From: Casimicrobiaceae bacterium
GTDB taxonomy: Bacteria > Pseudomonadota > Gammaproteobacteria > Burkholderiales > Casimicrobiaceae
Direction of reading: 5' to 3'
NCBI GenBank assembly: GCA_035939595.1
Contig: DASZFQ010000119.1
Span: 705 to 64,704, forward strand
DNA length: 64,000 nt
Numbering within the stretch: the first letter of the stretch is position 1; each line of letters opens with the position of its first letter. Made by a program: the position numbers and the translations under genes. Of this stretch, positions 1 to 64,000 are shown piece after piece. The notes under the pieces were generated by a model, which was given only the letters and a program-made list of their open reading frames with translations, did not search any database and was not told where the DNA came from.

Positions 1-1
1 G

Positions 2-991
2 GTGCGGCTCATCAATGACGCGATCGACGAGAAAAGCCCCTACACCGGCGGCCACTGCCGACGCGTGCCCGAGCTGGCGATGATGCTCGCTGATGCGGCG
101 CACCGTACCGAAGAGGGCCCGCTGGCAGACTTTCGCATGACCGCCACCGACCGGCGCGAGCTCTGGCTGGCAGCAATGCTGCACGATTGCGGCAAAATCA
201 CGACGCCAGTGCACGTGGTCGACAAGGCGACCAAGCTTTCCGGGATCTTTGACCGCATGGCACTGATCGAAGCGCGCTTCGACCTCGCCGCGCGCGAGGC
301 GCGGATCGCCTTTTTGGAGGCGGTCGCCGCGGGTGAAGCCGAGGCCGCCGCTGCATCGCGCTATCGTGCCGAACTCGCCGCGCTCGACGCCGACCGGGCC
401 TTTCTACGTGAGGCAAACCGCGGCAGCGAGTGCATGGCAGACGAGGACGTTGCCCGGGTGCGCGTAATCGGGGCGCGCCGCATCAGGGGAGCGGATGGCG
501 CGCCCCAGCCGCTGCTCACCGATGACGAAGTCGCGAATCTGATCATTCGCTACGGCACGCTCAACGCCGCGGAGCGCGCAATCATCAATAGTCACGTCAC
601 CACGACGATCAGGATGCTCGAATCGTTGCCGTGGCCGCGGCAGCTCGCGCGCGTGCCCGAATATGCAGGCGGCCACCACGAGCGCGTCGATGGCAAGGGC
701 TACCCGCGTGGTCTCAAGCGTGAGCAGATGTCGCTGCCGGCAAGGATGATCGCGATCGCCGATGTGTTTGAGGCCCTCACGGCCGGGGATCGACCCTACA
801 AGCGGGCCAAGACCGCCGCGGAATCGCTGGCGATCCTCGGTGAGATGAAGCTATCGGGCCATGTCGACCCCGACCTGTTTGATGTCTTCCTGCGCGAGGG
901 CGTCTGGCTCGAATACGCGCGCAAATTCCTCATCCCGAAGCAGATCGACGAGGTGGATCTGCCGCGCGTGCTCGGGAACCCTGCGGCGTAG
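2..991 (+). CDS. HD-GYP domain cyclic-di-GMP phosphodiesterase (5' end outside window)
   Basis: ORF open to window edge; HD motif (AAMLHDCGK) and GYP motif (GGHHERVDGKGYPRGL) in the translation. Confidence 0.85.
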   Translation: MRLINDAIDEKSPYTGGHCRRVPELAMMLADAAHRTEEGPLADFRMTATDRRELWLAAMLHDCGKITTPVHVVDKATKLSGIFDRMALIEARFDLAAREARIAFLEAVAAGEAEAAAASRYRAELAALDADRAFLREANRGSECMADEDVARVRVIGARRIRGADGAPQPLLTDDEVANLIIRYGTLNAAERAIINSHVTTTIRMLESLPWPRQLARVPEYAGGHHERVDGKGYPRGLKREQMSLPARMIAIADVFEALTAGDRPYKRAKTAAESLAILGEMKLSGHVDPDLFDVFLREGVWLEYARKFLIPKQIDEVDLPRVLGNPAA

Positions 992-993
992 GA

Positions 994-1431
994 TCAGGGA
1001 CGGATATACGACCAGCCTTGCTGCTGGCGCTTCATGATCTCTACCACCCCGGCGCTGACGTAACCGATTCCATCGAGCATGTCGCTGCGCGCGAGGTGTT
1101 GCGCACGCATCGTATTTTCGCAGGCGAAGATTTTCATGCCGGCAGCGCCTGCCTCACCTACGGCGTTGGCGACCGGCGAGTCGAGCTTGAGCATGCCGAT
1201 GCCCGGGCCATAAGCGACGATTTCGATGTCGATGTTCGCGGCGCCGAGCTCCGCCTGGAGGTTATGCGCGTTGTTCAGCGCGAGATTCCATTTCATCGTT
1301 TCGCCGTCGCTTACCTGAATTACGACCCTGCTGCGCGCTGTACCCTGCTGCGTTTGCGCAGCAGCAACCGCGGCGAAGAGAACGATCGCCGCCGCTGCGA
1401 CAAGCCTGCCCGACAATTTACTTCTGCTCAT
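994..1431 (-). CDS. DsrE/DsrF-like family protein with N-terminal signal peptide
   Basis: 145 aa; hydrophobic signal-like N-terminus (LVAAAAIVLFAAVAAAQ); body (VVIQVSDG...IEIVAYGPGI...FACENT) resembles the DsrE-like fold. Confidence 0.6.
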   Translation of the reverse strand: MSRSKLSGRLVAAAAIVLFAAVAAAQTQQGTARSRVVIQVSDGETMKWNLALNNAHNLQAELGAANIDIEIVAYGPGIGMLKLDSPVANAVGEAGAAGMKIFACENTMRAQHLARSDMLDGIGYVSAGVVEIMKRQQQGWSYIRP

Positions 1432-1700
1432 TGCATCTCCTTCGCTTTTCCGCGCACCAGAACGCGCTGCGCCGCCCGCAGCGGCACTCGGTTGGAAACC
1501 GGTATTCTATCCACGCTGTTGCCGCAGCCGCAGCTGGAGCGTGAAGTTCAAGTGGCTCGAGCGCTGGCGCGCGTGCCTACCGCAATCCGAACCGGCAGCG
1601 GTCGACGCATGCGGATCGACACGAGCCGCGCTGCGGTAGAATCGGCCTGCACGCCCGGCCAATCGGGCGGGTACCTCGTAATATCTCAGGGAGAATCATC

Positions 1701-2612
1701 ATGGGAACCGACAAACCGCGCGTCGGATTCATCGGCCTTGGACTGATGGGTCACGGCATGGCAAAAAACCTGGTGAACAAGGGGTTCCCACTGACGGTGC
1801 GCGTGCATAGGAACCGCAAGCCTGCCGAGGATATTCTCGCCGCCGGCGCCCGCGAGGCGCGAACAAACGCCGAACTCGGACAATCCTCCGACATCGTGAT
1901 CCTCTGCGTCACCGGTTCGCCGCAGATCGAGGAGATCATCTATGGCGAGAACGGTATCCTGAGCGTCGCCCGCAGCAGCCTCGTGGTTGTCGACACCTCG
2001 ACCGCAGAGCCGGCATCGACGGCGAAGATCCGCGCTGACCTCGGGCGCAAGGAAACGCTTTACGTCGATGCACCGCTGGCCCGCACGCCGAAGGAAGCCG
2101 AGGAAGGGCGACTGAACACCATGGTCGGTGCGGACGACGCGACTTTCGCCCGGCTGCGGCCCGTACTCTCCGCCTATTGCGAGAATGTCATCCATGCCGG
2201 ACCGCCAGGGCATGGCCACATGTTGAAGCTCATCAACAACTTCATCGCCCAGGCGATCGCGACGGCGACTGCGGAGGCCTGCGCAGCGTGCGCGAAATCG
2301 GGCGTGTCGATCAACAAGCTGCACGAGATCATCTCGGCCGGTGCGGTCAACTCGGGCATCTTCCAGATGATGGTCGGCAACATGCTTGATGGCGGTGACC
2401 TGAACGGGCTCAAGTTCACACTGGTCAACGCCATGAAGGACCTGCGGTATTACACGCATTTCGCCGAATCGCTGCCAGTACCGGCGATCGTCGGCGACGC
2501 CGTGCACCAGAGCCTCGTCACCGCCAACCTCCTTGGCTTCGGCGACAAGTACGTTGCCTCGCTGCTGGAGGCGCAAGAAAAGCTAGCCGGGGTGCAGATC
2601 GTTCCGAGGTAG
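1701..2612 (+). CDS. NAD(P)-dependent beta-hydroxyacid dehydrogenase (3-hydroxyisobutyrate/6-phosphogluconate dehydrogenase-like)
   Basis: N-terminal Rossmann motif VGFIGLGLMGHGMAKNL; about 300 aa, typical for the family; GGGAGA RBS upstream of the ATG. Confidence 0.85.
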   Translation: MGTDKPRVGFIGLGLMGHGMAKNLVNKGFPLTVRVHRNRKPAEDILAAGAREARTNAELGQSSDIVILCVTGSPQIEEIIYGENGILSVARSSLVVVDTSTAEPASTAKIRADLGRKETLYVDAPLARTPKEAEEGRLNTMVGADDATFARLRPVLSAYCENVIHAGPPGHGHMLKLINNFIAQAIATATAEACAACAKSGVSINKLHEIISAGAVNSGIFQMMVGNMLDGGDLNGLKFTLVNAMKDLRYYTHFAESLPVPAIVGDAVHQSLVTANLLGFGDKYVASLLEAQEKLAGVQIVPR

Positions 2613-2997
2613 CAAGACAGCACTCCGAGGATACCGGCGGCGCCAGCTCACCTGAAAGTCTAGGTGTGGCGTGGCTTAGGCACGATGTGCGCACACACTT
2701 CATGGTGCACGAACGATCACAAACCGGTCGTTTCGAGCCCGATCCGCGCCTGCCGATTAGCGACCACGCCCTGGCTGCGGACTTGAGCGGCGTCCGTGTC
2801 CGGGCGGTTTGTCGAGACGCTGGCGTTGCGGGCGGAGCCGGTGCCGAAAGCGAGGCGCTAAGCGCGGTGCGAATGCGTGGAGGCGAGCCCGCCGCGGGTT
2901 GCGTCTCGGGCGAGCGGTACTGTGGTGCCGACGCGACGGATACTCGCGGATGGCGTTATGCTTGAGCGTATTCTTCGTGCATGCCGGAGCAATACCC

Positions 2998-4083
2998 GTG
3001 AGCCGTACCAACCAAACGCTGTGGGACAATCCTCTCGGTACCGATGGGTTTGAGTTTGTCGAGTATGCGGCACCGGACCCGGTGGCCCTCGGCCGCCTGT
3101 TCGAGCAACTTGGTTTCGTCGTGATCGCGCGCCATCGCTCGAAAAATGTGCTGCTCTATCGACAGGGTGAAATAAACTTCATCGTCAACGCCGAGCCGGG
3201 CAGCTTTGCACAGGCATTTGCGCGCGTGCACGGCCCGTCGATTTGCGCCATCGCCTTTCGGGTGAAGGACGCGGCGGCGGCGTACCGCAGGGCGACCGAG
3301 CAGGGAGCGTGGGGCGTGGAGGCGCATCCAGGTCCGATGGAGCTCAATATTCCCGCGATCAAGGGCATCGGCGACTCGCTCATCTATCTCGTCGACCGGT
3401 ACGCCCGGGACGGGACCGGCGTGTCAATCTACGATGTCGACTTCGTGCCGCTTGCCGGTGTTGAGCAACATCCGCATGGTGCCGGAATGACCTATATCGA
3501 CCACCTGACGCACAACGTGCATCGCGGCCGGATGGAGGAATGGGCGAGCTTCTACGAGCGGCTGTTCAACTTCCGCGAGCTGCGCTATTTCGACATCGAG
3601 GGCAAGCTTACCGGGCTCAAAAGCAAGGCCATGACGAGCCCCTGCGGCAGGATCCGCATACCGATCAACGAGAGTACCGACGACAAGTCACAGATCCAGG
3701 AGTACCTGCTTGCGTATCATGGCGAGGGTATCCAGCACGTCGCCCTCGGGACAGCAGATATCTTCGCCACCGTCGAAGCCCTGCGCCGGCGCGACGTCGC
3801 CTTCCAGAATACTCCGGACACGTACTACGATCTGCTCGCGACCCGTCTGCCAAATCATGGTGAGGACACCGCGCGGCTCAAAAGGAATCGAATTCTTCTC
3901 GACGGTGCGCCGGCTAAGAACGAGATGCTCCTCCAGATATTCACGACGCCAGTCATCGGACCCATCTTCTTCGAGATCATCCAGCGCAAGGGCAACGAGG
4001 GTTTCGGCGAGGGCAACTTCCAGGCTCTGTTTGAGTCGATCGAGCTCGATCAAATCCGGCGCGGCGTGCTGCAAGGCGAGTGA
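2998..4083 (+). CDS. hppD: 4-hydroxyphenylpyruvate dioxygenase
   Basis: NPLGTDGFEFVEYAAPDP N-terminus and C-terminal FFEIIQRKG...GFGEGNFQALFESIE are HPPD hallmarks. Start set at GTG 2998 (about 361 aa); the upstream open frame from 2809 is Arg-rich and non-homologous. Confidence 0.88.
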   Translation: MSRTNQTLWDNPLGTDGFEFVEYAAPDPVALGRLFEQLGFVVIARHRSKNVLLYRQGEINFIVNAEPGSFAQAFARVHGPSICAIAFRVKDAAAAYRRATEQGAWGVEAHPGPMELNIPAIKGIGDSLIYLVDRYARDGTGVSIYDVDFVPLAGVEQHPHGAGMTYIDHLTHNVHRGRMEEWASFYERLFNFRELRYFDIEGKLTGLKSKAMTSPCGRIRIPINESTDDKSQIQEYLLAYHGEGIQHVALGTADIFATVEALRRRDVAFQNTPDTYYDLLATRLPNHGEDTARLKRNRILLDGAPAKNEMLLQIFTTPVIGPIFFEIIQRKGNEGFGEGNFQALFESIELDQIRRGVLQGE

Positions 4084-4124
4084 TCGGTGCGATGACGGGC
4101 GGCGTGGCTTGAGCGGAAACCGAC

Positions 4125-5105
4125 GTGCTCTCTGCGCTGGGATTCACCTTATTGCGGCGTTTGTCTGACGGGGAAATCCATTCCGGCGAGGCGCTCGCGG
4201 CCGATAGCGGCATCTCCCGCGCCCGGGTATCGCAACTGCTCCAGGAAGCCGATGCCGCCGGGCTGAGGCTGGAGCGCAGGCCTGGGCGCGGCTATCGTCT
4301 GCGCGATGCACTGCCGTTCCTTGACCGGGGCGCAATCCTCGCGGCACTGGGCAAGAGCGCAGGCGCGCTCACGATCGAAGTCGCCGATATGCTCGATTCG
4401 ACTAGCAGCGAACTCTCGCGCCGCGCCGGGCGTGGCGACATTCATCGGCATCTGGTCGTGGCCGAATGGCAAACCGCGGGGCGCGGCCGGCGCGGCCGCG
4501 GCTGGACCGCCGTGCTTGGCGGCAGCCTTACCTTCTCGCTCGGCTGGCGCTTCTCGCGCGGCGCCGGCGATCTGTCGGCGCTGCCGCTGGCGGTCGGGGT
4601 CGCGCTGGCAAGGGCGCTCGAAGGCGCAGGTTTCACCGGCATCGAGCTCAAGTGGCCCAACGACTTAATCCACGGTGAGGCCAAGGTCGGCGGCATCCTG
4701 GTCGAACTCTCCGGCGACGCCCTGGGCCCTTCGCTGGCGATCGTCGGCGTAGGGCTCAATGTTCGCCTGCCCGCGGCACTCAAGCGCGGCATCGGACAGG
4801 CGGTGACCGACCTTGCGGCTGTCGGTGGAAGCCCCGTGCCTGATCGCAACCGGCTGCTTGCGCACCTCGCCAGTGAAATAGTCAAGGTGCTCGAAGGCTA
4901 CGCGCAAGTGGGGTTCGCCCCGCTGCGCGCTGCGTGGCAGCGGCGCCACGCGTACCAGGGCAAGCCGGTGCAGATCGTGCTCCCTGACGGCGGCACCGTG
5001 CGCGGAGTAGTCGTCGGCGTGGACGCGGCGGGCGCACTTCTTCTCGACAGCGCGGGCCGGCGCTTGCGCTTCGTCAGCGGCGAAGTTTCGCTGCGCCGCC
5101 TGTGA
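4125..5105 (+). CDS. birA: Bifunctional biotin-[acetyl-CoA-carboxylase] ligase / biotin operon repressor
   Basis: N-terminal winged-HTH region plus ligase motif GRGRRGRGW; GTG start. Confidence 0.9.
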   Translation: MLSALGFTLLRRLSDGEIHSGEALAADSGISRARVSQLLQEADAAGLRLERRPGRGYRLRDALPFLDRGAILAALGKSAGALTIEVADMLDSTSSELSRRAGRGDIHRHLVVAEWQTAGRGRRGRGWTAVLGGSLTFSLGWRFSRGAGDLSALPLAVGVALARALEGAGFTGIELKWPNDLIHGEAKVGGILVELSGDALGPSLAIVGVGLNVRLPAALKRGIGQAVTDLAAVGGSPVPDRNRLLAHLASEIVKVLEGYAQVGFAPLRAAWQRRHAYQGKPVQIVLPDGGTVRGVVVGVDAAGALLLDSAGRRLRFVSGEVSLRRL

Positions 5106-5851
5106 TCCTGGTTCTTGACTGCGGCAACAGCAGGCTCAAGTGGGGGCTCGCCGGGCCGCACGGCTGGGTTTCGCAGGGCAACGTCCCCAATCAGGAAATC
5201 GGCACGCTCGCGTTACGCGATTGGCAGAATCTGCCGCGGCCCGCGCGCGTGGTCGGCGTCAACGTCGCTGGTGAGGCCACGCGCGTGCGTGTCGAGGCGC
5301 AGCTCGTGCGTTGGCGCACGGCGCCGGAATGGCTCATCGCGCGCGAGGAAGCGGGCGGCGTGTACAACCGCTACGCGCGCCCGTCTCAACTCGGTCCCGA
5401 CCGCTGGGCGGCGTTGATTGCGGCGCGGCAGCGCGTCGCGGATGAGCTGTTTCCTTCCCCCTGTGTCGTCGTCAACGCGGGTACCGCCGTCACCGTCGAT
5501 GCGCTCGACGGTACCGGCATCTTCCGCGGTGGCATCATTCTGCCGGGCCTCCGGCTGATGCTGCAGGCGCTCGCTTCGAACACGGCAGCGCTGCGCGTCC
5601 CGTCGGGCCGGTATCACGATTTTCCGATCAACACCGCCGATGCGCTGGCTTCCGGTGCGTTGCACGCGGTGTGCGGCGCCATCGAGCAGATGCGCCTGCG
5701 GCTGGGCGAGGGCGGGCCGCCGCCGAAGGCGTTTCTGTCCGGCGGCGCCGCCGTCGACATCGCACCGCACCTTACCGCACCGGTGGAGATCGTGGATAAT
5801 CTGGTACTCGAGGGCGTGCTGGCGCTCGCCGAATCCCCGGCCAAGGCATGA
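5102..5851 (+). CDS. coaX: Type III pantothenate kinase
   Basis: ILVLDCGNSRLKWG N-terminus; GTGA start/stop overlap with birA. Confidence 0.9.
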   Translation: MILVLDCGNSRLKWGLAGPHGWVSQGNVPNQEIGTLALRDWQNLPRPARVVGVNVAGEATRVRVEAQLVRWRTAPEWLIAREEAGGVYNRYARPSQLGPDRWAALIAARQRVADELFPSPCVVVNAGTAVTVDALDGTGIFRGGIILPGLRLMLQALASNTAALRVPSGRYHDFPINTADALASGALHAVCGAIEQMRLRLGEGGPPPKAFLSGGAAVDIAPHLTAPVEIVDNLVLEGVLALAESPAKA

Positions 5852-6498
5852 GAACACTGGTCTTGTTGTTATTGCTCGCCAATCTCACTCTGTTTCTCTA
5901 CACGAAACTCGACAGCCTAGGCAGTGGCGAGGGCGACAGGCTGTCGAAGCAGGTGCAGCCGGATAAGATCAGGCTCCTTTCGCCGCAGCAGGTCGCAGCA
6001 CTCGGTCCCACCAAGGTTGCCACGCTCGCTGATGTCTGTGTCGAGTGGGGCCCGCTTTCGGATAGCGACAAAGCGCGGGCCCTGGCCACGCTCGAGCCTC
6101 TCGACCTCAGCCGACTGCTCAGCCAGAAGAAAGTCGAGGTCGTCACCAACTACTGGGTGTTCATCCCGCCCGTGGCCAATCGAGCGGCGGCCGATCGCCG
6201 CATGGCGGAGCTAAAAGAGCAAGGCGTCAAAGATGTGGTGCTTATCGACGGCGGGGGGCAACGGTTTGCGATTTCGCTCGGCGGGTTCCAGACCGAAGCG
6301 GAGGCCCAGACACGGCTGGATGCGCTGTCGACGCAAGGCGTCAAGGGCGCCAAGGTCGGTGCGCGCGCACAGGCGGTGGTGCAGACCGACCTCGTGGTGC
6401 GCGACCCCCCGGCGCTTGCGGTTGCGCGCTTGAAGGAGCTGCAGGCCGGTTATCCAGGCACCGGAATCAAAGTCGGCAGCTGCGACAAAGCGGCCTGA
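5848..6498 (+). CDS. SPOR domain-containing membrane protein
   Basis: N-terminal TM helix (LVLLLLLANLTLFLY) and two SPOR-like repeats; ATGA overlap with coaX; the same position is usual in betaproteobacterial birA-coaX loci. Confidence 0.7.
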   Translation: MRTLVLLLLLANLTLFLYTKLDSLGSGEGDRLSKQVQPDKIRLLSPQQVAALGPTKVATLADVCVEWGPLSDSDKARALATLEPLDLSRLLSQKKVEVVTNYWVFIPPVANRAAADRRMAELKEQGVKDVVLIDGGGQRFAISLGGFQTEAEAQTRLDALSTQGVKGAKVGARAQAVVQTDLVVRDPPALAVARLKELQAGYPGTGIKVGSCDKAA

Positions 6499-7031
6499 TG
6501 ATGGAGGAGAACGCGACGCGAGCCGAAGCGATCCGGCTGGTGCGCTCGCCGCGAGACATTGCCCTCGCCCGGGCGCTTCTGGTCGAATACGCACAATGGC
6601 TTCAGGTCGATCTCTGTTTTCAGGACTTCGAGCATGAGCTGGCAGGCTTGCCGGGAGACTATGCACCGCCGCGCGGACGGCTGTTGCTGGCAGGTTCGTC
6701 TGATACGGCCTTCGGCTGCATCGCGTTGCGCCCACTCGACGCGGAGTCGGCTGGCGCTGGGGGCACGCGTGCCGGGCGGGTTGAGGGTCCGGTAGCCGAA
6801 GTCAAGCGCCTCTACGTCCAGCCGCCGTATCGGCACCAAGGCTGGGGGCAGCGTCTCGCGCACGCCCTGCTCGACGAGGCGCGGGCCATCGGCTATCGCG
6901 AACTCCGACTCGACACCTTCGACTGGATGACCGGTGCGCGGTCTCTCTACTCCGGTCTGGGCTTCCGCGTGAGTGCGCCCTACTACAACAATCCGCTCCC
7001 AGGGGCGGTATATATGTCGCTCACCCTATGA
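6498..7031 (+). CDS. GNAT family N-acetyltransferase
   Basis: Acetyl-CoA binding motif RLYVQPPYRHQGWGQRL; start overlaps the SPOR gene stop (TGATG). Confidence 0.8.
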   Translation: MMEENATRAEAIRLVRSPRDIALARALLVEYAQWLQVDLCFQDFEHELAGLPGDYAPPRGRLLLAGSSDTAFGCIALRPLDAESAGAGGTRAGRVEGPVAEVKRLYVQPPYRHQGWGQRLAHALLDEARAIGYRELRLDTFDWMTGARSLYSGLGFRVSAPYYNNPLPGAVYMSLTL

Positions 7032-7117
7032 CGCCGGGCGAGCGCGCCAAGCCCGCCGCACGCCACGCGCGCATGTTCCTTTCCGCGGAGGGCGGCGGCA
7101 GTACGGGTAGCTGCTAG

Positions 7118-7861
7118 CTACGCCTTGCCCCGGACGGCAAAGTGCCGGCCGCCCTCGCGGGACCAGGCAAGCGGCTCAGTCCGCAGATCGCAAAAGCCGG
7201 CATCGCCGAGCAATCGGACGGCCTCCTCCTCAGAGTACCAGGTCAGAGCCCGGGTCTCGTCCTCGCGCGCGGTGATCGTTGTCCGGTCGCGCCTTTCATA
7301 GCGTGTCTTTACATCGATGCGACGCATCTCCACGTCGAGAAAGGTCTCCGAGCGCAAGCCTATGCGCACGCCTTCGCCCGGGGTGACCGTGCGCACCTCC
7401 ACGATCGGTGCCCCTGGGGGGTGTTCTATCTCCGAGGGCACAAACAAGTCGAGCAACAACAGGCCCGGATCGAGTAGGTGCGCGCGGATGCGCAGCAGCG
7501 CGTCGAGAGCGGTGATCGGATTGGCCAGCAGCTGGAAGGCCCCGGCCGCAATGTACGCCGCTGCGTAACGCGCCGGCAGGTTAAGCGTCGCAACACTCTG
7601 ACGGTAGAGCCGGGTCGTGCGGCCCGCGGCGACGAGCCGTCTCTCGCAGCTGGCAAGCATCGCTTCCGAGCTGTCGACGCCGTGTACCCGAATACCCGCT
7701 TCGAGCAGCGGGACGAGGAGCCGCCCGGAGCCCGCCATAGCCTCTAGCACGGGACCCGCGTCACGCGGCAGGCGTTCCGCGTACCACGCGACCTCTGCCT
7801 CGCTCGCGCGCGGCCGATCCGCGTCATAGAACAGCGTGCCAAGGGTACCGTAAGCTGACAT
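7118..7861 (-). CDS. Class I SAM-dependent methyltransferase
   Basis: Motif I-like VLEAMAGSGRLLVPLLEAG. Start moved to ATG 7861 because the longer ORF (to 8197) would overlap the upstream esterase gene. Confidence 0.75.
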   Translation of the reverse strand: MSAYGTLGTLFYDADRPRASEAEVAWYAERLPRDAGPVLEAMAGSGRLLVPLLEAGIRVHGVDSSEAMLASCERRLVAAGRTTRLYRQSVATLNLPARYAAAYIAAGAFQLLANPITALDALLRIRAHLLDPGLLLLDLFVPSEIEHPPGAPIVEVRTVTPGEGVRIGLRSETFLDVEMRRIDVKTRYERRDRTTITAREDETRALTWYSEEEAVRLLGDAGFCDLRTEPLAWSREGGRHFAVRGKA

Positions 7862-7874
7862 GCTGCGCTCGGGT

Positions 7875-8810
7875 TCAGGCGCGGCGTGGGGCGAGAACTT
7901 CGCGCGCGGCGTCGGCAATCGTATCAATCCAGAGCCGAGCTGCGGGAACCTCACCCGTCCAGCGTAGAAAACCGTGGATCGTACCGGCGCAATCGACGAT
8001 GCGCGCCGAGATTCCTGCGCCTTGCAGCCTCCGCGCGTAGTCGAGACCGTCGCCACGCAGCACATCGGCCTCGGCAAGAGCGACGACGGCGGGCGGCAGC
8101 CCCGTGAGGTCTGGCGCCGCAAGCGGCGAGAGCTCAGGAATTTCGGGCACCGCATGGCCGCGATACGCATCCCAATACCAGGCCATTTGTTCGGCACTCA
8201 AATTGTAGCCGGTCGCAAACGCGCGGTAGGACGCGCGCGCGCAAGTCGCGTCGAGCGCGGGATAGAAGAGCAGCTGCGCATCAGGTTGCGTTTCCCCGGT
8301 GCGGGCGAGGCGGAGCGTCAGCGCGGCGACGAGATTGCCGCCGGAGCTGTCCCCGGCGACTGCGAAGCACTGGCCATCCGCGCCGAGACCGCGCGCTTCG
8401 GCGCGCGCCCAGCGCCACGTCGCTTCGACATCGTCGAGCGCCGCAGGGTAAAGATGCTCCGGCGCTAGGCGGTAGTCGATCGCCACCACGACCGCCTCCA
8501 GGCGATTGGTGAGTATGCGGCAAAGCTTATCGTGCGATTCGAGCGACCCGGTCACCCATCCACCGCCATGCGCGTAGAGGATGAGGGGCGATGGTCGGGT
8601 CGGCGGCGGGCGGTAGACGCGCACCGGGACGGGGCCGGCGGGGCCCGGTGCGTGCAGATCGCGGAGTCCCACGACCGGTTCCGGGGCGCCGCCGAGGAGC
8701 CGCGGCGCCGTCTCGGCCGCGGCGCGCAGCTGCGCGATGTCGGGTGCACCGGTTTGCGCCGGGACACAAAAGACGGTGTCGAGCAAGCGACGGATATCGG
8801 GATCGAGCAT
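7875..8810 (-). CDS. Alpha/beta hydrolase, hormone-sensitive-lipase-type esterase
   Basis: Oxyanion HGGGW and nucleophile GDSSGG motifs. ATG 8810 (MLDPDIRRLL, GAAGG RBS) is preferred over ATG 8897. Confidence 0.85.
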   Translation of the reverse strand: MLDPDIRRLLDTVFCVPAQTGAPDIAQLRAAAETAPRLLGGAPEPVVGLRDLHAPGPAGPVPVRVYRPPPTRPSPLILYAHGGGWVTGSLESHDKLCRILTNRLEAVVVAIDYRLAPEHLYPAALDDVEATWRWARAEARGLGADGQCFAVAGDSSGGNLVAALTLRLARTGETQPDAQLLFYPALDATCARASYRAFATGYNLSAEQMAWYWDAYRGHAVPEIPELSPLAAPDLTGLPPAVVALAEADVLRGDGLDYARRLQGAGISARIVDCAGTIHGFLRWTGEVPAARLWIDTIADAAREVLAPRRA

Positions 8811-8983
8811 CGGGCCTTCGCGGCAGCTGGCAAGGGATGGTACCGGATTCGCGCGGCCGGAGTTGACAACCCGCAGCGCAACCCTTACCTTGGTCATAGC
8901 GCCGATTTGAACCCGTGGGTGTGTGCGTACCCCTCGGCAGCTTGCGGGGCGCCAAAAATTCCGCTAAAGCGGCTTTCGACGGG

Positions 8984-9021
8984 AACCCGCTCGGCGGCAC
9001 GCTGAACGGGTTTTTGTTTTT
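8984..9021 (+). terminator. Terminator-like hairpin plus T-tract in the 5' leader of the split metH genes
   Basis: AACCCG (8984-8989) pairs with CGGGTT (9007-9012), followed by TTTTTGTTTTT. Such T-tracts are rare in this GC-rich window. The stem is short and the loop long, so the call is weak. Confidence 0.25.
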
Positions 9022-9060
9022 GCGCACCGCCTGACACGACTCTCTGCGAGCCAAAGGAAA

Positions 9061-10116
9061 ATGACCGCCAGCAACGGCAAAACGGCACAGCTCACGCGGC
9101 TACTGCGCGAGCGCATCCTGATCCTCGACGGCGCGATGGGCACCATGATCCAGGCTCGTCGGCTTTCCGAGTCCGAGTATCGTGGGCCGGCCGCTTGCGG
9201 CCTGCTCGACCATCCCCACGATCTCAAGGGGGACAACGATCTGCTGGTCCTTACCCATCCCGAGATCATCGCCTCGATCCATGACCAATTCCTCGCCGCC
9301 GGCGCAGACATTATCGAAACCAACACCTTCAATGCGACGCGCATCGCACAGGCGGACTACAAGCTCGAAGGGAGGGTTCGCGATATCAACCTTGCTGCGG
9401 CGCGGATCGCGAGCGAACGCGCCGCCGCCTGGACTGCCAAGACGCCGGAGAAGCCTCGGTTCGTCGCCGGCGCGTTGGGTCCGACCAACCGCACGGCAAC
9501 GATCTCCCCGGACGTCAATGACCCGGGTTTTCGTAATGTGAGCTACGACGAACTGGTCACCGCCTACGGCGAAGCGGTTGCCGCGCTGGTCGAAGGCGGG
9601 GTCGACCTGCTGCTCGTCGAGACGGTCTTCGACACCCTAAACGCTAAAGCCGCACTGTTCGCAATCGACAGCTATTTCGACGCACGTGGCATCCGCTTGC
9701 CGCTCATCGTGTCCGGCACGATCACGGACGCGTCGGGTCGGACTCTCTCCGGACAGACCAGCGAAGCTTTCTGGAACTCGGTGCGCCACGCCCGGCCGCT
9801 CGCCGTGGGTCTCAATTGCGCGCTCGGCGCGGCGCTTATGCGACCATACATCGAAGAAATCGCGCGGGTCGCGGACACGTTCGTCTCGTGCTATCCCAAT
9901 GCGGGGCTGCCCAACCCGATGAGCGAGACCGGATATGACGAAACACCCGAGACCACCGCGCGGCTGATCCGGGACTTTGCCGAAAACGGCTTCGTCAACA
10001 TCGTCGGTGGCTGCTGCGGCACGACGCCGGAACACATACGCGCCATTGCCGCGGCGGTGCAGCACGTGCCGCCGCGGAGGTTCGGACCGGCCGCCGATGA
10101 AGGGGTGGCAGGCTAA
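9061..10116 (+). CDS. metH: Methionine synthase, homocysteine S-methyltransferase (Hcy-binding) module encoded as a separate ORF
   Basis: [13 protein letters not shown]-terminus and zinc-ligand region GLNCALG ... [11 protein letters not shown]. Confidence 0.9.
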
Positions 10117-10184
10117 GGCTTAGCGCCGGCATCACTCCCCCTGGATTGGAGGAGCCGATGCCGGCGACTCGACGCGGACCCGAT

Positions 10185-12854
10185 ATGTCACGTCCCATGA
10201 GACTGGCCGGCCTCGAGCCGCTGACCATCGACGACGATTCCCTGTTCGTCAATGTGGGCGAGCGCACCAACGTCACCGGCTCGCGCGCGTTCGCCAAACT
10301 GATCCTTTCGGGCGACTTCGCCGGCGCGGTGGAGGTCGCGCGGCAGCAGGTGCAGAACGGAGCGCAAATCATCGACGTCAACATGGATGAGGCCATGCTC
10401 GACTCCAAGGCGGCGATGACGAAGTTCCTGCACCTTATCGCCGGTGAACCCGATATCGCACGCGTGCCGCTCATGCTCGATTCGTCCAAATGGGAGGTCA
10501 TCGAGGCGGGACTTAAGTGCGTACAGGGCAAGCCGGTCGTTAACTCGATCTCGATGAAGGAGGGCGAAGCAGAATTTGTGCGCCAGGCAAGGTTGGTCAA
10601 ACGCTACGGCGCAGCGGCGGTGGTGATGTGCTTCGACGAGAGCGGCCAGGCGGACAGCTACACTCGTCGGATCGATGTCGCTCGCCGCGCCTATGATCTG
10701 CTCGTCGACCGGGTCGACTTCCCTCCTGAGGACATCATCATCGATCCGAACGTGTTTGCGATCGCCACTGGCATCGACGAGCACGCACACTACGCGGTCG
10801 ATTTCATCCGCACCACGGCCTGGATTAAGCAGCATCTGCCGCATGCCAAGATCTCGGGTGGCATCTCCAACGTCAGCTTCAGCTTTCGCGGCAACGACCC
10901 GGTGCGCGAGGCGATCCACACAGTCTTTCTCTATCACGCAATTCGTGCGGGCCTGACCATGGGCATCGTCAATGCCGGACAGCTCGGCGTCTATGATGAG
11001 CTCGACTTCGAGTTGCGGGAGCGCGTCGAGGACGTTGTGCTCGATCGACGTGCTGAAGCCACGGAGCGGCTGGTTACCTTCGCGGAGACCTACAAGGCGC
11101 AGGGGCGCAAGCCCGAGGAGGAGCTCGCCTGGCGTGGCGGCAGCGTAGAGGAACGGCTGTCGCACGCGCTGGTGAAGGGTATTACGACTTATATCATCGA
11201 CGACACCGAAGAGGCACGCAACCGGTACGCACGGCCGATCCAGGTGATCGAGGGTCCGCTGATGGCGGGCATGAACGTCGTCGGCGACTTGTTCGGGGCC
11301 GGCAAGATGTTCCTGCCTCAGGTCGTCAAAAGCGCACGGGTGATGAAGCAGGCGGTCGCGCATCTCATACCTTACATCGAGGCTGAGAAAGCAAAATCGG
11401 GCGACGCCGGCAAGGCGAAGGGCACCATCGTCATGGCGACCGTGAAAGGCGACGTGCACGACATCGGCAAAAACATTGTCGGGGTCGTCCTCCAGTGCAA
11501 CAACTTCGAGGTGATCGACCTTGGCGTCATGGTGCCTGCCCAGAAGATTCTCGACACGGCGCGCGACAAGTCAGCCGACATCGTCGGGCTGTCCGGGCTC
11601 ATTACACCCTCGCTGGAGGAAATGGCGCACGTCGCGCACGAGATGCAGCGCCTCGGCATGCAGCAGCCGCTCTTGATCGGCGGCGCGACGACCTCGCGCG
11701 TGCACACGGCGGTCAAGATTGCACCGAACTACGCGGGCGTCACCGTGTACGTGCCCGACGCATCGCGTGCCGTCGGGGTGGCAAGCAACCTGCTCTCGAC
11801 GTCGAATAGAGACGCTTACGTTGCCGAAGTCGCGGCGGATTACGACCGGATTCGCTCGCAACACGCGGCCAAGAAGGGCCAGGCGCTCATATCCCTCGCC
11901 GCGGCCCGCGCCAACGCGTTCAAGGCCGATTGGGGCAGCTACCAAGCTCCAAGGCCGGTACTTCCCGGCCGGCGGGAGATCAAGCACGCCGACTTGCGCG
12001 AGCTCGCCCAGTACATCGACTGGGCGCCGTTCTTTCAAACCTGGGAACTTTCCGGTCCGTTTCCCGCGATCCTCGACGACCCCGTTGTCGGCGAGGCGGC
12101 GCGCAACGTTTTCGCCGACGGTCGGGCGATGCTCGAGCGCATCGTCGAGGGACGTTGGCTCACCGCCAACGGCGTGATCGCGCTCATGCCGGCAAATTCG
12201 ATCGGCGACGATATCGAGCTCTACGCCGACGAATCGCGCACCGCCGCCGCGCTGAGCTGGCGCAACCTTCGCCAGCAAAACGAGCGGCCGCAGGGAAAAC
12301 CCAACTATTGTCTCGCCGATTTCGTTGCGCCGAAAACCTCGGGCGTCAAGGACTATGCGGGCGCGTTCGCGGTGACCGCTGGCTTGGGCATCGAGAAAAA
12401 ACTCTCCGAATTTGAGGCGAAGAAGGACGATTACAGCGCCATCATGATCAAAGCGCTAGCCGACCGGCTGGCGGAAGCCTTTGCAGAGTGGCTGCACATG
12501 CGCGTGCGGCGTGAGTACTGGGGTTACGCCAAGGACGAGAAGCTCGACAAGGCCGCGATGGTGCGCGAGGAGTACCGCGGCATCCGCCCCGCGCCCGGCT
12601 ATCCGGCGTGTCCCGATCACACGGTCAAGGCGCCGTTGTTCGAGTCGCTGCATGCGAACAGGATCGGGATGGTGCTGACCGAAAGCTATGCCATGCTGCC
12701 GGCAGCGAGCGTGTCAGGCTTCTACATCGCCCACCCTGACGCGGTTTATTTTGCCGTCGGTAAGATCGGCGAAGATCAGCTGCGTGACCTCGCCGCGCGC
12801 GTGCGCCTGAGCGAGGCGACCCTGCGTCGCGACCTCGCCCCAAATCTGGCCTAG
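10185..12854 (+). CDS. metH: Methionine synthase, pterin-binding + cobalamin-binding + AdoMet-activation modules
   Basis: [12 protein letters not shown] (pterin module), B12 motif [12 protein letters not shown]-terminal reactivation domain. Alternative starts at 10146 (TTG), 10158 and 10197. Confidence 0.9.
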
Positions 12855-12885
12855 CTTCGCGTACGCCGCAATCGTTGCAGGTGCG

Positions 12886-13305
12886 GTGCCGATGGACGTT
12901 ATAACCCCAAACAGTCAAGAATACGAGGCGCAGGTCGGGCGGTGGATCGATCGTGCCACACCGACGGTGATCGCCCTGTGCGCGGCCTGGTGCGACACGT
13001 GCGGCGAATTCCGTGCCACGTTGGAGCGCATTGCGCGGGCGCGGCCGGAGATCGTGTTCGTCTGGCTGGACATCGAGGACGACAGCGCCATCTGCGGCGA
13101 TATCGACGTCGAGAACTTTCCGACCTTGGCGATTTATCGTGGCGAGCGATTGCTCCATTATGGCGTCTCGCTGCCGCAGGAGGGGACCGTCGCCCGGCTG
13201 ATCGACGAGATTGCGAAGCGCCCCGACGGGACCGTGTCCGCCCCGCAAGCGGTGCTCGATCTGCCGCAAAAGCTTCGGGCGCACGCTCGCGGCCAAGCTA
13301 CCTAG
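12886..13305 (+). CDS. Thioredoxin-fold protein
   Basis: CXXC site WCDTC in a thioredoxin-like context (ALCAAWCDTCGEF ... FPTLAIY); lies 31 nt downstream of metH. Confidence 0.7.
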   Translation: MPMDVITPNSQEYEAQVGRWIDRATPTVIALCAAWCDTCGEFRATLERIARARPEIVFVWLDIEDDSAICGDIDVENFPTLAIYRGERLLHYGVSLPQEGTVARLIDEIAKRPDGTVSAPQAVLDLPQKLRAHARGQAT

Positions 13306-13665
13306 CCGGGGCCGCTGTGCGCCGGGCGGTACAATCACGGGCCTACGATCGCCATTGCCAATGGACCCAACGACCGCCGACAAGATCCGCGCACAGGCCG
13401 CGCCACCACCACAACTCTCGCCAACTGCCGCGCCCGGCGGCAGAGCACGCGCATCGGGCGCCAACTCGAGTGGCGCGAACGACAGTGCCTGAAGATGTGC
13501 GCATGGTTCGACGGTCGCTTCCCCGAGGTTGGCATCCAGACGCGGACAGTCGCCGTCGCTTCCGTCCACTAACGGCACCGGATCCGGAACGCATCGTTCT
13601 CGCACGTGCCGTTGCCTTGCCAAGCTTTGCGTCGCGGCTGGTCGCCGCGAGCGGGTGAGCGCGAT

Positions 13666-16494
13666 ATGGCGTATCTGCCCGCTTTCGTCAATCTCGTTCC
13701 GAAGAGCAGACGGCTGCTGCGCATCATCTGGCCATTCCTCGCCATTGTCGTCCTGCTGCTGGTTCTATGGAGCTTCAGCATGGATATTCTCTCGGCGACG
13801 CGTGCCTATGTCGGTGCCGAGAGCTTGTGGTCGAAGGCGCAGAAGGACGCGGTCTTCTACCTCAACCGCTACGCGGCAACGCGCTCCGAGACCGACTACG
13901 AACGATACCTGGTCGTGATCAGGGTACCTCTCGGTGACCGCAAGGCACGCGAGGAACTGGAGCAGGCGAGACCGAACACTGAGCGGGCACGAGAGGGATT
14001 CATCGAGGGGCGTAACCATCCGGACGATATCGCCGACATGATCTGGTTGTTCCGCCGCTTCAGGAACGTTGGCTATATCGACCGTGCTATCGCGATCTGG
14101 GCGGATGGCGACCGGCACATCGCCGAGCTGACCGACGCGGCGGAGCGGCTGCACCAACGCGTCGCGACCGGCCATGCCGACGAGGAGAGCCTCCGTCCGT
14201 TGCTGGAGGAGATCCGGCGCATCAACGGACAGCTGACGCCGCTGGAGGACAACTTCTCGTTCACCCTGGGCGGAGCCTCGCGGCGAATGCAGTGGGCGCT
14301 GATGTCCGCCACGCTGATGGTCGCGACCTTTCTGGTCGTTCTCGGCGTCATCCTGTCACGGCGGATGCTGAGCGAGAGCGAGGAATTCGAGAATGCGCTC
14401 CGCTTCAGCGAGGAGCGCTTCAATCTCGCAGTGATCGGGAGCAACGACGGCCTTTGGGACTGGGACGTTTTAACGGGCGACATCTATTTTTCGCCGCGCA
14501 GCAAGGAACTCGCGGGTTACGCTGATCACGAGATCGAGAACACGCCCGAGGCATTCTTCGCCTTGTTGCATCCCGACGACCTGGAGCCGGCACTGGCCGC
14601 GGCGAAAGCGCACATCCGCGACGATTGCCCGTACGATGTGGAATTCCGGGTGCGTGCAAAGAGCGGCGAGTATCGCTGGTTTCGGGCCCGCGGTCGATCG
14701 GTCCGCAACGCGGACGGTTGGGCAGTGCGCATGGCGGGTTCGGTAAGCGACATTAACGACAGCAAGCTCGCCGAAGCGCAGCTGTTTGCCGAAAAGGAAC
14801 GCGCTCAGGTGACGCTCAAATCAATCGGCGACGCCGTGATCACGACCGATCTCCGAGGGCGCGTGGAGTATTTCAATCCTGTCGCAGAAATCCTGACCGG
14901 ATGGAAGGCGCAGGAAGCTGAAGGCATGCCGCTTGCCAAGGTTTGCCGGTTGCTCGATGAGACGACGCGCCAAGCATTACCGGATGCGTTGGAACGGGTG
15001 GGGCGCGAGGGACGCACCGTGATGGCGGCTTCGAATGTGCTCCTCATCCGGCGTGACGGCACCGATATTGCGATCGACGAGTCCACGGCGCCGATCCGAG
15101 ATCGCAACGGTGAAATCGCCGGGGTGGTCTTGGTCCTGCACGATGTGAGACGCGAGCGCGAATACGCCAGCCAGCTCTCCTACCAGGCGAGCCACGACGC
15201 GCTGACCGGGCTGATAAACCGGCGCGAATTCGAGCACCGGCTCAACGTCGCCCTGGCGAGCGCGCGGGAATTGAACCGCACGCACGCGATGCTCTATCTC
15301 GATCTCGACCAGTTCAAGATCGTCAATGATACCTGCGGCCACGCCGCGGGTGACGAACTGATGCGCCAGGTGAGCATGCTGCTGCAGGGGCGCTTGCGCG
15401 AAGGCGACACGTTGGCGCGAATCGGCGGTGACGAATTCGGCGTCATCCTCGAGAATTGCTCTCCCGAGCACGCCGAACGGATTGCCGACGGGCTGCGCCA
15501 GACCATCACCGATTTTCACTTTGTCTGGCACGACCGCTCCTTCGCCATCGGCGTCAGCATAGGCCTGGTGCTCGTCGCCGAGGGTGCGCTCACCCTCGCC
15601 GACGTCTTGAGCGCGGGGGATGCCGCGTGTTACATGGCCAAGGAGAAGGGACGCAATCGCGTGCAGCTCTATCACCGCAAGGATAGCGAGTTGGCGGTGC
15701 GGCACGGAGAGATGGAGTGGGTTGCACGCCTGCACGCTGCCCTCGACGCCAACCGGTTCTGCCTTTACTCGCAGCGGATCATCGCGGTCAGCGCGCCTCG
15801 ACACCCTGCGACGATGTTTGAGCTCCTGCTCCGGATGGTCGACGAACAGGGGAAAGTGGTGCCGCCCATGGCATTTATTCCTGCCGCCGAGCGCTACAAC
15901 CTGATGCCTGCAATCGATCGCTGGGTCATCGGCACCGCGCTACCGATGGTCGCGCGCGCGCGGACGATCGATGGTGGCGACGCAGTCTATATGATCAACC
16001 TCTCCGGAGCCTCGATCGGCGACGAGCGCTTCCTCGACTTCATTCGCGAGCAGTGCGTCCGGTGCGGCGTGCCGACCGACGCCATCTGCCTCGAGATTAC
16101 CGAAACAGCAGCAATCGCCAACCTGGCGCAGGCAGCACACTTTATCGCCGAGCTGCGGGCAATCGGTTGCCGCTTCTCGTTGGACGATTTCGGCGCCGGC
16201 ATGTCATCGTTCGGCTATCTCAAACACCTGCCGGTGGACTTTCTCAAGATCGACGGCAGTTTCGTCACCGACATGCTAATCGATCCGATCGATGGCGCAA
16301 TGGTCGAGTCGATCAATCACATTGGCCATGTAATGGACAAGCAGACGATCGCGGAATTCGTCGAAAGCGACGCGATTCTGAACCGGCTTCGGGACATTGG
16401 TATCGACTACGCTCAGGGCTACGGCGTCGAAGAACCGAGGCCATTCCGCGTCGGCCGTGAGACCGCAGCAGTCAACGGTGCCGCGAGTGGTTAA
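13666..16494 (+). CDS. Membrane-anchored PAS-PAS-GGDEF-EAL c-di-GMP signalling protein
   Basis: Two TM segments flank an N-terminal sensor region; PAS regions; [11 protein letters not shown] (GGDEF); EAL-domain motifs LEITE, DDFGAG, KIDGSF. ATG 13666 preferred. Confidence 0.9.
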
Positions 16495-17000
16495 TCCAAT
16501 GTACCGATGTAATCGAGCTTGCCGATTTCGACGCCATTGTGGCGGAGAATCGCGTACGCTGTCGTCACGTGAAAGAAGAAGTTGGGTAGCGCGAACTGCA
16601 GTAGGTAATTGATGGCTGTGAAGGTTTTCGGCTGTCCGCGGATCGGCCGGACAATCTCGCGGCCCTCCGCGGCGTCGATCTCTCCGGGCGTCAGCGTACG
16701 GAGGTAGGCGACCGCTTGGTCGATGCGCGCAGCGAGGTCGGCGAAGCTGTTCGCGGGAGCGTCGAAAGCCGGTGGCTCCTTTGCCCCAAGACGGGCCCCT
16801 GTGCCACTGCCGAAATCGCACGCGAGCTGAACCTGGCGGGTGAGATCCAACATGTCCGGAAACAGGCGGGCCGAGAGGAATACCCCTTCTTCGATCTTTT
16901 TCGCTTGGGCGTGTGCGGCAGCCTTGTCGATCACTCCGCGGAGATTGATAAGCATCTTCAGGAACACCGGCACTGAAACCTGGTACATCGAGAGCGCCAT
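16491..17000 (-). CDS. DUF1993 domain-containing protein
   Basis: [13 protein letters not shown]... N-terminus typical of DUF1993; GGAGG RBS before ATG 17000. Confidence 0.8.
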
Positions 17001-17187
17001 CGCGTAACCTCCATTTGGGGTGCGGATTATAGCAAGCGGTAGCAAACCGCCAACGCCTGCTTATGTGGCCGGAAAGCCACAGCAGGAGGGCGATCGGCCG
17101 CGCCGTGGGCCATATCCGACACCGACCGGTTAGCATAAACTATCGTTTGCAGAGCTAAGACAGGCGGCCTGCACCCGGACCGAAACC

Positions 17188-17679
17188 ATGCGACCCGCAC
17201 CCACCGATCGGCAGGATTCGAAATGGCGTTTGCACGGCGTTCGCGTTGTGCATGCGAATGAACTCGACGTCAATACGCCGCAGACGCCGGGCATGGATCG
17301 CGCCGCCGCGATCACCGCGGCGCGTGTCGGGGCGGAGAAGCTCTGGGCCGGCACGGTCGCTATCCAACCCAAGGCCAAGACCGGCGCACACCATCATGGG
17401 CCGGTCGAGAGCGTTATCTATGTGGTCAGCGGGCGTGCGCGCATGAAATGGGGCGATCGTCTGGAGTTTATCGCCGAAGCGGGCCCCGGTGATTTCATCT
17501 ACATACCGCCGTTCGTGCCGCACCAGGAAATCAACGCCAGCGACGACCAGCCGCTTTCCTGCGTGCTTGTACGCAGCGGTCAGGATCCGGTGGTGGTAAA
17601 CCTCGACCTGCCCAACGTCGAACCCAATCCCGAAGAAATACACTGGGTGGATAACATTCATCCGGCGCCGAAGCGCTGA
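17188..17679 (+). CDS. Cupin domain-containing protein
   Basis: Cupin motifs GAHHHGPVESVIYVVSG and GDFIYIPPFVPHQEIN. Confidence 0.7.
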   Translation: MRPAPTDRQDSKWRLHGVRVVHANELDVNTPQTPGMDRAAAITAARVGAEKLWAGTVAIQPKAKTGAHHHGPVESVIYVVSGRARMKWGDRLEFIAEAGPGDFIYIPPFVPHQEINASDDQPLSCVLVRSGQDPVVVNLDLPNVEPNPEEIHWVDNIHPAPKR

Positions 17680-17732
17680 TCGGGCGCCGCAGCAGTCGGA
17701 AAGCCGCGCATAGGCCCCCCGGAGCGGCGCCT

Positions 17733-18620
17733 TCAATAAGGACACGAGAACGCCAGGATCTCCGACGGGTCGTCCTGGTAGGCGTGGCCGAAGCTAACCT
17801 GCCCGCGGGAGCGCAGCAGCAGCTCCTCGCGTCGCAGCACGATTTCGGCCTCGCCCTGAAGGGTAACGTAGGTGCCGTTCGAGCTGTGGTCGATGAGGGC
17901 AAACTTGTCGCGCCGGCGCTCGATATGCGCGTGCATGCGCGAGGCCTTGCGGTCAGCGATCACGACATCGTTCTGCATGTCGCGACCGATAGAAAGCGTC
18001 GGAGCCGCTTCGGAAAGCTCGATCTGACGATCACCATGCCTGAGCACGAGCTGCGCAGGGCGGACTTTGATGTGAGTCGACAACGCGGTGAGCTCGTCCT
18101 CCGCCTCCTGCCAGACCAGTTCGAACAGGTCGATGTCCTTCTGCTTGCCCTTCACCGTATGCGCCTGCTGACTGCGTGCACGCGCGCGCAACGCCGGCGG
18201 CAGTTCCTGCATCGTCTGGGCCGAGGTGAAAATCTGGCCGCCTCTGGCGAGATTCGACAGGCGCGCGGCGACGGTGACCGAATCCCCGAACACGTCGTTG
18301 CCCTCTTCGAGCACCGGGCCATAATTGAATCCGACATGGATGGCGAGAGGCGCACCGCGGGCGGTCCGTTGCACGGAGATGCGCGCCTGCATGTCGGTTG
18401 CCGCCCGGGCCGCGCCGTCAGCCGCTGGAAAGACGGCCATTACCTCGTCACCAATCATCTTCACGATACGGCCACCGCTGTCGACGCACGCCTGCCGGAT
18501 GATGGCCAGGCAGCGCTCGATCGTCGACAACGCCTCGGCGTCGCCGAGACTTTCGTACAGCTTCGCGCTGCCACTTATGTCGGCGAACAGAACGGCTAGA
18601 TTTCGCGGCTGCTTGTCCAT
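17733..18620 (-). CDS. Class III adenylate/guanylate cyclase domain fused to a C-terminal FHA domain
   Basis: Cyclase motifs VLFADISGS, VKMIGDEVMAVF, FGDSVTVAARL; FHA-like C-terminus (LSIGRDMQNDVVIADRKASRMHAHIERRRDKFALIDHSSNGTYV). ATG 18620 chosen because the upstream extension is non-homologous. Confidence 0.85.
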   Translation of the reverse strand: MDKQPRNLAVLFADISGSAKLYESLGDAEALSTIERCLAIIRQACVDSGGRIVKMIGDEVMAVFPAADGAARAATDMQARISVQRTARGAPLAIHVGFNYGPVLEEGNDVFGDSVTVAARLSNLARGGQIFTSAQTMQELPPALRARARSQQAHTVKGKQKDIDLFELVWQEAEDELTALSTHIKVRPAQLVLRHGDRQIELSEAAPTLSIGRDMQNDVVIADRKASRMHAHIERRRDKFALIDHSSNGTYVTLQGEAEIVLRREELLLRSRGQVSFGHAYQDDPSEILAFSCPY

Positions 18621-18680
18621 GGCAGTATGCTCGGCAGGCATTAAGTATAAGGCCGCGCGGCGCGCTGCGGAATATTCACG

Positions 18681-18710
18681 TTGACAGTCGTCGAGGGCGC
18701 GGCCTAGTAT
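18681..18710 (+). promoter_or_regulatory. Sigma70-like promoter for the FecR-like/DUF3365-HAMP/kinase operon
   Basis: TTGACA (18681-18686), 18-nt spacer, TAGTAT (18705-18710); consistent with the ATG at 18763 being the start. Confidence 0.4.
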
Positions 18711-18762
18711 GGAAATGGAATGCGGGCCGCCGTCCTGGCGGACGATCACGCGGCATCCCTCG

Positions 18763-19719
18763 ATGAAAGCGACATGGTTGGTTGGATGTTCCCTGTTCCT
18801 CGCATCGGCGCTGTCTTTCGGCGCCGACGTGGGGGTCGTTACGGTCCTGGACGGAAATGCGCGCGTGCTGCGAGGCGTGAGCTGGTACAGACTGATCGAG
18901 GGCGCACGCCTGCAGGACGGGGACGTCATCGACGCATCGGATCACGCGCAGGTGCAGATCGAGCTGGCGTCAGGGCCGATCGTCAGCTTTGTCGGCTCAG
19001 CGGAACTTTTCGCCGCCGGCGCCGGATCGCGCGAGGGCAAGCAACCGGCACCCGCGGAGATGTACTTGACTCGCGGTTGGCTGAAGCTGGCGGTGAAGGC
19101 CGGCGCGGGCGCGTTGCGCGTGCGCTCGCCTGCGGGCGCCTTGGCCACGAGCGACGGGGTGGTGGTCATGCACGCCGAGCCCGAAATCCTCGAGGCGTTC
19201 GTGGAACGCGGCAGTGTCCGACTGATCGAGCCCGTCAAGGCCGCCGGAGAGGGAGGGGCGCACGATCTCAAGGACGGTGATTTTGCGATTCGCGCCAGCG
19301 ACCGGCCGTTCGCCAGCGCGGGCGCGGCGCCACAATCCTTTGTCTCCGCCATGCCGAGACAGTTCAGGGACCCGCTGCCTAGCCGTGCGCAGCTCTATCA
19401 GGTGTCGCACGTGCAACTTGTAGCGGACCGTCCGATCAGCTATGCCGAAGCCGAGCCGTGGCTGACGGGCCCCTACCGGAGGGTCTTTCTCAAGCGCCTG
19501 GAGCCGCGCCTCGCGGACCCGGAGTTCCGCGCCCTGGCCAGTGGCAAGAGCCAGGCGTATCCGGAATGGCACAGCGCCCTGGTTCCGGGCGAGAATGCGC
19601 CTGCGGACAAAGTCGAGGCGCCGCCGAAGCCGGCAGAGAAGACCGAGAAGACCGAGAAGACCGAGAAGACCGAGAAGTCTGAGTCGAGCTGGTGGCCATT
19701 CGGCAATTCGAAGAAATGA
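18763..19719 (+). CDS. Secreted FecR-like domain protein with a C-terminal (EKT)n repeat
   Basis: Signal peptide MKATWLVGCSLFLASALSFGA; FecR-like segment VTVLDGNARVLRGVSWYRLIEGARLQDGDVIDAS...VQIEL; charged repeat tail. Confidence 0.6.
   Translation: MKATWLVGCSLFLASALSFGADVGVVTVLDGNARVLRGVSWYRLIEGARLQDGDVIDASDHAQVQIELASGPIVSFVGSAELFAAGAGSREGKQPAPAEMYLTRGWLKLAVKAGAGALRVRSPAGALATSDGVVVMHAEPEILEAFVERGSVRLIEPVKAAGEGGAHDLKDGDFAIRASDRPFASAGAAPQSFVSAMPRQFRDPLPSRAQLYQVSHVQLVADRPISYAEAEPWLTGPYRRVFLKRLEPRLADPEFRALASGKSQAYPEWHSALVPGENAPADKVEAPPKPAEKTEKTEKTEKTEKSESSWWPFGNSKK
19636..19680 (+). repeat. In-frame 9-bp tandem repeat (GAGAAGACC x4 plus the variant GAGAAGTCT)
   Basis: Read directly: gagaagacc gagaagacc gagaagacc gagaagacc gagaagtct, encoding EKTEKTEKTEKTEKS. 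Confidence 0.95.
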
Positions 19720-19756
19720 ACGCAAGGGCAACACGGACCGGGTTCCAGGGAACGCC

Positions 19757-20629
19757 ATGAAGCTGATGTGGAAATTCAATCTCGTGCTGCTCGCGGTCTT
19801 CGTCGTGGGCCTTATCGCCACGGGCCTCATTTCGTACAACGTGGTCCAGGCCAACGCGCGTGAGGAGATTCTGGACAATGCGCGCGTGATGATGGAAGCG
19901 GCGTTGTCCTCGCGCAGTTATACGAATACACAGGTCAAACCGCTGCTCGAGACGCAGCTCAAGTACTCCTTCCTACCGCAATCGGTGCCGGCGTACGCCG
20001 CAACCGAACAGTTCAACGACTTGCGCAAAAAGTATCCCGACTACAGCTACAAGGAAGCGACGCTCAATCCCACCAACCCGCGCGATCGCGCGACCGATTG
20101 GGAAGCCGACGTCGTCAACAAGTTCCGCAACGGCCAGGCCAAGACTGAGCTTATCGGCGAGCGCGATTCGGCCACCGGGAAAACGCTGTACCTCGCCCGA
20201 CCGATCCAGATCAAGGAGGCGGCCTGCCTCACCTGTCACAACACGGTGGCCGAAGCGCCGAAGACGATGATCGAACTGTACGGGCCGGCCAACGGATTCG
20301 GTTGGAAGTTAAACGAGATTGTCGGCGCGCAGATCGTTGCCGTTCCGAGTGCGCTTCCGATCCAGCGCGCCGACCATACGTTCAAGGTTTTCATGCTGCT
20401 GCTGACGCTTGTTCTCGTCCTCACATTCATTTTGATCAACGTCATGCTGCATTCGATCGTGATCCAGCGTATCAAGCAGCTCTCCAAGCTCGCTGACGAG
20501 GTCAGTCTCGGCCATCTCGAGTCGGCCGAGTTTAAGAGCAAGAGCAAGGACGAGATCGGTGTCCTTACCGGTGCTCTCTCGCGGATGAATAAGAGCCTGG
20601 TTCAGGCGATCAAGATGCTCGAGGCGTAG
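19757..20629 (+). CDS. Two-TM sensor: periplasmic Tll0287-like (DUF3365) heme-c domain + HAMP domain, with no output domain
   Basis: TM1 FNLVLLAVFVVGLIATGLISY; CXXCH site CLTCH (20225-20239); TM2 VFMLLLTLVLVLTFILINVML; HAMP (IVIQRIKQLSKLADEVSLG...DEIGVLTGALSRMNKSL); ORF ends about 10 aa after the HAMP. Confidence 0.8.
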   Translation: MKLMWKFNLVLLAVFVVGLIATGLISYNVVQANAREEILDNARVMMEAALSSRSYTNTQVKPLLETQLKYSFLPQSVPAYAATEQFNDLRKKYPDYSYKEATLNPTNPRDRATDWEADVVNKFRNGQAKTELIGERDSATGKTLYLARPIQIKEAACLTCHNTVAEAPKTMIELYGPANGFGWKLNEIVGAQIVAVPSALPIQRADHTFKVFMLLLTLVLVLTFILINVMLHSIVIQRIKQLSKLADEVSLGHLESAEFKSKSKDEIGVLTGALSRMNKSLVQAIKMLEA

Positions 20630-20666
20630 CGTAACCCTGGAGATTTGAGGCCTCGATATTTCCCTC

Positions 20667-22055
20667 ATGGCTGAACCGGAAAAAATCGGCAAGTATGTCA
20701 TTCAGAGCGTCCTCGGCAAGGGCGCCATGGGGGTCGTGTACAAGGCCTTCGATCCGCATATCGAGCGCGTGGTCGCGATCAAGACCGTGCGCAAGGACCT
20801 GGTCGATCCCGACCTCGCGGTGCAGGTGATGGCGCGGTTCCAGAACGAGGCCAAGGCTGCGGGGCGGCTGCTGCATCCGAACATCGTCAGCGTCTACGAG
20901 TACGCCGAAGACGAAATCAACGCCTTCATCGCGATGGAGTACGTCGAAGGCACGGGCCTGCGGGAATACCTCAACCGCAAGGCGAGCTTCGATCTCGGGC
21001 AAATCGTGGCGATTGTTTCCCAGCTGCTGCTGGCCCTGGATTTCGCGCACGAGCGCGGTGTCGTGCACCGGGACGTGAAGCCTGCCAACCTGATCCTGAC
21101 CAGTGGCGGCACGCTCAAGGTCGCCGATTTCGGCATCGCGCGCATCGACACGTCCAACCTCACCAATGCCGGCATGGTCATGGGCACGCCGTCCTACATG
21201 TCTCCCGAGCAGTGCCAGGGCAAGGAGGTCGATCGCCGCTCCGATGTGTTTAGCACGGGCGTAGTCTTGTACGAACTGCTGACCGGTGAAAAACCTTTTT
21301 CCGGATCGATCGAAGCCATCGCTTTCAAGATTTGCTATGAGGAACCGCGCCCGCCGTCGGAGATTTCCAAGCTCGTACTCTCGCCGGCGCTCGACGCGAT
21401 CGTCGCGACGGCCTTGGCCAAGGATCAGGGCACACGGTTCCAAAACGCGAAGGCCTTCAACCGCGCGCTGCGACTCGCGCTCGATCCGGAGATCAGTATC
21501 AAGCGCGAGGCACAAGACGCGACGGAGATCAATCTTGCCGCGGTCAAGCTGCAGGCTCAGGCGGTCCCGGTTTGGGACGACACGACGCTGCACACCATCG
21601 AGCGGCAACTCGCCGACCTCGTTGGCCCGATGGCACGGGTGATGGTCAAGAAAGCGGTCGCGAAGTCCAGGGACACGGCCGAGCTATACACGCTGCTGGC
21701 CGAGAGCATTTCCGATCCCGAAGTGCGCACGAAGTTCGTTGCCGGGATGGCCGGCTCGACCGCCGAGCACGCCGCCACAAACCAGACCGGCACCGGAGCG
21801 CGCCGCACGTTGCCACCACAGTTGCGCTCGCTCAGCGGCGGCGTGGAAGCCTTGGCGCCGCTTGACCCGGAATTCGTCGAGCAGACGACCTCGAGGCTCA
21901 TCGTCTACCTGGGGCCGATCGCCAAGGTGGTCGCACGCAAAGCTGCGGCAAACGCGGGCAACCGGCAGGAATTTGTCCAGCGCCTCGCCGACCATCTTGG
22001 GGCGCAGGAGCGTGGCGCCTTCCTGCGCGAGTCAGGTTTCGTCGAATTCGAGTGA
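20667..22055 (+). CDS. Hanks-type serine/threonine protein kinase with a duplicated uncharacterised C-terminal module
   Basis: LGKGAMGVVY, VAIK, HRDVKPANL, DFG, SPE motifs; no TM segment; two related modules of about 50 aa in the C-terminal 160 aa. Confidence 0.9.
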   Translation: MAEPEKIGKYVIQSVLGKGAMGVVYKAFDPHIERVVAIKTVRKDLVDPDLAVQVMARFQNEAKAAGRLLHPNIVSVYEYAEDEINAFIAMEYVEGTGLREYLNRKASFDLGQIVAIVSQLLLALDFAHERGVVHRDVKPANLILTSGGTLKVADFGIARIDTSNLTNAGMVMGTPSYMSPEQCQGKEVDRRSDVFSTGVVLYELLTGEKPFSGSIEAIAFKICYEEPRPPSEISKLVLSPALDAIVATALAKDQGTRFQNAKAFNRALRLALDPEISIKREAQDATEINLAAVKLQAQAVPVWDDTTLHTIERQLADLVGPMARVMVKKAVAKSRDTAELYTLLAESISDPEVRTKFVAGMAGSTAEHAATNQTGTGARRTLPPQLRSLSGGVEALAPLDPEFVEQTTSRLIVYLGPIAKVVARKAAANAGNRQEFVQRLADHLGAQERGAFLRESGFVEFE

Positions 22056-22648
22056 ACACGTTCTATCACGACGGCAGCCGGAAGTTGCAAGACCGGTTCG
22101 ACGCCCGGCGTCTCGCCGATCGCATCGAGCAGCGGCTGGTTAAGGATCGAATCGGCGACGAAGACAAGGCGTTCATCGAGTCGCTGGACATGTTCTTCTT
22201 GGCAACTTCGGACGGGGACAACCAGCCAAGTTGTTCGTACAAGGGCGGTCAGCCCGGTTTCGTGCGCGTCGTCGACCCCGGTACGCTCGCCTTTCCGACC
22301 TACGACGGAAACGGCATGTTCCTGTCGATGGGAAATGTAGCGACGAATCGCCGCGTGGGCATGTTGTTCATCGATTTCGTGCGACCGAATCGGCTGCGAA
22401 TCTCGGGTGAAGCGTCGCTACATTTCGACGACCCGCTGCTTGCTGCTTATCCCGAGGCGCAACTCATCGTGCGCGTGGCCGTCACGCGCGTTTTTCCGAA
22501 CTGCCCGCGTTACATCCACAAGTTCACGCTCGTCGAACGCTCGAGTTTCGTGCCGCATGCCGGCTGCGCGACGCCTATTCCAAACTGGAAAAAGAGCGAC
22601 TGGGCTAAGGACGTCTTGCCGGAGGGCGAACCTGAGCGCCGCACCTAG
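22052..22648 (+). CDS. Pyridoxamine 5'-phosphate oxidase-like (FMN-binding split-barrel) family protein
   Basis: Family-like pattern (FFLATSDGDNQPSCSYKGG...LAFPTYDGNGMFLSMGN...); GTG start overlaps the kinase stop (GTGA). Confidence 0.7.
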   Translation: MNTFYHDGSRKLQDRFDARRLADRIEQRLVKDRIGDEDKAFIESLDMFFLATSDGDNQPSCSYKGGQPGFVRVVDPGTLAFPTYDGNGMFLSMGNVATNRRVGMLFIDFVRPNRLRISGEASLHFDDPLLAAYPEAQLIVRVAVTRVFPNCPRYIHKFTLVERSSFVPHAGCATPIPNWKKSDWAKDVLPEGEPERRT

Positions 22649-22649
22649 C

Positions 22650-23522
22650 TCATCGCTGCCTGGGGTCGAACGCGTCGCGTAAGCCATCACCGAGCAGGTT
22701 GAACGACAGCACCAGCAGGAAGATCGATATTCCTGGCCACACGGCCATCCACGGCGCATTATCGATGTAATTCTTGGCCGTGTTGAGCATGCTGCCCCAG
22801 GACGGCGCCGGAGGTTGCTGGCCCAGGCCCAGGAAAGACAACGCGGCCTCGGCGATAATCGCGGCAGCAACCGTGAGCGTCACCTGCACGATCAGCGACG
22901 GCACGATGTTGGGGAGTATGTGCCGCCACATGATCCGCAGTGGCGAGTTGCCGACCGCGCGCGCCGCCTCGACGTAGTCCTCGACCTTCACCTGCAACAC
23001 CTGTGCGCGCGTGAGGCGGATGAAGATCGGGGTTGCCGATACGCCTATCGCGATCATCGCGTTGGTTAGGCTCGGTCCCATGAATGCCGCGAGCGCGATG
23101 GCAAGGATCAGGAACGGGCAAGCAAGCATGGCGTCGGTCATGCGCGAGATCAGCGCGTCAGCCCAGCCTCCGGCGTACCCGGCCAACAAGCCGATAGGAA
23201 CGCCGAACGCAAGCGAGATCGACACCGATACGACCCCGGCGAGGAGCGAGGCGCGCGTTCCCCAGACAACGCGCGAGAGCACGTCGCGTCCGATCTCATC
23301 GGTGCCGAACCAGTGTGCCGCGCTCGGCGCCTTACGGATCGCGCCCCAGCTTGTCGCCAGTGGATCGTATGGCGCGACCTCCGGTGCGAGTAATGCCAGC
23401 AAAACGAAAAACACGACCACACCAAGTGCGACCATCGCGCCGCGCCGTCGCGCCAGACGCTTGAGGGCGCGCCAGCCCGGCGAATGCGCCGCAAACGGCA
23501 ATGCGGTGGCGATGCTGGTCAC
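22650..23522 (-). CDS. Peptide/nickel ABC transporter permease (DppC/OppC-like)
   Basis: Six-TM BPD-type permease. GTG 23522 chosen because it forms a GTGA overlap with the upstream permease stop. Confidence 0.85.
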   Translation of the reverse strand: MTSIATALPFAAHSPGWRALKRLARRRGAMVALGVVVFFVLLALLAPEVAPYDPLATSWGAIRKAPSAAHWFGTDEIGRDVLSRVVWGTRASLLAGVVSVSISLAFGVPIGLLAGYAGGWADALISRMTDAMLACPFLILAIALAAFMGPSLTNAMIAIGVSATPIFIRLTRAQVLQVKVEDYVEAARAVGNSPLRIMWRHILPNIVPSLIVQVTLTVAAAIIAEAALSFLGLGQQPPAPSWGSMLNTAKNYIDNAPWMAVWPGISIFLLVLSFNLLGDGLRDAFDPRQR

Positions 23523-24487
23523 CCGTGGCTGTCCCGCAGCCGTGGATTGACGAGAAAGTACGCCAGATCGGCAACCAGATTGAGCATGATGTATGCGGTG
23601 GCCGTGCAAAGCACCACGCCCTGCACGACCGCGTAGTCGCGATTGAACACCGCGTCCACAATAAGCTTGCCGAAACCCGGGATCGTGAACACCTGCTCGG
23701 TCAACACCGCGCCCGATAGGAGCGTCCCGAACTCAAGGGCTCCAAGGGTAATCACGGGCGTCAGCGCATTGCGCAGTGCGTGCTTAAGCACGACGACCCT
23801 CTCATCGAGGCCTTTCGCCCGCGCGGTACGCACATAGTCGGTGCTGAGGACCTGCAGCATGGCGCTGCGTGTATGGCGCATGAGCACCGCCGCGATCGCG
23901 TTGCCAAGGACGAATGCCGGCATGACCATCGCCGCGAGATTGGCCCGCAGATCCTCGAACGGGCTCACGTAGCCCGACGCGGGCAGCCAGCCCAAGGTGA
24001 CGGAGAACAGGAGGATCAGCATGATCCCGAGCCAGAAGTTCGGGGTCGACAATCCCCACAACGCGAACACGTTGGCGGCGTAGTCCCACGGCGAGTCCTT
24101 TGCCACCGCGGATACGATTCCGGCGGGGATGCCGATGACGAGTGCGATGAGGATGGCCAGAAACGCAAGCTCCAGCGTGACTGGGAGTTTCTCCACGACG
24201 AGGTCGAGCACCGGCTTCTGGATGCGGACCGACTCACCCAGGTCGCCTTTGAGCGCGCCACCCGCCCAGTAGAGATAGCGGATGGGCAACGGCTCGTCGA
24301 GATGCAGTTTTTGGTGCAGTTCCGCGATCACAGTCGGATCACGCTCCTCGCCGGCGAGGATCATCGCCGGGTCGCCAGGAAGGAGCTGCTGCAATCCGAA
24401 GATCAGGATGGAGACGAAAAAGAGGGTCGGGACGATTGTTGCCAGCCGCCGGATGAGAAATTTGACCATGCTCGGTATTTTCTGCAC
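23519..24487 (-). CDS. Peptide/nickel ABC transporter permease (DppB/OppB-like)
   Basis: N-terminus MVKFLIRRLATIVPTLFFVSILIF and the permease EAA-loop region; alternative start at 24469. Confidence 0.85.
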   Translation of the reverse strand: MQKIPSMVKFLIRRLATIVPTLFFVSILIFGLQQLLPGDPAMILAGEERDPTVIAELHQKLHLDEPLPIRYLYWAGGALKGDLGESVRIQKPVLDLVVEKLPVTLELAFLAILIALVIGIPAGIVSAVAKDSPWDYAANVFALWGLSTPNFWLGIMLILLFSVTLGWLPASGYVSPFEDLRANLAAMVMPAFVLGNAIAAVLMRHTRSAMLQVLSTDYVRTARAKGLDERVVVLKHALRNALTPVITLGALEFGTLLSGAVLTEQVFTIPGFGKLIVDAVFNRDYAVVQGVVLCTATAYIMLNLVADLAYFLVNPRLRDSHG

Positions 24488-24622
24488 CAGCGCCTGTTTC
24501 GCCCCGTTCGCGCTAAGCGGTCGAAGCGAGAACGATCACAGGCGGCGGTCCGTCCTCTGAAGAGCCAGTCTCGCGCAGAGCCTGAAGGCTCAGGGCGAAC
24601 CGCCGCTGTGTACTCTGCCGCC

Positions 24623-26140
24623 TCAATTCAACGTCAATCCCTGCACGCGCACCAGTCCGTCCGGTATGGGACGCAGGCCGGAGAGCTTGTTCGTATACGC
24701 CCAAAGCCAGTGGCGGTGGAAGAGGTAGACGATCGGTCGGTCCTTGAGCACGATGGCGGCGATCTCGGCGTAGATCTTCTTGCGTTCAGCAAGGTCGAGC
24801 GTCGTGCGCGAGCGGTTGAGCAGGTCGTCGACGGCCCTGTTGCAATAGCCTGCATAGTCGAGTGGCTGCTTACAGCCGTCAAAGCTGAAGATGTTGCCGT
24901 CCGGATCGGCGCGGCCGCTCCACGCCAATACGTACGCCTCGAAGTCGCCTTTGTCGGCCATGTCGAGCGAGGTAGCGAACTCGGTTGACTGGATTTTTAC
25001 TTCGAAGCCCGCATCCTTGACCATCGATTGCACGACCTGCGCAATCCTTTGCGCGTCGGAAGTGGTTGGCGTCATCAGCGTGAAGACCGGATGCGGCGCG
25101 CCGGCCTCCTGCAGCAAGGCCTTGGCCTTGGCGACATCGCGCTTCGGCAGCGGCAGGGCTGCGGCGTAAAAGGCGTTGCTCGGAGCAACCCACTGGTTGC
25201 CGACGTCGGCCTCGCCGTCCATCGCGACCTGCACGATGGCTTCGCGGTCGAGCGCCAGTTCGAACGCCTCGCGTACGCGCGGGTCACGACCCAGAGGATT
25301 CGCCTGCGCGTGATCGCTCTTGCCCACGTTGATCGTAATGGCCTGGTAGCCGATCTCGGTGATGCTCGAGATCTTGAAGCGACGGTCAGTCCTGAGTGCG
25401 GGTACATCTGACGTTCCGACGCGCTCGATGAAATCAAGTTGACCCGATTTAAGGTTCGCCAGCCGCACGGTTGCGTCGACGATGGGTAGATAAACGATTC
25501 GATCAAAATGGATTGCGTCCTTATTCCAGTAATTGGGATAGCGCTCCAGGACGATGCGGTCCTGTGGGATGCGCTCGACAAAACGGAAAGGACCGGAACA
25601 CACTGGGCGTGAACCGAATTTTTCACCTTCCGCTTGCGCGGCCTTGGGTGAGACCATCATGCCCGCGCGGTCGGCGAGCTGGGCAAGCAGGGGCGAAAAC
25701 GGTGCAGCCAGGTTGAGCCGTACAGTCGATGCGTCGACGACGTCGACCGTGGTCACGGGTGCCAGCTCGCCGCGACGATTCGAACCGGCCATGTTCTTGT
25801 GGCGCTCGAGGTTGAACTTCACCGCCGCCGCGTCGAACCGTTCACCGTCATGAAAGGTGACTCCCCCACGCAGCTTGATCGTGAGCGTCTTGTGGTCGGC
25901 CGACCATTCGTAACCGGTAGCCAGCTGAGGCACGATGTTGAGCTTTTCGTCGATATCGAAGAGCTTGTCGCAGAGCGCGGCGAACACGATGCGGCCAACG
26001 AAGGTGCGGGCGAGGGTCGGATCAAGAACGTCCGGATCCTCGGCGAGGCCCAGGCGCAGCGTCTGCGCCCCAGCGAGTGCGCTTACCAGCCACAACGCCG
26101 CTGCCGGCAGCGCCCTTCTTGTGCACAATCGATGGGCCAT
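24623..26140 (-). CDS. ABC transporter substrate-binding protein, family 5 (DppA/OppA-like)
   Basis: Signal peptide (ALPAAALWLVSALAGAQT) and a family-5 SBP of about 500 aa. Confidence 0.9.
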   Translation of the reverse strand: MAHRLCTRRALPAAALWLVSALAGAQTLRLGLAEDPDVLDPTLARTFVGRIVFAALCDKLFDIDEKLNIVPQLATGYEWSADHKTLTIKLRGGVTFHDGERFDAAAVKFNLERHKNMAGSNRRGELAPVTTVDVVDASTVRLNLAAPFSPLLAQLADRAGMMVSPKAAQAEGEKFGSRPVCSGPFRFVERIPQDRIVLERYPNYWNKDAIHFDRIVYLPIVDATVRLANLKSGQLDFIERVGTSDVPALRTDRRFKISSITEIGYQAITINVGKSDHAQANPLGRDPRVREAFELALDREAIVQVAMDGEADVGNQWVAPSNAFYAAALPLPKRDVAKAKALLQEAGAPHPVFTLMTPTTSDAQRIAQVVQSMVKDAGFEVKIQSTEFATSLDMADKGDFEAYVLAWSGRADPDGNIFSFDGCKQPLDYAGYCNRAVDDLLNRSRTTLDLAERKKIYAEIAAIVLKDRPIVYLFHRHWLWAYTNKLSGLRPIPDGLVRVQGLTLN

Positions 26141-26188
26141 GCAATCCTCCTTCGGTTCCCGGGGCGCTACGATGGCTCGGTCGTGATA

Positions 26189-27276
26189 TTAGCTCCAACT
26201 TCCCGGTGCCGAAACGTCCGTCGGCAAGTGTTCCGGACCGTGAAACGCGGCCTGTAGTCGCCCAAGGCGCCCGTTGGCACCCGGCGCCGCCCGCGGCAGG
26301 GCAGCCGCGGGCGGGACGATCTCGTTCCAGAAATGGCAGGCAGTCGCGTGCCCTGAGTCGGCAGTCAACGGCGGATCTGCTTCGGCGCAGCGCGCTCGGG
26401 CATAGGGGCAGCGTGTGCGGAAGCGGCAGCCGGAAGGTGGATCGATGGCGCTCGGCACGTCACCCTGCAAAATGAGACGCTGACGTCGCGCCCCAGGGTC
26501 CGGCACCGGTATCGCGGAGAGGAGGGCCTGTGTGTAGGGGTGGCGCGGATTGCTGAACAGCTCACGCGTGGCGGCTTGTTCGACGATGCGGCCCAGGTAC
26601 ATAACGGCCACACGCGAGGCGATGTGCTTGACGACGGCGAGATCGTGGGCGATAAAAATAAACGACAACCCGAACCGTTGCTGCAGGTCGGTCAAAAGGT
26701 TCACGACCTGCGCCTGAATCGAAACGTCAAGCGCCGACACGGGCTCATCGCAGACGATGAGCTTCGGTTCTGCGGCAAGCGCGCGCGCGATGCCAATGCG
26801 CTGGCGCTGGCCGCCGGAAAACTCGTGCGGATAGCGTTCGGCATGCCCCGCCGCCAGCCCGACGAGAACGAGCAACTCGGCGACGCGCTCGCGACGCCGC
26901 CCCTCCGCCAAGCCGTGCAGCTCCAGCGGTTCGGCGAGCATCTGGCCGACGGTCATGCGCGGGTTTAGCGATGTGTAGGGATCCTGGAAGACGATCTGCA
27001 GCGCACGTCGTTGGGCGCGCATATCCGCTGCGCCGAGCGCCAGGAGGTCGCGGCCATCGAACTCGATCACGCCCGCGGTCGGCTCGAGCAGACGCAGGAT
27101 CAGGCGGGCTGTGGTCGATTTGCCGCAGCCCGATTCGCCGACCAGTGCCAGCGTCTGGCCCTCGCTCAGGTCGAAATCGATCCCGTCGACCGCGCGTACC
27201 ACGCCGTCACCGCGGCGGAAGGCACTCGCGCGCACCGGAAAATGCTTTACGAGCCCGCTGACCCGCAGCAGTGCCT

Positions 27277-27280
<4 letters not shown>
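26189..27280 (-). CDS. Peptide ABC transporter ATP-binding protein (DppF/OppF-like)
   Basis: Walker [10 protein letters not shown], signature FSGGQRQR, Walker [14 protein letters not shown]-terminal oligopeptide-ATPase extension. GTG 27280 gives a GTGA overlap with the upstream ATPase. Confidence 0.9.
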
Positions 27281-28259
<979 letters not shown>

Positions 28260-28263
<4 letters not shown>

Positions 28264-28979
28264 CGCTCGTGCCGGGTGTATTGGGCCTGGAAGCGCTGGA
28301 TCTCGTCTTCGATCGTGGCGCGATCAGTGATTCCAGCCGGCCGCGCGCGGTTCGGCAGGCAGGCGACAAAGGGCTGGAAGCGTTCAAGGCTCTTGATGTA
28401 CAGGCGATTAATCTCCACGAGCGGGTCGGGATGATCGTCGACACGCAGATCAAGGGCCGGATATGCCTCGGTCGTGCAGATCAGGAGTGCGACTGCCTGT
28501 TTGCCTCGTTTGTCACCGCCCGCAGCCTCGCCCGCCTGCATCGCGGCGATCAGCCGTTCGGTGAAAGGGAGCTCACGGCCGGCATCGTAGAACTGTGCCG
28601 TGTCCTCGATCACCTGAGGGCCCGCGAGCATATTTCCCGCGACCGAGAAGCCCTCCCCGGTGACGTGGCCGCACCAATCAACGCATTCGACGCCGGTATG
28701 TACGGCGAGATTGCCCTCGGCGTCGATCAAATGCACCTGGCGATGCTCACGACCGGCGTCGGGATAGATGAGCGTGCGCAGGACGTCGGTAGGCGCCATG
28801 CCCTGCGCAAGCCGCGTCAGGCCGCGCATGCCATACAGTGGATTGACCAGTGCCTGGGTTGATAGCGCTCCGACTCCGCTGAGCGCATAAGGGCAAAGAG
28901 CGCCGACCGCAAAGAACCGGCTCGCCACGATGACGCCCAGAGCGCCCGACGCATCGCGCGCGACGATCGACCAAGTCAT
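28260..28979 (-). CDS. DUF1028 family protein (Ntn-hydrolase fold)
   Basis: MTWSIVARD... N-terminus (Thr2 nucleophile position) and LRVDDHPDP motif. ATG 28979 chosen; the stop overlaps the first ATPase gene start. Confidence 0.8.
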
Positions 28980-29116
28980 GGCACATTGTGAAAGCTTGCC
29001 TGGCGCTTGGCAATGCGACCTTGCGGGCGTTGCACCAGCGCTCGCGCGTCCGACGCGATGCCTGGCGAGGCCTCCGCCCGGGCTCGCGCCCAGGCAATCG
29101 ATGGCGCGGTACGCGC

Positions 29117-30307
29117 CTACAGGCGCTCGATGATCGCCGCGATGCCCTGGCCTCCGCCGATGCACATTGTGATCAGCCCATAGCGGCCACCGCTTCGATG
29201 CAGCTCGTATATCGCCTTGATCGTGAGAATGCAGCCGGTCGCGCCGATCGGGTGGCCGAGCGCAACCGCTCCACCGTTGGGATTGACTTTGGCCGGATCC
29301 ATGCCGAGCTCGCCGGAGACACCCAGCGCTTGCGCGGCGAACGCCTCGTTCGATTCGATGACATCCATCTGTTCGAGTTTGAGGCCGGCCCTGGTCAAGG
29401 CCCTCTTCACCGCGGACACGGGTCCCAGGCCCATAATTTTCGGGTCGACGCCTGCATGACCGTAGGCAAGCAACCGTGCCATTGGCTTCAGCCCATTTCT
29501 CGCGGCAGCGGACTTTTCCATCAGCACGACCGCCGCGGCCGCATCGTTGATGCCTGAGGCATTGCCGGCGGTCACGGTTCCGTTCTCCTTCGCGAATACC
29601 GCTCGCAGCTTGGCCATGCCCTCGAGCGACGCATCGCTGCGCACGTGCTCGTCGGTTTCGAATTGGACGGGGCCTTTCTTGCTCTTCAGCTCGATTGGCA
29701 GGATTTGATCCTTGAAGTACCCCTTGGCAATCGCGTTAGCCGCGCGCTTGTGGCTCTCGACCGCAAACGCATCCTGGGCGGCGCGGGTGATGCCGCACCG
29801 GGTCGCAACGTTCTCGGCGGTGACGCCCATGTGGATCGTGTCGAATGGGTCGGTCAGCGCGCCGACCATCATGTCGATATCCTTGGCGTCGCCCATGCGC
29901 GCGCCCCAGCGCTGGGTCACGTTGGCGTACGCGGCGCGGCTCATGCTCTCTGCGCCCCCCGCGACCGCGGCATCGATGTCGCCCAGCATGATGTATTGCG
30001 AAGCGGAAACAATGGCCTGCATCCCGCTGCCACAAAGACGGTTAAGGGTAAGCGCACCCGATTCCGCGGGCAGACCGGCGTTGAGCGCAGCGACTCGCGA
30101 CAGGTACATGTCCTTCGCCTCGGTGTGGATGACGTGGCCAAAGACGCACTGGCCGATGTCCTTGGGATCGACCTTGGCCCGACTGACCGCTTCGCGCACG
30201 ACCTTGGCGCCAAGTTCGCTCGGCGGAAAGTCCTTGAGACTGCCACCATAGTCGCCGATCGCTGTGCGCACGCCGCTCAAGATGACGACTTCTCTGGTTT
30301 CGTTCAT
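29117..30307 (-). CDS. Acetyl-CoA C-acetyltransferase (thiolase II)
   Basis: Active-site Cys context NRLCGSGMQAI; C-terminal GHPIGATG and CIGGGQG motifs. Confidence 0.95.
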   Translation of the reverse strand: MNETREVVILSGVRTAIGDYGGSLKDFPPSELGAKVVREAVSRAKVDPKDIGQCVFGHVIHTEAKDMYLSRVAALNAGLPAESGALTLNRLCGSGMQAIVSASQYIMLGDIDAAVAGGAESMSRAAYANVTQRWGARMGDAKDIDMMVGALTDPFDTIHMGVTAENVATRCGITRAAQDAFAVESHKRAANAIAKGYFKDQILPIELKSKKGPVQFETDEHVRSDASLEGMAKLRAVFAKENGTVTAGNASGINDAAAAVVLMEKSAAARNGLKPMARLLAYGHAGVDPKIMGLGPVSAVKRALTRAGLKLEQMDVIESNEAFAAQALGVSGELGMDPAKVNPNGGAVALGHPIGATGCILTIKAIYELHRSGGRYGLITMCIGGGQGIAAIIERL

Positions 30308-30463
30308 TGCTTGCTCTCCGGAAAGGAATTGCGAAAAAGGGCGTCAATTGTTACGCGATGCAACTTCCCATGCGCTCCACCAGGCTTAAGCAGCAGCGGG
30401 TCACCACCTTAGATGGCATAACGCACGAAAAATTCGGACGCGATAGGCGATAAGGGGAGGAGC

Positions 30464-30955
30464 CTAGGGTACGTCGAGCAGGCGCTTGCGGTGCCAATCG
30501 GCCATTCCCTCGTCGGGGTATTCCGCGAAGTGCGTGTGGTCAATGCCCTCGGGCACGTCGACCCAGGGCACGGCATAGTCCAGCATAATCTCGACTTCCT
30601 CGATCGGTTTCGGCAACGGCGTGTCGATTGCGGACGCGAACGGGTAGATCCACTCTGGCCAGCGTGGATCCAATATCCACAGCGCGCTGCCGCACTTGCT
30701 GCAGAAGTGCCGACGCGCCTCGGAGAGCTTCTTGCGCCTGCCCTTGCCCTCGGCAATCCGGGCCCGATACACGTTCACGTTGTCTTGACCGACGACTTTA
30801 AGCGACTTGGCTTCGCCCATGATGTTGATGGTGTAGCCGCCGCCGCCCTGCGTTTTGCGGCAAATCGAGCAGTAGCAGCGCATATAAGGATAAGGTGTGC
30901 GCGAGTCGAGCGAAAACCTCACCGCGCCGCAGGAACATGAGCCCTTGAGCCGCAT
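30464..30955 (-). CDS. GFA (glutathione-dependent formaldehyde-activating / CENP-V-like) family protein
   Basis: Cys-rich zinc motifs CSCGAVRF, CYCSICRK, CSKCGS. Confidence 0.8.
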   Translation of the reverse strand: MRLKGSCSCGAVRFSLDSRTPYPYMRCYCSICRKTQGGGGYTINIMGEAKSLKVVGQDNVNVYRARIAEGKGRRKKLSEARRHFCSKCGSALWILDPRWPEWIYPFASAIDTPLPKPIEEVEIMLDYAVPWVDVPEGIDHTHFAEYPDEGMADWHRKRLLDVP

Positions 30956-31078
30956 GATCTCTACTCTGGTCGGGGAAAAGCACCATCATACCGCCGGCAG
31001 GCGCAGCCGTGTCCGTTACGGCGGAACGCGCCGCTTGGGGCTACACTCAGGCATTCTCGTCCGGTGAAAGGAGCCGCC

Positions 31079-32347
31079 ATGGCGCGCATCAGCCAAGCCG
31101 TAACGTTTCCGGGCGCGGCCGGTTACGCGCTTGCCGCGCGGCTCGACCTGCCGAGGGATATCTCGCCCCACGCATATGTTTTGTTCGCCCATTGCTTCAC
31201 TTGCTCCAAGGATTCGCACGCGGCTAGCTTCATCAGCGAGGCGTTGACCGATGCGGGATTTGCCGTCCTGCGCTTCGATTTCACCGGTCTGGGCGATTCG
31301 GAGGGAGACTTTGCCAACACGACGTTTTCGTCCAACACCGCTGATCTGCTGGCGGCCGCAGCGTGGCTCAGACGCGAGCGCAAAGCGCCGGCGATCCTGG
31401 TCGGTCATAGCCTGGGCGGCGCAGCGGTCCTTGCTGCGGCGGCAAGCGTGCCGGAGTCGGTCGCGGTCGCCACGATCAACGCACCCGCCGATCCCGCTCA
31501 CGTGGCGCATCTATTCGCTGATCGCCGCGACGAAATCGATACGGTGGGCGAGGCCGAGGTCAAGCTCGGGGGTCGCGTATTCCGCATCCGGCGGGAGTTT
31601 CTCGAAGACATCGCCGCGCAAAAACTCACAGCGGCGATTGCGGCGCTGCGGCGCGCGCTGATCGTGTTCCATTCCCCTCGCGACACGATCGTTGGCATCG
31701 ACAACGCCTCGCGCATCTTTCTGGCGGCCAAGCATCCGAAGAGCTTCATCTCGCTCGAGGACGCGGATCATTTGCTGACCCGACGCGTCGATGCACGGTA
31801 CGTCGGAGCAGTGCTCGCCGCATGGGCGAGTCGCTATTTGCCAGCGCAGCCGGCGGATCGCCCAGACGTCCACCCTCCACGCGACACGGTACTGGTGCGC
31901 GAGACTCGCGCCAGCAAGTTTCAGCAGGAGATAAGCGTCGGGCCACACCGGCTGCTGGCGGACGAGCCGACATCAGCCGGCGGCGAGGACAGCGGCCCCT
32001 CACCCTACGATCTGCTGACTGCGGCGCTCGGTGCCTGCACCGCGATGACCTTGCGCCTTTACGCGGATCGGAAGCAGCTACCGCTGGATCGCGTCCGCGT
32101 CACTTTGCGCCATGCCAAGATTCACGCCAACGACTGCAGAGAATGTGAAACCAAGGAGGGGCGCATCGATCGCATCGAGCGGGTAATTGAGCTGGATGGC
32201 CCGCTTGACGAAGCTGCGCGGGAGAAGCTGCTCGAGATTGCCGACAAGTGCCCTGTGCATCGGACGCTGCAAAGCGAGGTGCTTGTTCCGACCCGGTTGG
32301 CGGCGGACGAAGGGACGATACGCGGTGAGACGCCGCCGGCCGAATGA
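31079..32347 (+). CDS. Bifunctional alpha/beta hydrolase - OsmC family protein
   Basis: Nucleophile elbow GHSLGG in the N-terminal half; OsmC-like C-terminal half (GPSPYDLLTAALGACTAMT ... CPVHRTL); AAAGGAG RBS before ATG 31079. Confidence 0.8.
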   Translation: MARISQAVTFPGAAGYALAARLDLPRDISPHAYVLFAHCFTCSKDSHAASFISEALTDAGFAVLRFDFTGLGDSEGDFANTTFSSNTADLLAAAAWLRRERKAPAILVGHSLGGAAVLAAAASVPESVAVATINAPADPAHVAHLFADRRDEIDTVGEAEVKLGGRVFRIRREFLEDIAAQKLTAAIAALRRALIVFHSPRDTIVGIDNASRIFLAAKHPKSFISLEDADHLLTRRVDARYVGAVLAAWASRYLPAQPADRPDVHPPRDTVLVRETRASKFQQEISVGPHRLLADEPTSAGGEDSGPSPYDLLTAALGACTAMTLRLYADRKQLPLDRVRVTLRHAKIHANDCRECETKEGRIDRIERVIELDGPLDEAAREKLLEIADKCPVHRTLQSEVLVPTRLAADEGTIRGETPPAE

Positions 32348-32353
32348 CCCCGA

Positions 32354-32998
32354 TTAACGCGCGCGCTCGCTCGCGGCGAGCACGGTGCACAGGGCGAGGC
32401 CGATGAACGCGCCACCACTGAGATAGCGTGCCATCGCCCGGACGCGCCACGCCCGACCGAGGACAGGCCCCAACCTGGCAGCCGAGAGGGCATAGGCACT
32501 GTCCGTGACCGCGGCGATTGCGACGAACATCGACCCGAGCGCGATGCTCTGAACCAATGACGCGGTTTCGGTACTCATGAACTGTGGCAGAAAGGCTGCG
32601 AAAAAGATCGTGGTCTTCGGATTGAGCAAGGCAACGACGAAGCCATCGCGAAATACCCTGCGCAGTTGCGCCGGCGCGGCGTACCGGGTTGCGCCGTTCG
32701 GGTCGGAGGCGCGCAGCGCCTGAACGCCGAGGTAGACCAGGTACAGGGCGCCGGCATACTTGACCACGGTGAAGGCGAGCGACGAGACGGTGAACAGGGC
32801 CGCAAGCCCAACCGACGCGCCGATTGCATTGCCGAGATTCCCCATGGCCACGCCAGCCACCGAAGCAAGGCCATGACGCCGGCCCTGGGCAGCACTGCGC
32901 GTGACGATATAGAACACGCCCGGCCCGGGCGTGATAGCGAGGATGAGGCTCGCGACCAGGAAGGCCGACAGCAACGGCCAGCTAGGAAAAAGGTGCAT
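32354..32998 (-). CDS. LysE/RhtB family amino-acid translocator
   Basis: About 210 aa with six hydrophobic segments; N-terminal LAITPGPGVFYIV motif. Confidence 0.85.
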   Translation of the reverse strand: MHLFPSWPLLSAFLVASLILAITPGPGVFYIVTRSAAQGRRHGLASVAGVAMGNLGNAIGASVGLAALFTVSSLAFTVVKYAGALYLVYLGVQALRASDPNGATRYAAPAQLRRVFRDGFVVALLNPKTTIFFAAFLPQFMSTETASLVQSIALGSMFVAIAAVTDSAYALSAARLGPVLGRAWRVRAMARYLSGGAFIGLALCTVLAASERAR

Positions 32999-33135
32999 GG
33001 TGAGTTTTCGCGCACCTACCCATCACGAAGCATCCGGCTTGTCGCTCGAGCCAGTCGCACCCAGCCAAGGCGAACCGCGGCCCCGGCCACGTATCCCGAT
33101 GGCAGGACGAAGCTCCCTCACTCTACGAACCGGCC

Positions 33136-34467
33136 CTAAACTTTCATCGACTGGGCTTCATCCTCGGTCAATTCGCCCTGCCGCCGCGTGTCCGGCATGA
33201 CGATCGCGGCGATGAGTGCAATGCCGCACATTACGGTCACGTACCAGAAGAATAACGATTCGTATCCGAGCGACTTGAACTTGAGCGCGACGTATTCGGC
33301 ACTGCCACCGAAGATTGCGTTCGCGATCGCATACGAGAGCCCGACCCCGAGCGCACGGACGTGCATCGGAAAGAGCTCCGCCTTTACCAACCCACTGATC
33401 GAGGTGTAGAAGCTCACGCCGGCTAGCGCCAGAATCACCAGGCCGAACGCAACGTAGGGATCGGTGACATGCGCCAGTGCGCTGAGAATGGGCACGGTGC
33501 CGAGCACCGTGAGCACGCCGAAGCAGAGCATTGAATTGCGTCGGCCGATTTTGTCCGACAGCGCGCCGAATGCCGGCTGCAACAGCATGTAGCAGAACAG
33601 CACCGCGGTCATGACCGCGCTCGCAGTCCGGGCGTCCATCTTCGCGGTGTTGACAAGATATTTCTGCATATAAGTGGTAAACGTGTAGAAAATCAGCGAG
33701 CCGCCTGCGGTGAATCCGAGCACCGTCAGGAATGAGCGCAGATAGCGGAATACCCCCCTGAGCGTTCCCGCGTCTTTCTGCCTTCGGACCTTGTCTGATG
33801 TTGTCTCGGTAAGTGACCGGCGGAGGAAGAAGGCGACAACCGCGGCAAGTGCGCCAATCGCGAACGGAATGCGCCAGCCCCAGGCCTTAAGCTCGGCGTT
33901 GGTGAGGTACTGCTGCAGGATCACCAGCACCAGAACGGCGAGCAATTGGCCGCCAATGAGCGTCACATACTGGAACGACGCGTAGAATCCTCGATGCCGG
34001 TGGACAGCGACCTCGCTCATGTACGTTGCGCTGGTGCCGTACTCGCCGCCGACTGATATACCCTGTACCAATCGCGCGACCAGCAGCAAGGCTGGTGCGG
34101 CCACGCCGATGCTGGCGTAGGTCGGTAGCACCGCCACCAGGAGTGACCCTGCGCACATCATGACCACGGCGATCATCATCGAGATGCGCCGACCATGCTT
34201 GTCGGCGACTCGGCCGAAGAACCAACTGCCGACCGGGCGCATCAGAAAACCCGCGGCGAAGATACCCGCCGCATTGAGAAGTTGCGACGTCTGATCGCCG
34301 GCAGGGAAGAATTCGGACGCGAAGTAGAGCGCGGTGAACGAATAGACGTAAAAATCGTACCATTCGACGAGATTTCCGGACGACCCACCGACGATCGCCC
34401 AAATGCGTCGGCGCGTTTCGGTTGCGCCGATGCCGTGAACGTGATGAGTATGCGTAGTAGTTGTCAT
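33136..34467 (-). CDS. kgtP: Alpha-ketoglutarate permease-like MFS transporter
   Basis: Colinear with E. coli KgtP as I recall it ([26 protein letters not shown]..., [14 protein letters not shown]..., [16 protein letters not shown]...). Confidence 0.88.
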
Positions 34468-34501
34468 GTCCCAGCCTAGTAGCTTGAGTGCGTCCGTCTA
34501 G

Positions 34502-34615
34502 TCATTCGGCGAGCTTGGAGTCGCGCGTGCCGAGCATGATCTCGTAACCGCGCGCGATGTAGCCACCGGACAGCGCTTTGGCCACGTCGCCGGATCCCAG
34601 GATACCCACTTTCAT
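34502..34615 (-). pseudogene. Truncated N-terminal remnant (37 codons) of an NAD(P)-binding Rossmann oxidoreductase (NADPH-dependent F420 reductase-like family)
   Basis: Not in the ORF track (under 60 aa). GGAGG RBS + ATG + MKVGILGSGDVAKALSGGYIARGYEIMLGTRDSKLAE then stop. GxGxxG dinucleotide-binding start with no remainder of the domain. Confidence 0.45.
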
Positions 34616-34802
34616 GACGATTTTCCTCCAGTGAGGCGGCTCCGCCACGACGCTATCCGGAGGTAATGCTGGGTCGCGCAGCGGATGCGAGCGCCATCAT
34701 GGCATTGTCACAGTACCGCGGCAATGTTGCGACGCGCAGCCACGAGACGCATAATCGGCCGGCTTGAGATCTTGCTGGCACCGGGCTTCGACGGCGGAGC
34801 AG

Positions 34803-36506
34803 ATGCAATTACACGACCTCATTCTGATCGTCATCTCCAGTCCCTGGCTGATGTCGGTCCCGATCGCGGCTGCGGCGCCAGCTACCGAGACACCGATCAA
34901 GCACCTGATTGTCGTGGTCGGCGAGAACATCAGCTTCGATTGCCTGTTTGCGACCTACGAGCCGCCACCCGGTAACACGATCGCCAACCTCCTTTCGCGC
35001 GATATCGTCGACAGGGAAGGACAGCCAGGGCCGCGCTTCGCTGAGGCGTTGCAACACAGAGCGAACGTCCGCGATCGCTTTGCAATCACTCCGCCGACCA
35101 GCGGCGCATTCGCCACCTTGCCGCAGCCGGGCACGACATACGCCAAGGGCCTTTCGAGCTACGTGCGCGATACACGGTTTCCCAGCGACCTCCCCAACGG
35201 CCCGTATCGAATCACGCGTTATGTGGCCTACGACGCACCGGTTGGCGACCCGGTGCATCGTTTTTTCCAGATGTGGCAGCAGATCGACGGCGGCAAGATG
35301 GACCTGTTCACTTGGGTTGCCGTTAGCTCGGGCGAGGGCTCCCGCACACCCGACGATCCATCATCGGACACGAATCAGGGTGGCGAGGCGATGGGGTTCT
35401 ACAGCATGAGTAGCGGCGACGCACCGTATTTCCGCGAACTCGCGCGCACGTACGCGCTCGCCGACAATTACCATCAACCGATCATGGGCGGAACGGGTCC
35501 CAATTTCCTGGCGCTCAGCACCGGTTACGCGGGGATGTATCTTGATGCCGGCAAGCCGGCGCCCCCGCCCACAGATCAGATTGAGGATCCTGATCCGCGT
35601 CCGGGTACCAACAACTGGTACCAGCGGTCGGGGTATGGCAGAGGCTCCTACACGGCGTGCGCGGATCCAGGTCAGCCTGGCGTCAGGGCAATCCGGGACT
35701 ACCTGGCGACCCTCCCGTATCGAACATTCAACGACGGCAATTGCGCCGCCGCCACCTATTATCTGGTGAACAATCGCAATCCCGCCTACGCCTTCGACGG
35801 TACGCCGCAGGCACGCGGCCCGGGCACGAACTTCCTCTCACCACAGACCGCACCGAATATCGCTACCGCGCTGTCGGCAACGGGCGTGTCGTGGAGGTGG
35901 TACAGCGGGGGGCGCACTGCGACGGGCATCGACAGGAGTCGCTACTGTCCCATCTGCGATCCGTTGACGCATTCGACCCCGGTGATGATCAGTACACTGC
36001 GCGACAATCTGCAGGGCGTGGATGCTTTCTTCCGCGACCTCACGGACGAGAAAGCATTGCCCGCCGTTTCGTTCGTGATTCCTCCGAATTCTGAATCCGG
36101 TCATCCGGCGTATTCGACGGTCTACGCGTTGGAACGGTTCGTCAAGAAAGTCGTTTCCAGGGTTCAGGCTAACGCTGACGTCTGGAATAAGTCCGCGATT
36201 CTGATCACCACCGACGAAGGCGGCGGTTATTACGACAGCGGTTACATTCAAATCCTCGATTTTTTCGGTGACGGTACGCGGATTCCGCTGCTGGCCGTGT
36301 CGCCATTTGCGCAGAAGGGCCACGTCGATCACACCTACTATGATCACGTGTCAGTACTGAAATTCATCGAACGCAATTGGCATCTTCCGCCGCTGTCGCA
36401 GCGTAGCCGCGACCGCCTTCCCAATCCGGTGATGAGTGAGGTCGATCCGTATGTGCCGTCCAACCGCCCCGCCATCGGTGATCTGATGAACCTGTTCCGG
36501 TTCTGA
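34803..36506 (+). CDS. Secreted phosphoesterase family protein (phospholipase C / AcpA acid phosphatase family)
   Basis: Signal-like N-terminus then IKHLIVVVGENISFDCLFATY, typical of the phosphoesterase family; alternative start at 34764. Confidence 0.8.
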   Translation: MQLHDLILIVISSPWLMSVPIAAAAPATETPIKHLIVVVGENISFDCLFATYEPPPGNTIANLLSRDIVDREGQPGPRFAEALQHRANVRDRFAITPPTSGAFATLPQPGTTYAKGLSSYVRDTRFPSDLPNGPYRITRYVAYDAPVGDPVHRFFQMWQQIDGGKMDLFTWVAVSSGEGSRTPDDPSSDTNQGGEAMGFYSMSSGDAPYFRELARTYALADNYHQPIMGGTGPNFLALSTGYAGMYLDAGKPAPPPTDQIEDPDPRPGTNNWYQRSGYGRGSYTACADPGQPGVRAIRDYLATLPYRTFNDGNCAAATYYLVNNRNPAYAFDGTPQARGPGTNFLSPQTAPNIATALSATGVSWRWYSGGRTATGIDRSRYCPICDPLTHSTPVMISTLRDNLQGVDAFFRDLTDEKALPAVSFVIPPNSESGHPAYSTVYALERFVKKVVSRVQANADVWNKSAILITTDEGGGYYDSGYIQILDFFGDGTRIPLLAVSPFAQKGHVDHTYYDHVSVLKFIERNWHLPPLSQRSRDRLPNPVMSEVDPYVPSNRPAIGDLMNLFRF

Positions 36507-36536
36507 GCCCGAGGGGTTTGAGGCCGGGACACCTAT

Positions 36537-37625
36537 TCAATCGCGCACCGAAGGTAGACGCGCTCTGTTGCGCAGCCGCACGGCCGCGGCAAGTTCCTGC
36601 AGCACCAGAGTCGTGGTGTCCCAGCCAATGCAGGCATCGGTCACGCTTTGGCCGTAGCGCAGTCCGTGACGACCCTGTTGGATGTCCTGCCGTCCCTCAA
36701 TGAGATGGCTTTCGAGCATGATGGCGCAGATTGCCGGCGTGCCACCCGCAATCTGGCCGGCCACATCCGCGGCCACGGCCGGCTGGCGGCGGTGATCGCC
36801 GCCGCTGTTGCCGTGACTGCAATCGATCATGAGGTGCGGCGGCAGGCCCGCTTTTTCCAGTGCCGAACTCGCTTCGCGCACAGAGTTGGCGTGGTAATTC
36901 GGCCCGTCGCGACTGCCCCGAAGGACCAGATGGCAATGCGGATTGCCGGTCGTAGTGACGATGATGGCGCGGCCGGCGACCGAAATCGACGGAAACTTGT
37001 GCGGTTGCGCCGCGGCAAGGATGGCGTCGACCGCGGTTTGGATGTTGCCGCTGGTCGGGTTCTTGAATCCGACCGGGGCCGAGAGCGCGGACGCCATTTG
37101 CCGGTGTAGCGGGCTTTCGGTGGTGCGCGCGCCGATCGCGCCCCAGGCCAGCAGGTCGGCGTAATATTGAGGCGTCACCAGGTCGAGAATCTCCGAGCCT
37201 GCCGGAACCCCGATGCGCGCGCAGTCCAGCAGCAGGCGGCGGGCGTCGTAGAGGCCTTGGCGGATGTTGCCGCGACCGTCTAGATCCGGATCGTAGATGA
37301 GGCCCTTCCAGCCCAGACGGGTCCGGGGTTTCTCGAAATAAACGCGCATGATGAGGAAAAGGGCGTCCGCCACGCGCGGCGCGAACTCGCGCAGGCGTTG
37401 CGCGTAGTCGAGCGCCGATTGCGGCTCGTGTATCGAGCACGGTCCGGTCACCACGAGCAAGCGGTCATCGCGGCCACTGATGATCTCCTGCACAACGTGG
37501 CGCGAAGCCGCGATTTGACTGGCTTCGTCTTCGCCTGCACGCACCTCGGCATGCAGCTCGCTTGGCGCAGGCAGTGCCTCTTCGAGCGCGATATGGAGAT
37601 CGGAAATTCGCGTAGGCATGAACAC
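36537..37625 (-). CDS. aroG: 3-deoxy-7-phosphoheptulonate (DAHP) synthase, class I-alpha
   Basis: Colinear with E. coli AroG/F/H (DDRLLVVTGPCSIH, RVYFEKPRT..GWKGLI.DP, GAIGARTTES, ITDACIGW). The feedback isozyme type cannot be assigned. Confidence 0.92.
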   Translation of the reverse strand: MFMPTRISDLHIALEEALPAPSELHAEVRAGEDEASQIAASRHVVQEIISGRDDRLLVVTGPCSIHEPQSALDYAQRLREFAPRVADALFLIMRVYFEKPRTRLGWKGLIYDPDLDGRGNIRQGLYDARRLLLDCARIGVPAGSEILDLVTPQYYADLLAWGAIGARTTESPLHRQMASALSAPVGFKNPTSGNIQTAVDAILAAAQPHKFPSISVAGRAIIVTTTGNPHCHLVLRGSRDGPNYHANSVREASSALEKAGLPPHLMIDCSHGNSGGDHRRQPAVAADVAGQIAGGTPAICAIMLESHLIEGRQDIQQGRHGLRYGQSVTDACIGWDTTTLVLQELAAAVRLRNRARLPSVRD

Positions 37626-37813
37626 GCCGTTACTTTAAAAAGCGGATGAGCTTGCGTGCGCCCTTCGGGACCTCGTAGCGAGCGGTGTTCAGTTGCATGG
37701 CTGGCAAGGTGTAATAGCCTGCTGTTCCGGTGGCAGAAGTGCCTTTGTTCACGCCGCGGAAGCCTGTAAGCTTGACCTCGGATTGTTGCCTGCGGATCTA
37801 CGGAATCAAGACC

Positions 37814-38824
37814 ATGCTAGACAGCTCAATCAAGCCGAGTTCGATCGTCAACTATCTCGACCAGTACGTGATCGGGCAGGAGGACGCCAAGAGAACGGTG
37901 GCCGTCGCCGTCTACTCGCATTTCAAGAAAATAGCACGATCGGAGCGAGACAACACGCGGATCGAGAAGAGCAACGTCCTGCTTATCGGGTCCTCCGGGA
38001 CCGGCAAGACGTTACTGTGCGAGACCCTGTCGCGGGTCCTAGGGGTCCCGTTCGTAACCGCGGAAGCGACGTCACTGGCGCAAACACGCTACGTCAACGA
38101 GGAGATCGAAGCCGTCCTCCGACGCCTCGTCGACAAGGCAGACGGCGATATCGGCAGGGCTCAAAACGGGATCGTCTATATCGATGAAATAGACAAACTC
38201 AGGGCCAGCGACGGCGAGAGGCGGAGCAGTTCAGGGGAAAGCGTTCAGCACGCGCTGCTGAAAATCATGGAAGGCGCGCCGGTCCGACTGGGCACCTCAC
38301 AATACCTTGATACGACCAACGTGCTTTTCATTTGCGGCGGCGCGTTTGTCGGCCTGGACGAAATCATGGCGCAGACGCATGGCTACGGCTTCATCGCCAT
38401 GTCGAAAGAAGACAATCAGAAGATTCTGGACCGACTCAACTCGCGCGTAAAACCGACCGACCTGTTTACCTATGGCTTGATTCCCGAATTCACCGGAAGG
38501 CTGCCGATCGTCGCCCACTTCCGCGACCTCAGCCGCAAAATGCTGGTTCGAATCATGACCGAGCCGAAAAACTCCATCTACAACCAGTTTCGGGAGCTGT
38601 TCCAGAACGAAGGCGTCGAGCTGACGGTCGAAGCGCTGGTATTCGAGCAGATTTCCGAGATCGCCTTCGAGTACAAGACCGGCGCGCGCAGCCTGAGGGG
38701 GATTTTCGAGGAGCTGATCACGCCCATTCTGTATGTGATTCCCGATCAGCCCGACATCCAAAAAGTGGTCATAACCTCGTTGTTCACTGCACCCGCCTTG
38801 ACGAGGAAAGCCCGCACTTCCTAG
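37814..38824 (+). CDS. ClpX-like AAA+ ATPase lacking the N-terminal zinc-binding domain
   Basis: Colinear with the ClpX AAA+ body (YVIGQEDAKRTVAVAVYSH, Walker A GSSGTGKT, Walker B IVYIDEIDK, GLIPEF.GRLP, sensor-2 GARSLR). Alternative GTG start at 37730 adds 28 aa without a Cys4 cluster. Confidence 0.8.
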   Translation: MLDSSIKPSSIVNYLDQYVIGQEDAKRTVAVAVYSHFKKIARSERDNTRIEKSNVLLIGSSGTGKTLLCETLSRVLGVPFVTAEATSLAQTRYVNEEIEAVLRRLVDKADGDIGRAQNGIVYIDEIDKLRASDGERRSSSGESVQHALLKIMEGAPVRLGTSQYLDTTNVLFICGGAFVGLDEIMAQTHGYGFIAMSKEDNQKILDRLNSRVKPTDLFTYGLIPEFTGRLPIVAHFRDLSRKMLVRIMTEPKNSIYNQFRELFQNEGVELTVEALVFEQISEIAFEYKTGARSLRGIFEELITPILYVIPDQPDIQKVVITSLFTAPALTRKARTS

Positions 38825-38846
38825 GCGAATCGGTGCACCATGGGGC

Positions 38847-39554
38847 TTAGGCGCCCAGGAGTCGATCGGCGAGCGCCGTCAGGCTTGCCGCCGCAAGGTC
38901 GACCGGCACGCTCGCCGCGCGTTCGCCCTTGCCTGCACCATACTCATTCGGACGGGCGATAAAGGCGGTGCGAAATCCCAATGCGGCAGCGGCGGCAAGA
39001 TCGTACGAATGCGCCGCGACCATCATGGTCTGCGCGGGCGCGCAGTCGAACGCGGCTGCCGCCGAGAGATAGACGACCGGCTTGGGCTTGTAGTCGCGCG
39101 CGACTTCAGCGCCAAGAATGGCGTCCCAGATCAGCCCGTTGCGTCGGGCAAGATCGACCATAATCGAGATGTTGCCGTTGGAGCATGGCGCCAGGAGGTA
39201 CTTGGTGCGCAATCGTGCCAAGCCGGGCGCCGTATCGGGCCAGGCATCCAGGCGGTGCCACGCGCGAGTGAGTTCGGCGCGCGCGGAGTCTTCGAGTGCA
39301 TCGAGACCGAACTGTTCGAGAGTCAGGTCGAGATTCCGCCGATGTAGCACATCAAGCGTGGTGAATGGCGACCGGCTACTACGTACCTCATCCATCGCGG
39401 GCTGGTAGTGGCTATGCCAGGCATCGGCGAATTTCTCCCAATCGATGGCGACGCCGAGCGGGGAGAGAATGGCCCGCGTTTCCCTGACGATTGAGCCGCG
39501 CCAGTCAACCAGGGTACCGAAGACATCGAAGACCAGAGCCTTGACCCGTTCCAT
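38847..39554 (-). CDS. Haloacid dehalogenase type II (HAD superfamily)
   Basis: Motif I LVFDVFGTLVDW and HAD type II-like length and pattern. Confidence 0.8.
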   Translation of the reverse strand: MERVKALVFDVFGTLVDWRGSIVRETRAILSPLGVAIDWEKFADAWHSHYQPAMDEVRSSRSPFTTLDVLHRRNLDLTLEQFGLDALEDSARAELTRAWHRLDAWPDTAPGLARLRTKYLLAPCSNGNISIMVDLARRNGLIWDAILGAEVARDYKPKPVVYLSAAAAFDCAPAQTMMVAAHSYDLAAAAALGFRTAFIARPNEYGAGKGERAASVPVDLAAASLTALADRLLGA

Positions 39555-39581
39555 GGGTTTCTCCCTTCGGGATTGCTATTG

Positions 39582-39610
39582 TTGCACTCCCTGCGCCCCG
39601 GGCGTATTAT
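39582..39610 (+). promoter_or_regulatory. Sigma70-like promoter upstream of the secreted protein gene
   Basis: TTGCAC (39582-39587), 17-nt spacer, TATTAT (39605-39610); about 55 nt upstream of ATG 39666. Confidence 0.35.
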
Positions 39611-39665
39611 GACAAAAGCATATTTCGGCGGCGCGCGCCCGTCCCGGTCTCCGCGTCCTATATTC

Positions 39666-41306
39666 ATGCGTTCCAACCTCGGCCAATTGTCGTTCGCGCT
39701 CGTACTGGGCCTTCTGGTGGCCCCCGTTGCGCTCGCCCAATGCCCGGCGTCGGTACCGGTCGAAGGGGTCGCGCCAACGGTTCCGTTGCCACTTTTCCCG
39801 GCCGACAACTGGTGGAATCAGGACATTTCCTTGGCCCCCGTGGATACGAACTCGGCCAACTACATCGCCTTCATCAATAACGGGGGGACCCGGACTTTGC
39901 ACCCGGATTTCGGAGGCGAGGTTTCACCGGGCAGCGTGGCCATCTACGGTATGCCCTACGCCATCGTTGACGGGTCGCAGCCGAAGCAGGCGGTTACTTT
40001 CGTCTATTGGAGCGAGAGCGACGGCGTCGATTACGCGAAGGGACAAGGGATTCCCTTCTACCCGATTCCATCGCCTGCCATCGGTCAGCCGCACTGGATC
40101 GAAGGCGGCGCACCAGGCAATGTCGACTTGCGCAACCAAGAGGATCGCCACCTGCTGATCATTGACTGCACCAACAATTACCTCTACGAACTCTACAACG
40201 TCTACTATGACTCGCGTCAGTCACAGTGGTATGGCGGTTCCGGCGCATTTTTCAACATGAATACGAACGACCGCCGGCCCGAGGGGTGGACTTCGGCCGA
40301 TGCAGCCGGGCTGGCGATTCTTCCGGGTCTCATCCGTTACGACGAAGCTTGGAATCCGTCCGTCACGGATATCGGCCACGCGTTTCGGGTCACCGTCCGG
40401 GCGACCAACGGCTACGTCTATCCTGCTTCGCACCAAGCCGGATCGACCGCGGGCGCACTTCCAATGGGCGCGCGGTTGCGCCTGAAGACGGACGTGGGCG
40501 GACTCGATCCGGCCCTGCGCACGAGCGATCCCAACGTCCAGAAAATATTCCGTGCGATGCAGAAGTACGGTCTCATTGTTGCCGACAACGGCACGGATAT
40601 GTACATCACCGGCACGTTCGACACGCGCTGGGACAATGACATCCTGAACCCGGCATTCGCGCGGCTGAGCGCAAGTGACTTCGATGTCGTTCAGCTCGGA
40701 TGGCAACCCACCGCCGGGACGGCTGCACTTCTTTTCCTGGGGGCGAGTCCAAGTACCGTCGTCGGTGGGAACCCGTCGACCGGCAACGCGACCCTGACCT
40801 CTGCCGCGCCCACCGGCGGCGCAGTGGTTTCCCTGTCGAGCGCCAGCGGCGCGGTTTCCGTGCCGGCCAGCGTAACTGTGGGCGCCGGAGCTACCTCGGC
40901 ATCATTTGGCATCACGACCTCCGCCGTCGCTGTCCAGACCCTGACGACGCTTTCGGCCTCGTATAACGGCGTCACGAAAACGACCACCGTCACGACAAAC
41001 CCCGCTCCTCCGACGGCAGCCCTCGCTGCGCTCTTGCTCAAGCCTACGAGCGTCAGGGGCGGTACGACGGCGACCGGGACGGCAACCCTCACGCGGCCAG
41101 CCCCCAGCGGGGGTGCCAGCGTCGTGCTCAGCAGTTCGAGTCCTGCTTTGGCTTCCGTGCCTGCTAACATTGTGGTGCCGGCGGGCAAGACTTCAGCCGC
41201 GTTCGTAATCGCCACCACCAAGCCGCAGAAGGGCACCGTCGTGACAATCTCAGCCACCTATGCGGGCGCCAAGGTGAGCGCCAGCATGATGGTGAAGAGG
41301 CAGTAA
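39666..41306 (+). CDS. Secreted conserved hypothetical protein with two C-terminal Ig-like repeats
   Basis: Signal peptide [25 protein letters not shown]; an N-terminal domain of about 350 aa that I cannot name; two homologous C-terminal modules of about 95 aa. Confidence 0.65.
40722..41303 (+). repeat. Tandem duplication of a domain-encoding module of about 290 bp (protein-level repeat)
   Basis: Modules 40722-41015 and 41016-41303 align at protein level: L..SP/T.V.GG...TG.ATLT..AP.GGA.V.LSS.S....VPA...V.AG.TSA.F.I.T......T.SA.Y.G. Confidence 0.6.
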
Positions 41307-41319
41307 CGACGTCGGTGCG

Positions 41320-41793
41320 TCACGCCGGGCGACGCGGGACGATGAGCTTCGCAGTCAACGTCTGCACCACCTCGCCGCGCTGATTGACCGTCTCGCTGCG
41401 CACGGTGACCGCGCCGCGGTCCGGGCGTGAACGCGACGGCGTCACGCTGAGGATTTCGCTTTCGACCCGCAGAATGTCGCCCGGTCGCGTGGGATTGGGC
41501 CACGCAATTTCCCCGCCGGCGCCGATGATGCCCCCTGCGATCGGCGCGCCGCCGTCGACCAGCAGCCGCATGGTTATCGCTGCGGTATGCCAGCCGCTCG
41601 CGGCAAGGCCCGCAAACAAGCTTTCCCGGGCCAGAGCATCGTCGAGGTGAAACGGCTGTGGGTCGAACGCGCTGGCGAAGGCCTTGATCTGGCGCTCGTC
41701 CACGGCATGGACATCGCTGCGAAAGCGCTGCCCGACGTGGAGATCTTCAAGGTAGAGCCCAGCTTGGATGGGCTGGCGGTCCGTTTCGGCCAT
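41320..41793 (-). CDS. MaoC family (R-specific enoyl-CoA hydratase-like) hot-dog dehydratase
   Basis: About 157 aa; hot-dog pattern (DERQIKAFASAFDPQPFHLD ... GWHTAAITMRLL). Confidence 0.85.
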   Translation of the reverse strand: MAETDRQPIQAGLYLEDLHVGQRFRSDVHAVDERQIKAFASAFDPQPFHLDDALARESLFAGLAASGWHTAAITMRLLVDGGAPIAGGIIGAGGEIAWPNPTRPGDILRVESEILSVTPSRSRPDRGAVTVRSETVNQRGEVVQTLTAKLIVPRRPA

Positions 41794-42033
41794 AGCGCAC
41801 CTCTTCAGTCGAGCGGCGCCGGACGTGGCAGCACCGGCAACTCCTCGGGCAGACCTGCCGTCTCGCCGCGGACGAAATCGCGGCCGGCTATCTCTGGAAG
41901 CAACCGGGACGCAAGCGCGAAATAGGCGCGGACACAGACCCCGGTTGGAATACCGGACGACACGATCGTTCTATTTTCGGACAAGCGCAAGGGAACGTTC
42001 ATCGCAAAGCTCTCGACAGGACGATCTTTATCT

Positions 42034-42630
42034 TTATGTCGCCGGTACAGCCTGACTAATGAGCCGCTCGAAGGCAGTTCGGGCTTGCACTTCGGCTCGA
42101 TCAGGCTCGAACAGGCGCGCGTTGTGATAGTAGGCGAACATGATGCCCATCATGTCGAAGACGAACTGGCCGCGATCCAAGCCCGGGCGCAAATGGCCTT
42201 GAGCCACCGCTAGCTCGAGCGCCCGGACCAGGGTCCGCTCCAGACCGGCGAAGTGTTCGATCACCGCGTCGCGGACCGGCCCCGGTCGGTCATCGAACTC
42301 GATCGCAGCGGCCTGCATCGGGCAACCATGGGCCAGCCCGCTGTGAATTGTCCAGGCAAGCCACTGCTCGAAGAGTGAACGCAGGCGAGGCAGGCCGCGC
42401 CGTGCCTTGAGCGCCGGGATGAAGACGGTTTCGGTGAAGCGCGCCGCCGCAGCCTCGATCGCTGCCACCTGCAGCTCCTCGCGCGACCCGAAATGCGCGA
42501 ACAACCCGCTCTTCGACAGGCCTGCGCGTTCCGCTAGGGAACCGATGGTGAGCGACTCGAAGCCGCTCTGACTGGCCTGCGCCAAGGCCGCGTCAAGGAT
42601 CGCCGCCCGCGTGTGTTCACCCTTTCCCAT
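42034..42630 (-). CDS. TetR/AcrR family transcriptional regulator
   Basis: N-terminal HTH (TRAAILDAALAQASQSGFESLTIGSLAERAGLSKSGLFAHFGSRE). ATG 42630 preferred over 42681. Confidence 0.85.
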   Translation of the reverse strand: MGKGEHTRAAILDAALAQASQSGFESLTIGSLAERAGLSKSGLFAHFGSREELQVAAIEAAAARFTETVFIPALKARRGLPRLRSLFEQWLAWTIHSGLAHGCPMQAAAIEFDDRPGPVRDAVIEHFAGLERTLVRALELAVAQGHLRPGLDRGQFVFDMMGIMFAYYHNARLFEPDRAEVQARTAFERLISQAVPAT

Positions 42631-42636
42631 TTCGTA

Positions 42637-42666
42637 AATAATACGAACGTTCGTGCTATTAATCAA
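42637..42666 (-). promoter_or_regulatory. Sigma70-like promoter with an embedded palindromic operator just upstream of tetR
   Basis: Minus strand reads TTGATT-17 nt-TATTAT-7 nt-ATG. The spacer contains the perfect 12-bp palindrome ACGAACGTTCGT (42643-42654), extended by AATA/TATT arms. Confidence 0.55.
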
Positions 42667-42717
42667 GCGCCGTCGTTCCATCCGGTCCTCGCTCTGCCAG
42701 CCCGCGTCGATTGGCTC

Positions 42718-43323
42718 TCACCCGGCAGTTTTCGCACCGGCCAGCCAGGCACGGCCTCTGGCGTAGAGCGCATCTATCTCCGGGCCTTTGGTACCGGGCA
42801 TGTCGCGCTTGACGGCGTAACCGATCTTCGTCTGGGCGTAGGCGAGATGGCGGTAGCCGTCCGGGAATTGCGCGAGCAATGCGGGATCGAGTTGCGGCCA
42901 GCTGCCCGGAAGCACCGAATCGATCCGATCCTTTTCGTAGATCGGCTGCCGCAGCACGATCGCCCAGCGCTCACCCCGTCGCTCGAAAAAGTCGTAGAAG
43001 CGGCCCGTGCACACGATGTCGCACGGCACGCCTTCGACGGTGGCCCGCTGCGAAATGTTCATCTTGGTCTGGCTGATTGCCCGCGCGCCCGCAACATCGA
43101 TCGCGGTGCCGCCGAGGAAGTGCAGAATGCTCACGCCCCGGTCCGAAGCTTCCTTGCTAACGCGGATGAACTCCTCGGCCGGTCCCTGGAACCAGGTGGC
43201 CATCATGACGCCGTCGTCATGCCAGACGCCGCGGAAGCGATCCCAGTCGCCGGCATCGCGCCATACGACCCAGTTCTCGACGACCTCGCGGATCGCCAGG
43301 CGCTCCATCATATTCCCGTCCAT
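42718..43323 (-). CDS. NTF2-like (SnoaL-like) domain protein
   Basis: MERLAIREVVENWVVWRDAGDWDRFRGVWHDDGVMMATWFQG pattern. ATG 43323 chosen because the upstream extension is Arg-rich. Confidence 0.6.
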   Translation of the reverse strand: MDGNMMERLAIREVVENWVVWRDAGDWDRFRGVWHDDGVMMATWFQGPAEEFIRVSKEASDRGVSILHFLGGTAIDVAGARAISQTKMNISQRATVEGVPCDIVCTGRFYDFFERRGERWAIVLRQPIYEKDRIDSVLPGSWPQLDPALLAQFPDGYRHLAYAQTKIGYAVKRDMPGTKGPEIDALYARGRAWLAGAKTAG

Positions 43324-43479
43324 TTCCCACCCCCCGATCGGCCGGCACGGCCGCCGTATCAAACCCCGAGGTCGCCTCCAGACCACGATCACGCGCTGGC
43401 GACGCGGCGCGCTCGTGGATGCCGCAGCCAACCCGCACCTCGGTTCGCTCGCGGCGCCTAACCTGCGGCACAGGGTTGC

Positions 43480-44670
43480 TTAGCGCGACGGCGCGGCAAT
43501 CGAACCCGCAGCCACGAAACGATCGCGCCCCTCAGCCTTGGCCCGATACAGGGCTGCATCGGCCAACTGGATCCAGGCGTCGACATTCATTGTCTTGGCG
43601 TCGGCTTCTGCGGCACCGACGCTGACCGTGCCGCGCAAGTCTGGAGCGTTGTCGAACGTCTGGGCAGCGAGATGGCCGCGGATGCGCCGGGCGGCTGTCT
43701 CGGTTCCGCGCAGATCCGTATCCGGAAGAACGATCAGGAATTCATCCCCGCCGTAGCGGGCGACGACGTCGACCGCGCGGGAGCATTCACGCAAGGTCTC
43801 TGCCACGGCGCAGAGCACCTCGTCTCCCGCCGGGTGGCCGTAACGGTCGTTGATATCCTTGAAGCGGTCGATGTCCAGAATGAACAGGACCGCGGGCCGG
43901 CCGGTGCGGTGGTTGCGCGCCAGTTCCTGTTCGGCCTGGGTGAAGCCTTGGCGGCGATTGGCGAGGCCCGTCAACTCGTCAATGCGACCCAACGCATCCA
44001 GTCGCCGGTTCTGTTTGGTAAGCTTGCGCGCCATCGAGTAATTGACCGCGCTGATCGCCAGCGGGTAGAGCACCAGCAACGGTATGCATGCGACGATCAC
44101 CGGCATCGGCGTCGCGAGATCGACCGGGAAGCCAAGCAGCGCCGCAGTCAGCACACATGCAGCGGCCAGCAAGGCCGAGGTACGCAATAGCAGCGATAGC
44201 CCGCCCACACTGACCTTGTCAACCGAGAGCATCGCCGCCAGCAACACGCTTGGCAGGAGGTTGAATTGCATCACCGCGATCCACATGCCGCCGAGCGTGG
44301 AGTCGGCCATCAGATTCCGAAACTCGGCACGCCGCGGGTTGCCACTGCGCAGCGCCAGCATCGACGCCACGTGCGACCAAACGAAGCCGTTGGCAAGCAG
44401 CAAGATCCACCAGCCGACGGTCGCGTCATGAAGGCGCAGGACAGACCCGACACAGAGCGCACCGAGCCCGAGACCTAATGTGCGCAAGCGGTAGATGCGG
44501 CGAACGAAGCGCAGGTCGCGTGCGTGGTGCGCGATGACGGCTTGGGTCGACTGTTCCTTGGCATCGTTCGCGGAGAAGCCGTTGCCGCGCAGAGGGTCGG
44601 CTGCCGCAGCGTCGGAAGGCGCTGCTAGCGAAGCTGCATCCGTGCCACCCTCATCACGCTCATGGTTCAT
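43480..44670 (-). CDS. AdrA-like diguanylate cyclase (MASE2 membrane domain + GGDEF)
   Basis: Membrane domain colinear with E. coli AdrA (GWWILLLANGFVWSHVA..., NLMADSTLGGMWIAVMQFNLLPS); RYGGDEF active site; alternative start at 44751. Confidence 0.85.
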   Translation of the reverse strand: MNHERDEGGTDAASLAAPSDAAAADPLRGNGFSANDAKEQSTQAVIAHHARDLRFVRRIYRLRTLGLGLGALCVGSVLRLHDATVGWWILLLANGFVWSHVASMLALRSGNPRRAEFRNLMADSTLGGMWIAVMQFNLLPSVLLAAMLSVDKVSVGGLSLLLRTSALLAAACVLTAALLGFPVDLATPMPVIVACIPLLVLYPLAISAVNYSMARKLTKQNRRLDALGRIDELTGLANRRQGFTQAEQELARNHRTGRPAVLFILDIDRFKDINDRYGHPAGDEVLCAVAETLRECSRAVDVVARYGGDEFLIVLPDTDLRGTETAARRIRGHLAAQTFDNAPDLRGTVSVGAAEADAKTMNVDAWIQLADAALYRAKAEGRDRFVAAGSIAAPSR

Positions 44671-44906
44671 ATTTGACCACCGACGGCGATGTTCCGCGCC
44701 TACGTTAGTATTGCTCCCTTCGCACCGATTCAGCAAATAGCTTGCCAGCAAGCCGCGCGGGGGTCTTGCGATCCGCTGCTATCAACCCTCGACATGCCGC
44801 GCAACATCGTTCATCCCGTCGTGCGCCACACCCCCGTTGTACCGCCCAGGGCTGCAATGGAAGCCTGGGGCGCGACCAGATTGACCTCGGCGGCGGCGAC
44901 GATAAT

Positions 44907-45290
44907 ATGCGGACGGCCACCAATGGACGATCGGGAGTTACACATGGTCAGGACTTCACGCTCGCCATGCTGTTGGGCCGACTCCTGCTCGGCGCGCTGT
45001 CTTCCCTCTGCGCCGGCTTGACGCTGGCCTGGATCGCGAAGGGGAACGACAGGGCGGTCAAGGTCCTCGGTATCCTGTCGACCCTCGTGTTCATTCCGGT
45101 CCACTACCACGTGTGGGACAAGTTTCCCCTCGCGTATCACCTGATATTTCTGGCTTCCCTTCTGCCCGTTACGGTTCTGGGTGCACGCCTGTCGGGTCCG
45201 GCTCAGTTGACCGACAAGGCGCCACGACCTAAAGTCTACGCTCCGAAGAGGTCGCGCATCGGTCGCTTGCGCGTGCCGCCCGCTCATTGA
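44907..45290 (+). CDS. Small hypothetical membrane protein
   Basis: Three hydrophobic segments (LLGRLLLGALSSLCAGLTLAWI, VLGILSTLVFIPV, LIFLASLLPVTVLGA); start uncertain (44907 or 44967); no family recognised. Confidence 0.35.
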   Translation: MRTATNGRSGVTHGQDFTLAMLLGRLLLGALSSLCAGLTLAWIAKGNDRAVKVLGILSTLVFIPVHYHVWDKFPLAYHLIFLASLLPVTVLGARLSGPAQLTDKAPRPKVYAPKRSRIGRLRVPPAH

Positions 45291-45312
45291 TTCCGACGCC
45301 CTTCTCCCGCCC

Positions 45313-47112
45313 ATGACCTCGACACCGATACCCCTGCAAGAAATCGCTCCGCGCTGGACGTGGCTGCCAAGACTAGGCACGTGGAAGTACTACGCGTTGC
45401 TCGGCGCCATAGGCATTTTCGTCCTGGGCCCCCTAGGTGGACTCGCAGCGGCGTACATGAATTTCTCTCTCGGATTCTTCGTCGGTGGACAGGTGCTCGC
45501 GGGCATACTCGGCTCAACCGTGACCTTCGGGTACGGCGCGGCGGGACGTCATGGGGCCAACTACATCCAGACAACCGCTGCCTCGGTGGCCGGAATGAGC
45601 GCCATGGCGGTCGTGATTCAGGCAATGAATTGGCTGGGATTGCCGCGACCACCGATCTGGGAGCTCATCGTGTACATGCTGTGCATCGGCATGTTTGGCG
45701 TCGGCGTCGGCATGCTCTACACGCCGATTCTTGTCGACCGCCTCCAGCTCAAGTTCCCCTCCGGCCTCGCGGTCGCCAACATTCTGCGCGCCCTGACAGA
45801 TCCCGAACTGCTCCGTCGCTCGGTGGCGCGCCTGTTCGGTGGCATGGCGCTGGGAATCGCCGGCGGTATTGGCGCGGCCAAGACCGCGCTGCTCGGGGCG
45901 ATCGACCTGTCCACGTCCACGTTCGGAGCGGGAATGATCGTCGGCGCGCGCATCGGCGTCGCGGCGCTTGCCGGCGGGCTTGTAAGCTGGGCAATGATTC
46001 CCTATTTTGTCTCGATCGGTTGGCTCAAACCCGGCGAACCGTTCCGCAAGATCACATTCCTGATCGCGCTGGGAATGATCATGGGCGCGGCGCTTATCGA
46101 CGTTTCACTGATACTTTATCGTGCGTACCGGCGGGCGCAGGAGAGCGCCGCCGCTCCGGTCGAACAGGAAGACTGGAAGCGAACCAATATGCGTCGGCTG
46201 GTTGCCTGGGTCGTATTCTGGGGCATCGCCATCGTCATCGCGGGATCGCAGCTGCTGCACGAGCCGGTTGGCTACCTCGTGTTCGCGGTGCTGCTCGTAT
46301 TCGTGTTCGCGCTGGTGAACGGCATCTCCGTCGGCATGGTGGACTCGAATCCTATTTCATCGGCGTTCGTGGTCACGGTGATCTTGATGGCCGCCATGGG
46401 ACTCAACGACCCCGCGATCGGCCTGATCGCGGCGACCGTTCTGCTTGTTTCAACGAGCGAAGCGTGCGATATGCAGCAGGATCGCTCGACCGGCTGGCGA
46501 CTCGGCACGAATCGCACGATCCAGTTCCGCTTTCAGGTCGCCGGGATCGTGATGGGAGCCATCATGGCGGTTGTATTCGCCGAGCTGTTCATGAGCGCCT
46601 ATCCGGTGCTGCGGCTCGATCAAACGACGTTGCCTGCCGATCAGCAGCCGGCGAAGTGGACCTCGGCGATGACCTACAAATTCGTCGGGGTGTTGCGCAG
46701 CCTCACCGACGACAAACCGTACCAGCGCACCGCGATCTGGGTCGGCGTCGCGATCGGCCTTGCGACGGAGGTGCTGCGCAAGGTCATTAAGTCGCGCTCC
46801 GCATACCAGAAGTTCGCCACCACAAGCCGGACCGGATTTGCGACCGACTTCCTGCTCGATGCGGTGCTGCTGCCTTCGCCTTACGCGTCGTCGTTTGGCG
46901 GCTTCGTCAACCTGCCCACATCTGCATGGTTCGCCGCCGGCGGCGTGGTCGCAAGCATCGCCAACAGCATACCGAAGGGAAAGGATGAGGCTGCGGCGCT
47001 TCCCGAAGACATGAGCACGGCTTCGCTTGTGGGCGGCGGCCTCATTGCCGGTGACGCACTGGCCGCGCTCGGGTTGGGCGTCGCCGGGCTGCTCGCGACG
47101 ATTTTTGGCTAA
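45313..47112 (+). CDS. OPT family oligopeptide transporter
   Basis: 599 aa polytopic membrane protein whose pattern resembles bacterial OPT transporters. Confidence 0.7.
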   Translation: MTSTPIPLQEIAPRWTWLPRLGTWKYYALLGAIGIFVLGPLGGLAAAYMNFSLGFFVGGQVLAGILGSTVTFGYGAAGRHGANYIQTTAASVAGMSAMAVVIQAMNWLGLPRPPIWELIVYMLCIGMFGVGVGMLYTPILVDRLQLKFPSGLAVANILRALTDPELLRRSVARLFGGMALGIAGGIGAAKTALLGAIDLSTSTFGAGMIVGARIGVAALAGGLVSWAMIPYFVSIGWLKPGEPFRKITFLIALGMIMGAALIDVSLILYRAYRRAQESAAAPVEQEDWKRTNMRRLVAWVVFWGIAIVIAGSQLLHEPVGYLVFAVLLVFVFALVNGISVGMVDSNPISSAFVVTVILMAAMGLNDPAIGLIAATVLLVSTSEACDMQQDRSTGWRLGTNRTIQFRFQVAGIVMGAIMAVVFAELFMSAYPVLRLDQTTLPADQQPAKWTSAMTYKFVGVLRSLTDDKPYQRTAIWVGVAIGLATEVLRKVIKSRSAYQKFATTSRTGFATDFLLDAVLLPSPYASSFGGFVNLPTSAWFAAGGVVASIANSIPKGKDEAAALPEDMSTASLVGGGLIAGDALAALGLGVAGLLATIFG

Positions 47113-47218
47113 GGCGATTGCCGGCGCGGTCCGGATCGGTCATCCGGCCGCAAGCGGGTCTGTGCCGTAGCTGCCTGTCAGCCAGGCCTGCCGGTTCGCG
47201 GTACGATGGCGCCTCGCC

Positions 47219-49909
47219 ATGGCTCGCGCGCAGAACGCAAAAGACCTCGCTACCTACGCCAGCAAGCGGGCGTTCGATGTCACGCCCGAGCCGTCTCCGG
47301 CCGTTCCGCTGCGCTCCGGGCCGTTGCTGTTTGTGGTCCAGGAGCATGCTGCGCGTCGCCTGCACTACGACTTCCGATTGGAGTGGGACGGCGTGCTCAA
47401 ATCCTGGGCGATCCCCAAAGGGCTGCTCATCGACCCGGGCGAGAAACACCTGGCGGTGCACGTCGAGGATCATCCATTGGACTACGGGCCGTTCGAGGGG
47501 GTCATTCCGCCCAAGCAGTACGGCGCAGGGAAGGTGATCGTCTGGGACTGTGGAATTTATTCGCCCGACGAAGACGGTGTGCTCGCCTTTGACGACCGTG
47601 CTGCGGCAGAGCGGCGCATGCGCGCGGACATGGCCAAGGGCAAGATCAGCGTCACGCTCGCTGGCACCAAGCTGAAGGGTTCCTACGCGCTGGTACGCAC
47701 CGCGAAGGAACCGAACTCCTGGTTACTGATCAAGCACCGCGACCGCTGGCCGAAGCGCATTCTGGCCGAGGGTCTTGCCCGCTCGGTGCTCACGGGACAG
47801 ACGGTGGAATCCATCGGCCCGTCGCCGCGACGAATTGCATTGGCGGCTTTGATACCCAGCGGGCCGCGCGAGAACCTGCCGGCGAAGCTCGCGCCCATGC
47901 TGGCCAGCGATGCGGACGAGCCGTCGAGCCGTCCAGGATGGTTTCACGAGCCCAAGCTCGACGGCTATCGCGTGCTCGCGTTTATAACCGCTGGCAAGGT
48001 TACGCTGCGCAGTCGCAACGGGCTTGACCTCACGCCCTCCTATCCGACCATTGCCGCGGAACTGGCAGCGCAACCGGTACACCCGGCGATTCTCGACGGC
48101 GAAATCGTCGCCTTCGAGAACGGCAAGCCTTCCTTCAATGCCATGCAAAGGCGTTCGCAACTTTCCACCGAACGCGAGATCGCCGAGGCGGAACAAACCC
48201 TGCCGACCGTGTTCTACGCCTTCGACATCCTGCATCTTCTGGGCATGAACCTACGCGGCGCAACCTACGAGGATCGGCGGCGCTACCTGAATCAGTGCCT
48301 GATTCCGCTTGCCCACGTGCAGCCGGTGCACACCGAGACCGACGGTTACGCGCTCTACCAGGCATCGATCGCGGCGGGGCTGGAAGGTATCGTGTCGAAG
48401 AAGGCCGATAGCGCTTACGAACCGGGAAGGCGTTCGCCCTTCTGGCTCAAAGTCAAGGCCGTGCAAAGCGCCGAATTCGTGATTGGTGGTTTCACGGCCG
48501 GCGAAGGCCATCGCCGCGATGCATTCGGAGCCCTGCTGCTGGGCTACTGGGACGACCGCGCGAAGCTTCGCTATGCCGGTCATGTAGGCAGCGGATTCAA
48601 CGACCGAACCATGGCCGAAATCCGCCAGCGACTGGTCGCGTTGAAGACCGCAGAAAGCCCGTTTTTTACCCAGCCGGACCTGCATGCGCCGACCACCTGG
48701 ATTCGCCCGGTTTTGGTGGCGGAGGTGCAGTATCACGAATGGACGCCAAGCGGGACCTTGCGCGCCCCGGTGTTCTTGCGCCTGCGCGACGATGTCGACG
48801 CGAAGAGTGTCGGGCGCAAAGGCACGGCGGGGATAACTGCGCGCAACGAATCGACCGACCTGGTGACGAGCGTGCTGCGGCAGCTCGCGACCAAGGAATC
48901 GTCGCTGTCGCTGCAGGTCGGCGCGCATCGCATAGGTGTTTCCCAACTCGACAAGGCGCTCTGGCCGGCACACAGGAAGTGGCGCGCGGCGACCAAGGGC
49001 GACCTGCTGCGCTACCTGGCCGCTGTGGCGCCCTATATGCTGCCGCATCTTGCCAACCGCCCACTTACCTTGATCCGCATGCCCGACGGCATCTACGGCG
49101 AATCCTTTTTCCAGAAGCACCTCACGCAGAAACTGCCACCGTTCGTGGAGACGGTGGAGGTGTTCTCGAAGAGCAAGACCGAGAACCATACCTACCCTCT
49201 GTGCAATAACCTGCCGACGCTGTTGTGGCTCGGCCAACTGGGCACGCTCGAGTTTCACGTGTGGCACTCCAGCCTCGCCGAATCCGAGGAACGCTCCGCC
49301 TACACCGGATCCCTGGCCAACCTTGAAGCCTCGGCGCTGAACTATCCCGACTACGTGGTATTCGACATCGACCCGTACATCTATTCGGGCAAGGAGGCCC
49401 CGGGGGCGGAACCCGAGTTCAACCGGAAAGCCTTCGCAGCGGGCAAGACGGTCGCGTTGTGGCTCAAGGATCTGCTCGACGCCATGTCGCTGCGATCCTT
49501 CGTCAAGACTTCGGGCAAGACCGGACTGCACATTTTCGTGCCCATCGCGCGTACCCTTACCTTCGCGCAGGCGCGCTCGGTGTGCGAGTTAATCGGTCGC
49601 CACCTGATGGCACAGCATCCGGACCTCATCACCATGGACTGGAGCGTGGAGAAGCGGCCGGGCAAGATTTTCTTCGATCACAACATGAACGCCCGCGGCA
49701 AGACCCTCAATGTGGCCTATTCGCCGCGCGGCGTCGCCGGCGCACCGGTGTCCATGCCCGTGACCTGGGAGGAGCTGCCCGACGTGGAGCCGCCCGATTT
49801 CCGCATGGAAAACGTGCCCAAGCTAATGGCTGCTCGGGGGGACGTCTGGCGCGACCTGCTCGCGACGCGGCAGAGCTTGGAGGCGGCGCTGAATATATCG
49901 ACCGCCTAG
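47219..49909 (+). CDS. ligD: Multidomain ATP-dependent DNA ligase LigD (phosphoesterase - ligase - polymerase/primase)
   Basis: PE domain FVVQEHAARRLHYDFRLE; ligase motif I EPKLDGYR; C-terminal primase-polymerase domain with VVFDIDP metal site. Confidence 0.95.
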   Translation: MARAQNAKDLATYASKRAFDVTPEPSPAVPLRSGPLLFVVQEHAARRLHYDFRLEWDGVLKSWAIPKGLLIDPGEKHLAVHVEDHPLDYGPFEGVIPPKQYGAGKVIVWDCGIYSPDEDGVLAFDDRAAAERRMRADMAKGKISVTLAGTKLKGSYALVRTAKEPNSWLLIKHRDRWPKRILAEGLARSVLTGQTVESIGPSPRRIALAALIPSGPRENLPAKLAPMLASDADEPSSRPGWFHEPKLDGYRVLAFITAGKVTLRSRNGLDLTPSYPTIAAELAAQPVHPAILDGEIVAFENGKPSFNAMQRRSQLSTEREIAEAEQTLPTVFYAFDILHLLGMNLRGATYEDRRRYLNQCLIPLAHVQPVHTETDGYALYQASIAAGLEGIVSKKADSAYEPGRRSPFWLKVKAVQSAEFVIGGFTAGEGHRRDAFGALLLGYWDDRAKLRYAGHVGSGFNDRTMAEIRQRLVALKTAESPFFTQPDLHAPTTWIRPVLVAEVQYHEWTPSGTLRAPVFLRLRDDVDAKSVGRKGTAGITARNESTDLVTSVLRQLATKESSLSLQVGAHRIGVSQLDKALWPAHRKWRAATKGDLLRYLAAVAPYMLPHLANRPLTLIRMPDGIYGESFFQKHLTQKLPPFVETVEVFSKSKTENHTYPLCNNLPTLLWLGQLGTLEFHVWHSSLAESEERSAYTGSLANLEASALNYPDYVVFDIDPYIYSGKEAPGAEPEFNRKAFAAGKTVALWLKDLLDAMSLRSFVKTSGKTGLHIFVPIARTLTFAQARSVCELIGRHLMAQHPDLITMDWSVEKRPGKIFFDHNMNARGKTLNVAYSPRGVAGAPVSMPVTWEELPDVEPPDFRMENVPKLMAARGDVWRDLLATRQSLEAALNISTA

Positions 49910-49955
49910 CTTGAGGTGGATCCGATCCTGGTATAACCTTGCCGGTTCGTGAAAA

Positions 49956-50002
49956 CGCGTGGCGGCGCGTCTTGGACGAACGGACGCGCGCGGAGCCACG
50001 CG
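49956..50002 (+). other. Extended GC-rich stem-loop in the ligD-ku intergenic region
   Basis: CGCGTGGC (49956-63) pairs with GCCACGCG (49995-50002) and GCGCGTC (49965-71) pairs with GACGCGC (49983-89); 11-nt loop; lies 33 nt upstream of the ku ATG. Confidence 0.5.
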
Positions 50003-50034
50003 CTAAGGATCCAGCTTCGAACGGAGGAGGTCCG

Positions 50035-50934
50035 ATGGCTGCTCGTTCAATTGCTTCACTTTCGCTGACTTTCGGCCTGGTGTCGATTCCGGTGAAGGTC
50101 TATCCCGCTACCGAGAGCTCGGGCGGAATCCGCTTCAACCTGCTGCACAAGACCGATGGCTCGCGCCTCAAGCAGCAGTACATCTGTATCAAAGAAGGCG
50201 TACCGGTGGAACGCGCGGACATGGTGAAGGGCTACGAATTCGAGAAAGACCGCTACGTGATGTTCACGCCGGAAGAGCTCGCGGCGCTCGAAGACAAGAG
50301 CGAGCACACCATCGACATCGTATCCTTCATTCCGACCAGCGCGATCGATCCCATCTATTACGACAAGGCGTACTACCTTGCGCCGGACAAGCGCGGTGCC
50401 AAGCCCTATAACCTGCTGGTCGAAGCCATGCGCGAGACCGGCCGCTGCGCTCTCGCGACCTGGGTCTGGCGCGGCAAGCAGTATGTGGTCCAGGTGCGCA
50501 TCGGCGGCGAGGGTCTGGTGTTGCAGCAACTGCTCTACGCCAGCGAAGTACGCTCGATGAAAGACCTGGAGATCGAAAAGACCGAGGTCAAGAAACCGGA
50601 ATTGACGCTGGCGCTGCAATTGATCGACCAGATTTCGGAGGACAGCTACGACCCCACCGCCTACAAGGACGAGGAGAAGCAGCGAATCGAGGCCGCGATC
50701 GACGAGAAGATCGCTGGCAAGCAGATTGCCGTCTCGGCCGAGCCTGAGCCCAGTGGCGGACAGGTGATCGATCTCATGGACGCCTTGCGCGCGAGCCTGG
50801 AAAAGAAAAAGACCGCCAAGGCCCCGGCGGCAGTGGCCGATACCGCCGTGGAAGCCAAGGTGCGCAAGACGGCGAAGCGCGCCGTCGAGCCGGGCGCTGG
50901 AGAGCTGAAAGGACGCGAACGCGCCAGGAAGTGA
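50035..50934 (+). CDS. ku: Ku protein (non-homologous end joining)
   Basis: LSLTFGLVSIPVKVY N-terminus, Ku core and basic Lys/Ala-rich tail; GGAGGAGG RBS before ATG 50035. Confidence 0.95.
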   Translation: MAARSIASLSLTFGLVSIPVKVYPATESSGGIRFNLLHKTDGSRLKQQYICIKEGVPVERADMVKGYEFEKDRYVMFTPEELAALEDKSEHTIDIVSFIPTSAIDPIYYDKAYYLAPDKRGAKPYNLLVEAMRETGRCALATWVWRGKQYVVQVRIGGEGLVLQQLLYASEVRSMKDLEIEKTEVKKPELTLALQLIDQISEDSYDPTAYKDEEKQRIEAAIDEKIAGKQIAVSAEPEPSGGQVIDLMDALRASLEKKKTAKAPAAVADTAVEAKVRKTAKRAVEPGAGELKGRERARK

Positions 50935-51821
50935 CTGCTGAGCGCAAGACCACCTACACCCTGCGGGAGATCCAGGCGATGCTGGGTATCTCGCGGTCGG
51001 CAATCAGCAGCCTTATGGCGGCCGGATTCGTGTCACCCGGCCGCGGCCGGCGCCGCGAGTACCGTTTCACTTTCCAGGATGTGGTGATGCTGCGCACTGC
51101 GCATAGCCTGCGGGAAGCAAAGATTCCGGGGCGCAAGATTCTTCGTTCGCTGCGGCGCCTTCGCGATACGTTGCCGTCCGAGCTGCCGCTTAGCGGTCTG
51201 CGCATCACCGCGGCCGGCAATGAGCTCGCGGTGCGCACCGGCGACGCCCAGTGGCAGGTCGATTCGGGCCAATTGCTGCTCGACTTCGAAGTCCAGCCGT
51301 CGGGCGCCAGCGTCAGGGTGTTGAGCAAGCCGCGGCCGACCTCCGAAGTCGTCCCGGCATCGGCGGGGCGGGCGAGCAGCGACCAGGCGCCGGACAGGGC
51401 GGCCGGCGGGCAGGATGCCATGCATTGGTTCGCACACGGGACCCGGCTCGAAGACGACCATCCCGTCGAGGCGGAGGCAGCCTACCGCAAAGCGCTCGCG
51501 TGCGAGCCCGCCTTTGTCGACGCCTACCTCAACCTGGGCTGCCTGCTCGCCGATGCCGGTCGCGGCGTCGAAGCGATGAGGCTTTATCGGACCGCGCTCG
51601 GGCACTGCCCCGAGGAGCCTTGGCTCCATTTCAACCTGGCCATCGTGCTCGAAGACCAGGGCAAGCCTGCCGAGGCATTGATTTGTTACGAGAGGTGCCT
51701 GGAGTTGTCCTGGGACTTTTCCGACGCGCATTACAACGCCGCGCTGCTGTACGAACGACTCGGGCAGACGAGCAAGGCGATCAAGCACATGAGCGCTTTG
51801 AGACGGCTGCAGAAGCGCTAA
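50931..51821 (+). CDS. MerR/excisionase-type HTH + TPR repeat protein
   Basis: N-terminal HTH YTLREIQAMLGISRSAISSLMAAGFV; C-terminal TPR repeats (AEAAYRKALACEPAFVDAYLNLG..., AEALICYERCLELSWDFSDAHYNAALLY...); GTG start overlaps the ku stop (GTGA). Confidence 0.7.
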   Translation: MTAERKTTYTLREIQAMLGISRSAISSLMAAGFVSPGRGRRREYRFTFQDVVMLRTAHSLREAKIPGRKILRSLRRLRDTLPSELPLSGLRITAAGNELAVRTGDAQWQVDSGQLLLDFEVQPSGASVRVLSKPRPTSEVVPASAGRASSDQAPDRAAGGQDAMHWFAHGTRLEDDHPVEAEAAYRKALACEPAFVDAYLNLGCLLADAGRGVEAMRLYRTALGHCPEEPWLHFNLAIVLEDQGKPAEALICYERCLELSWDFSDAHYNAALLYERLGQTSKAIKHMSALRRLQKR

Positions 51822-51860
51822 ACCACCACCCGGGGCGAACCGACCGCGCCGGGCCGAAAC

Positions 51861-52559
51861 ATGCGCGTGGACGAACACCGAATCGAGGTCGAACCGGGGA
51901 ACGAAGTCTCGTCCGCGTGGGCCTACCCGACGGGATTCTCGGCTGGCCGGTCCCCCGGCTTGATACTGGCTCACGGGGCGGGTACCGACATGCGCAACCC
52001 GTTCCTGAGCTTTATGCAGGTGGCGCTGGCGACCCGCGGCATCCTGACGGTCAAGTTCAACTTTCCCTATCGCGAGGCGGGCCGAAAAGCACCGGATACC
52101 ACGCAACGATTAGTGCAAACCTGGCGCACGGTGATTGAACGGGTCCGCGCCGACGCTGGGCCGGGAGCACTTTTCCTGGGTGGCAAAAGCATGGGTGGCC
52201 GCATCGCATCGATGGTGGCCGCTGACGGCGAGCCCGTAGCCGGGCTGGTCCTTCTGGGCTATCCGCTGCAGCCGGCCGGGCGGCCCGAGGTGTTGCGCGC
52301 CGAACACTTGGCCCGGATCAGCTGTCCGATGCTTTTTGTCCAGGGTTCGCGTGATCGGCTCTGCGACCTGACTTTGCTGCGCGCCGTGCTGGCAGGCCTT
52401 TCCGCGCCCTCCACCACGTACGTGATCGAGGAGGGGGACCATTCGTTCAAGGTTCCGAAACGCACCGGCAAAACCGAGCAGCAGGTATGGGACGAAATCG
52501 TGGCCGCCGTGGTGTCATGGCTGAAGCAAGCGGCACCCGTCGGCTTCAGCGCGCCATAG
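51861..52559 (+). CDS. Alpha/beta hydrolase (KANL3/Tex30 dienelactone-hydrolase-like family)
   Basis: LILAHGAGTDM ... GGKSMGGR nucleophile elbow ... EEGDHSF. Confidence 0.75.
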   Translation: MRVDEHRIEVEPGNEVSSAWAYPTGFSAGRSPGLILAHGAGTDMRNPFLSFMQVALATRGILTVKFNFPYREAGRKAPDTTQRLVQTWRTVIERVRADAGPGALFLGGKSMGGRIASMVAADGEPVAGLVLLGYPLQPAGRPEVLRAEHLARISCPMLFVQGSRDRLCDLTLLRAVLAGLSAPSTTYVIEEGDHSFKVPKRTGKTEQQVWDEIVAAVVSWLKQAAPVGFSAP

Positions 52560-52602
52560 CCAACCCGACGCGATCCGCCAAGGCAAATCCTGGAGAAGGC
52601 TG

Positions 52603-53313
52603 ATGTCCTTACTGGCTGGAACGAGCGGATTTTCCTACAAGGAGTGGCTGGGACCCTTCTATCCGGAAAAACTCCCTCCGCGCGAAATGTTGCATTACTA
52701 CGCCGAGCGTTTCCCGACCGTGGAAATCAACAACACGTTCTACCGCATGCCTGCCGTGCAGATCCTTGAGCAATGGTCGGAACAGGTGCCCGATCAGTTC
52801 GCCTTCACTTTGAAGGCTCCGCGCCGGATTACCCACGAAAAGCGCCTGCGCGAGACCGAACCGCAGGTGACCGAGTTCATGCGCCGCGCAGCCGCCCTTG
52901 GAAACAAGCTCGGCGTGGTTCTTTTCCAGCTGCCGCCGTACCTCAAGAAGGACCTGCCACGGCTGCGGGATTTTCTTCACCAACTGCCGTCCGGCCGGCG
53001 CATCGCCTTCGAGTTCCGCCACGCTTCGTGGCAGGACGACGAGGTGTACGAGGCGCTGCGCAGCCAAGGCACCATGCTGTGCGTTACCGACAGCGACGAA
53101 GGCGACACGCCGTTCGTCGTCACCGCGGATTGCGGCTACGTCCGCCTGCGACGAACGCATTACGACGACAACGAGCTGCGCGCCTGGGCGGCACGCATCG
53201 GGGCGCAGGATCTGGTCCGGACCTATGTCTACTTCATGCACGAGGACGACGCGCTTGGAACGAAGTTCGCGCGCCGCCTCAGCGAGCTGTGGGACGCGCG
53301 CGCTGCGGAGTGA
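52603..53313 (+). CDS. DUF72 domain-containing protein
   Basis: GTSGFSYKEWLGPFYP and NNTFYRMP motifs typical of DUF72. Confidence 0.8.
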   Translation: MSLLAGTSGFSYKEWLGPFYPEKLPPREMLHYYAERFPTVEINNTFYRMPAVQILEQWSEQVPDQFAFTLKAPRRITHEKRLRETEPQVTEFMRRAAALGNKLGVVLFQLPPYLKKDLPRLRDFLHQLPSGRRIAFEFRHASWQDDEVYEALRSQGTMLCVTDSDEGDTPFVVTADCGYVRLRRTHYDDNELRAWAARIGAQDLVRTYVYFMHEDDALGTKFARRLSELWDARAAE

Positions 53314-53324
53314 ACACATCCCGC

Positions 53325-53341
53325 GGCCGCGAGTCGCGGCC
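53325..53341 (+). terminator. GC hairpin immediately after the DUF72 gene (no U-tract)
   Basis: GGCCGCG-AGT-CGCGGCC, 7-bp perfect stem, 12 nt after the stop codon. Confidence 0.25.
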
Positions 53342-53402
53342 CAAATGGAGGCGCGCGCTCGACTTGCTAAGATGACGCTCAACACCTCGCCTGGAGCCAT
53401 CC

Positions 53403-54116
53403 TTGGCCACCGAGTTGCTGTTTCGCAATGACGCCTACCTTACGACCGCGGAAGCCCGGGTTATTGCGGTGCATGAGCGCGGCATCGAGCTCGACCGCAC
53501 GATCTTCTACCCGATGGGAGGAGGGCAGCAGGGTGATACCGGCACGCTGCGACGGGCTAGCGGCGAGCCGATCGTCATCGCCGATACGCGCAAGGGCGAA
53601 GCGCTCGACAGCGTGTTGCACATCGCGGCCCCCACGATGCGCCAGCCGGAACCCGGGGAGGTCCTGGGGCTTGCGATCGACTGGCAGCGTCGCTATGCGC
53701 TGATGCGGCTGCACACCGCGCTGCACGTAATGTCCTGCGTCATCGTCGCGCCGGTTACCGGTGGCAACATCGCGCCGGACAAGGCCCGGCTTGATTTCGA
53801 CATCGACGTGAGCCTGCTCGACGCGGCGGCGATTGAGCGCGAGACGAACGCACTCATCGCGCGTGGCGCGCAGACCGAGACCGAATGGATCACCGAAGCG
53901 GAGCTCGACGCACGACCCGAGCTGGTCAAGACCATGAGCGTGCAGCCGCCACGGGGCTCAGGACGCGTGCGTCTGGTCAAAATCCCGGGTATCGATTTGC
54001 AGCCCTGCGGCGGCACGCATGTTCGGAACATCGCCGAGATCGGCGCCATCCGCGTGCTTAAAATCCGCAGCGAGGGAAAGCGTAACAAGCGGGTGGAGAT
54101 TGCGCTGGCGAACTGA
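53403..54116 (+). CDS. Free-standing alanyl-tRNA editing protein (AlaX-like)
   Basis: Zinc and editing motifs HTALHV and CGGTHV; TTG start with a GGAG RBS. Confidence 0.8.
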   Translation: MATELLFRNDAYLTTAEARVIAVHERGIELDRTIFYPMGGGQQGDTGTLRRASGEPIVIADTRKGEALDSVLHIAAPTMRQPEPGEVLGLAIDWQRRYALMRLHTALHVMSCVIVAPVTGGNIAPDKARLDFDIDVSLLDAAAIERETNALIARGAQTETEWITEAELDARPELVKTMSVQPPRGSGRVRLVKIPGIDLQPCGGTHVRNIAEIGAIRVLKIRSEGKRNKRVEIALAN

Positions 54117-54143
54117 AGTCGTGGCGATCGCCCCCAAATTGCC

Positions 54144-54974
54144 ATGACCGATCTCAATCCTCAGGCCAAGCAGATGGCCGACGAGTCAATGGTGCGCACG
54201 CTAGCCGCGCAGGCGCAGGCTATCTGGCCGCAGGAGGTTCCGTTGCTCCAGCGCTACCCCCTCCCGGCCGAAGCACGAATTCTCGATGCGGGCTGCGGCA
54301 CCGGCGAGGCGGCATCGCGGCTGGCCAAGCTCTTTCCCCAGGCGCATGTGCTCGGGGTCGACATCATCGACAGCCACCTGGAGCGTGCGCGGGCGCGCTA
54401 TGCAAAGCTCGCGCCGCGGCTGGCGTTCGAGCACCAGAGTGTGTTCGCGCTCGATTCGCCTGACCGGAGTTTCGACCTCACCGTTTGTCGCCACGTCATT
54501 CAATCCATTCCCCACCCGGACCGGGTGATCGCCGAGCTGACGCGGGTCACGCGCGAAGGGGGCTACCTCCATCTCATCGCTGAGGATTACGGCATGTTGC
54601 ACTTTCAGCGCGGCGTTCTCGACCCACGGGAATTCTGGCATGTCGCGCCACCAAGCTTCGAGGCTGCAACCGAGACCGACCTTTTCATCGGTCGCAACGC
54701 CTTCGGGATCCTGGCCGCGCTGAACCTGACGGAGATCAGGGTCGACTACATCATCGTCGATACGGTGCGCGTACCACGTGCAACGATGGCGGCAATCCTC
54801 GAGGCCTGGCGCGATGGCTACTCCGACGCGATCGGCAAGCTGACTCCGATCAGCAGCGAGTCGGCACGGGCGTATTTCGACCAGATGATCAGCAACGTCC
54901 GCGACCCGCACCGCTATGCCGTATGGATGGTCCCTGTGGTGAGCGCGCGACTGCCCCGGGGCGGGGCTCAATGA
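54144..54974 (+). CDS. Class I SAM-dependent methyltransferase
   Basis: Motif I ILDAGCGTGEAASRLA. Confidence 0.8.
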   Translation: MTDLNPQAKQMADESMVRTLAAQAQAIWPQEVPLLQRYPLPAEARILDAGCGTGEAASRLAKLFPQAHVLGVDIIDSHLERARARYAKLAPRLAFEHQSVFALDSPDRSFDLTVCRHVIQSIPHPDRVIAELTRVTREGGYLHLIAEDYGMLHFQRGVLDPREFWHVAPPSFEAATETDLFIGRNAFGILAALNLTEIRVDYIIVDTVRVPRATMAAILEAWRDGYSDAIGKLTPISSESARAYFDQMISNVRDPHRYAVWMVPVVSARLPRGGAQ

Positions 54975-55017
54975 GCAGGGGGCGGCTGCGTGCGGCCGGC
55001 TTCCCCGGGGTAACGGA

Positions 55018-55779
55018 CTAGGTCTTGAGCCGATATCCGGTCTTGAAGATCCATGCCACGATCGCCAGCGACAGGGCCATGAAAACCATGGTCATGCCAA
55101 GGCTGACGGCTATGCTCACATCGGCCAACCCGTAGAAGCTCCAGCGGAAGCCGCTGATCAGGTACACCACGGGATTGAACAGCGTGACCTTCTGCCAGAA
55201 GGGTGGCAACATGTCGATGGAGTAGAAACTGCCGCCAAGAAAGGTCAGCGGCGTCACAATCAGCAGCGGCACGAGTTGCAGCTTCTCGAATCCATCCGCC
55301 CAGACTCCGATGATGAAGCCGAAAAGACTGAAGGTCACTGACGTGAGCACGAGGAAGAGGAGCATCCATCCCGGATGGACGACCTGCAGCGGAACGAACA
55401 GAGCTGCGGTGCCCAGGATGATCAGACCGAGGATGATCGACTTGGTCGCGGCCGCCCCGACGTAGCTCACGACAATCTCGAAATAGGAGATCGGAGCGGA
55501 CAGCAGCTCGTAAATCGTGCCGACAAACCGCGGAAAGTAGATGCCGAACGAGGCGTTGGAGATGCTCTGCGTAAGCAGCGACAGCATGATCAACCCGGGC
55601 ACGATGAAGGCGCCGTAACTGATCCCACCGACCTGCTGGATACGTGAGCCTATGGCTGCACCGAAGACGACAAAATAAAGGGAGGTCGAAATCACCGGTG
55701 AGATGATGCTCTGCATCAGCGTGCGCCGGGTACGGGCCATCTCGAATGCGTAAATAGCGCGGACGGCGTGCAGATTCAT
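55018..55779 (-). CDS. yadH: ABC-2 type transporter permease (YadH-like)
   Basis: Colinear with E. coli YadH as I recall it ([14 protein letters not shown]..., FIVPGLIM..., [19 protein letters not shown]..., [11 protein letters not shown]). Confidence 0.8.
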
Positions 55780-56702
55780 TTTTTCTCCCGCACCAGGTTG
55801 ACGAAGATATCTTCGAGCGAGCTTTGCGTCGTGTGCAGATCCTTGAATCTGACGCCCGCACGGTCAAGCGCCTCGAGAAGTGCTGCGATACCGGTGCCCT
55901 CTCCCTTGGCGTCGTAGGTATAGACCAGTTCGCTTCCGTCGTTCGCCAGCTCCAGGTGATACTCGGCGATCCCAGCAGGAAGCCGCTCCAGCCTATTCTG
56001 AAGCTGCAGCGTCAACTGTTTCTTGCCGAGCTTGCGCATCAGCTCGACCTTGTCCTCGACCAGGATAATCTCGCCCTTGCTAATGACGCCGATTCTGTCC
56101 GCCATCTCTTCGGCTTCGTCAATGTAATGCGTGGTCAGTATGATCGTCACGCCGTGCGCCTTAAGCGCGCGAACCAGGTCCCACATGGCGCGCCGAAGCT
56201 CGACGTCCACACCGGCCGTCGGCTCATCGAGAAAAAGGATCTGTGGCTCATGCGATAGCGCCTTGGCGATCATCAGGCGCCGTTTCATGCCGCCCGATAG
56301 CGTCATGACCTTGCTGTCCTTGCGGCTCCACAGAGAGAGATCCTTGAGCACTTTCTCGATATGGGCGGGGTCAGGCGGTTTGCCGAACAGGCCGCGACTG
56401 AAGGACACGGTCCCCCACACGGATTCGAACGCGTCGGTAGTCAGTTCCTGCGGTACCAGTCCGATGAGGGAGCGGGCGGCGCGGTATTCGGTGACGATGT
56501 CGTGGCCGTCGACGAGAACGCTGCCCTCCGATCGATTGACAATTCCGCAGATAATGCTGATCAGCGTCGTCTTCCCTGCACCATTGGGACCCAGCAAGGC
56601 GAAGATTTCGCCGCGACGGATATCCAGTTGAATATGCTTGAGGGCCTGCAAGCCCGAGGCGTAGGTCTTGGAGAGATTGGTGACGGAAATTACGGGCGAC
56701 AT
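55776..56702 (-). CDS. yadG: ABC transporter ATP-binding protein (YadG-like)
   Basis: Walker [10 protein letters not shown], signature LSGGMKRR, Walker [13 protein letters not shown]; ATG 56702; stop overlaps the permease start. Confidence 0.88.
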
Positions 56703-56813
56703 GAAACGAGCGATGGCAGGATCTGACGGCTCAAGTCTTGCAGGCAGAGCGCGCGCGACCATCTCTCCGGCTGTTTACGCAACGCTGCCAAGCGGGTCGA
56801 ATCGTCGCTGCGC

Positions 56814-57185
56814 TCACGACCGCTTCTTGCCTTCGAGCAGCGCCTTGAGATTGGCGAACGGCGTATGGGTTGCGCCGCCGCTGTCGCCGCGGGCATGGTC
56901 GCCATCGCGGGCCGCTTCCAGCTGGCGCTGGTGTTCGTTGTCATGGCAGTACAGGCACAGCAGTTCCCAGTTGCTGCCATCGGGCGGGTTGTTATGGTGG
57001 TTGTGGTCGCGGTGATGGACCGTCAGTTCGCGCACATTGGCCTGGCTGAATTCCCGCCCACATCGACCGCAGATCCAGGGGTAGATCTTTAGCGCTTGCG
57101 CCCGGTAGCCTTGTTCGCGCTCCGTGGCGGTGCGGCGGGTCTCAGCCAGAATGCGGTCGAGCTTGCTCCGGTCGTTCGCTGTCAT
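56814..57185 (-). CDS. yajD: YajD family HNH nuclease
   Basis: KIYPWICGRCGREF...LTVHHRDHNHHNNPPDGSNWELLCLYCHDNEH closely matches E. coli YajD as I recall it. Confidence 0.85.
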   Translation of the reverse strand: MTANDRSKLDRILAETRRTATEREQGYRAQALKIYPWICGRCGREFSQANVRELTVHHRDHNHHNNPPDGSNWELLCLYCHDNEHQRQLEAARDGDHARGDSGGATHTPFANLKALLEGKKRS

Positions 57186-57204
57186 GCCCTGTGGTCCATT
57201 GCAC

Positions 57205-57543
57205 TCATGCGCGGGCTAGTTCGTTCGTCTTGGCCGCCATGATGAAGTCGTTCTCGTGAAGGCCCTTTATTTTCTTGGTTTGCCAGGTAATCCTCGCCTC
57301 GCCCCAACCGAAACTGATATCGGGGTGGTGGCCCTCGCTCTCAGCTACGGCGCCGACCTTGGCGACGAAGTCCAGAGCTTCTTTGAAGTTCTTGAAGCGG
57401 AAACTCCGCTCGATCCCTCGCCCTTCGTGCACCAGCGCCCAACCGGGCACTTGCGCCAAATAGCGCTGGGCCTCCTGCACCGTAAGCGGCGGAATCCCAC
57501 CGCGACACGGTGTGCAGCTCTTGGACTGCAAGTCGTCGCTCAT
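57205..57543 (-). CDS. phhB: 4a-hydroxytetrahydrobiopterin (pterin-4-alpha-carbinolamine) dehydratase
   Basis: EGHHPDI motif and PCD-like length; GGGAG RBS before ATG 57543. Confidence 0.85.
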   Translation of the reverse strand: MSDDLQSKSCTPCRGGIPPLTVQEAQRYLAQVPGWALVHEGRGIERSFRFKNFKEALDFVAKVGAVAESEGHHPDISFGWGEARITWQTKKIKGLHENDFIMAAKTNELARA

Positions 57544-57582
57544 TTCAGCTCCCAAAAAATGGGGCTCCGATCCGCCCGCGAA

Positions 57583-58500
57583 TCATTGCGGCGGTGTTGC
57601 TTCGAGCGACCGCCGATCCCAATGGCCCAGGTCCGCCGCCGCTTCATAGCTGCTTTGAAGAAACGCGAGAAGTTTCTCCCCCGGATCCTTCGCCTCGCTG
57701 ACCGCTGCATAGGGCAAAACGAACTCGTGCAGCGCCACGTCATAACGAGCGCCGGATGGCCGGATTGGGGCGGCGGCAAAGCCGTCTGGTTCCGGGTAGG
57801 CATAGCTGTAGAAGAGCGGATACGGCGCAGGGGCGCCCCCCGGCCAGAACCCGCAGCTGCTTACCTCGTGCGAGTACGCATCGCGAGTCACCCGATCAGG
57901 AAGGTTGGGTACCCCTCCGGGATGAGGCGGTGCGGTCCGTCCCGAGAAACGCGTGACGGCGAGATCGAAGCTGCCCCAGAAAAAATGCACCGGACTGGCC
58001 TTGCCGTAAAAACCGGAGCGAAAGCGCCTGAGCACATCGGCCGCAGAACGGAGTATGCGCCAGCAGCGATGCGCGTACTCGCCATCGTAGGCTCGATGCA
58101 CGGTATCCACGTCGAACGGTATTTGACCCTCCATTTCCGTCGGCTTGCGGTAGATCTGGACCGGCATCCCGACCGCGGTTAGCGTCGCCATCAGGGCATG
58201 GTAGAAGTCAGCGACTGCCATTGGCGCCAAGGGGATGTTGCGATGCTCGCCGCCACTCGTTTGCACGACGAGTTCGTGCGCAATGAAGTCGAAATCGATC
58301 TGCAGATGTTCTTCGCCATACGGCATCGGCCCGGTGGTGAGGCCCCGCGCCGAAGGATAAAACGTCACCTGCCAGCAGTGGTTGATCCACGGCATCCGGG
58401 CGAGGCGAATCTTGCCCACGATCTGCATCCACAGGTGCAGCGTTTCATACGTGTCCTTCCACTCCTCGTAAGGGAGGGGCGGCCAGCCGATGTGCGTCAT
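57583..58500 (-). CDS. DUF5996 family protein
   Basis: WPPLPYEEWKDTYETLHLWMQIVGKIRL N-terminal pattern; GGAGG RBS before ATG 58500. Confidence 0.7.
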   Translation of the reverse strand: MTHIGWPPLPYEEWKDTYETLHLWMQIVGKIRLARMPWINHCWQVTFYPSARGLTTGPMPYGEEHLQIDFDFIAHELVVQTSGGEHRNIPLAPMAVADFYHALMATLTAVGMPVQIYRKPTEMEGQIPFDVDTVHRAYDGEYAHRCWRILRSAADVLRRFRSGFYGKASPVHFFWGSFDLAVTRFSGRTAPPHPGGVPNLPDRVTRDAYSHEVSSCGFWPGGAPAPYPLFYSYAYPEPDGFAAAPIRPSGARYDVALHEFVLPYAAVSEAKDPGEKLLAFLQSSYEAAADLGHWDRRSLEATPPQ

Positions 58501-58570
58501 GCAAACCTCCACCGCGTAATGCGGTCCGAGACCGCCTGGTTACCGGTAGTGCCTCGCAGCGCCCCGGATC

Positions 58571-61500
58571 TTAGCCCTCGGCCGGACGCGTGGCGAGTGT
58601 CCCCGCGGCTGCGCGTTGCTCGTGATGATCCGCCGCCAACAGCATGTACACCGCCGGCACAACGAACAGGGTGAACAGCGTGCCGATCGACAGGCCGGTG
58701 AAGATCACCAGGCCCATCGCATGGCGACCCGCCGCGCCCGCGCCAGCGGCGATCACGAGCGGCACGACACCGAGCACCATTGCAAAAGTAGTCATCAGTA
58801 TCGGCCGCAGCCGGACTGCCGCGGCTTCCTCGATGGCCTCGCGCTTCGCCTTCCCGGCGCGCTGCAAGTCGTTGGCGAACTGTACGATCAGGATGCCGTG
58901 TTTGCTGACGAGCCCCATCAACGTGACCAGTCCCACCTGCGTATAGATATTGAGCGTTGCCGCGCCCAGATTGATGAATATCAGCGCTCCGAACAACGCC
59001 ATGGGCACCGACACCAGGATCACGATCGGATCGCGGAAGCTCTCGTATTGGGCCGAGAGCGTCAGAAAGACGATGACGATGGCGAATAGCAGCGTCACGA
59101 CAAACCCGCCCGACTCCTGGACAAACTGCCGCGACGGGCCCGAATAGTCGACCTGGTAACCGGACGGGGCCAGCTGAGAAATCGTCTGGCGCATGAAATC
59201 CAGTACCTGTTTTTCCGACACCGTAGGCGCGAAGACACCGAAGATCGTGGCGGAGTTCAATTGCTGAAAATGGTTGATACCCTCCGGAATCGTTTGCGTT
59301 TTCTGCTTCGTCACCGTCGATACCGGCAGCAAAGAGCCGTCGGGCGCACGCATGTAGTAGTCGAGCACCTGCGAGGCGTTAAGCCGGTCCACCTGCAGGA
59401 CTTGCGGAATGACCTTGTACGAGCGTCCGGCAATCGAGAAATAATTGACGTACCCTCCACCCAACGCCGCGCTCAGGGCGGAACCGAGGTCCTGCTGCGT
59501 CAGACCGATGGTCGCCAGCATGTCGCGATCGACGGAGACGATCGTCTGCGGCTTGTCGAACTTCAAGTCGGTGTCGACGTAGAAAAACATCCCGCTTGCG
59601 CGCGCTTTATCAAGCACCGCCTGCGCCACGTCATTCAGTCGCTCGAACGGTTCGGTGGTCTTGATCACGATCTGCATCGGTAGACCGCTCGAGCCCGGCA
59701 GTGGAGGGAACTGGAATGCGGCGACAGTCGTTCCGGCGATTGTGCTCCACTTCTGCTGCAGTTCCTGCTGCAGGGCGAGCGCCCCGCGCTTGCGTTCATT
59801 CCAGGGCGTGAACAACACACCGCCGAATGCCTGATTGGTCGTGGGGGTGCCGGTGATCTGGAAGATCTGATCGTATTCCGGCAGCGTGCGCGAGAGATCG
59901 AATATCTGCTTCGAATACTCGTTCATCTGCTGCGGCGTGGCGTTCGGAGGACCGATGGCTTGATAGAGCACGACGCCCTGGTCTTCCGGCGGAGCGAGCT
60001 CCGCCTTCGAGGTCATGAAGAAATAAATCGTTCCGCCAAGCAAGATCAGACCCATGACAACGATCACGACCCAGGTATCGAGCAAGCTATGGAGCAGGCG
60101 TTGGTAACCGCGATGCAGACGCCCGAATTGGCCGTCGATGAAGTGGACGAAGCGGCCCGACTCCTGTTCCGAACGGAAGAAGCGCGAGGTCATCATGGGG
60201 GACAGGGTCAACGCCACGATACCCGACACGGTGACGGCGCCGACGAGCGTGAAGGCGAACTCGGTGAACAACGCCCCGGTGAGTCCGCCCTGGAAGCCGA
60301 TCGGAATGTATACGGCGACCAGCACGATGGTCATGGCGATGATCGGGCCGCCGAGCTCGCGGGCTGCCAACAGCGAGGCTTCCAGCGGTGGCTTGCCCTC
60401 CTCCTTCATGTGGCGGTCGACGTTCTCCACCACGATGATGGCGTCGTCGACGACCAGGCCGATCGCCAACACGAGCGCGAGCAGCGTCAGCAGGTTGATC
60501 GAGTACCCGAGCACCAGCATGAAAAAGAACGCGCCGATGAGGGACAGTGGCATCGCGATCAGCGGAATGACGACCGCGCGGAAGCTCCCGAGGAACAGAA
60601 AGATCACCACGCTGACGATCACCAACGCCATGATCAGCGTCTTTTCGACCTCGTCGATAGAGCTGGTGATGAACTTCGTCGAGTCGTAGACGATCTCGCC
60701 GGTGATCCCGCTGGGCATCTGGGACTGGATGTCCGGGAAGACTGCGCGCACGCGCTTGGCCACTTCGAGGACGTTGGCATCAGGCGCTGCCTTGATGCCG
60801 ATGAACACCGAAGCCCGTCCGCCGAAGGCGGTGGTTAAATTGTAGTCCTCGGCGCCGAGCGTGACAGTGGCGACGTCGCCAAGGCGAACGATAGCGCCGT
60901 CCTTCTGCAGGATCACGAGTTGCTTGAACTCATCCACGGAGTGGAGGTCGGTGCTTGCCGTCAGGTCGACACTCACCATCTGCCCCTTGGTCGTTCCCAG
61001 TGCGGCAAGGTAGTTGTTGTTGGCGAGCGAGGTGCGCACGTCGCTGGCGGTCACGCCGTACGCAGCCAGCCGCTGTGGGTCGAGCCACGCGCGCAGCGCG
61101 AACTGGCGCGCGCCGATCATTTCCGCGGTTTGAACGCCCTCGATCGAATCGAGCTTCGGTTTGACTACGCGTACCAGGTAGTCCGTTACGTTGTTGTTCG
61201 GCAGGATGTCGCTGAAAAACCCCATGTACATGGCGTCGATGGTCTGGCCAACCTGCACGGTCAATACCGGCTGCTGCGCTTCCGGCGGCAGCTGGTTGCG
61301 TACCGAGCTGACCTGGGTGTTGATCTCGGTGAGCGCGCGATTCGCATCGTAGTTAAGCCGCAGCGTGGCGGTGATGATCGATGCACCGGTGGCGCTCGTC
61401 GACGACATGTAATCGATGCCCTGCGCCTGTGCGATGGCACTTTCGAGCGGTTGCGTGATGAAGCCGGCGACTGTCTGCGCATCGGCACCGTAATACGCCG

Positions 61501-61645
61501 TGGAGATGGTGACGACCGCGTTCTGGGTTTTGGGGTATTGGCGCACCGAAAGGCTGGCCAGCGAGCGTGCACCCAGCACCAGGATGAGCAGGCTAAGCGT
61601 GGTCGCGAGGACCGGCTTGCGTATGAAGATGTCGGTAAAGTTCAT
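58571..61645 (-). CDS. RND multidrug efflux permease (HAE1, AcrB/MdtB-like)
   Basis: 1024 aa; N-terminus MNFTDIFIRKPVLATTLSLLILVLG and a 12-TM AcrB-type layout. Confidence 0.95.
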   Translation of the reverse strand: MNFTDIFIRKPVLATTLSLLILVLGARSLASLSVRQYPKTQNAVVTISTAYYGADAQTVAGFITQPLESAIAQAQGIDYMSSTSATGASIITATLRLNYDANRALTEINTQVSSVRNQLPPEAQQPVLTVQVGQTIDAMYMGFFSDILPNNNVTDYLVRVVKPKLDSIEGVQTAEMIGARQFALRAWLDPQRLAAYGVTASDVRTSLANNNYLAALGTTKGQMVSVDLTASTDLHSVDEFKQLVILQKDGAIVRLGDVATVTLGAEDYNLTTAFGGRASVFIGIKAAPDANVLEVAKRVRAVFPDIQSQMPSGITGEIVYDSTKFITSSIDEVEKTLIMALVIVSVVIFLFLGSFRAVVIPLIAMPLSLIGAFFFMLVLGYSINLLTLLALVLAIGLVVDDAIIVVENVDRHMKEEGKPPLEASLLAARELGGPIIAMTIVLVAVYIPIGFQGGLTGALFTEFAFTLVGAVTVSGIVALTLSPMMTSRFFRSEQESGRFVHFIDGQFGRLHRGYQRLLHSLLDTWVVIVVMGLILLGGTIYFFMTSKAELAPPEDQGVVLYQAIGPPNATPQQMNEYSKQIFDLSRTLPEYDQIFQITGTPTTNQAFGGVLFTPWNERKRGALALQQELQQKWSTIAGTTVAAFQFPPLPGSSGLPMQIVIKTTEPFERLNDVAQAVLDKARASGMFFYVDTDLKFDKPQTIVSVDRDMLATIGLTQQDLGSALSAALGGGYVNYFSIAGRSYKVIPQVLQVDRLNASQVLDYYMRAPDGSLLPVSTVTKQKTQTIPEGINHFQQLNSATIFGVFAPTVSEKQVLDFMRQTISQLAPSGYQVDYSGPSRQFVQESGGFVVTLLFAIVIVFLTLSAQYESFRDPIVILVSVPMALFGALIFINLGAATLNIYTQVGLVTLMGLVSKHGILIVQFANDLQRAGKAKREAIEEAAAVRLRPILMTTFAMVLGVVPLVIAAGAGAAGRHAMGLVIFTGLSIGTLFTLFVVPAVYMLLAADHHEQRAAAGTLATRPAEG

Positions 61646-61655
61646 CGCCAGGCTT

Positions 61656-62801
61656 TCACTTTTCCTGCGGGGTCGGGTTGGGATTGTTCAGCGGCTGAAT
61701 CGAATTGTTGATGATGAGCGGTGTGCCGTTCTTGAGCTTGACGCCCCCGCTCGTCACGACTTCGGTTCCCGCCTCGAGGCCGGTGAGGATCGCCACCTGG
61801 TCGCCGCGGGTGGGTCCGGTGGTGACGAATACCTGCTGCGCAACCAGCGTTGGTTTCGCCTTTTCGTCCTTCTTCTCGTCTTTGCCCTCGGATCGCTTGA
61901 CGATGAAAACGGTGTCGCCATAGGGGTTGTAGGTTATTGCTGTTTGCGGCAGGGTTAGGTACCGATGTTCCCCGCCGGAGTTGAGTTTCACGGCCGCGAA
62001 CATGCCGGGAAGCAGCAGGCGCTTGGCGTTGGGCACCGTCGCTTCAATCTCGACGTTGCGCGTGCTGGTATCGACCTTGGGGTTGATCGCATTGACTTTG
62101 CCGATGAACGTCGTGCCAGGATAGGCATCGGCCGTAACCGTGACCTCCTGTCCCATGGCGACCTGCGGCAGCTGCTGCTGCGGAAAGTAGAAGTCCACAT
62201 AGATCGGATCGATGGTCTGCAGGGTCACCAGCTTGTCGCCCGGGTTCAGGTACTGGCCCGGATTAACCGTGCTGATACCGAGCTTGCCGGCGAAAGGAGC
62301 GCGTATGGTTTTCTTGTCGAGCGTCGCTACCTGTTGCGCGACCTGCGCGCGTTTGCTCTTGAGGTCCGCGGCATCGTTGTCGAGCTGCGCCTGGCTAAGC
62401 ACTTCCGCTGCAACTTGTGCTTTGTCGCGCTCGTACACGGTCGCCGCCAGTTCCGCCGCTGCCTCCAGGGAGTGCAACTGCGCCAAGTCCGAATCCGCGT
62501 TGAGCTGGGTGAGCACCTGGCCGGATTTGACCTCGTCCCCGGACTTGAAGTCGACGCTGCGCACGAGCCCGGCGATCTCGGTGGTGACATCGACGCCGCG
62601 CACCGCACGCAGCGTGCCGACCGCGGTAAGCTGCGGCTGCCATTGTTGGTAGTCAGCCTTGCTGGTGCTGACCGTCGCCGGCGGCACCGGGCTACTGGCC
62701 ATGAATCGCTGAATCATGACGCCCTTGAAGATGTTGAACCCAACCACGCCACCGATCAGCAGCCCTACGACGATGAGCATGATCGTCATGCGCTTTTTCA
62801 T
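61656..62801 (-). CDS. RND efflux periplasmic adaptor (membrane fusion protein)
   Basis: N-terminal anchor MKKRMTIMLIVVGLLIGG, then coiled-coil and beta-barrel MFP pattern. ATG 62801 chosen. Confidence 0.9.
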   Translation of the reverse strand: MKKRMTIMLIVVGLLIGGVVGFNIFKGVMIQRFMASSPVPPATVSTSKADYQQWQPQLTAVGTLRAVRGVDVTTEIAGLVRSVDFKSGDEVKSGQVLTQLNADSDLAQLHSLEAAAELAATVYERDKAQVAAEVLSQAQLDNDAADLKSKRAQVAQQVATLDKKTIRAPFAGKLGISTVNPGQYLNPGDKLVTLQTIDPIYVDFYFPQQQLPQVAMGQEVTVTADAYPGTTFIGKVNAINPKVDTSTRNVEIEATVPNAKRLLLPGMFAAVKLNSGGEHRYLTLPQTAITYNPYGDTVFIVKRSEGKDEKKDEKAKPTLVAQQVFVTTGPTRGDQVAILTGLEAGTEVVTSGGVKLKNGTPLIINNSIQPLNNPNPTPQEK

Positions 62802-62853
62802 TGCTTCTCCGTTCGATTGATTACCCAGCGTGGCCCGCGACCGGCGAGCGCGA

Positions 62854-64000
62854 CTAGTCTTTCTTGCCTTCCACTGGCGCGGCGGCCTCGTCCTCGCGCC
62901 GCCACCAGCCGCCACCGAGAGCTTGGAACAAGGCCGCCGTATCGGCGTAGCGGGTTCCCTGAGCGGCCGAGAGCGAAAGCCGCGCCAGCTGGTATTGCTG
63001 CTGGGCGATCAACAGCGTCAGCGAACTGGCCCCGCCAAGCTGATACTGGCGTTGCGTGAGATTGAGGGTTTCTCGCGCCGACATTTCCGCGTCGGACTCC
63101 GCGCTCAGCGTTCGCGCGTCGGTTTCGAGCGCGCGTAACGAATCGGCGACATTCTGAAACGCTACCAGCACCGTCTGACGGTATTGCGCCTGGGCCTGGT
63201 CGTAGGCCGCGATTGCCGCGCGCCGATTGGCTTCGAGCTCCCCGCCGTTGAATAGCGGCTGCGCCAATGAAGCCGCGAGGCTCCATATCGGTGGCCCGAA
63301 AAAGCTGCCCGTGGTCGTCGCCTCCCAGCCGAAAGCTCCCGACAGGCTCACCTTGGGATAAAGATCGGCCGTCGCGACCCCAATCTGAGCGCTGGCCTGA
63401 TGCAGCAGGGCTTCGGAGGCACGGATGTCCGGACGCTGCCGGGCAAGGCGCGAGGGAAGGCTGAGAGGGATCTCCTGCGGCAACGTCAAATGGTCGAGAT
63501 CGAACTCCGGCAGGGCTGCTTCGCTCGGCAGACGCCCGCAGAGCACCGCGAGCTGATGGCGTGCTTGCGCGAGGTTGCGTTGCAGCGGTGGGAGCGTGGC
63601 CCGCGTCTGATCGAGCTGCGTGCGCAAGATCAGCACGCTCAGACGGGCGACGCCGCCGAGCTCAAATTGACGTTGCACGAGATCGAGCTGCTTTTGCTCC
63701 GCCGCGATGATCTCCTGCGTGGAAGCGATTTCAGCGCGCAGCGTGGCCTCGTTCACCGCCGTCGTGACAATGTTCGAAGTGAGGGTTAGGTAGGCGCCCT
63801 CGAGCTGGTAGGACTGATAGTCGACGAGCGACTGCAATGCCTCGAGCTCGCGTCGATTGCCTCCGAACAGGTCAAGCAAGTAGGAGACGTTGACAGAAGC
63901 ATTGTAGAGATTGAAGAGGCTGGTGCCGGCACCAGGGGCGCCGAAAGACGCGCTGCTGAACCTCTCCCGGGTGGCTCCGGCATTCAGGTTGGCCTGGGGA
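62854..64000 (-). CDS. Outer-membrane efflux factor, NodT/OprM family (5' end outside window)
   Basis: The frame stays open from 63879 to the window edge (…NLYNASVNVSYLLDLFGGNRRELEAL…); C-terminus …WWRREDE typical of the OMF family. Confidence 0.9.
   Translation of the reverse strand, partial: PQANLNAGATRERFSSASFGAPGAGTSLFNLYNASVNVSYLLDLFGGNRRELEALQSLVDYQSYQLEGAYLTLTSNIVTTAVNEATLRAEIASTQEIIAAEQKQLDLVQRQFELGGVARLSVLILRTQLDQTRATLPPLQRNLAQARHQLAVLCGRLPSEAALPEFDLDHLTLPQEIPLSLPSRLARQRPDIRASEALLHQASAQIGVATADLYPKVSLSGAFGWEATTTGSFFGPPIWSLAASLAQPLFNGGELEANRRAAIAAYDQAQAQYRQTVLVAFQNVADSLRALETDARTLSAESDAEMSARETLNLTQRQYQLGGASSLTLLIAQQQYQLARLSLSAAQGTRYADTAALFQALGGGWWRREDEAAAPVEGKKD

Follow-up and report, generated by a model that had tools for sequence, protein, structure and literature searches.

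The cluster that we have analysed is a member of the newly described Cache_heme-HAMP (CHH) receptor-kinase pair, to which two undescribed extras are added: a periplasmic FecR-like partner, and a nucleotide cyclase fused to a phosphothreonine-reading FHA domain. We consider it fairly probable that its genes specify a transmembrane sensor system of the CHH type whose output is a cyclic nucleotide. The cluster lies in a stretch of 64,000 nucleotides from a Casimicrobiaceae bacterium, which is called the window throughout. An earlier note on this DNA had proposed an undescribed signalling system. Its core pair was described in 2026, and what is left of the claim of novelty concerns the FecR-like partner and the cyclase-FHA protein.

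Gene organization

The cyclase-FHA gene (17733..18620, minus strand, 295 residues; class III cyclase with a C-terminal FHA domain) is divergent from four plus-strand genes, which encode the FecR-like protein (18763..19719, 318 residues), the CHH receptor (19757..20629, 290 residues), the Ser/Thr kinase (20667..22055, 462 residues) and a PNPOx-like protein (22052..22648, 198 residues). In this order the genes are spaced by 142 nt at the divergent junction, 37 nt, 37 nt and a 4-nt overlap. The divergent intergenic region contains a putative sigma-70-like promoter (18681..18710, plus strand) made of TTGACA, an 18-nt spacer and TAGTAT, with the start of the FecR-like gene 53 nt downstream. The site has 10 of 12 consensus matches; when the 5.2-kb region is shuffled, the expectation is 0.8 sites of this quality per shuffle. 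The list of open reading frames and the motif count confirmed the positions given earlier for the five genes and the promoter-like site, and the spacings of the genes. That the promoter is near-consensus is mainly true of the TTGACA hexamer, because TAGTAT agrees with TATAAT at only four of six positions. The cyclase, FHA, DUF3365, kinase and PNPOx assignments all hold in Pfam scans.

The receptor-kinase pair

The receptor consists of a first membrane segment, a periplasmic Cache_heme domain, a second membrane segment and a cytoplasmic HAMP domain, with no output domain. Its periplasmic part matches Tll0287-like/DUF3365 in Pfam (E = 7.6e-43), and the two membrane segments are seen by hydropathy. 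The HAMP domain (residues 232-289; 20450..20623, plus strand) scores 20.2 bits in Pfam, less than the 25-bit cut-off, and the call is backed by alignment to the HAMP structure of Af1503 (E = 1.2e-3). In the heme-c attachment motif CLTCH (residues 157-161; 20225..20239, plus strand), Cys157, Cys160 and His161 are invariant across 50 diverse receptor homologues. Homologues of the receptor number thousands, many of them about 290 residues long. The reading of this protein as a two-segment receptor with DUF3365, a CLTCH site and only a HAMP domain in the cytoplasm is borne out and, judged by architecture and CXXCH motif, it belongs to the CHH family. The HAMP connector contains Ser only and no Thr. 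The reported phosphosite of the homologous receptor, Thr256, corresponds to Ser256 in the window and has no conserved Thr counterpart across the family, which counts against the proposed relay. We know of no FHA domain that reads phosphoserine.

The kinase is a soluble Hanks-type enzyme (Pkinase, E = 8.2e-54), with its catalytic domain at residues 10-263 followed by a C-terminal dyad of helical repeats. It has the motifs AIK at 37, HRD at 134 and DFG at 154, and hydropathy reveals no membrane segment other than the core kinase helix, as the earlier note had stated. The catalytic domain is 54% identical to that of the CHH-associated kinase of Pseudomonas azotoformans. In the C-terminal part, VGPMARVMVKKAVAK (residues 319-333; 21621..21665, plus strand) matches the HAMP-contacting helix IGPLARFLVRKSLN of the CHH preprint, and LGPIAKVVARKAAAN (residues 415-429; 21909..21953, plus strand) matches IGPIARIVVSRALR. 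PF26309 (DUF8082) is found on orthologous kinases. By these matches the duplicated module, which had been called unknown, is a HAMP-docking dyad of PF26309 (DUF8082); that it is a duplication was seen correctly.

The CHH receptor of P. azotoformans binds a soluble Ser/Thr kinase, whose two C-terminal helical repeats dock on the HAMP domain; binding is of nanomolar affinity, and a cryo-EM structure of the complex was obtained (Deshpande, Xu, Dunleavy, Zhulin and Crane, May 2026 preprint, bioRxiv 10.64898/2026.05.25.727664). That receptor binds NO with sensor-like kinetics. Its phosphorylation, for which HAMP Thr256 is the reported site, is enhanced by NO and is shifted less by heme oxidation or reduction alone, and its authors allow for a heme ligand other than NO (bioRxiv 10.64898/2026.05.25.727664). 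NO specificity thus comes from one characterised homologue in the preprint literature. The Cache_heme domain family itself was defined in a separate preprint (bioRxiv 10.64898/2026.02.01.703092). The window shares with the P. azotoformans pair both the receptor (membrane segment, Cache_heme with CXXCH, membrane segment, HAMP and nothing beyond) and the adjacent soluble PknB-like kinase with two IGP(L/I)A(R/K)-type HAMP-binding helices. The suggestion that the sensor and the kinase are two halves of a split receptor kinase was therefore correct, since a homologous pair has been demonstrated experimentally (bioRxiv 10.64898/2026.05.25.727664). The two loci differ in their other genes. The described operon consists of receptor, kinase and a PP2C phosphatase, the only further linked gene mentioned there, and downstream signalling was stated to be unknown (bioRxiv 10.64898/2026.05.25.727664). 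The window, in contrast, has no PP2C and gains the upstream FecR-like protein and the divergent cyclase-FHA gene.

The FecR-like and PNPOx-like proteins

The FecR-like protein (plus strand) has an N-terminal signal-like segment by hydropathy, a beta-rich FecR-like domain at about residues 22-186, a helical domain at about 190-273, and a disordered Lys/Glu/Pro-rich tail that ends in WPFG. Neither Pfam nor NCBIfam gives a match to the window protein, even at E <= 10. PF04773 (FecR) is matched by 20 of the 43 other aligned homologues (best E = 2.3e-7), and in a Foldseek search the AlphaFold2 model (pLDDT 82.9) resembles the FecR-family periplasmic domains 4m0n and 6ovk (E ~1e-5, probability 1.0). 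This is the weakest of the domain calls; homologue matches and predicted fold support it, and we keep the assignment as a FecR-like protein with a signal peptide. Compared with the FecR/PupR anti-sigma regulators (PDB 6ovk, 4m0n), the window protein appears to share the fold of the periplasmic beta-rich domain, but it lacks the cytoplasmic anti-sigma domain and the internal membrane anchor, and has an additional helical domain and charged tail. Neither an ECF sigma factor gene nor a TonB-dependent transducer gene was seen adjoining the FecR-like gene.

The PNPOx-like protein is a split-barrel protein by Pfam (PNPOx_N, E = 3.3e-14), and scores 81 bits against TIGR04025, under the 170-bit cut-off. 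Of 73 loci, only 4 have its gene after the kinase. In four other loci it is found some 8 kb before the module, at roughly 10 kb from the kinase, and a locus with an 85%-identical receptor has no PNPOx gene 3' of the kinase. The domain was recognized correctly by the earlier note. Its inclusion in the system was not sustained, as the gene is a local passenger or accessory and not a conserved member of the module.

The cyclase-FHA protein

The fusion of a class III cyclase to a C-terminal FHA domain is upheld by Pfam (Guanylate_cyc, E = 7.5e-15; FHA, E = 8.6e-12). The catalytic domain (residues 6-161; 18138..18605, minus strand) retains the metal-binding Asp14 and Asp58, the adenine-type Lys54 and Asp111, and Arg122, and orthologues conserve these metal, substrate and Arg positions. 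Because of Lys54 and Asp111, ATP is the predicted substrate. In the FHA domain (residues 210-277; 17790..17993, minus strand), the phosphothreonine-binding residues Gly212-Arg213, Ser227, His230 and Asn248-Gly249 are intact and invariant in 21 orthologues. The two domains are joined by an acidic linker, EDELT(178)ALS, in which Thr178 (codon 18087..18089, minus strand) is invariant in 21 of 21 aligned orthologues, about 30 residues ahead of the FHA domain. Thr178 may be a residue that the kinase phosphorylates and the FHA domain binds. The NCBIfam OdhI model matches the window protein at 1.8e-6, below the cut-off of the model.

GarA and OdhI of Actinobacteria are small FHA switches, in which a kinase-targeted Thr lies outside the FHA domain and can be bound in cis, and which bind metabolic enzymes and thereby regulate them. 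The window protein likewise has its Thr178 outside the FHA domain, but its FHA domain is part of the same polypeptide as a nucleotide cyclase. We suggest that the cyclase-FHA protein is likely to be the output enzyme of the module.

Conservation of the neighbourhood

The neighbourhood was compared in 80 related genome loci, with denominators of 77, 73 or 71 depending on the feature. In 63 of 77 loci the gene just before that of the receptor encodes a FecR-like homologue, and in 62 of 73 a kinase gene comes after the receptor (same strand in 56, convergent in 6). The order FecR-like protein, receptor, kinase is kept across loci of Betaproteobacteria and Acidobacteriota with unrelated flanks. 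A cyclase-FHA gene divergent from the receptor operon is found in 20 loci of one betaproteobacterial clade, with different outer flanks, and reverse look-ups gave the divergent arrangement in three of three, at 62-70% identity. The FHA-cyclase accompanies the receptor operon outside the window genome. The cyclase-FHA link is clade-limited, seen in about a quarter of the sampled loci, and does not extend to the family at large; its conservation is therefore due in part to common descent.

Other arrangements speak for such a link. The operon has a type VI secretion Fha protein (FHA and T6SS_FHA_C) next to it in 7 further loci, and in L054 and L076 the Fha gene occupies exactly the divergent slot that cyclase-FHA holds in the window. 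Among the sister loci with a T6SS-type Fha (L033, L038, L039, L054, L065 and L076), PP2C is found in three, and several carry TssM/TssL genes. Right behind the receptor gene, 9 loci encode a fusion of a class III cyclase-like domain with the docking dyad, and L074 combines kinase domain, cyclase-like domain and dyad in one protein. The pair is therefore repeatedly accompanied by FHA readers and by class III cyclases.

Proposed mechanism and alternatives

As demonstrated for the homologue, the periplasmic Cache_heme domain, with heme c covalently attached at CLTCH, would bind a small heme ligand, most likely NO. Again as in the homologue, the signal would pass across the membrane to the C-terminal HAMP dimer, on which the soluble kinase would be permanently docked by its two C-terminal repeats, with one kinase per receptor dimer, and the bound ligand would alter which targets the docked kinase phosphorylates. 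Comparative genomics suggests the next step, in which the FHA domain of the cyclase-FHA protein would read the resulting phosphothreonine, either on the autophosphorylated kinase or at its own Thr178, which could be bound in cis or between the subunits of the obligate cyclase dimer, on the pattern of GarA/OdhI. Adenylate cyclase activity would then be switched and the cAMP level would change. Our guess is that the FecR-like protein, encoded by the first gene of the operon, acts as a periplasmic accessory of the receptor, comparable to TagR for PpkA. The relay from phosphothreonine to a cyclic nucleotide put forward in the earlier note is plausible; with the heme ligand as its input it is strengthened, short of proof, by the 20 divergent loci, the three look-ups, the Fha proteins in the same slot and the dyad-cyclase fusions.

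The T6SS threonine phosphorylation pathway of Pseudomonas aeruginosa, which consists of TagR/TagQST, PpkA, PppA and Fha1 (PMC6423157), follows the logic that we propose for the window, from an envelope signal and a periplasmic accessory to a Hanks kinase, phosphothreonine and an adjacent FHA effector. However, PpkA is a membrane protein with a periplasmic domain, whereas the sensor and kinase of the window are separate polypeptides. The window also has no T6SS genes, PP2C or T6SS_FHA_C; instead, its FHA domain forms one protein with a cyclase.

It could be argued that the receptor-kinase pair is real and the cyclase-FHA gene is a mere neighbour inherited in one betaproteobacterial clade, with the true substrates elsewhere (the receptor itself or unlinked proteins). 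The gene is present in just 18 of the 71 loci whose upstream sequence is long enough, and each of the 18 has a receptor at least 60% identical to that of the window; nine other loci above 60% receptor identity lack it, and the preprint links only PP2C to the pair. We regard this explanation as rather unlikely, since adjacency and divergent orientation persist while the outer genes change (DUF1028/opp, TctC-type and DctPQM genes, thiolase), an FHA domain depends on a Thr kinase and none other than the CHH-associated kinase is nearby, and different FHA-domain proteins occupy the same slot in other lineages. It is distinctly improbable that the protein is a phosphothreonine-dependent scaffold or regulator instead of a cAMP source, its cyclase being impaired by Thr118 at the transition-state Asn position (GDSVTVAARL, compared with GDAVNVAARL of PDB 3mr7, whose alignment confirms the column). 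Asn is found there in 18 of 20 covering sequences; the two with Thr are the window protein and L002, a relative of 89% identity. The other catalytic residues are all retained, though, and the gene is evidently conserved, relatives of 80-97% identity being numerous. Ma1120, a class III cyclase, likewise has no Asn in this column, and the position may therefore tolerate change. The window cyclase may be weakly active.

The identity of the signal is a further point. Stand-alone Cache_heme proteins act as redox proteins, the authors of the preprint state that another heme ligand is possible, and no output is as widely conserved as the FecR-like partner. As FecR-family domains are receivers of periplasmic signals, it is conceivable that the receptor senses periplasmic redox state or a heme ligand other than NO, and that the FecR-like protein is the primary ligand sensor which signals to the receptor. 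We find this highly improbable, because the sole characterised CHH receptor binds NO in the manner of a sensor and responds less to heme oxidation or reduction, and neither NO-metabolism nor iron-uptake genes were seen beside the module in the window. We therefore favour a CHH-type sensor, most likely of NO, that acts through its docked kinase. The preprint leaves the output of CHH receptors unknown, and the divergent FHA-cyclase described here is a likely output.

Results

The locus comprises a cyclase-FHA gene on the minus strand (17733-18620) and, divergent from it on the plus strand, ORFs for a FecR-like protein (18763-19719), a receptor (19757-20629), a kinase (20667-22055) and a PNPOx-like protein (22052-22648). 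The intergenic distances in gene order are 142, 37 and 37 nt, the kinase gene starting 37 nt past the receptor stop, and the last two genes overlap by 4 nt. The positions of all five ORFs are exactly those observed in the earlier note. A Pfam scan of the five proteins bore out its assignments of Guanylate_cyc (7.5e-15) and FHA (PF00498, 8.6e-12) in the cyclase-FHA protein, DUF3365 (PF11845, 7.6e-43) in the receptor, Pkinase (8.2e-54) in the kinase and PNPOx_N (3.3e-14) in the last protein. The divergent intergenic region contains a promoter-like match, TTGACA-18-TAGTAT, at 18681-18710 with a score of 10/12; 0.8 sites of this grade are expected per shuffle.

Two 2026 preprints that bear on this locus were surfaced by a full-text search on DUF3365/Tll0287. 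In one of them, DUF3365 was redefined as a heme-c-binding Cache domain, sCache_heme, and a P. azotoformans protein with the architecture TM-Cache_heme-TM-HAMP showed sensor-like NO binding (bioRxiv 10.64898/2026.02.01.703092). In the other, a Cache_heme-HAMP (CHH) receptor was characterised together with its neighbouring Ser/Thr kinase, which in P. azotoformans consists of a PknB-like catalytic domain and two C-terminal helical bundles, with no TM or PASTA domain. A cryo-EM structure at 3.47 Å showed that the bundles contact two HAMP subunits via the helices IGPLARFLVRKSLN and IGPIARIVVSRALR, and the binding of HAMP and kinase was nanomolar and ATP-independent. NO on the heme raised phosphorylation of Thr256, located at the start of the HAMP connector; a PP2C phosphatase was the sole further linked gene named, and the downstream consequences were stated to be unknown (bioRxiv 10.64898/2026.05.25.727664). 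NO binding at ferrous heme is known only for the P. azotoformans CHH receptor.

The window receptor, of 290 residues, has the same architecture. Its PF11845 match spans residues 31-197 and covers the profile in full, and hydropathy gives two membrane segments at residues ~8-28 and ~210-232. The CLTCH heme-c motif occupies residues 157-161, and 50 homologues show no variation at Cys157, Cys160 or His161. The HAMP domain takes up residues 232-289, with no output domain. The HAMP call of the earlier note fell short in Pfam (20.2 vs a 25-bit cut-off) but held in an alignment with the Af1503 HAMP structure (E = 1.2e-3).

The kinase of the window has a PknB-like catalytic domain (AIK at 37, HRD at 134, DFG at 154), without PASTA domains and, by hydropathy, without a membrane segment. 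This domain is 54% identical to that of the P. azotoformans kinase when an OCR-derived supplement sequence is used for comparison. Both HAMP-binding helices are present in the kinase tail, as VGPMARVMVKKAVAK at 319-333 and LGPIAKVVARKAAAN at 415-429. They belong to the docking dyad, two helical repeats recorded as PF26309 (DUF8082) on orthologous kinases. The repeats of the window kinase are weakly similar to each other (32% over 34 aa, pairwise); for the tail, neither Pfam (in a model set without PF26309) nor NCBIfam gave anything usable, and the search against PDB sequences gave a chance match alone.

On every sequence feature that could be tested, the locus is a CHH receptor-kinase member, and it is very probable that receptor and kinase dock in the window. 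The core is a member of the receptor-kinase kind described in 2026. Since the window proteins fit this family, the proposal of the earlier note that receptor and kinase are two halves of a split receptor kinase is right but had already been demonstrated elsewhere, for the P. azotoformans CHH pair (bioRxiv 10.64898/2026.05.25.727664).

The Thr256 phosphosite is the one feature of the P. azotoformans pair that does not appear to carry over: residue 256 of the window receptor is Ser, and the HAMP connector has no Thr-rich column in 50 homologous receptors. The invariant Ser250 was considered as a phosphosite and rejected, because it aligns with A291 of Af1503, a core-packing position.

Soil metagenomes are extremely rich in receptors of this family; of 8,000 word-sharing candidates that were scored, 7,999 were significant. 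The best 120 receptor homologues are 84-91% identical and lie mostly on short contigs attributed to Casimicrobiaceae or Betaproteobacteria.

As for the protein encoded upstream of the receptor, the FecR-like call of the earlier note was not reproduced on the window protein itself, which has no usable match in Pfam or NCBIfam, but has indirect support from its homologues and its predicted fold. PF04773 is matched by 20 of 43 other aligned homologues, and the AlphaFold2 model (pLDDT 82.9) matches periplasmic domains of the FecR-family anti-sigma regulators 4m0n and PupR (6ovk) with E ~1e-5 and probability 1.0. Unlike FecR-type anti-sigma regulators, the window protein has neither a cytoplasmic anti-sigma domain nor the single internal TM; hydropathy gives an N-terminal signal-like segment and no other hydrophobic segment. 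Its gene neighbours are the cyclase-FHA and receptor genes, and the partner ECF sigma factor and TonB-dependent transducer of such regulators are not among the adjacent genes. On these features it is best described as FecR-like and periplasmic rather than as a FecR regulator. Its tail (19590-19719) is disordered and Lys/Glu/Pro-rich, with TEK repeats (EKTEKTEKTEKTEKSE); across homologues the terminal W-P-F-G motif is conserved and tail length is widely variable.

We surveyed related loci, one genome per species, with a 13-sequence receptor alignment, and kept 80 of at least 581 loci, with receptor identities of 53-89%, from Betaproteobacteria, Acidobacteriota, Myxococcaceae, Methylomirabilis, Hahella and others. 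Loci were counted by tblastn, because the gene calls were adequate for clustering only; domain-level queries were used because single-linkage clustering merged the kinase and cyclase-FHA proteins into one cluster. The FecR-like gene lies directly upstream of the receptor in 63 of 77 loci, and a dyad kinase lies downstream in 62 of 73 (56 on the same strand and 6 convergent). In L081 (10905-11399), the receptor is followed by a 165-aa protein made up of the DUF8082 dyad alone, which may be either a docking module in its own right or what is left of a kinase after truncation or a frameshift.

The PNPOx-like gene, which the earlier note had counted as part of the module, was rejected as a core component. 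By tblastn it follows the kinase in only 4 loci. In four others it sits next to a cupin gene, ~8 kb upstream of the module, and one locus with an 85% identical receptor has no such gene downstream of its kinase.

Co-occurrence of receptor, kinase and cyclase-FHA genes extends beyond the window genome: a divergent cyclase-FHA gene is found upstream in 18 of 71 loci with enough sequence (tblastn), and in 20 loci in all by phmmer. Reverse look-ups from three cyclase-FHA homologues (62-70% identity) each led to a receptor-kinase pair next door. The link occurs only in the clade closest to the window receptor (≥60% identity), in Casimicrobiaceae and Burkholderiales soil MAGs, and nine loci with receptor identity above 60% are without the cyclase-FHA gene. 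Within the clade, the outer flanks vary, with TctC-type binding proteins, thiolase plus pantothenate kinase, opp/DUF1028 or DctPQM.

In the window, a large PAS-GGDEF-EAL protein with an N-terminal membrane region is encoded at 13606-16494, 1.2 kb beyond the cyclase-FHA gene, with DUF1993 and cupin genes between the two. The closest relative (L001/L002) retains the PAS-GGDEF-EAL gene, and a few other loci (L014, L020) have related ORFs near the module.

In the cyclase-FHA protein, the FHA pThr-binding residues G212-R213, S227, H230 and N248-G249 are invariant in 21 aligned orthologues. So is Thr178, located in an acidic EDELT(178)xL linker ~30 residues before the FHA domain. The cyclase domain has the metal-binding residues Asp14 and Asp58, the adenine-type residues Lys54 and Asp111 and the transition-state residue Arg122, which are conserved in the orthologues with one K-to-Q exception, and on these residues it is predicted to be an adenylate cyclase. 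The transition-state Asn is present in 18 of 20 covering orthologues and is replaced by Thr118 (codon 18267-18269, minus strand) only in the window and in L002, its closest sampled relative. Judged from this substitution, the cyclase of the window lineage may be attenuated. Thr118 is not decisive, since the class III cyclase Ma1120 is also without Asn in the aligned column.

Partners of related kinds are found in other lineages. A T6SS-type Fha gene (FHA + T6SS_FHA_C) adjoins the FecR-like/receptor/kinase operon in seven loci (L033, L038, L039, L054, L065, L070 and L076) from Variovorax, Azohydromonas, Azoarcus and Burkholderiaceae, and in L054 and L076 it occupies the exact divergent slot upstream of the FecR-like gene. 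PP2C is also present in L033, L039 and L065, TssM in L033, L038, L039, L054 and L076, and TssL in L039, L054 and L076. In all of these loci except L070, the operon lies inside a type VI secretion cluster (e.g. L039:8752-20867), suggesting that a heme-sensor-docked kinase replaces PpkA there. Caspase-family (Peptidase_C14) proteins are encoded in three of the clusters (L039:19527-20867, L054:18261-20099 and L076:17283-18857), and the one in L039 also carries a TssJ (T6SS-SciN) lipoprotein domain fused to its caspase domain. The unit in Azoarcus sp. TTM-91 (L070:9026-13891) is an isolated set of four genes, FecR-like, receptor, kinase and convergent T6SS-type Fha, flanked by RecC, helicase, AcrB and DUF3482 GTPase genes, with no T6SS genes within 10 kb.

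In nine loci, the gene right after the receptor encodes the docking dyad joined to a class III cyclase-like domain instead of a kinase (L046:10881-11978, L051:3932-5026, L055:10896-11975, L071:6505-7632, L077:1708-2811, and L049, L052, L058 and L078). Pfam matches Guanylate_cyc in L046, L051 and L071 at 5e-6 to 9e-8; the other fusions were assigned by phmmer, that of L078 having no Pfam match. A dyad-bearing kinase is also present upstream in L051 and L055. By eye, the substrate-specifying positions of the fusions are Leu and Asn, not Lys and Asp. In seven of the nine loci, a signal-peptide protein of ~170-240 aa without a Pfam match takes the FecR-like gene's place upstream. In a Hylemonella MAG (L074:2404-4524), a single protein of 706 aa after the receptor combines Pkinase, a cyclase-like domain (20.9 bits in Pfam, just below the 21.9-bit cut-off) and the DUF8082 dyad.

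Discussion

Taken together, the Fha-adjacent loci and the cyclase-dyad fusions show that FHA readers and class III cyclases recur as partners of the receptor-kinase pair in differing wirings. This recurrence is what a functional connection predicts. The observations in other lineages are independent, and they carry more weight as support for the link than the clade-bound adjacency of the cyclase-FHA gene.

How the kinase could act on the cyclase is suggested by analogy with GarA/OdhI. Thr178 would be a kinase target and, once phosphorylated, would be bound by the FHA domain of either the same chain or the other chain of the cyclase dimer. Alternatively, the FHA domain would dock on the autophosphorylated kinase. 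As to the full relay ending in cAMP, we lean towards it, with a good measure of doubt.

The interpretation of the earlier note is partly supported as a whole. It had taken the system to be undescribed, which does not stand for the core pair, described in 2026, but does for the FecR-like partner and the candidate FHA-cyclase output. The same goes for the broader recurrence of FHA and cyclase outputs, which is likewise undescribed. In the text of the CHH-kinase preprint the words FHA and FecR are absent, and cyclases are mentioned only where they are fused to the domain (bioRxiv 10.64898/2026.05.25.727664). Our literature search returned nothing relevant on FHA-fused cyclases, or on FecR with CHASE2, kinase or FHA. 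A fusion of FHA and cyclase domains does occur in Cya1 of Synechocystis.

By analogy, the window module would work like the TagR/PpkA/PppA/Fha1 pathway of P. aeruginosa without being a member of it (PMC6423157); T6SS_FHA_C, PP2C and T6SS genes are absent within ~10 kb on either side of the module. Azoarcus olearius BH72 is without TagQRST; the match between PpkA and its homologue there, Azo3888, extends over only about half the protein, and two genes (Azo3886 and Azo3887) separate Azo3888 from PppA (Azo3885). T6SS-2 secretion is lost in ppkA mutants of this organism (PMC6423157). If the two intervening genes encode a FecR-like protein and a CHH receptor, existing ppkA mutants already tie a CHH-docked kinase to an FHA output.

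We tentatively propose, at somewhat less than even confidence, that CHH modules could be a general platform in which a periplasmic heme-ligand signal, probably NO, is converted with a FecR-like co-sensor to pThr and then to interchangeable FHA outputs. These would be cAMP in Casimicrobiaceae-like soil Betaproteobacteria, including the window, and, in relatives from Variovorax, Azohydromonas and Azoarcus, the firing of T6SS. A third wiring would dispense with the kinase, the dyad itself recruiting a cyclase-like domain to the receptor.

The sole study of a CHH pair left its downstream open, and the window and its relatives name concrete, testable outputs for such pairs. An FHA-gated adenylate cyclase, if true, would directly connect bacterial Thr phosphorylation of the Hanks type with cAMP. 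The T6SS Fha switch, if true, would explain what feeds T6SS phosphorylation pathways where TagQRST is missing. The FecR-like periplasmic partner, previously unremarked, accompanies the receptor in roughly four out of every five loci sampled. Thousands of close homologues make the module very common in soil metagenomes. The signal that it senses may matter ecologically and could be NO produced by denitrification.
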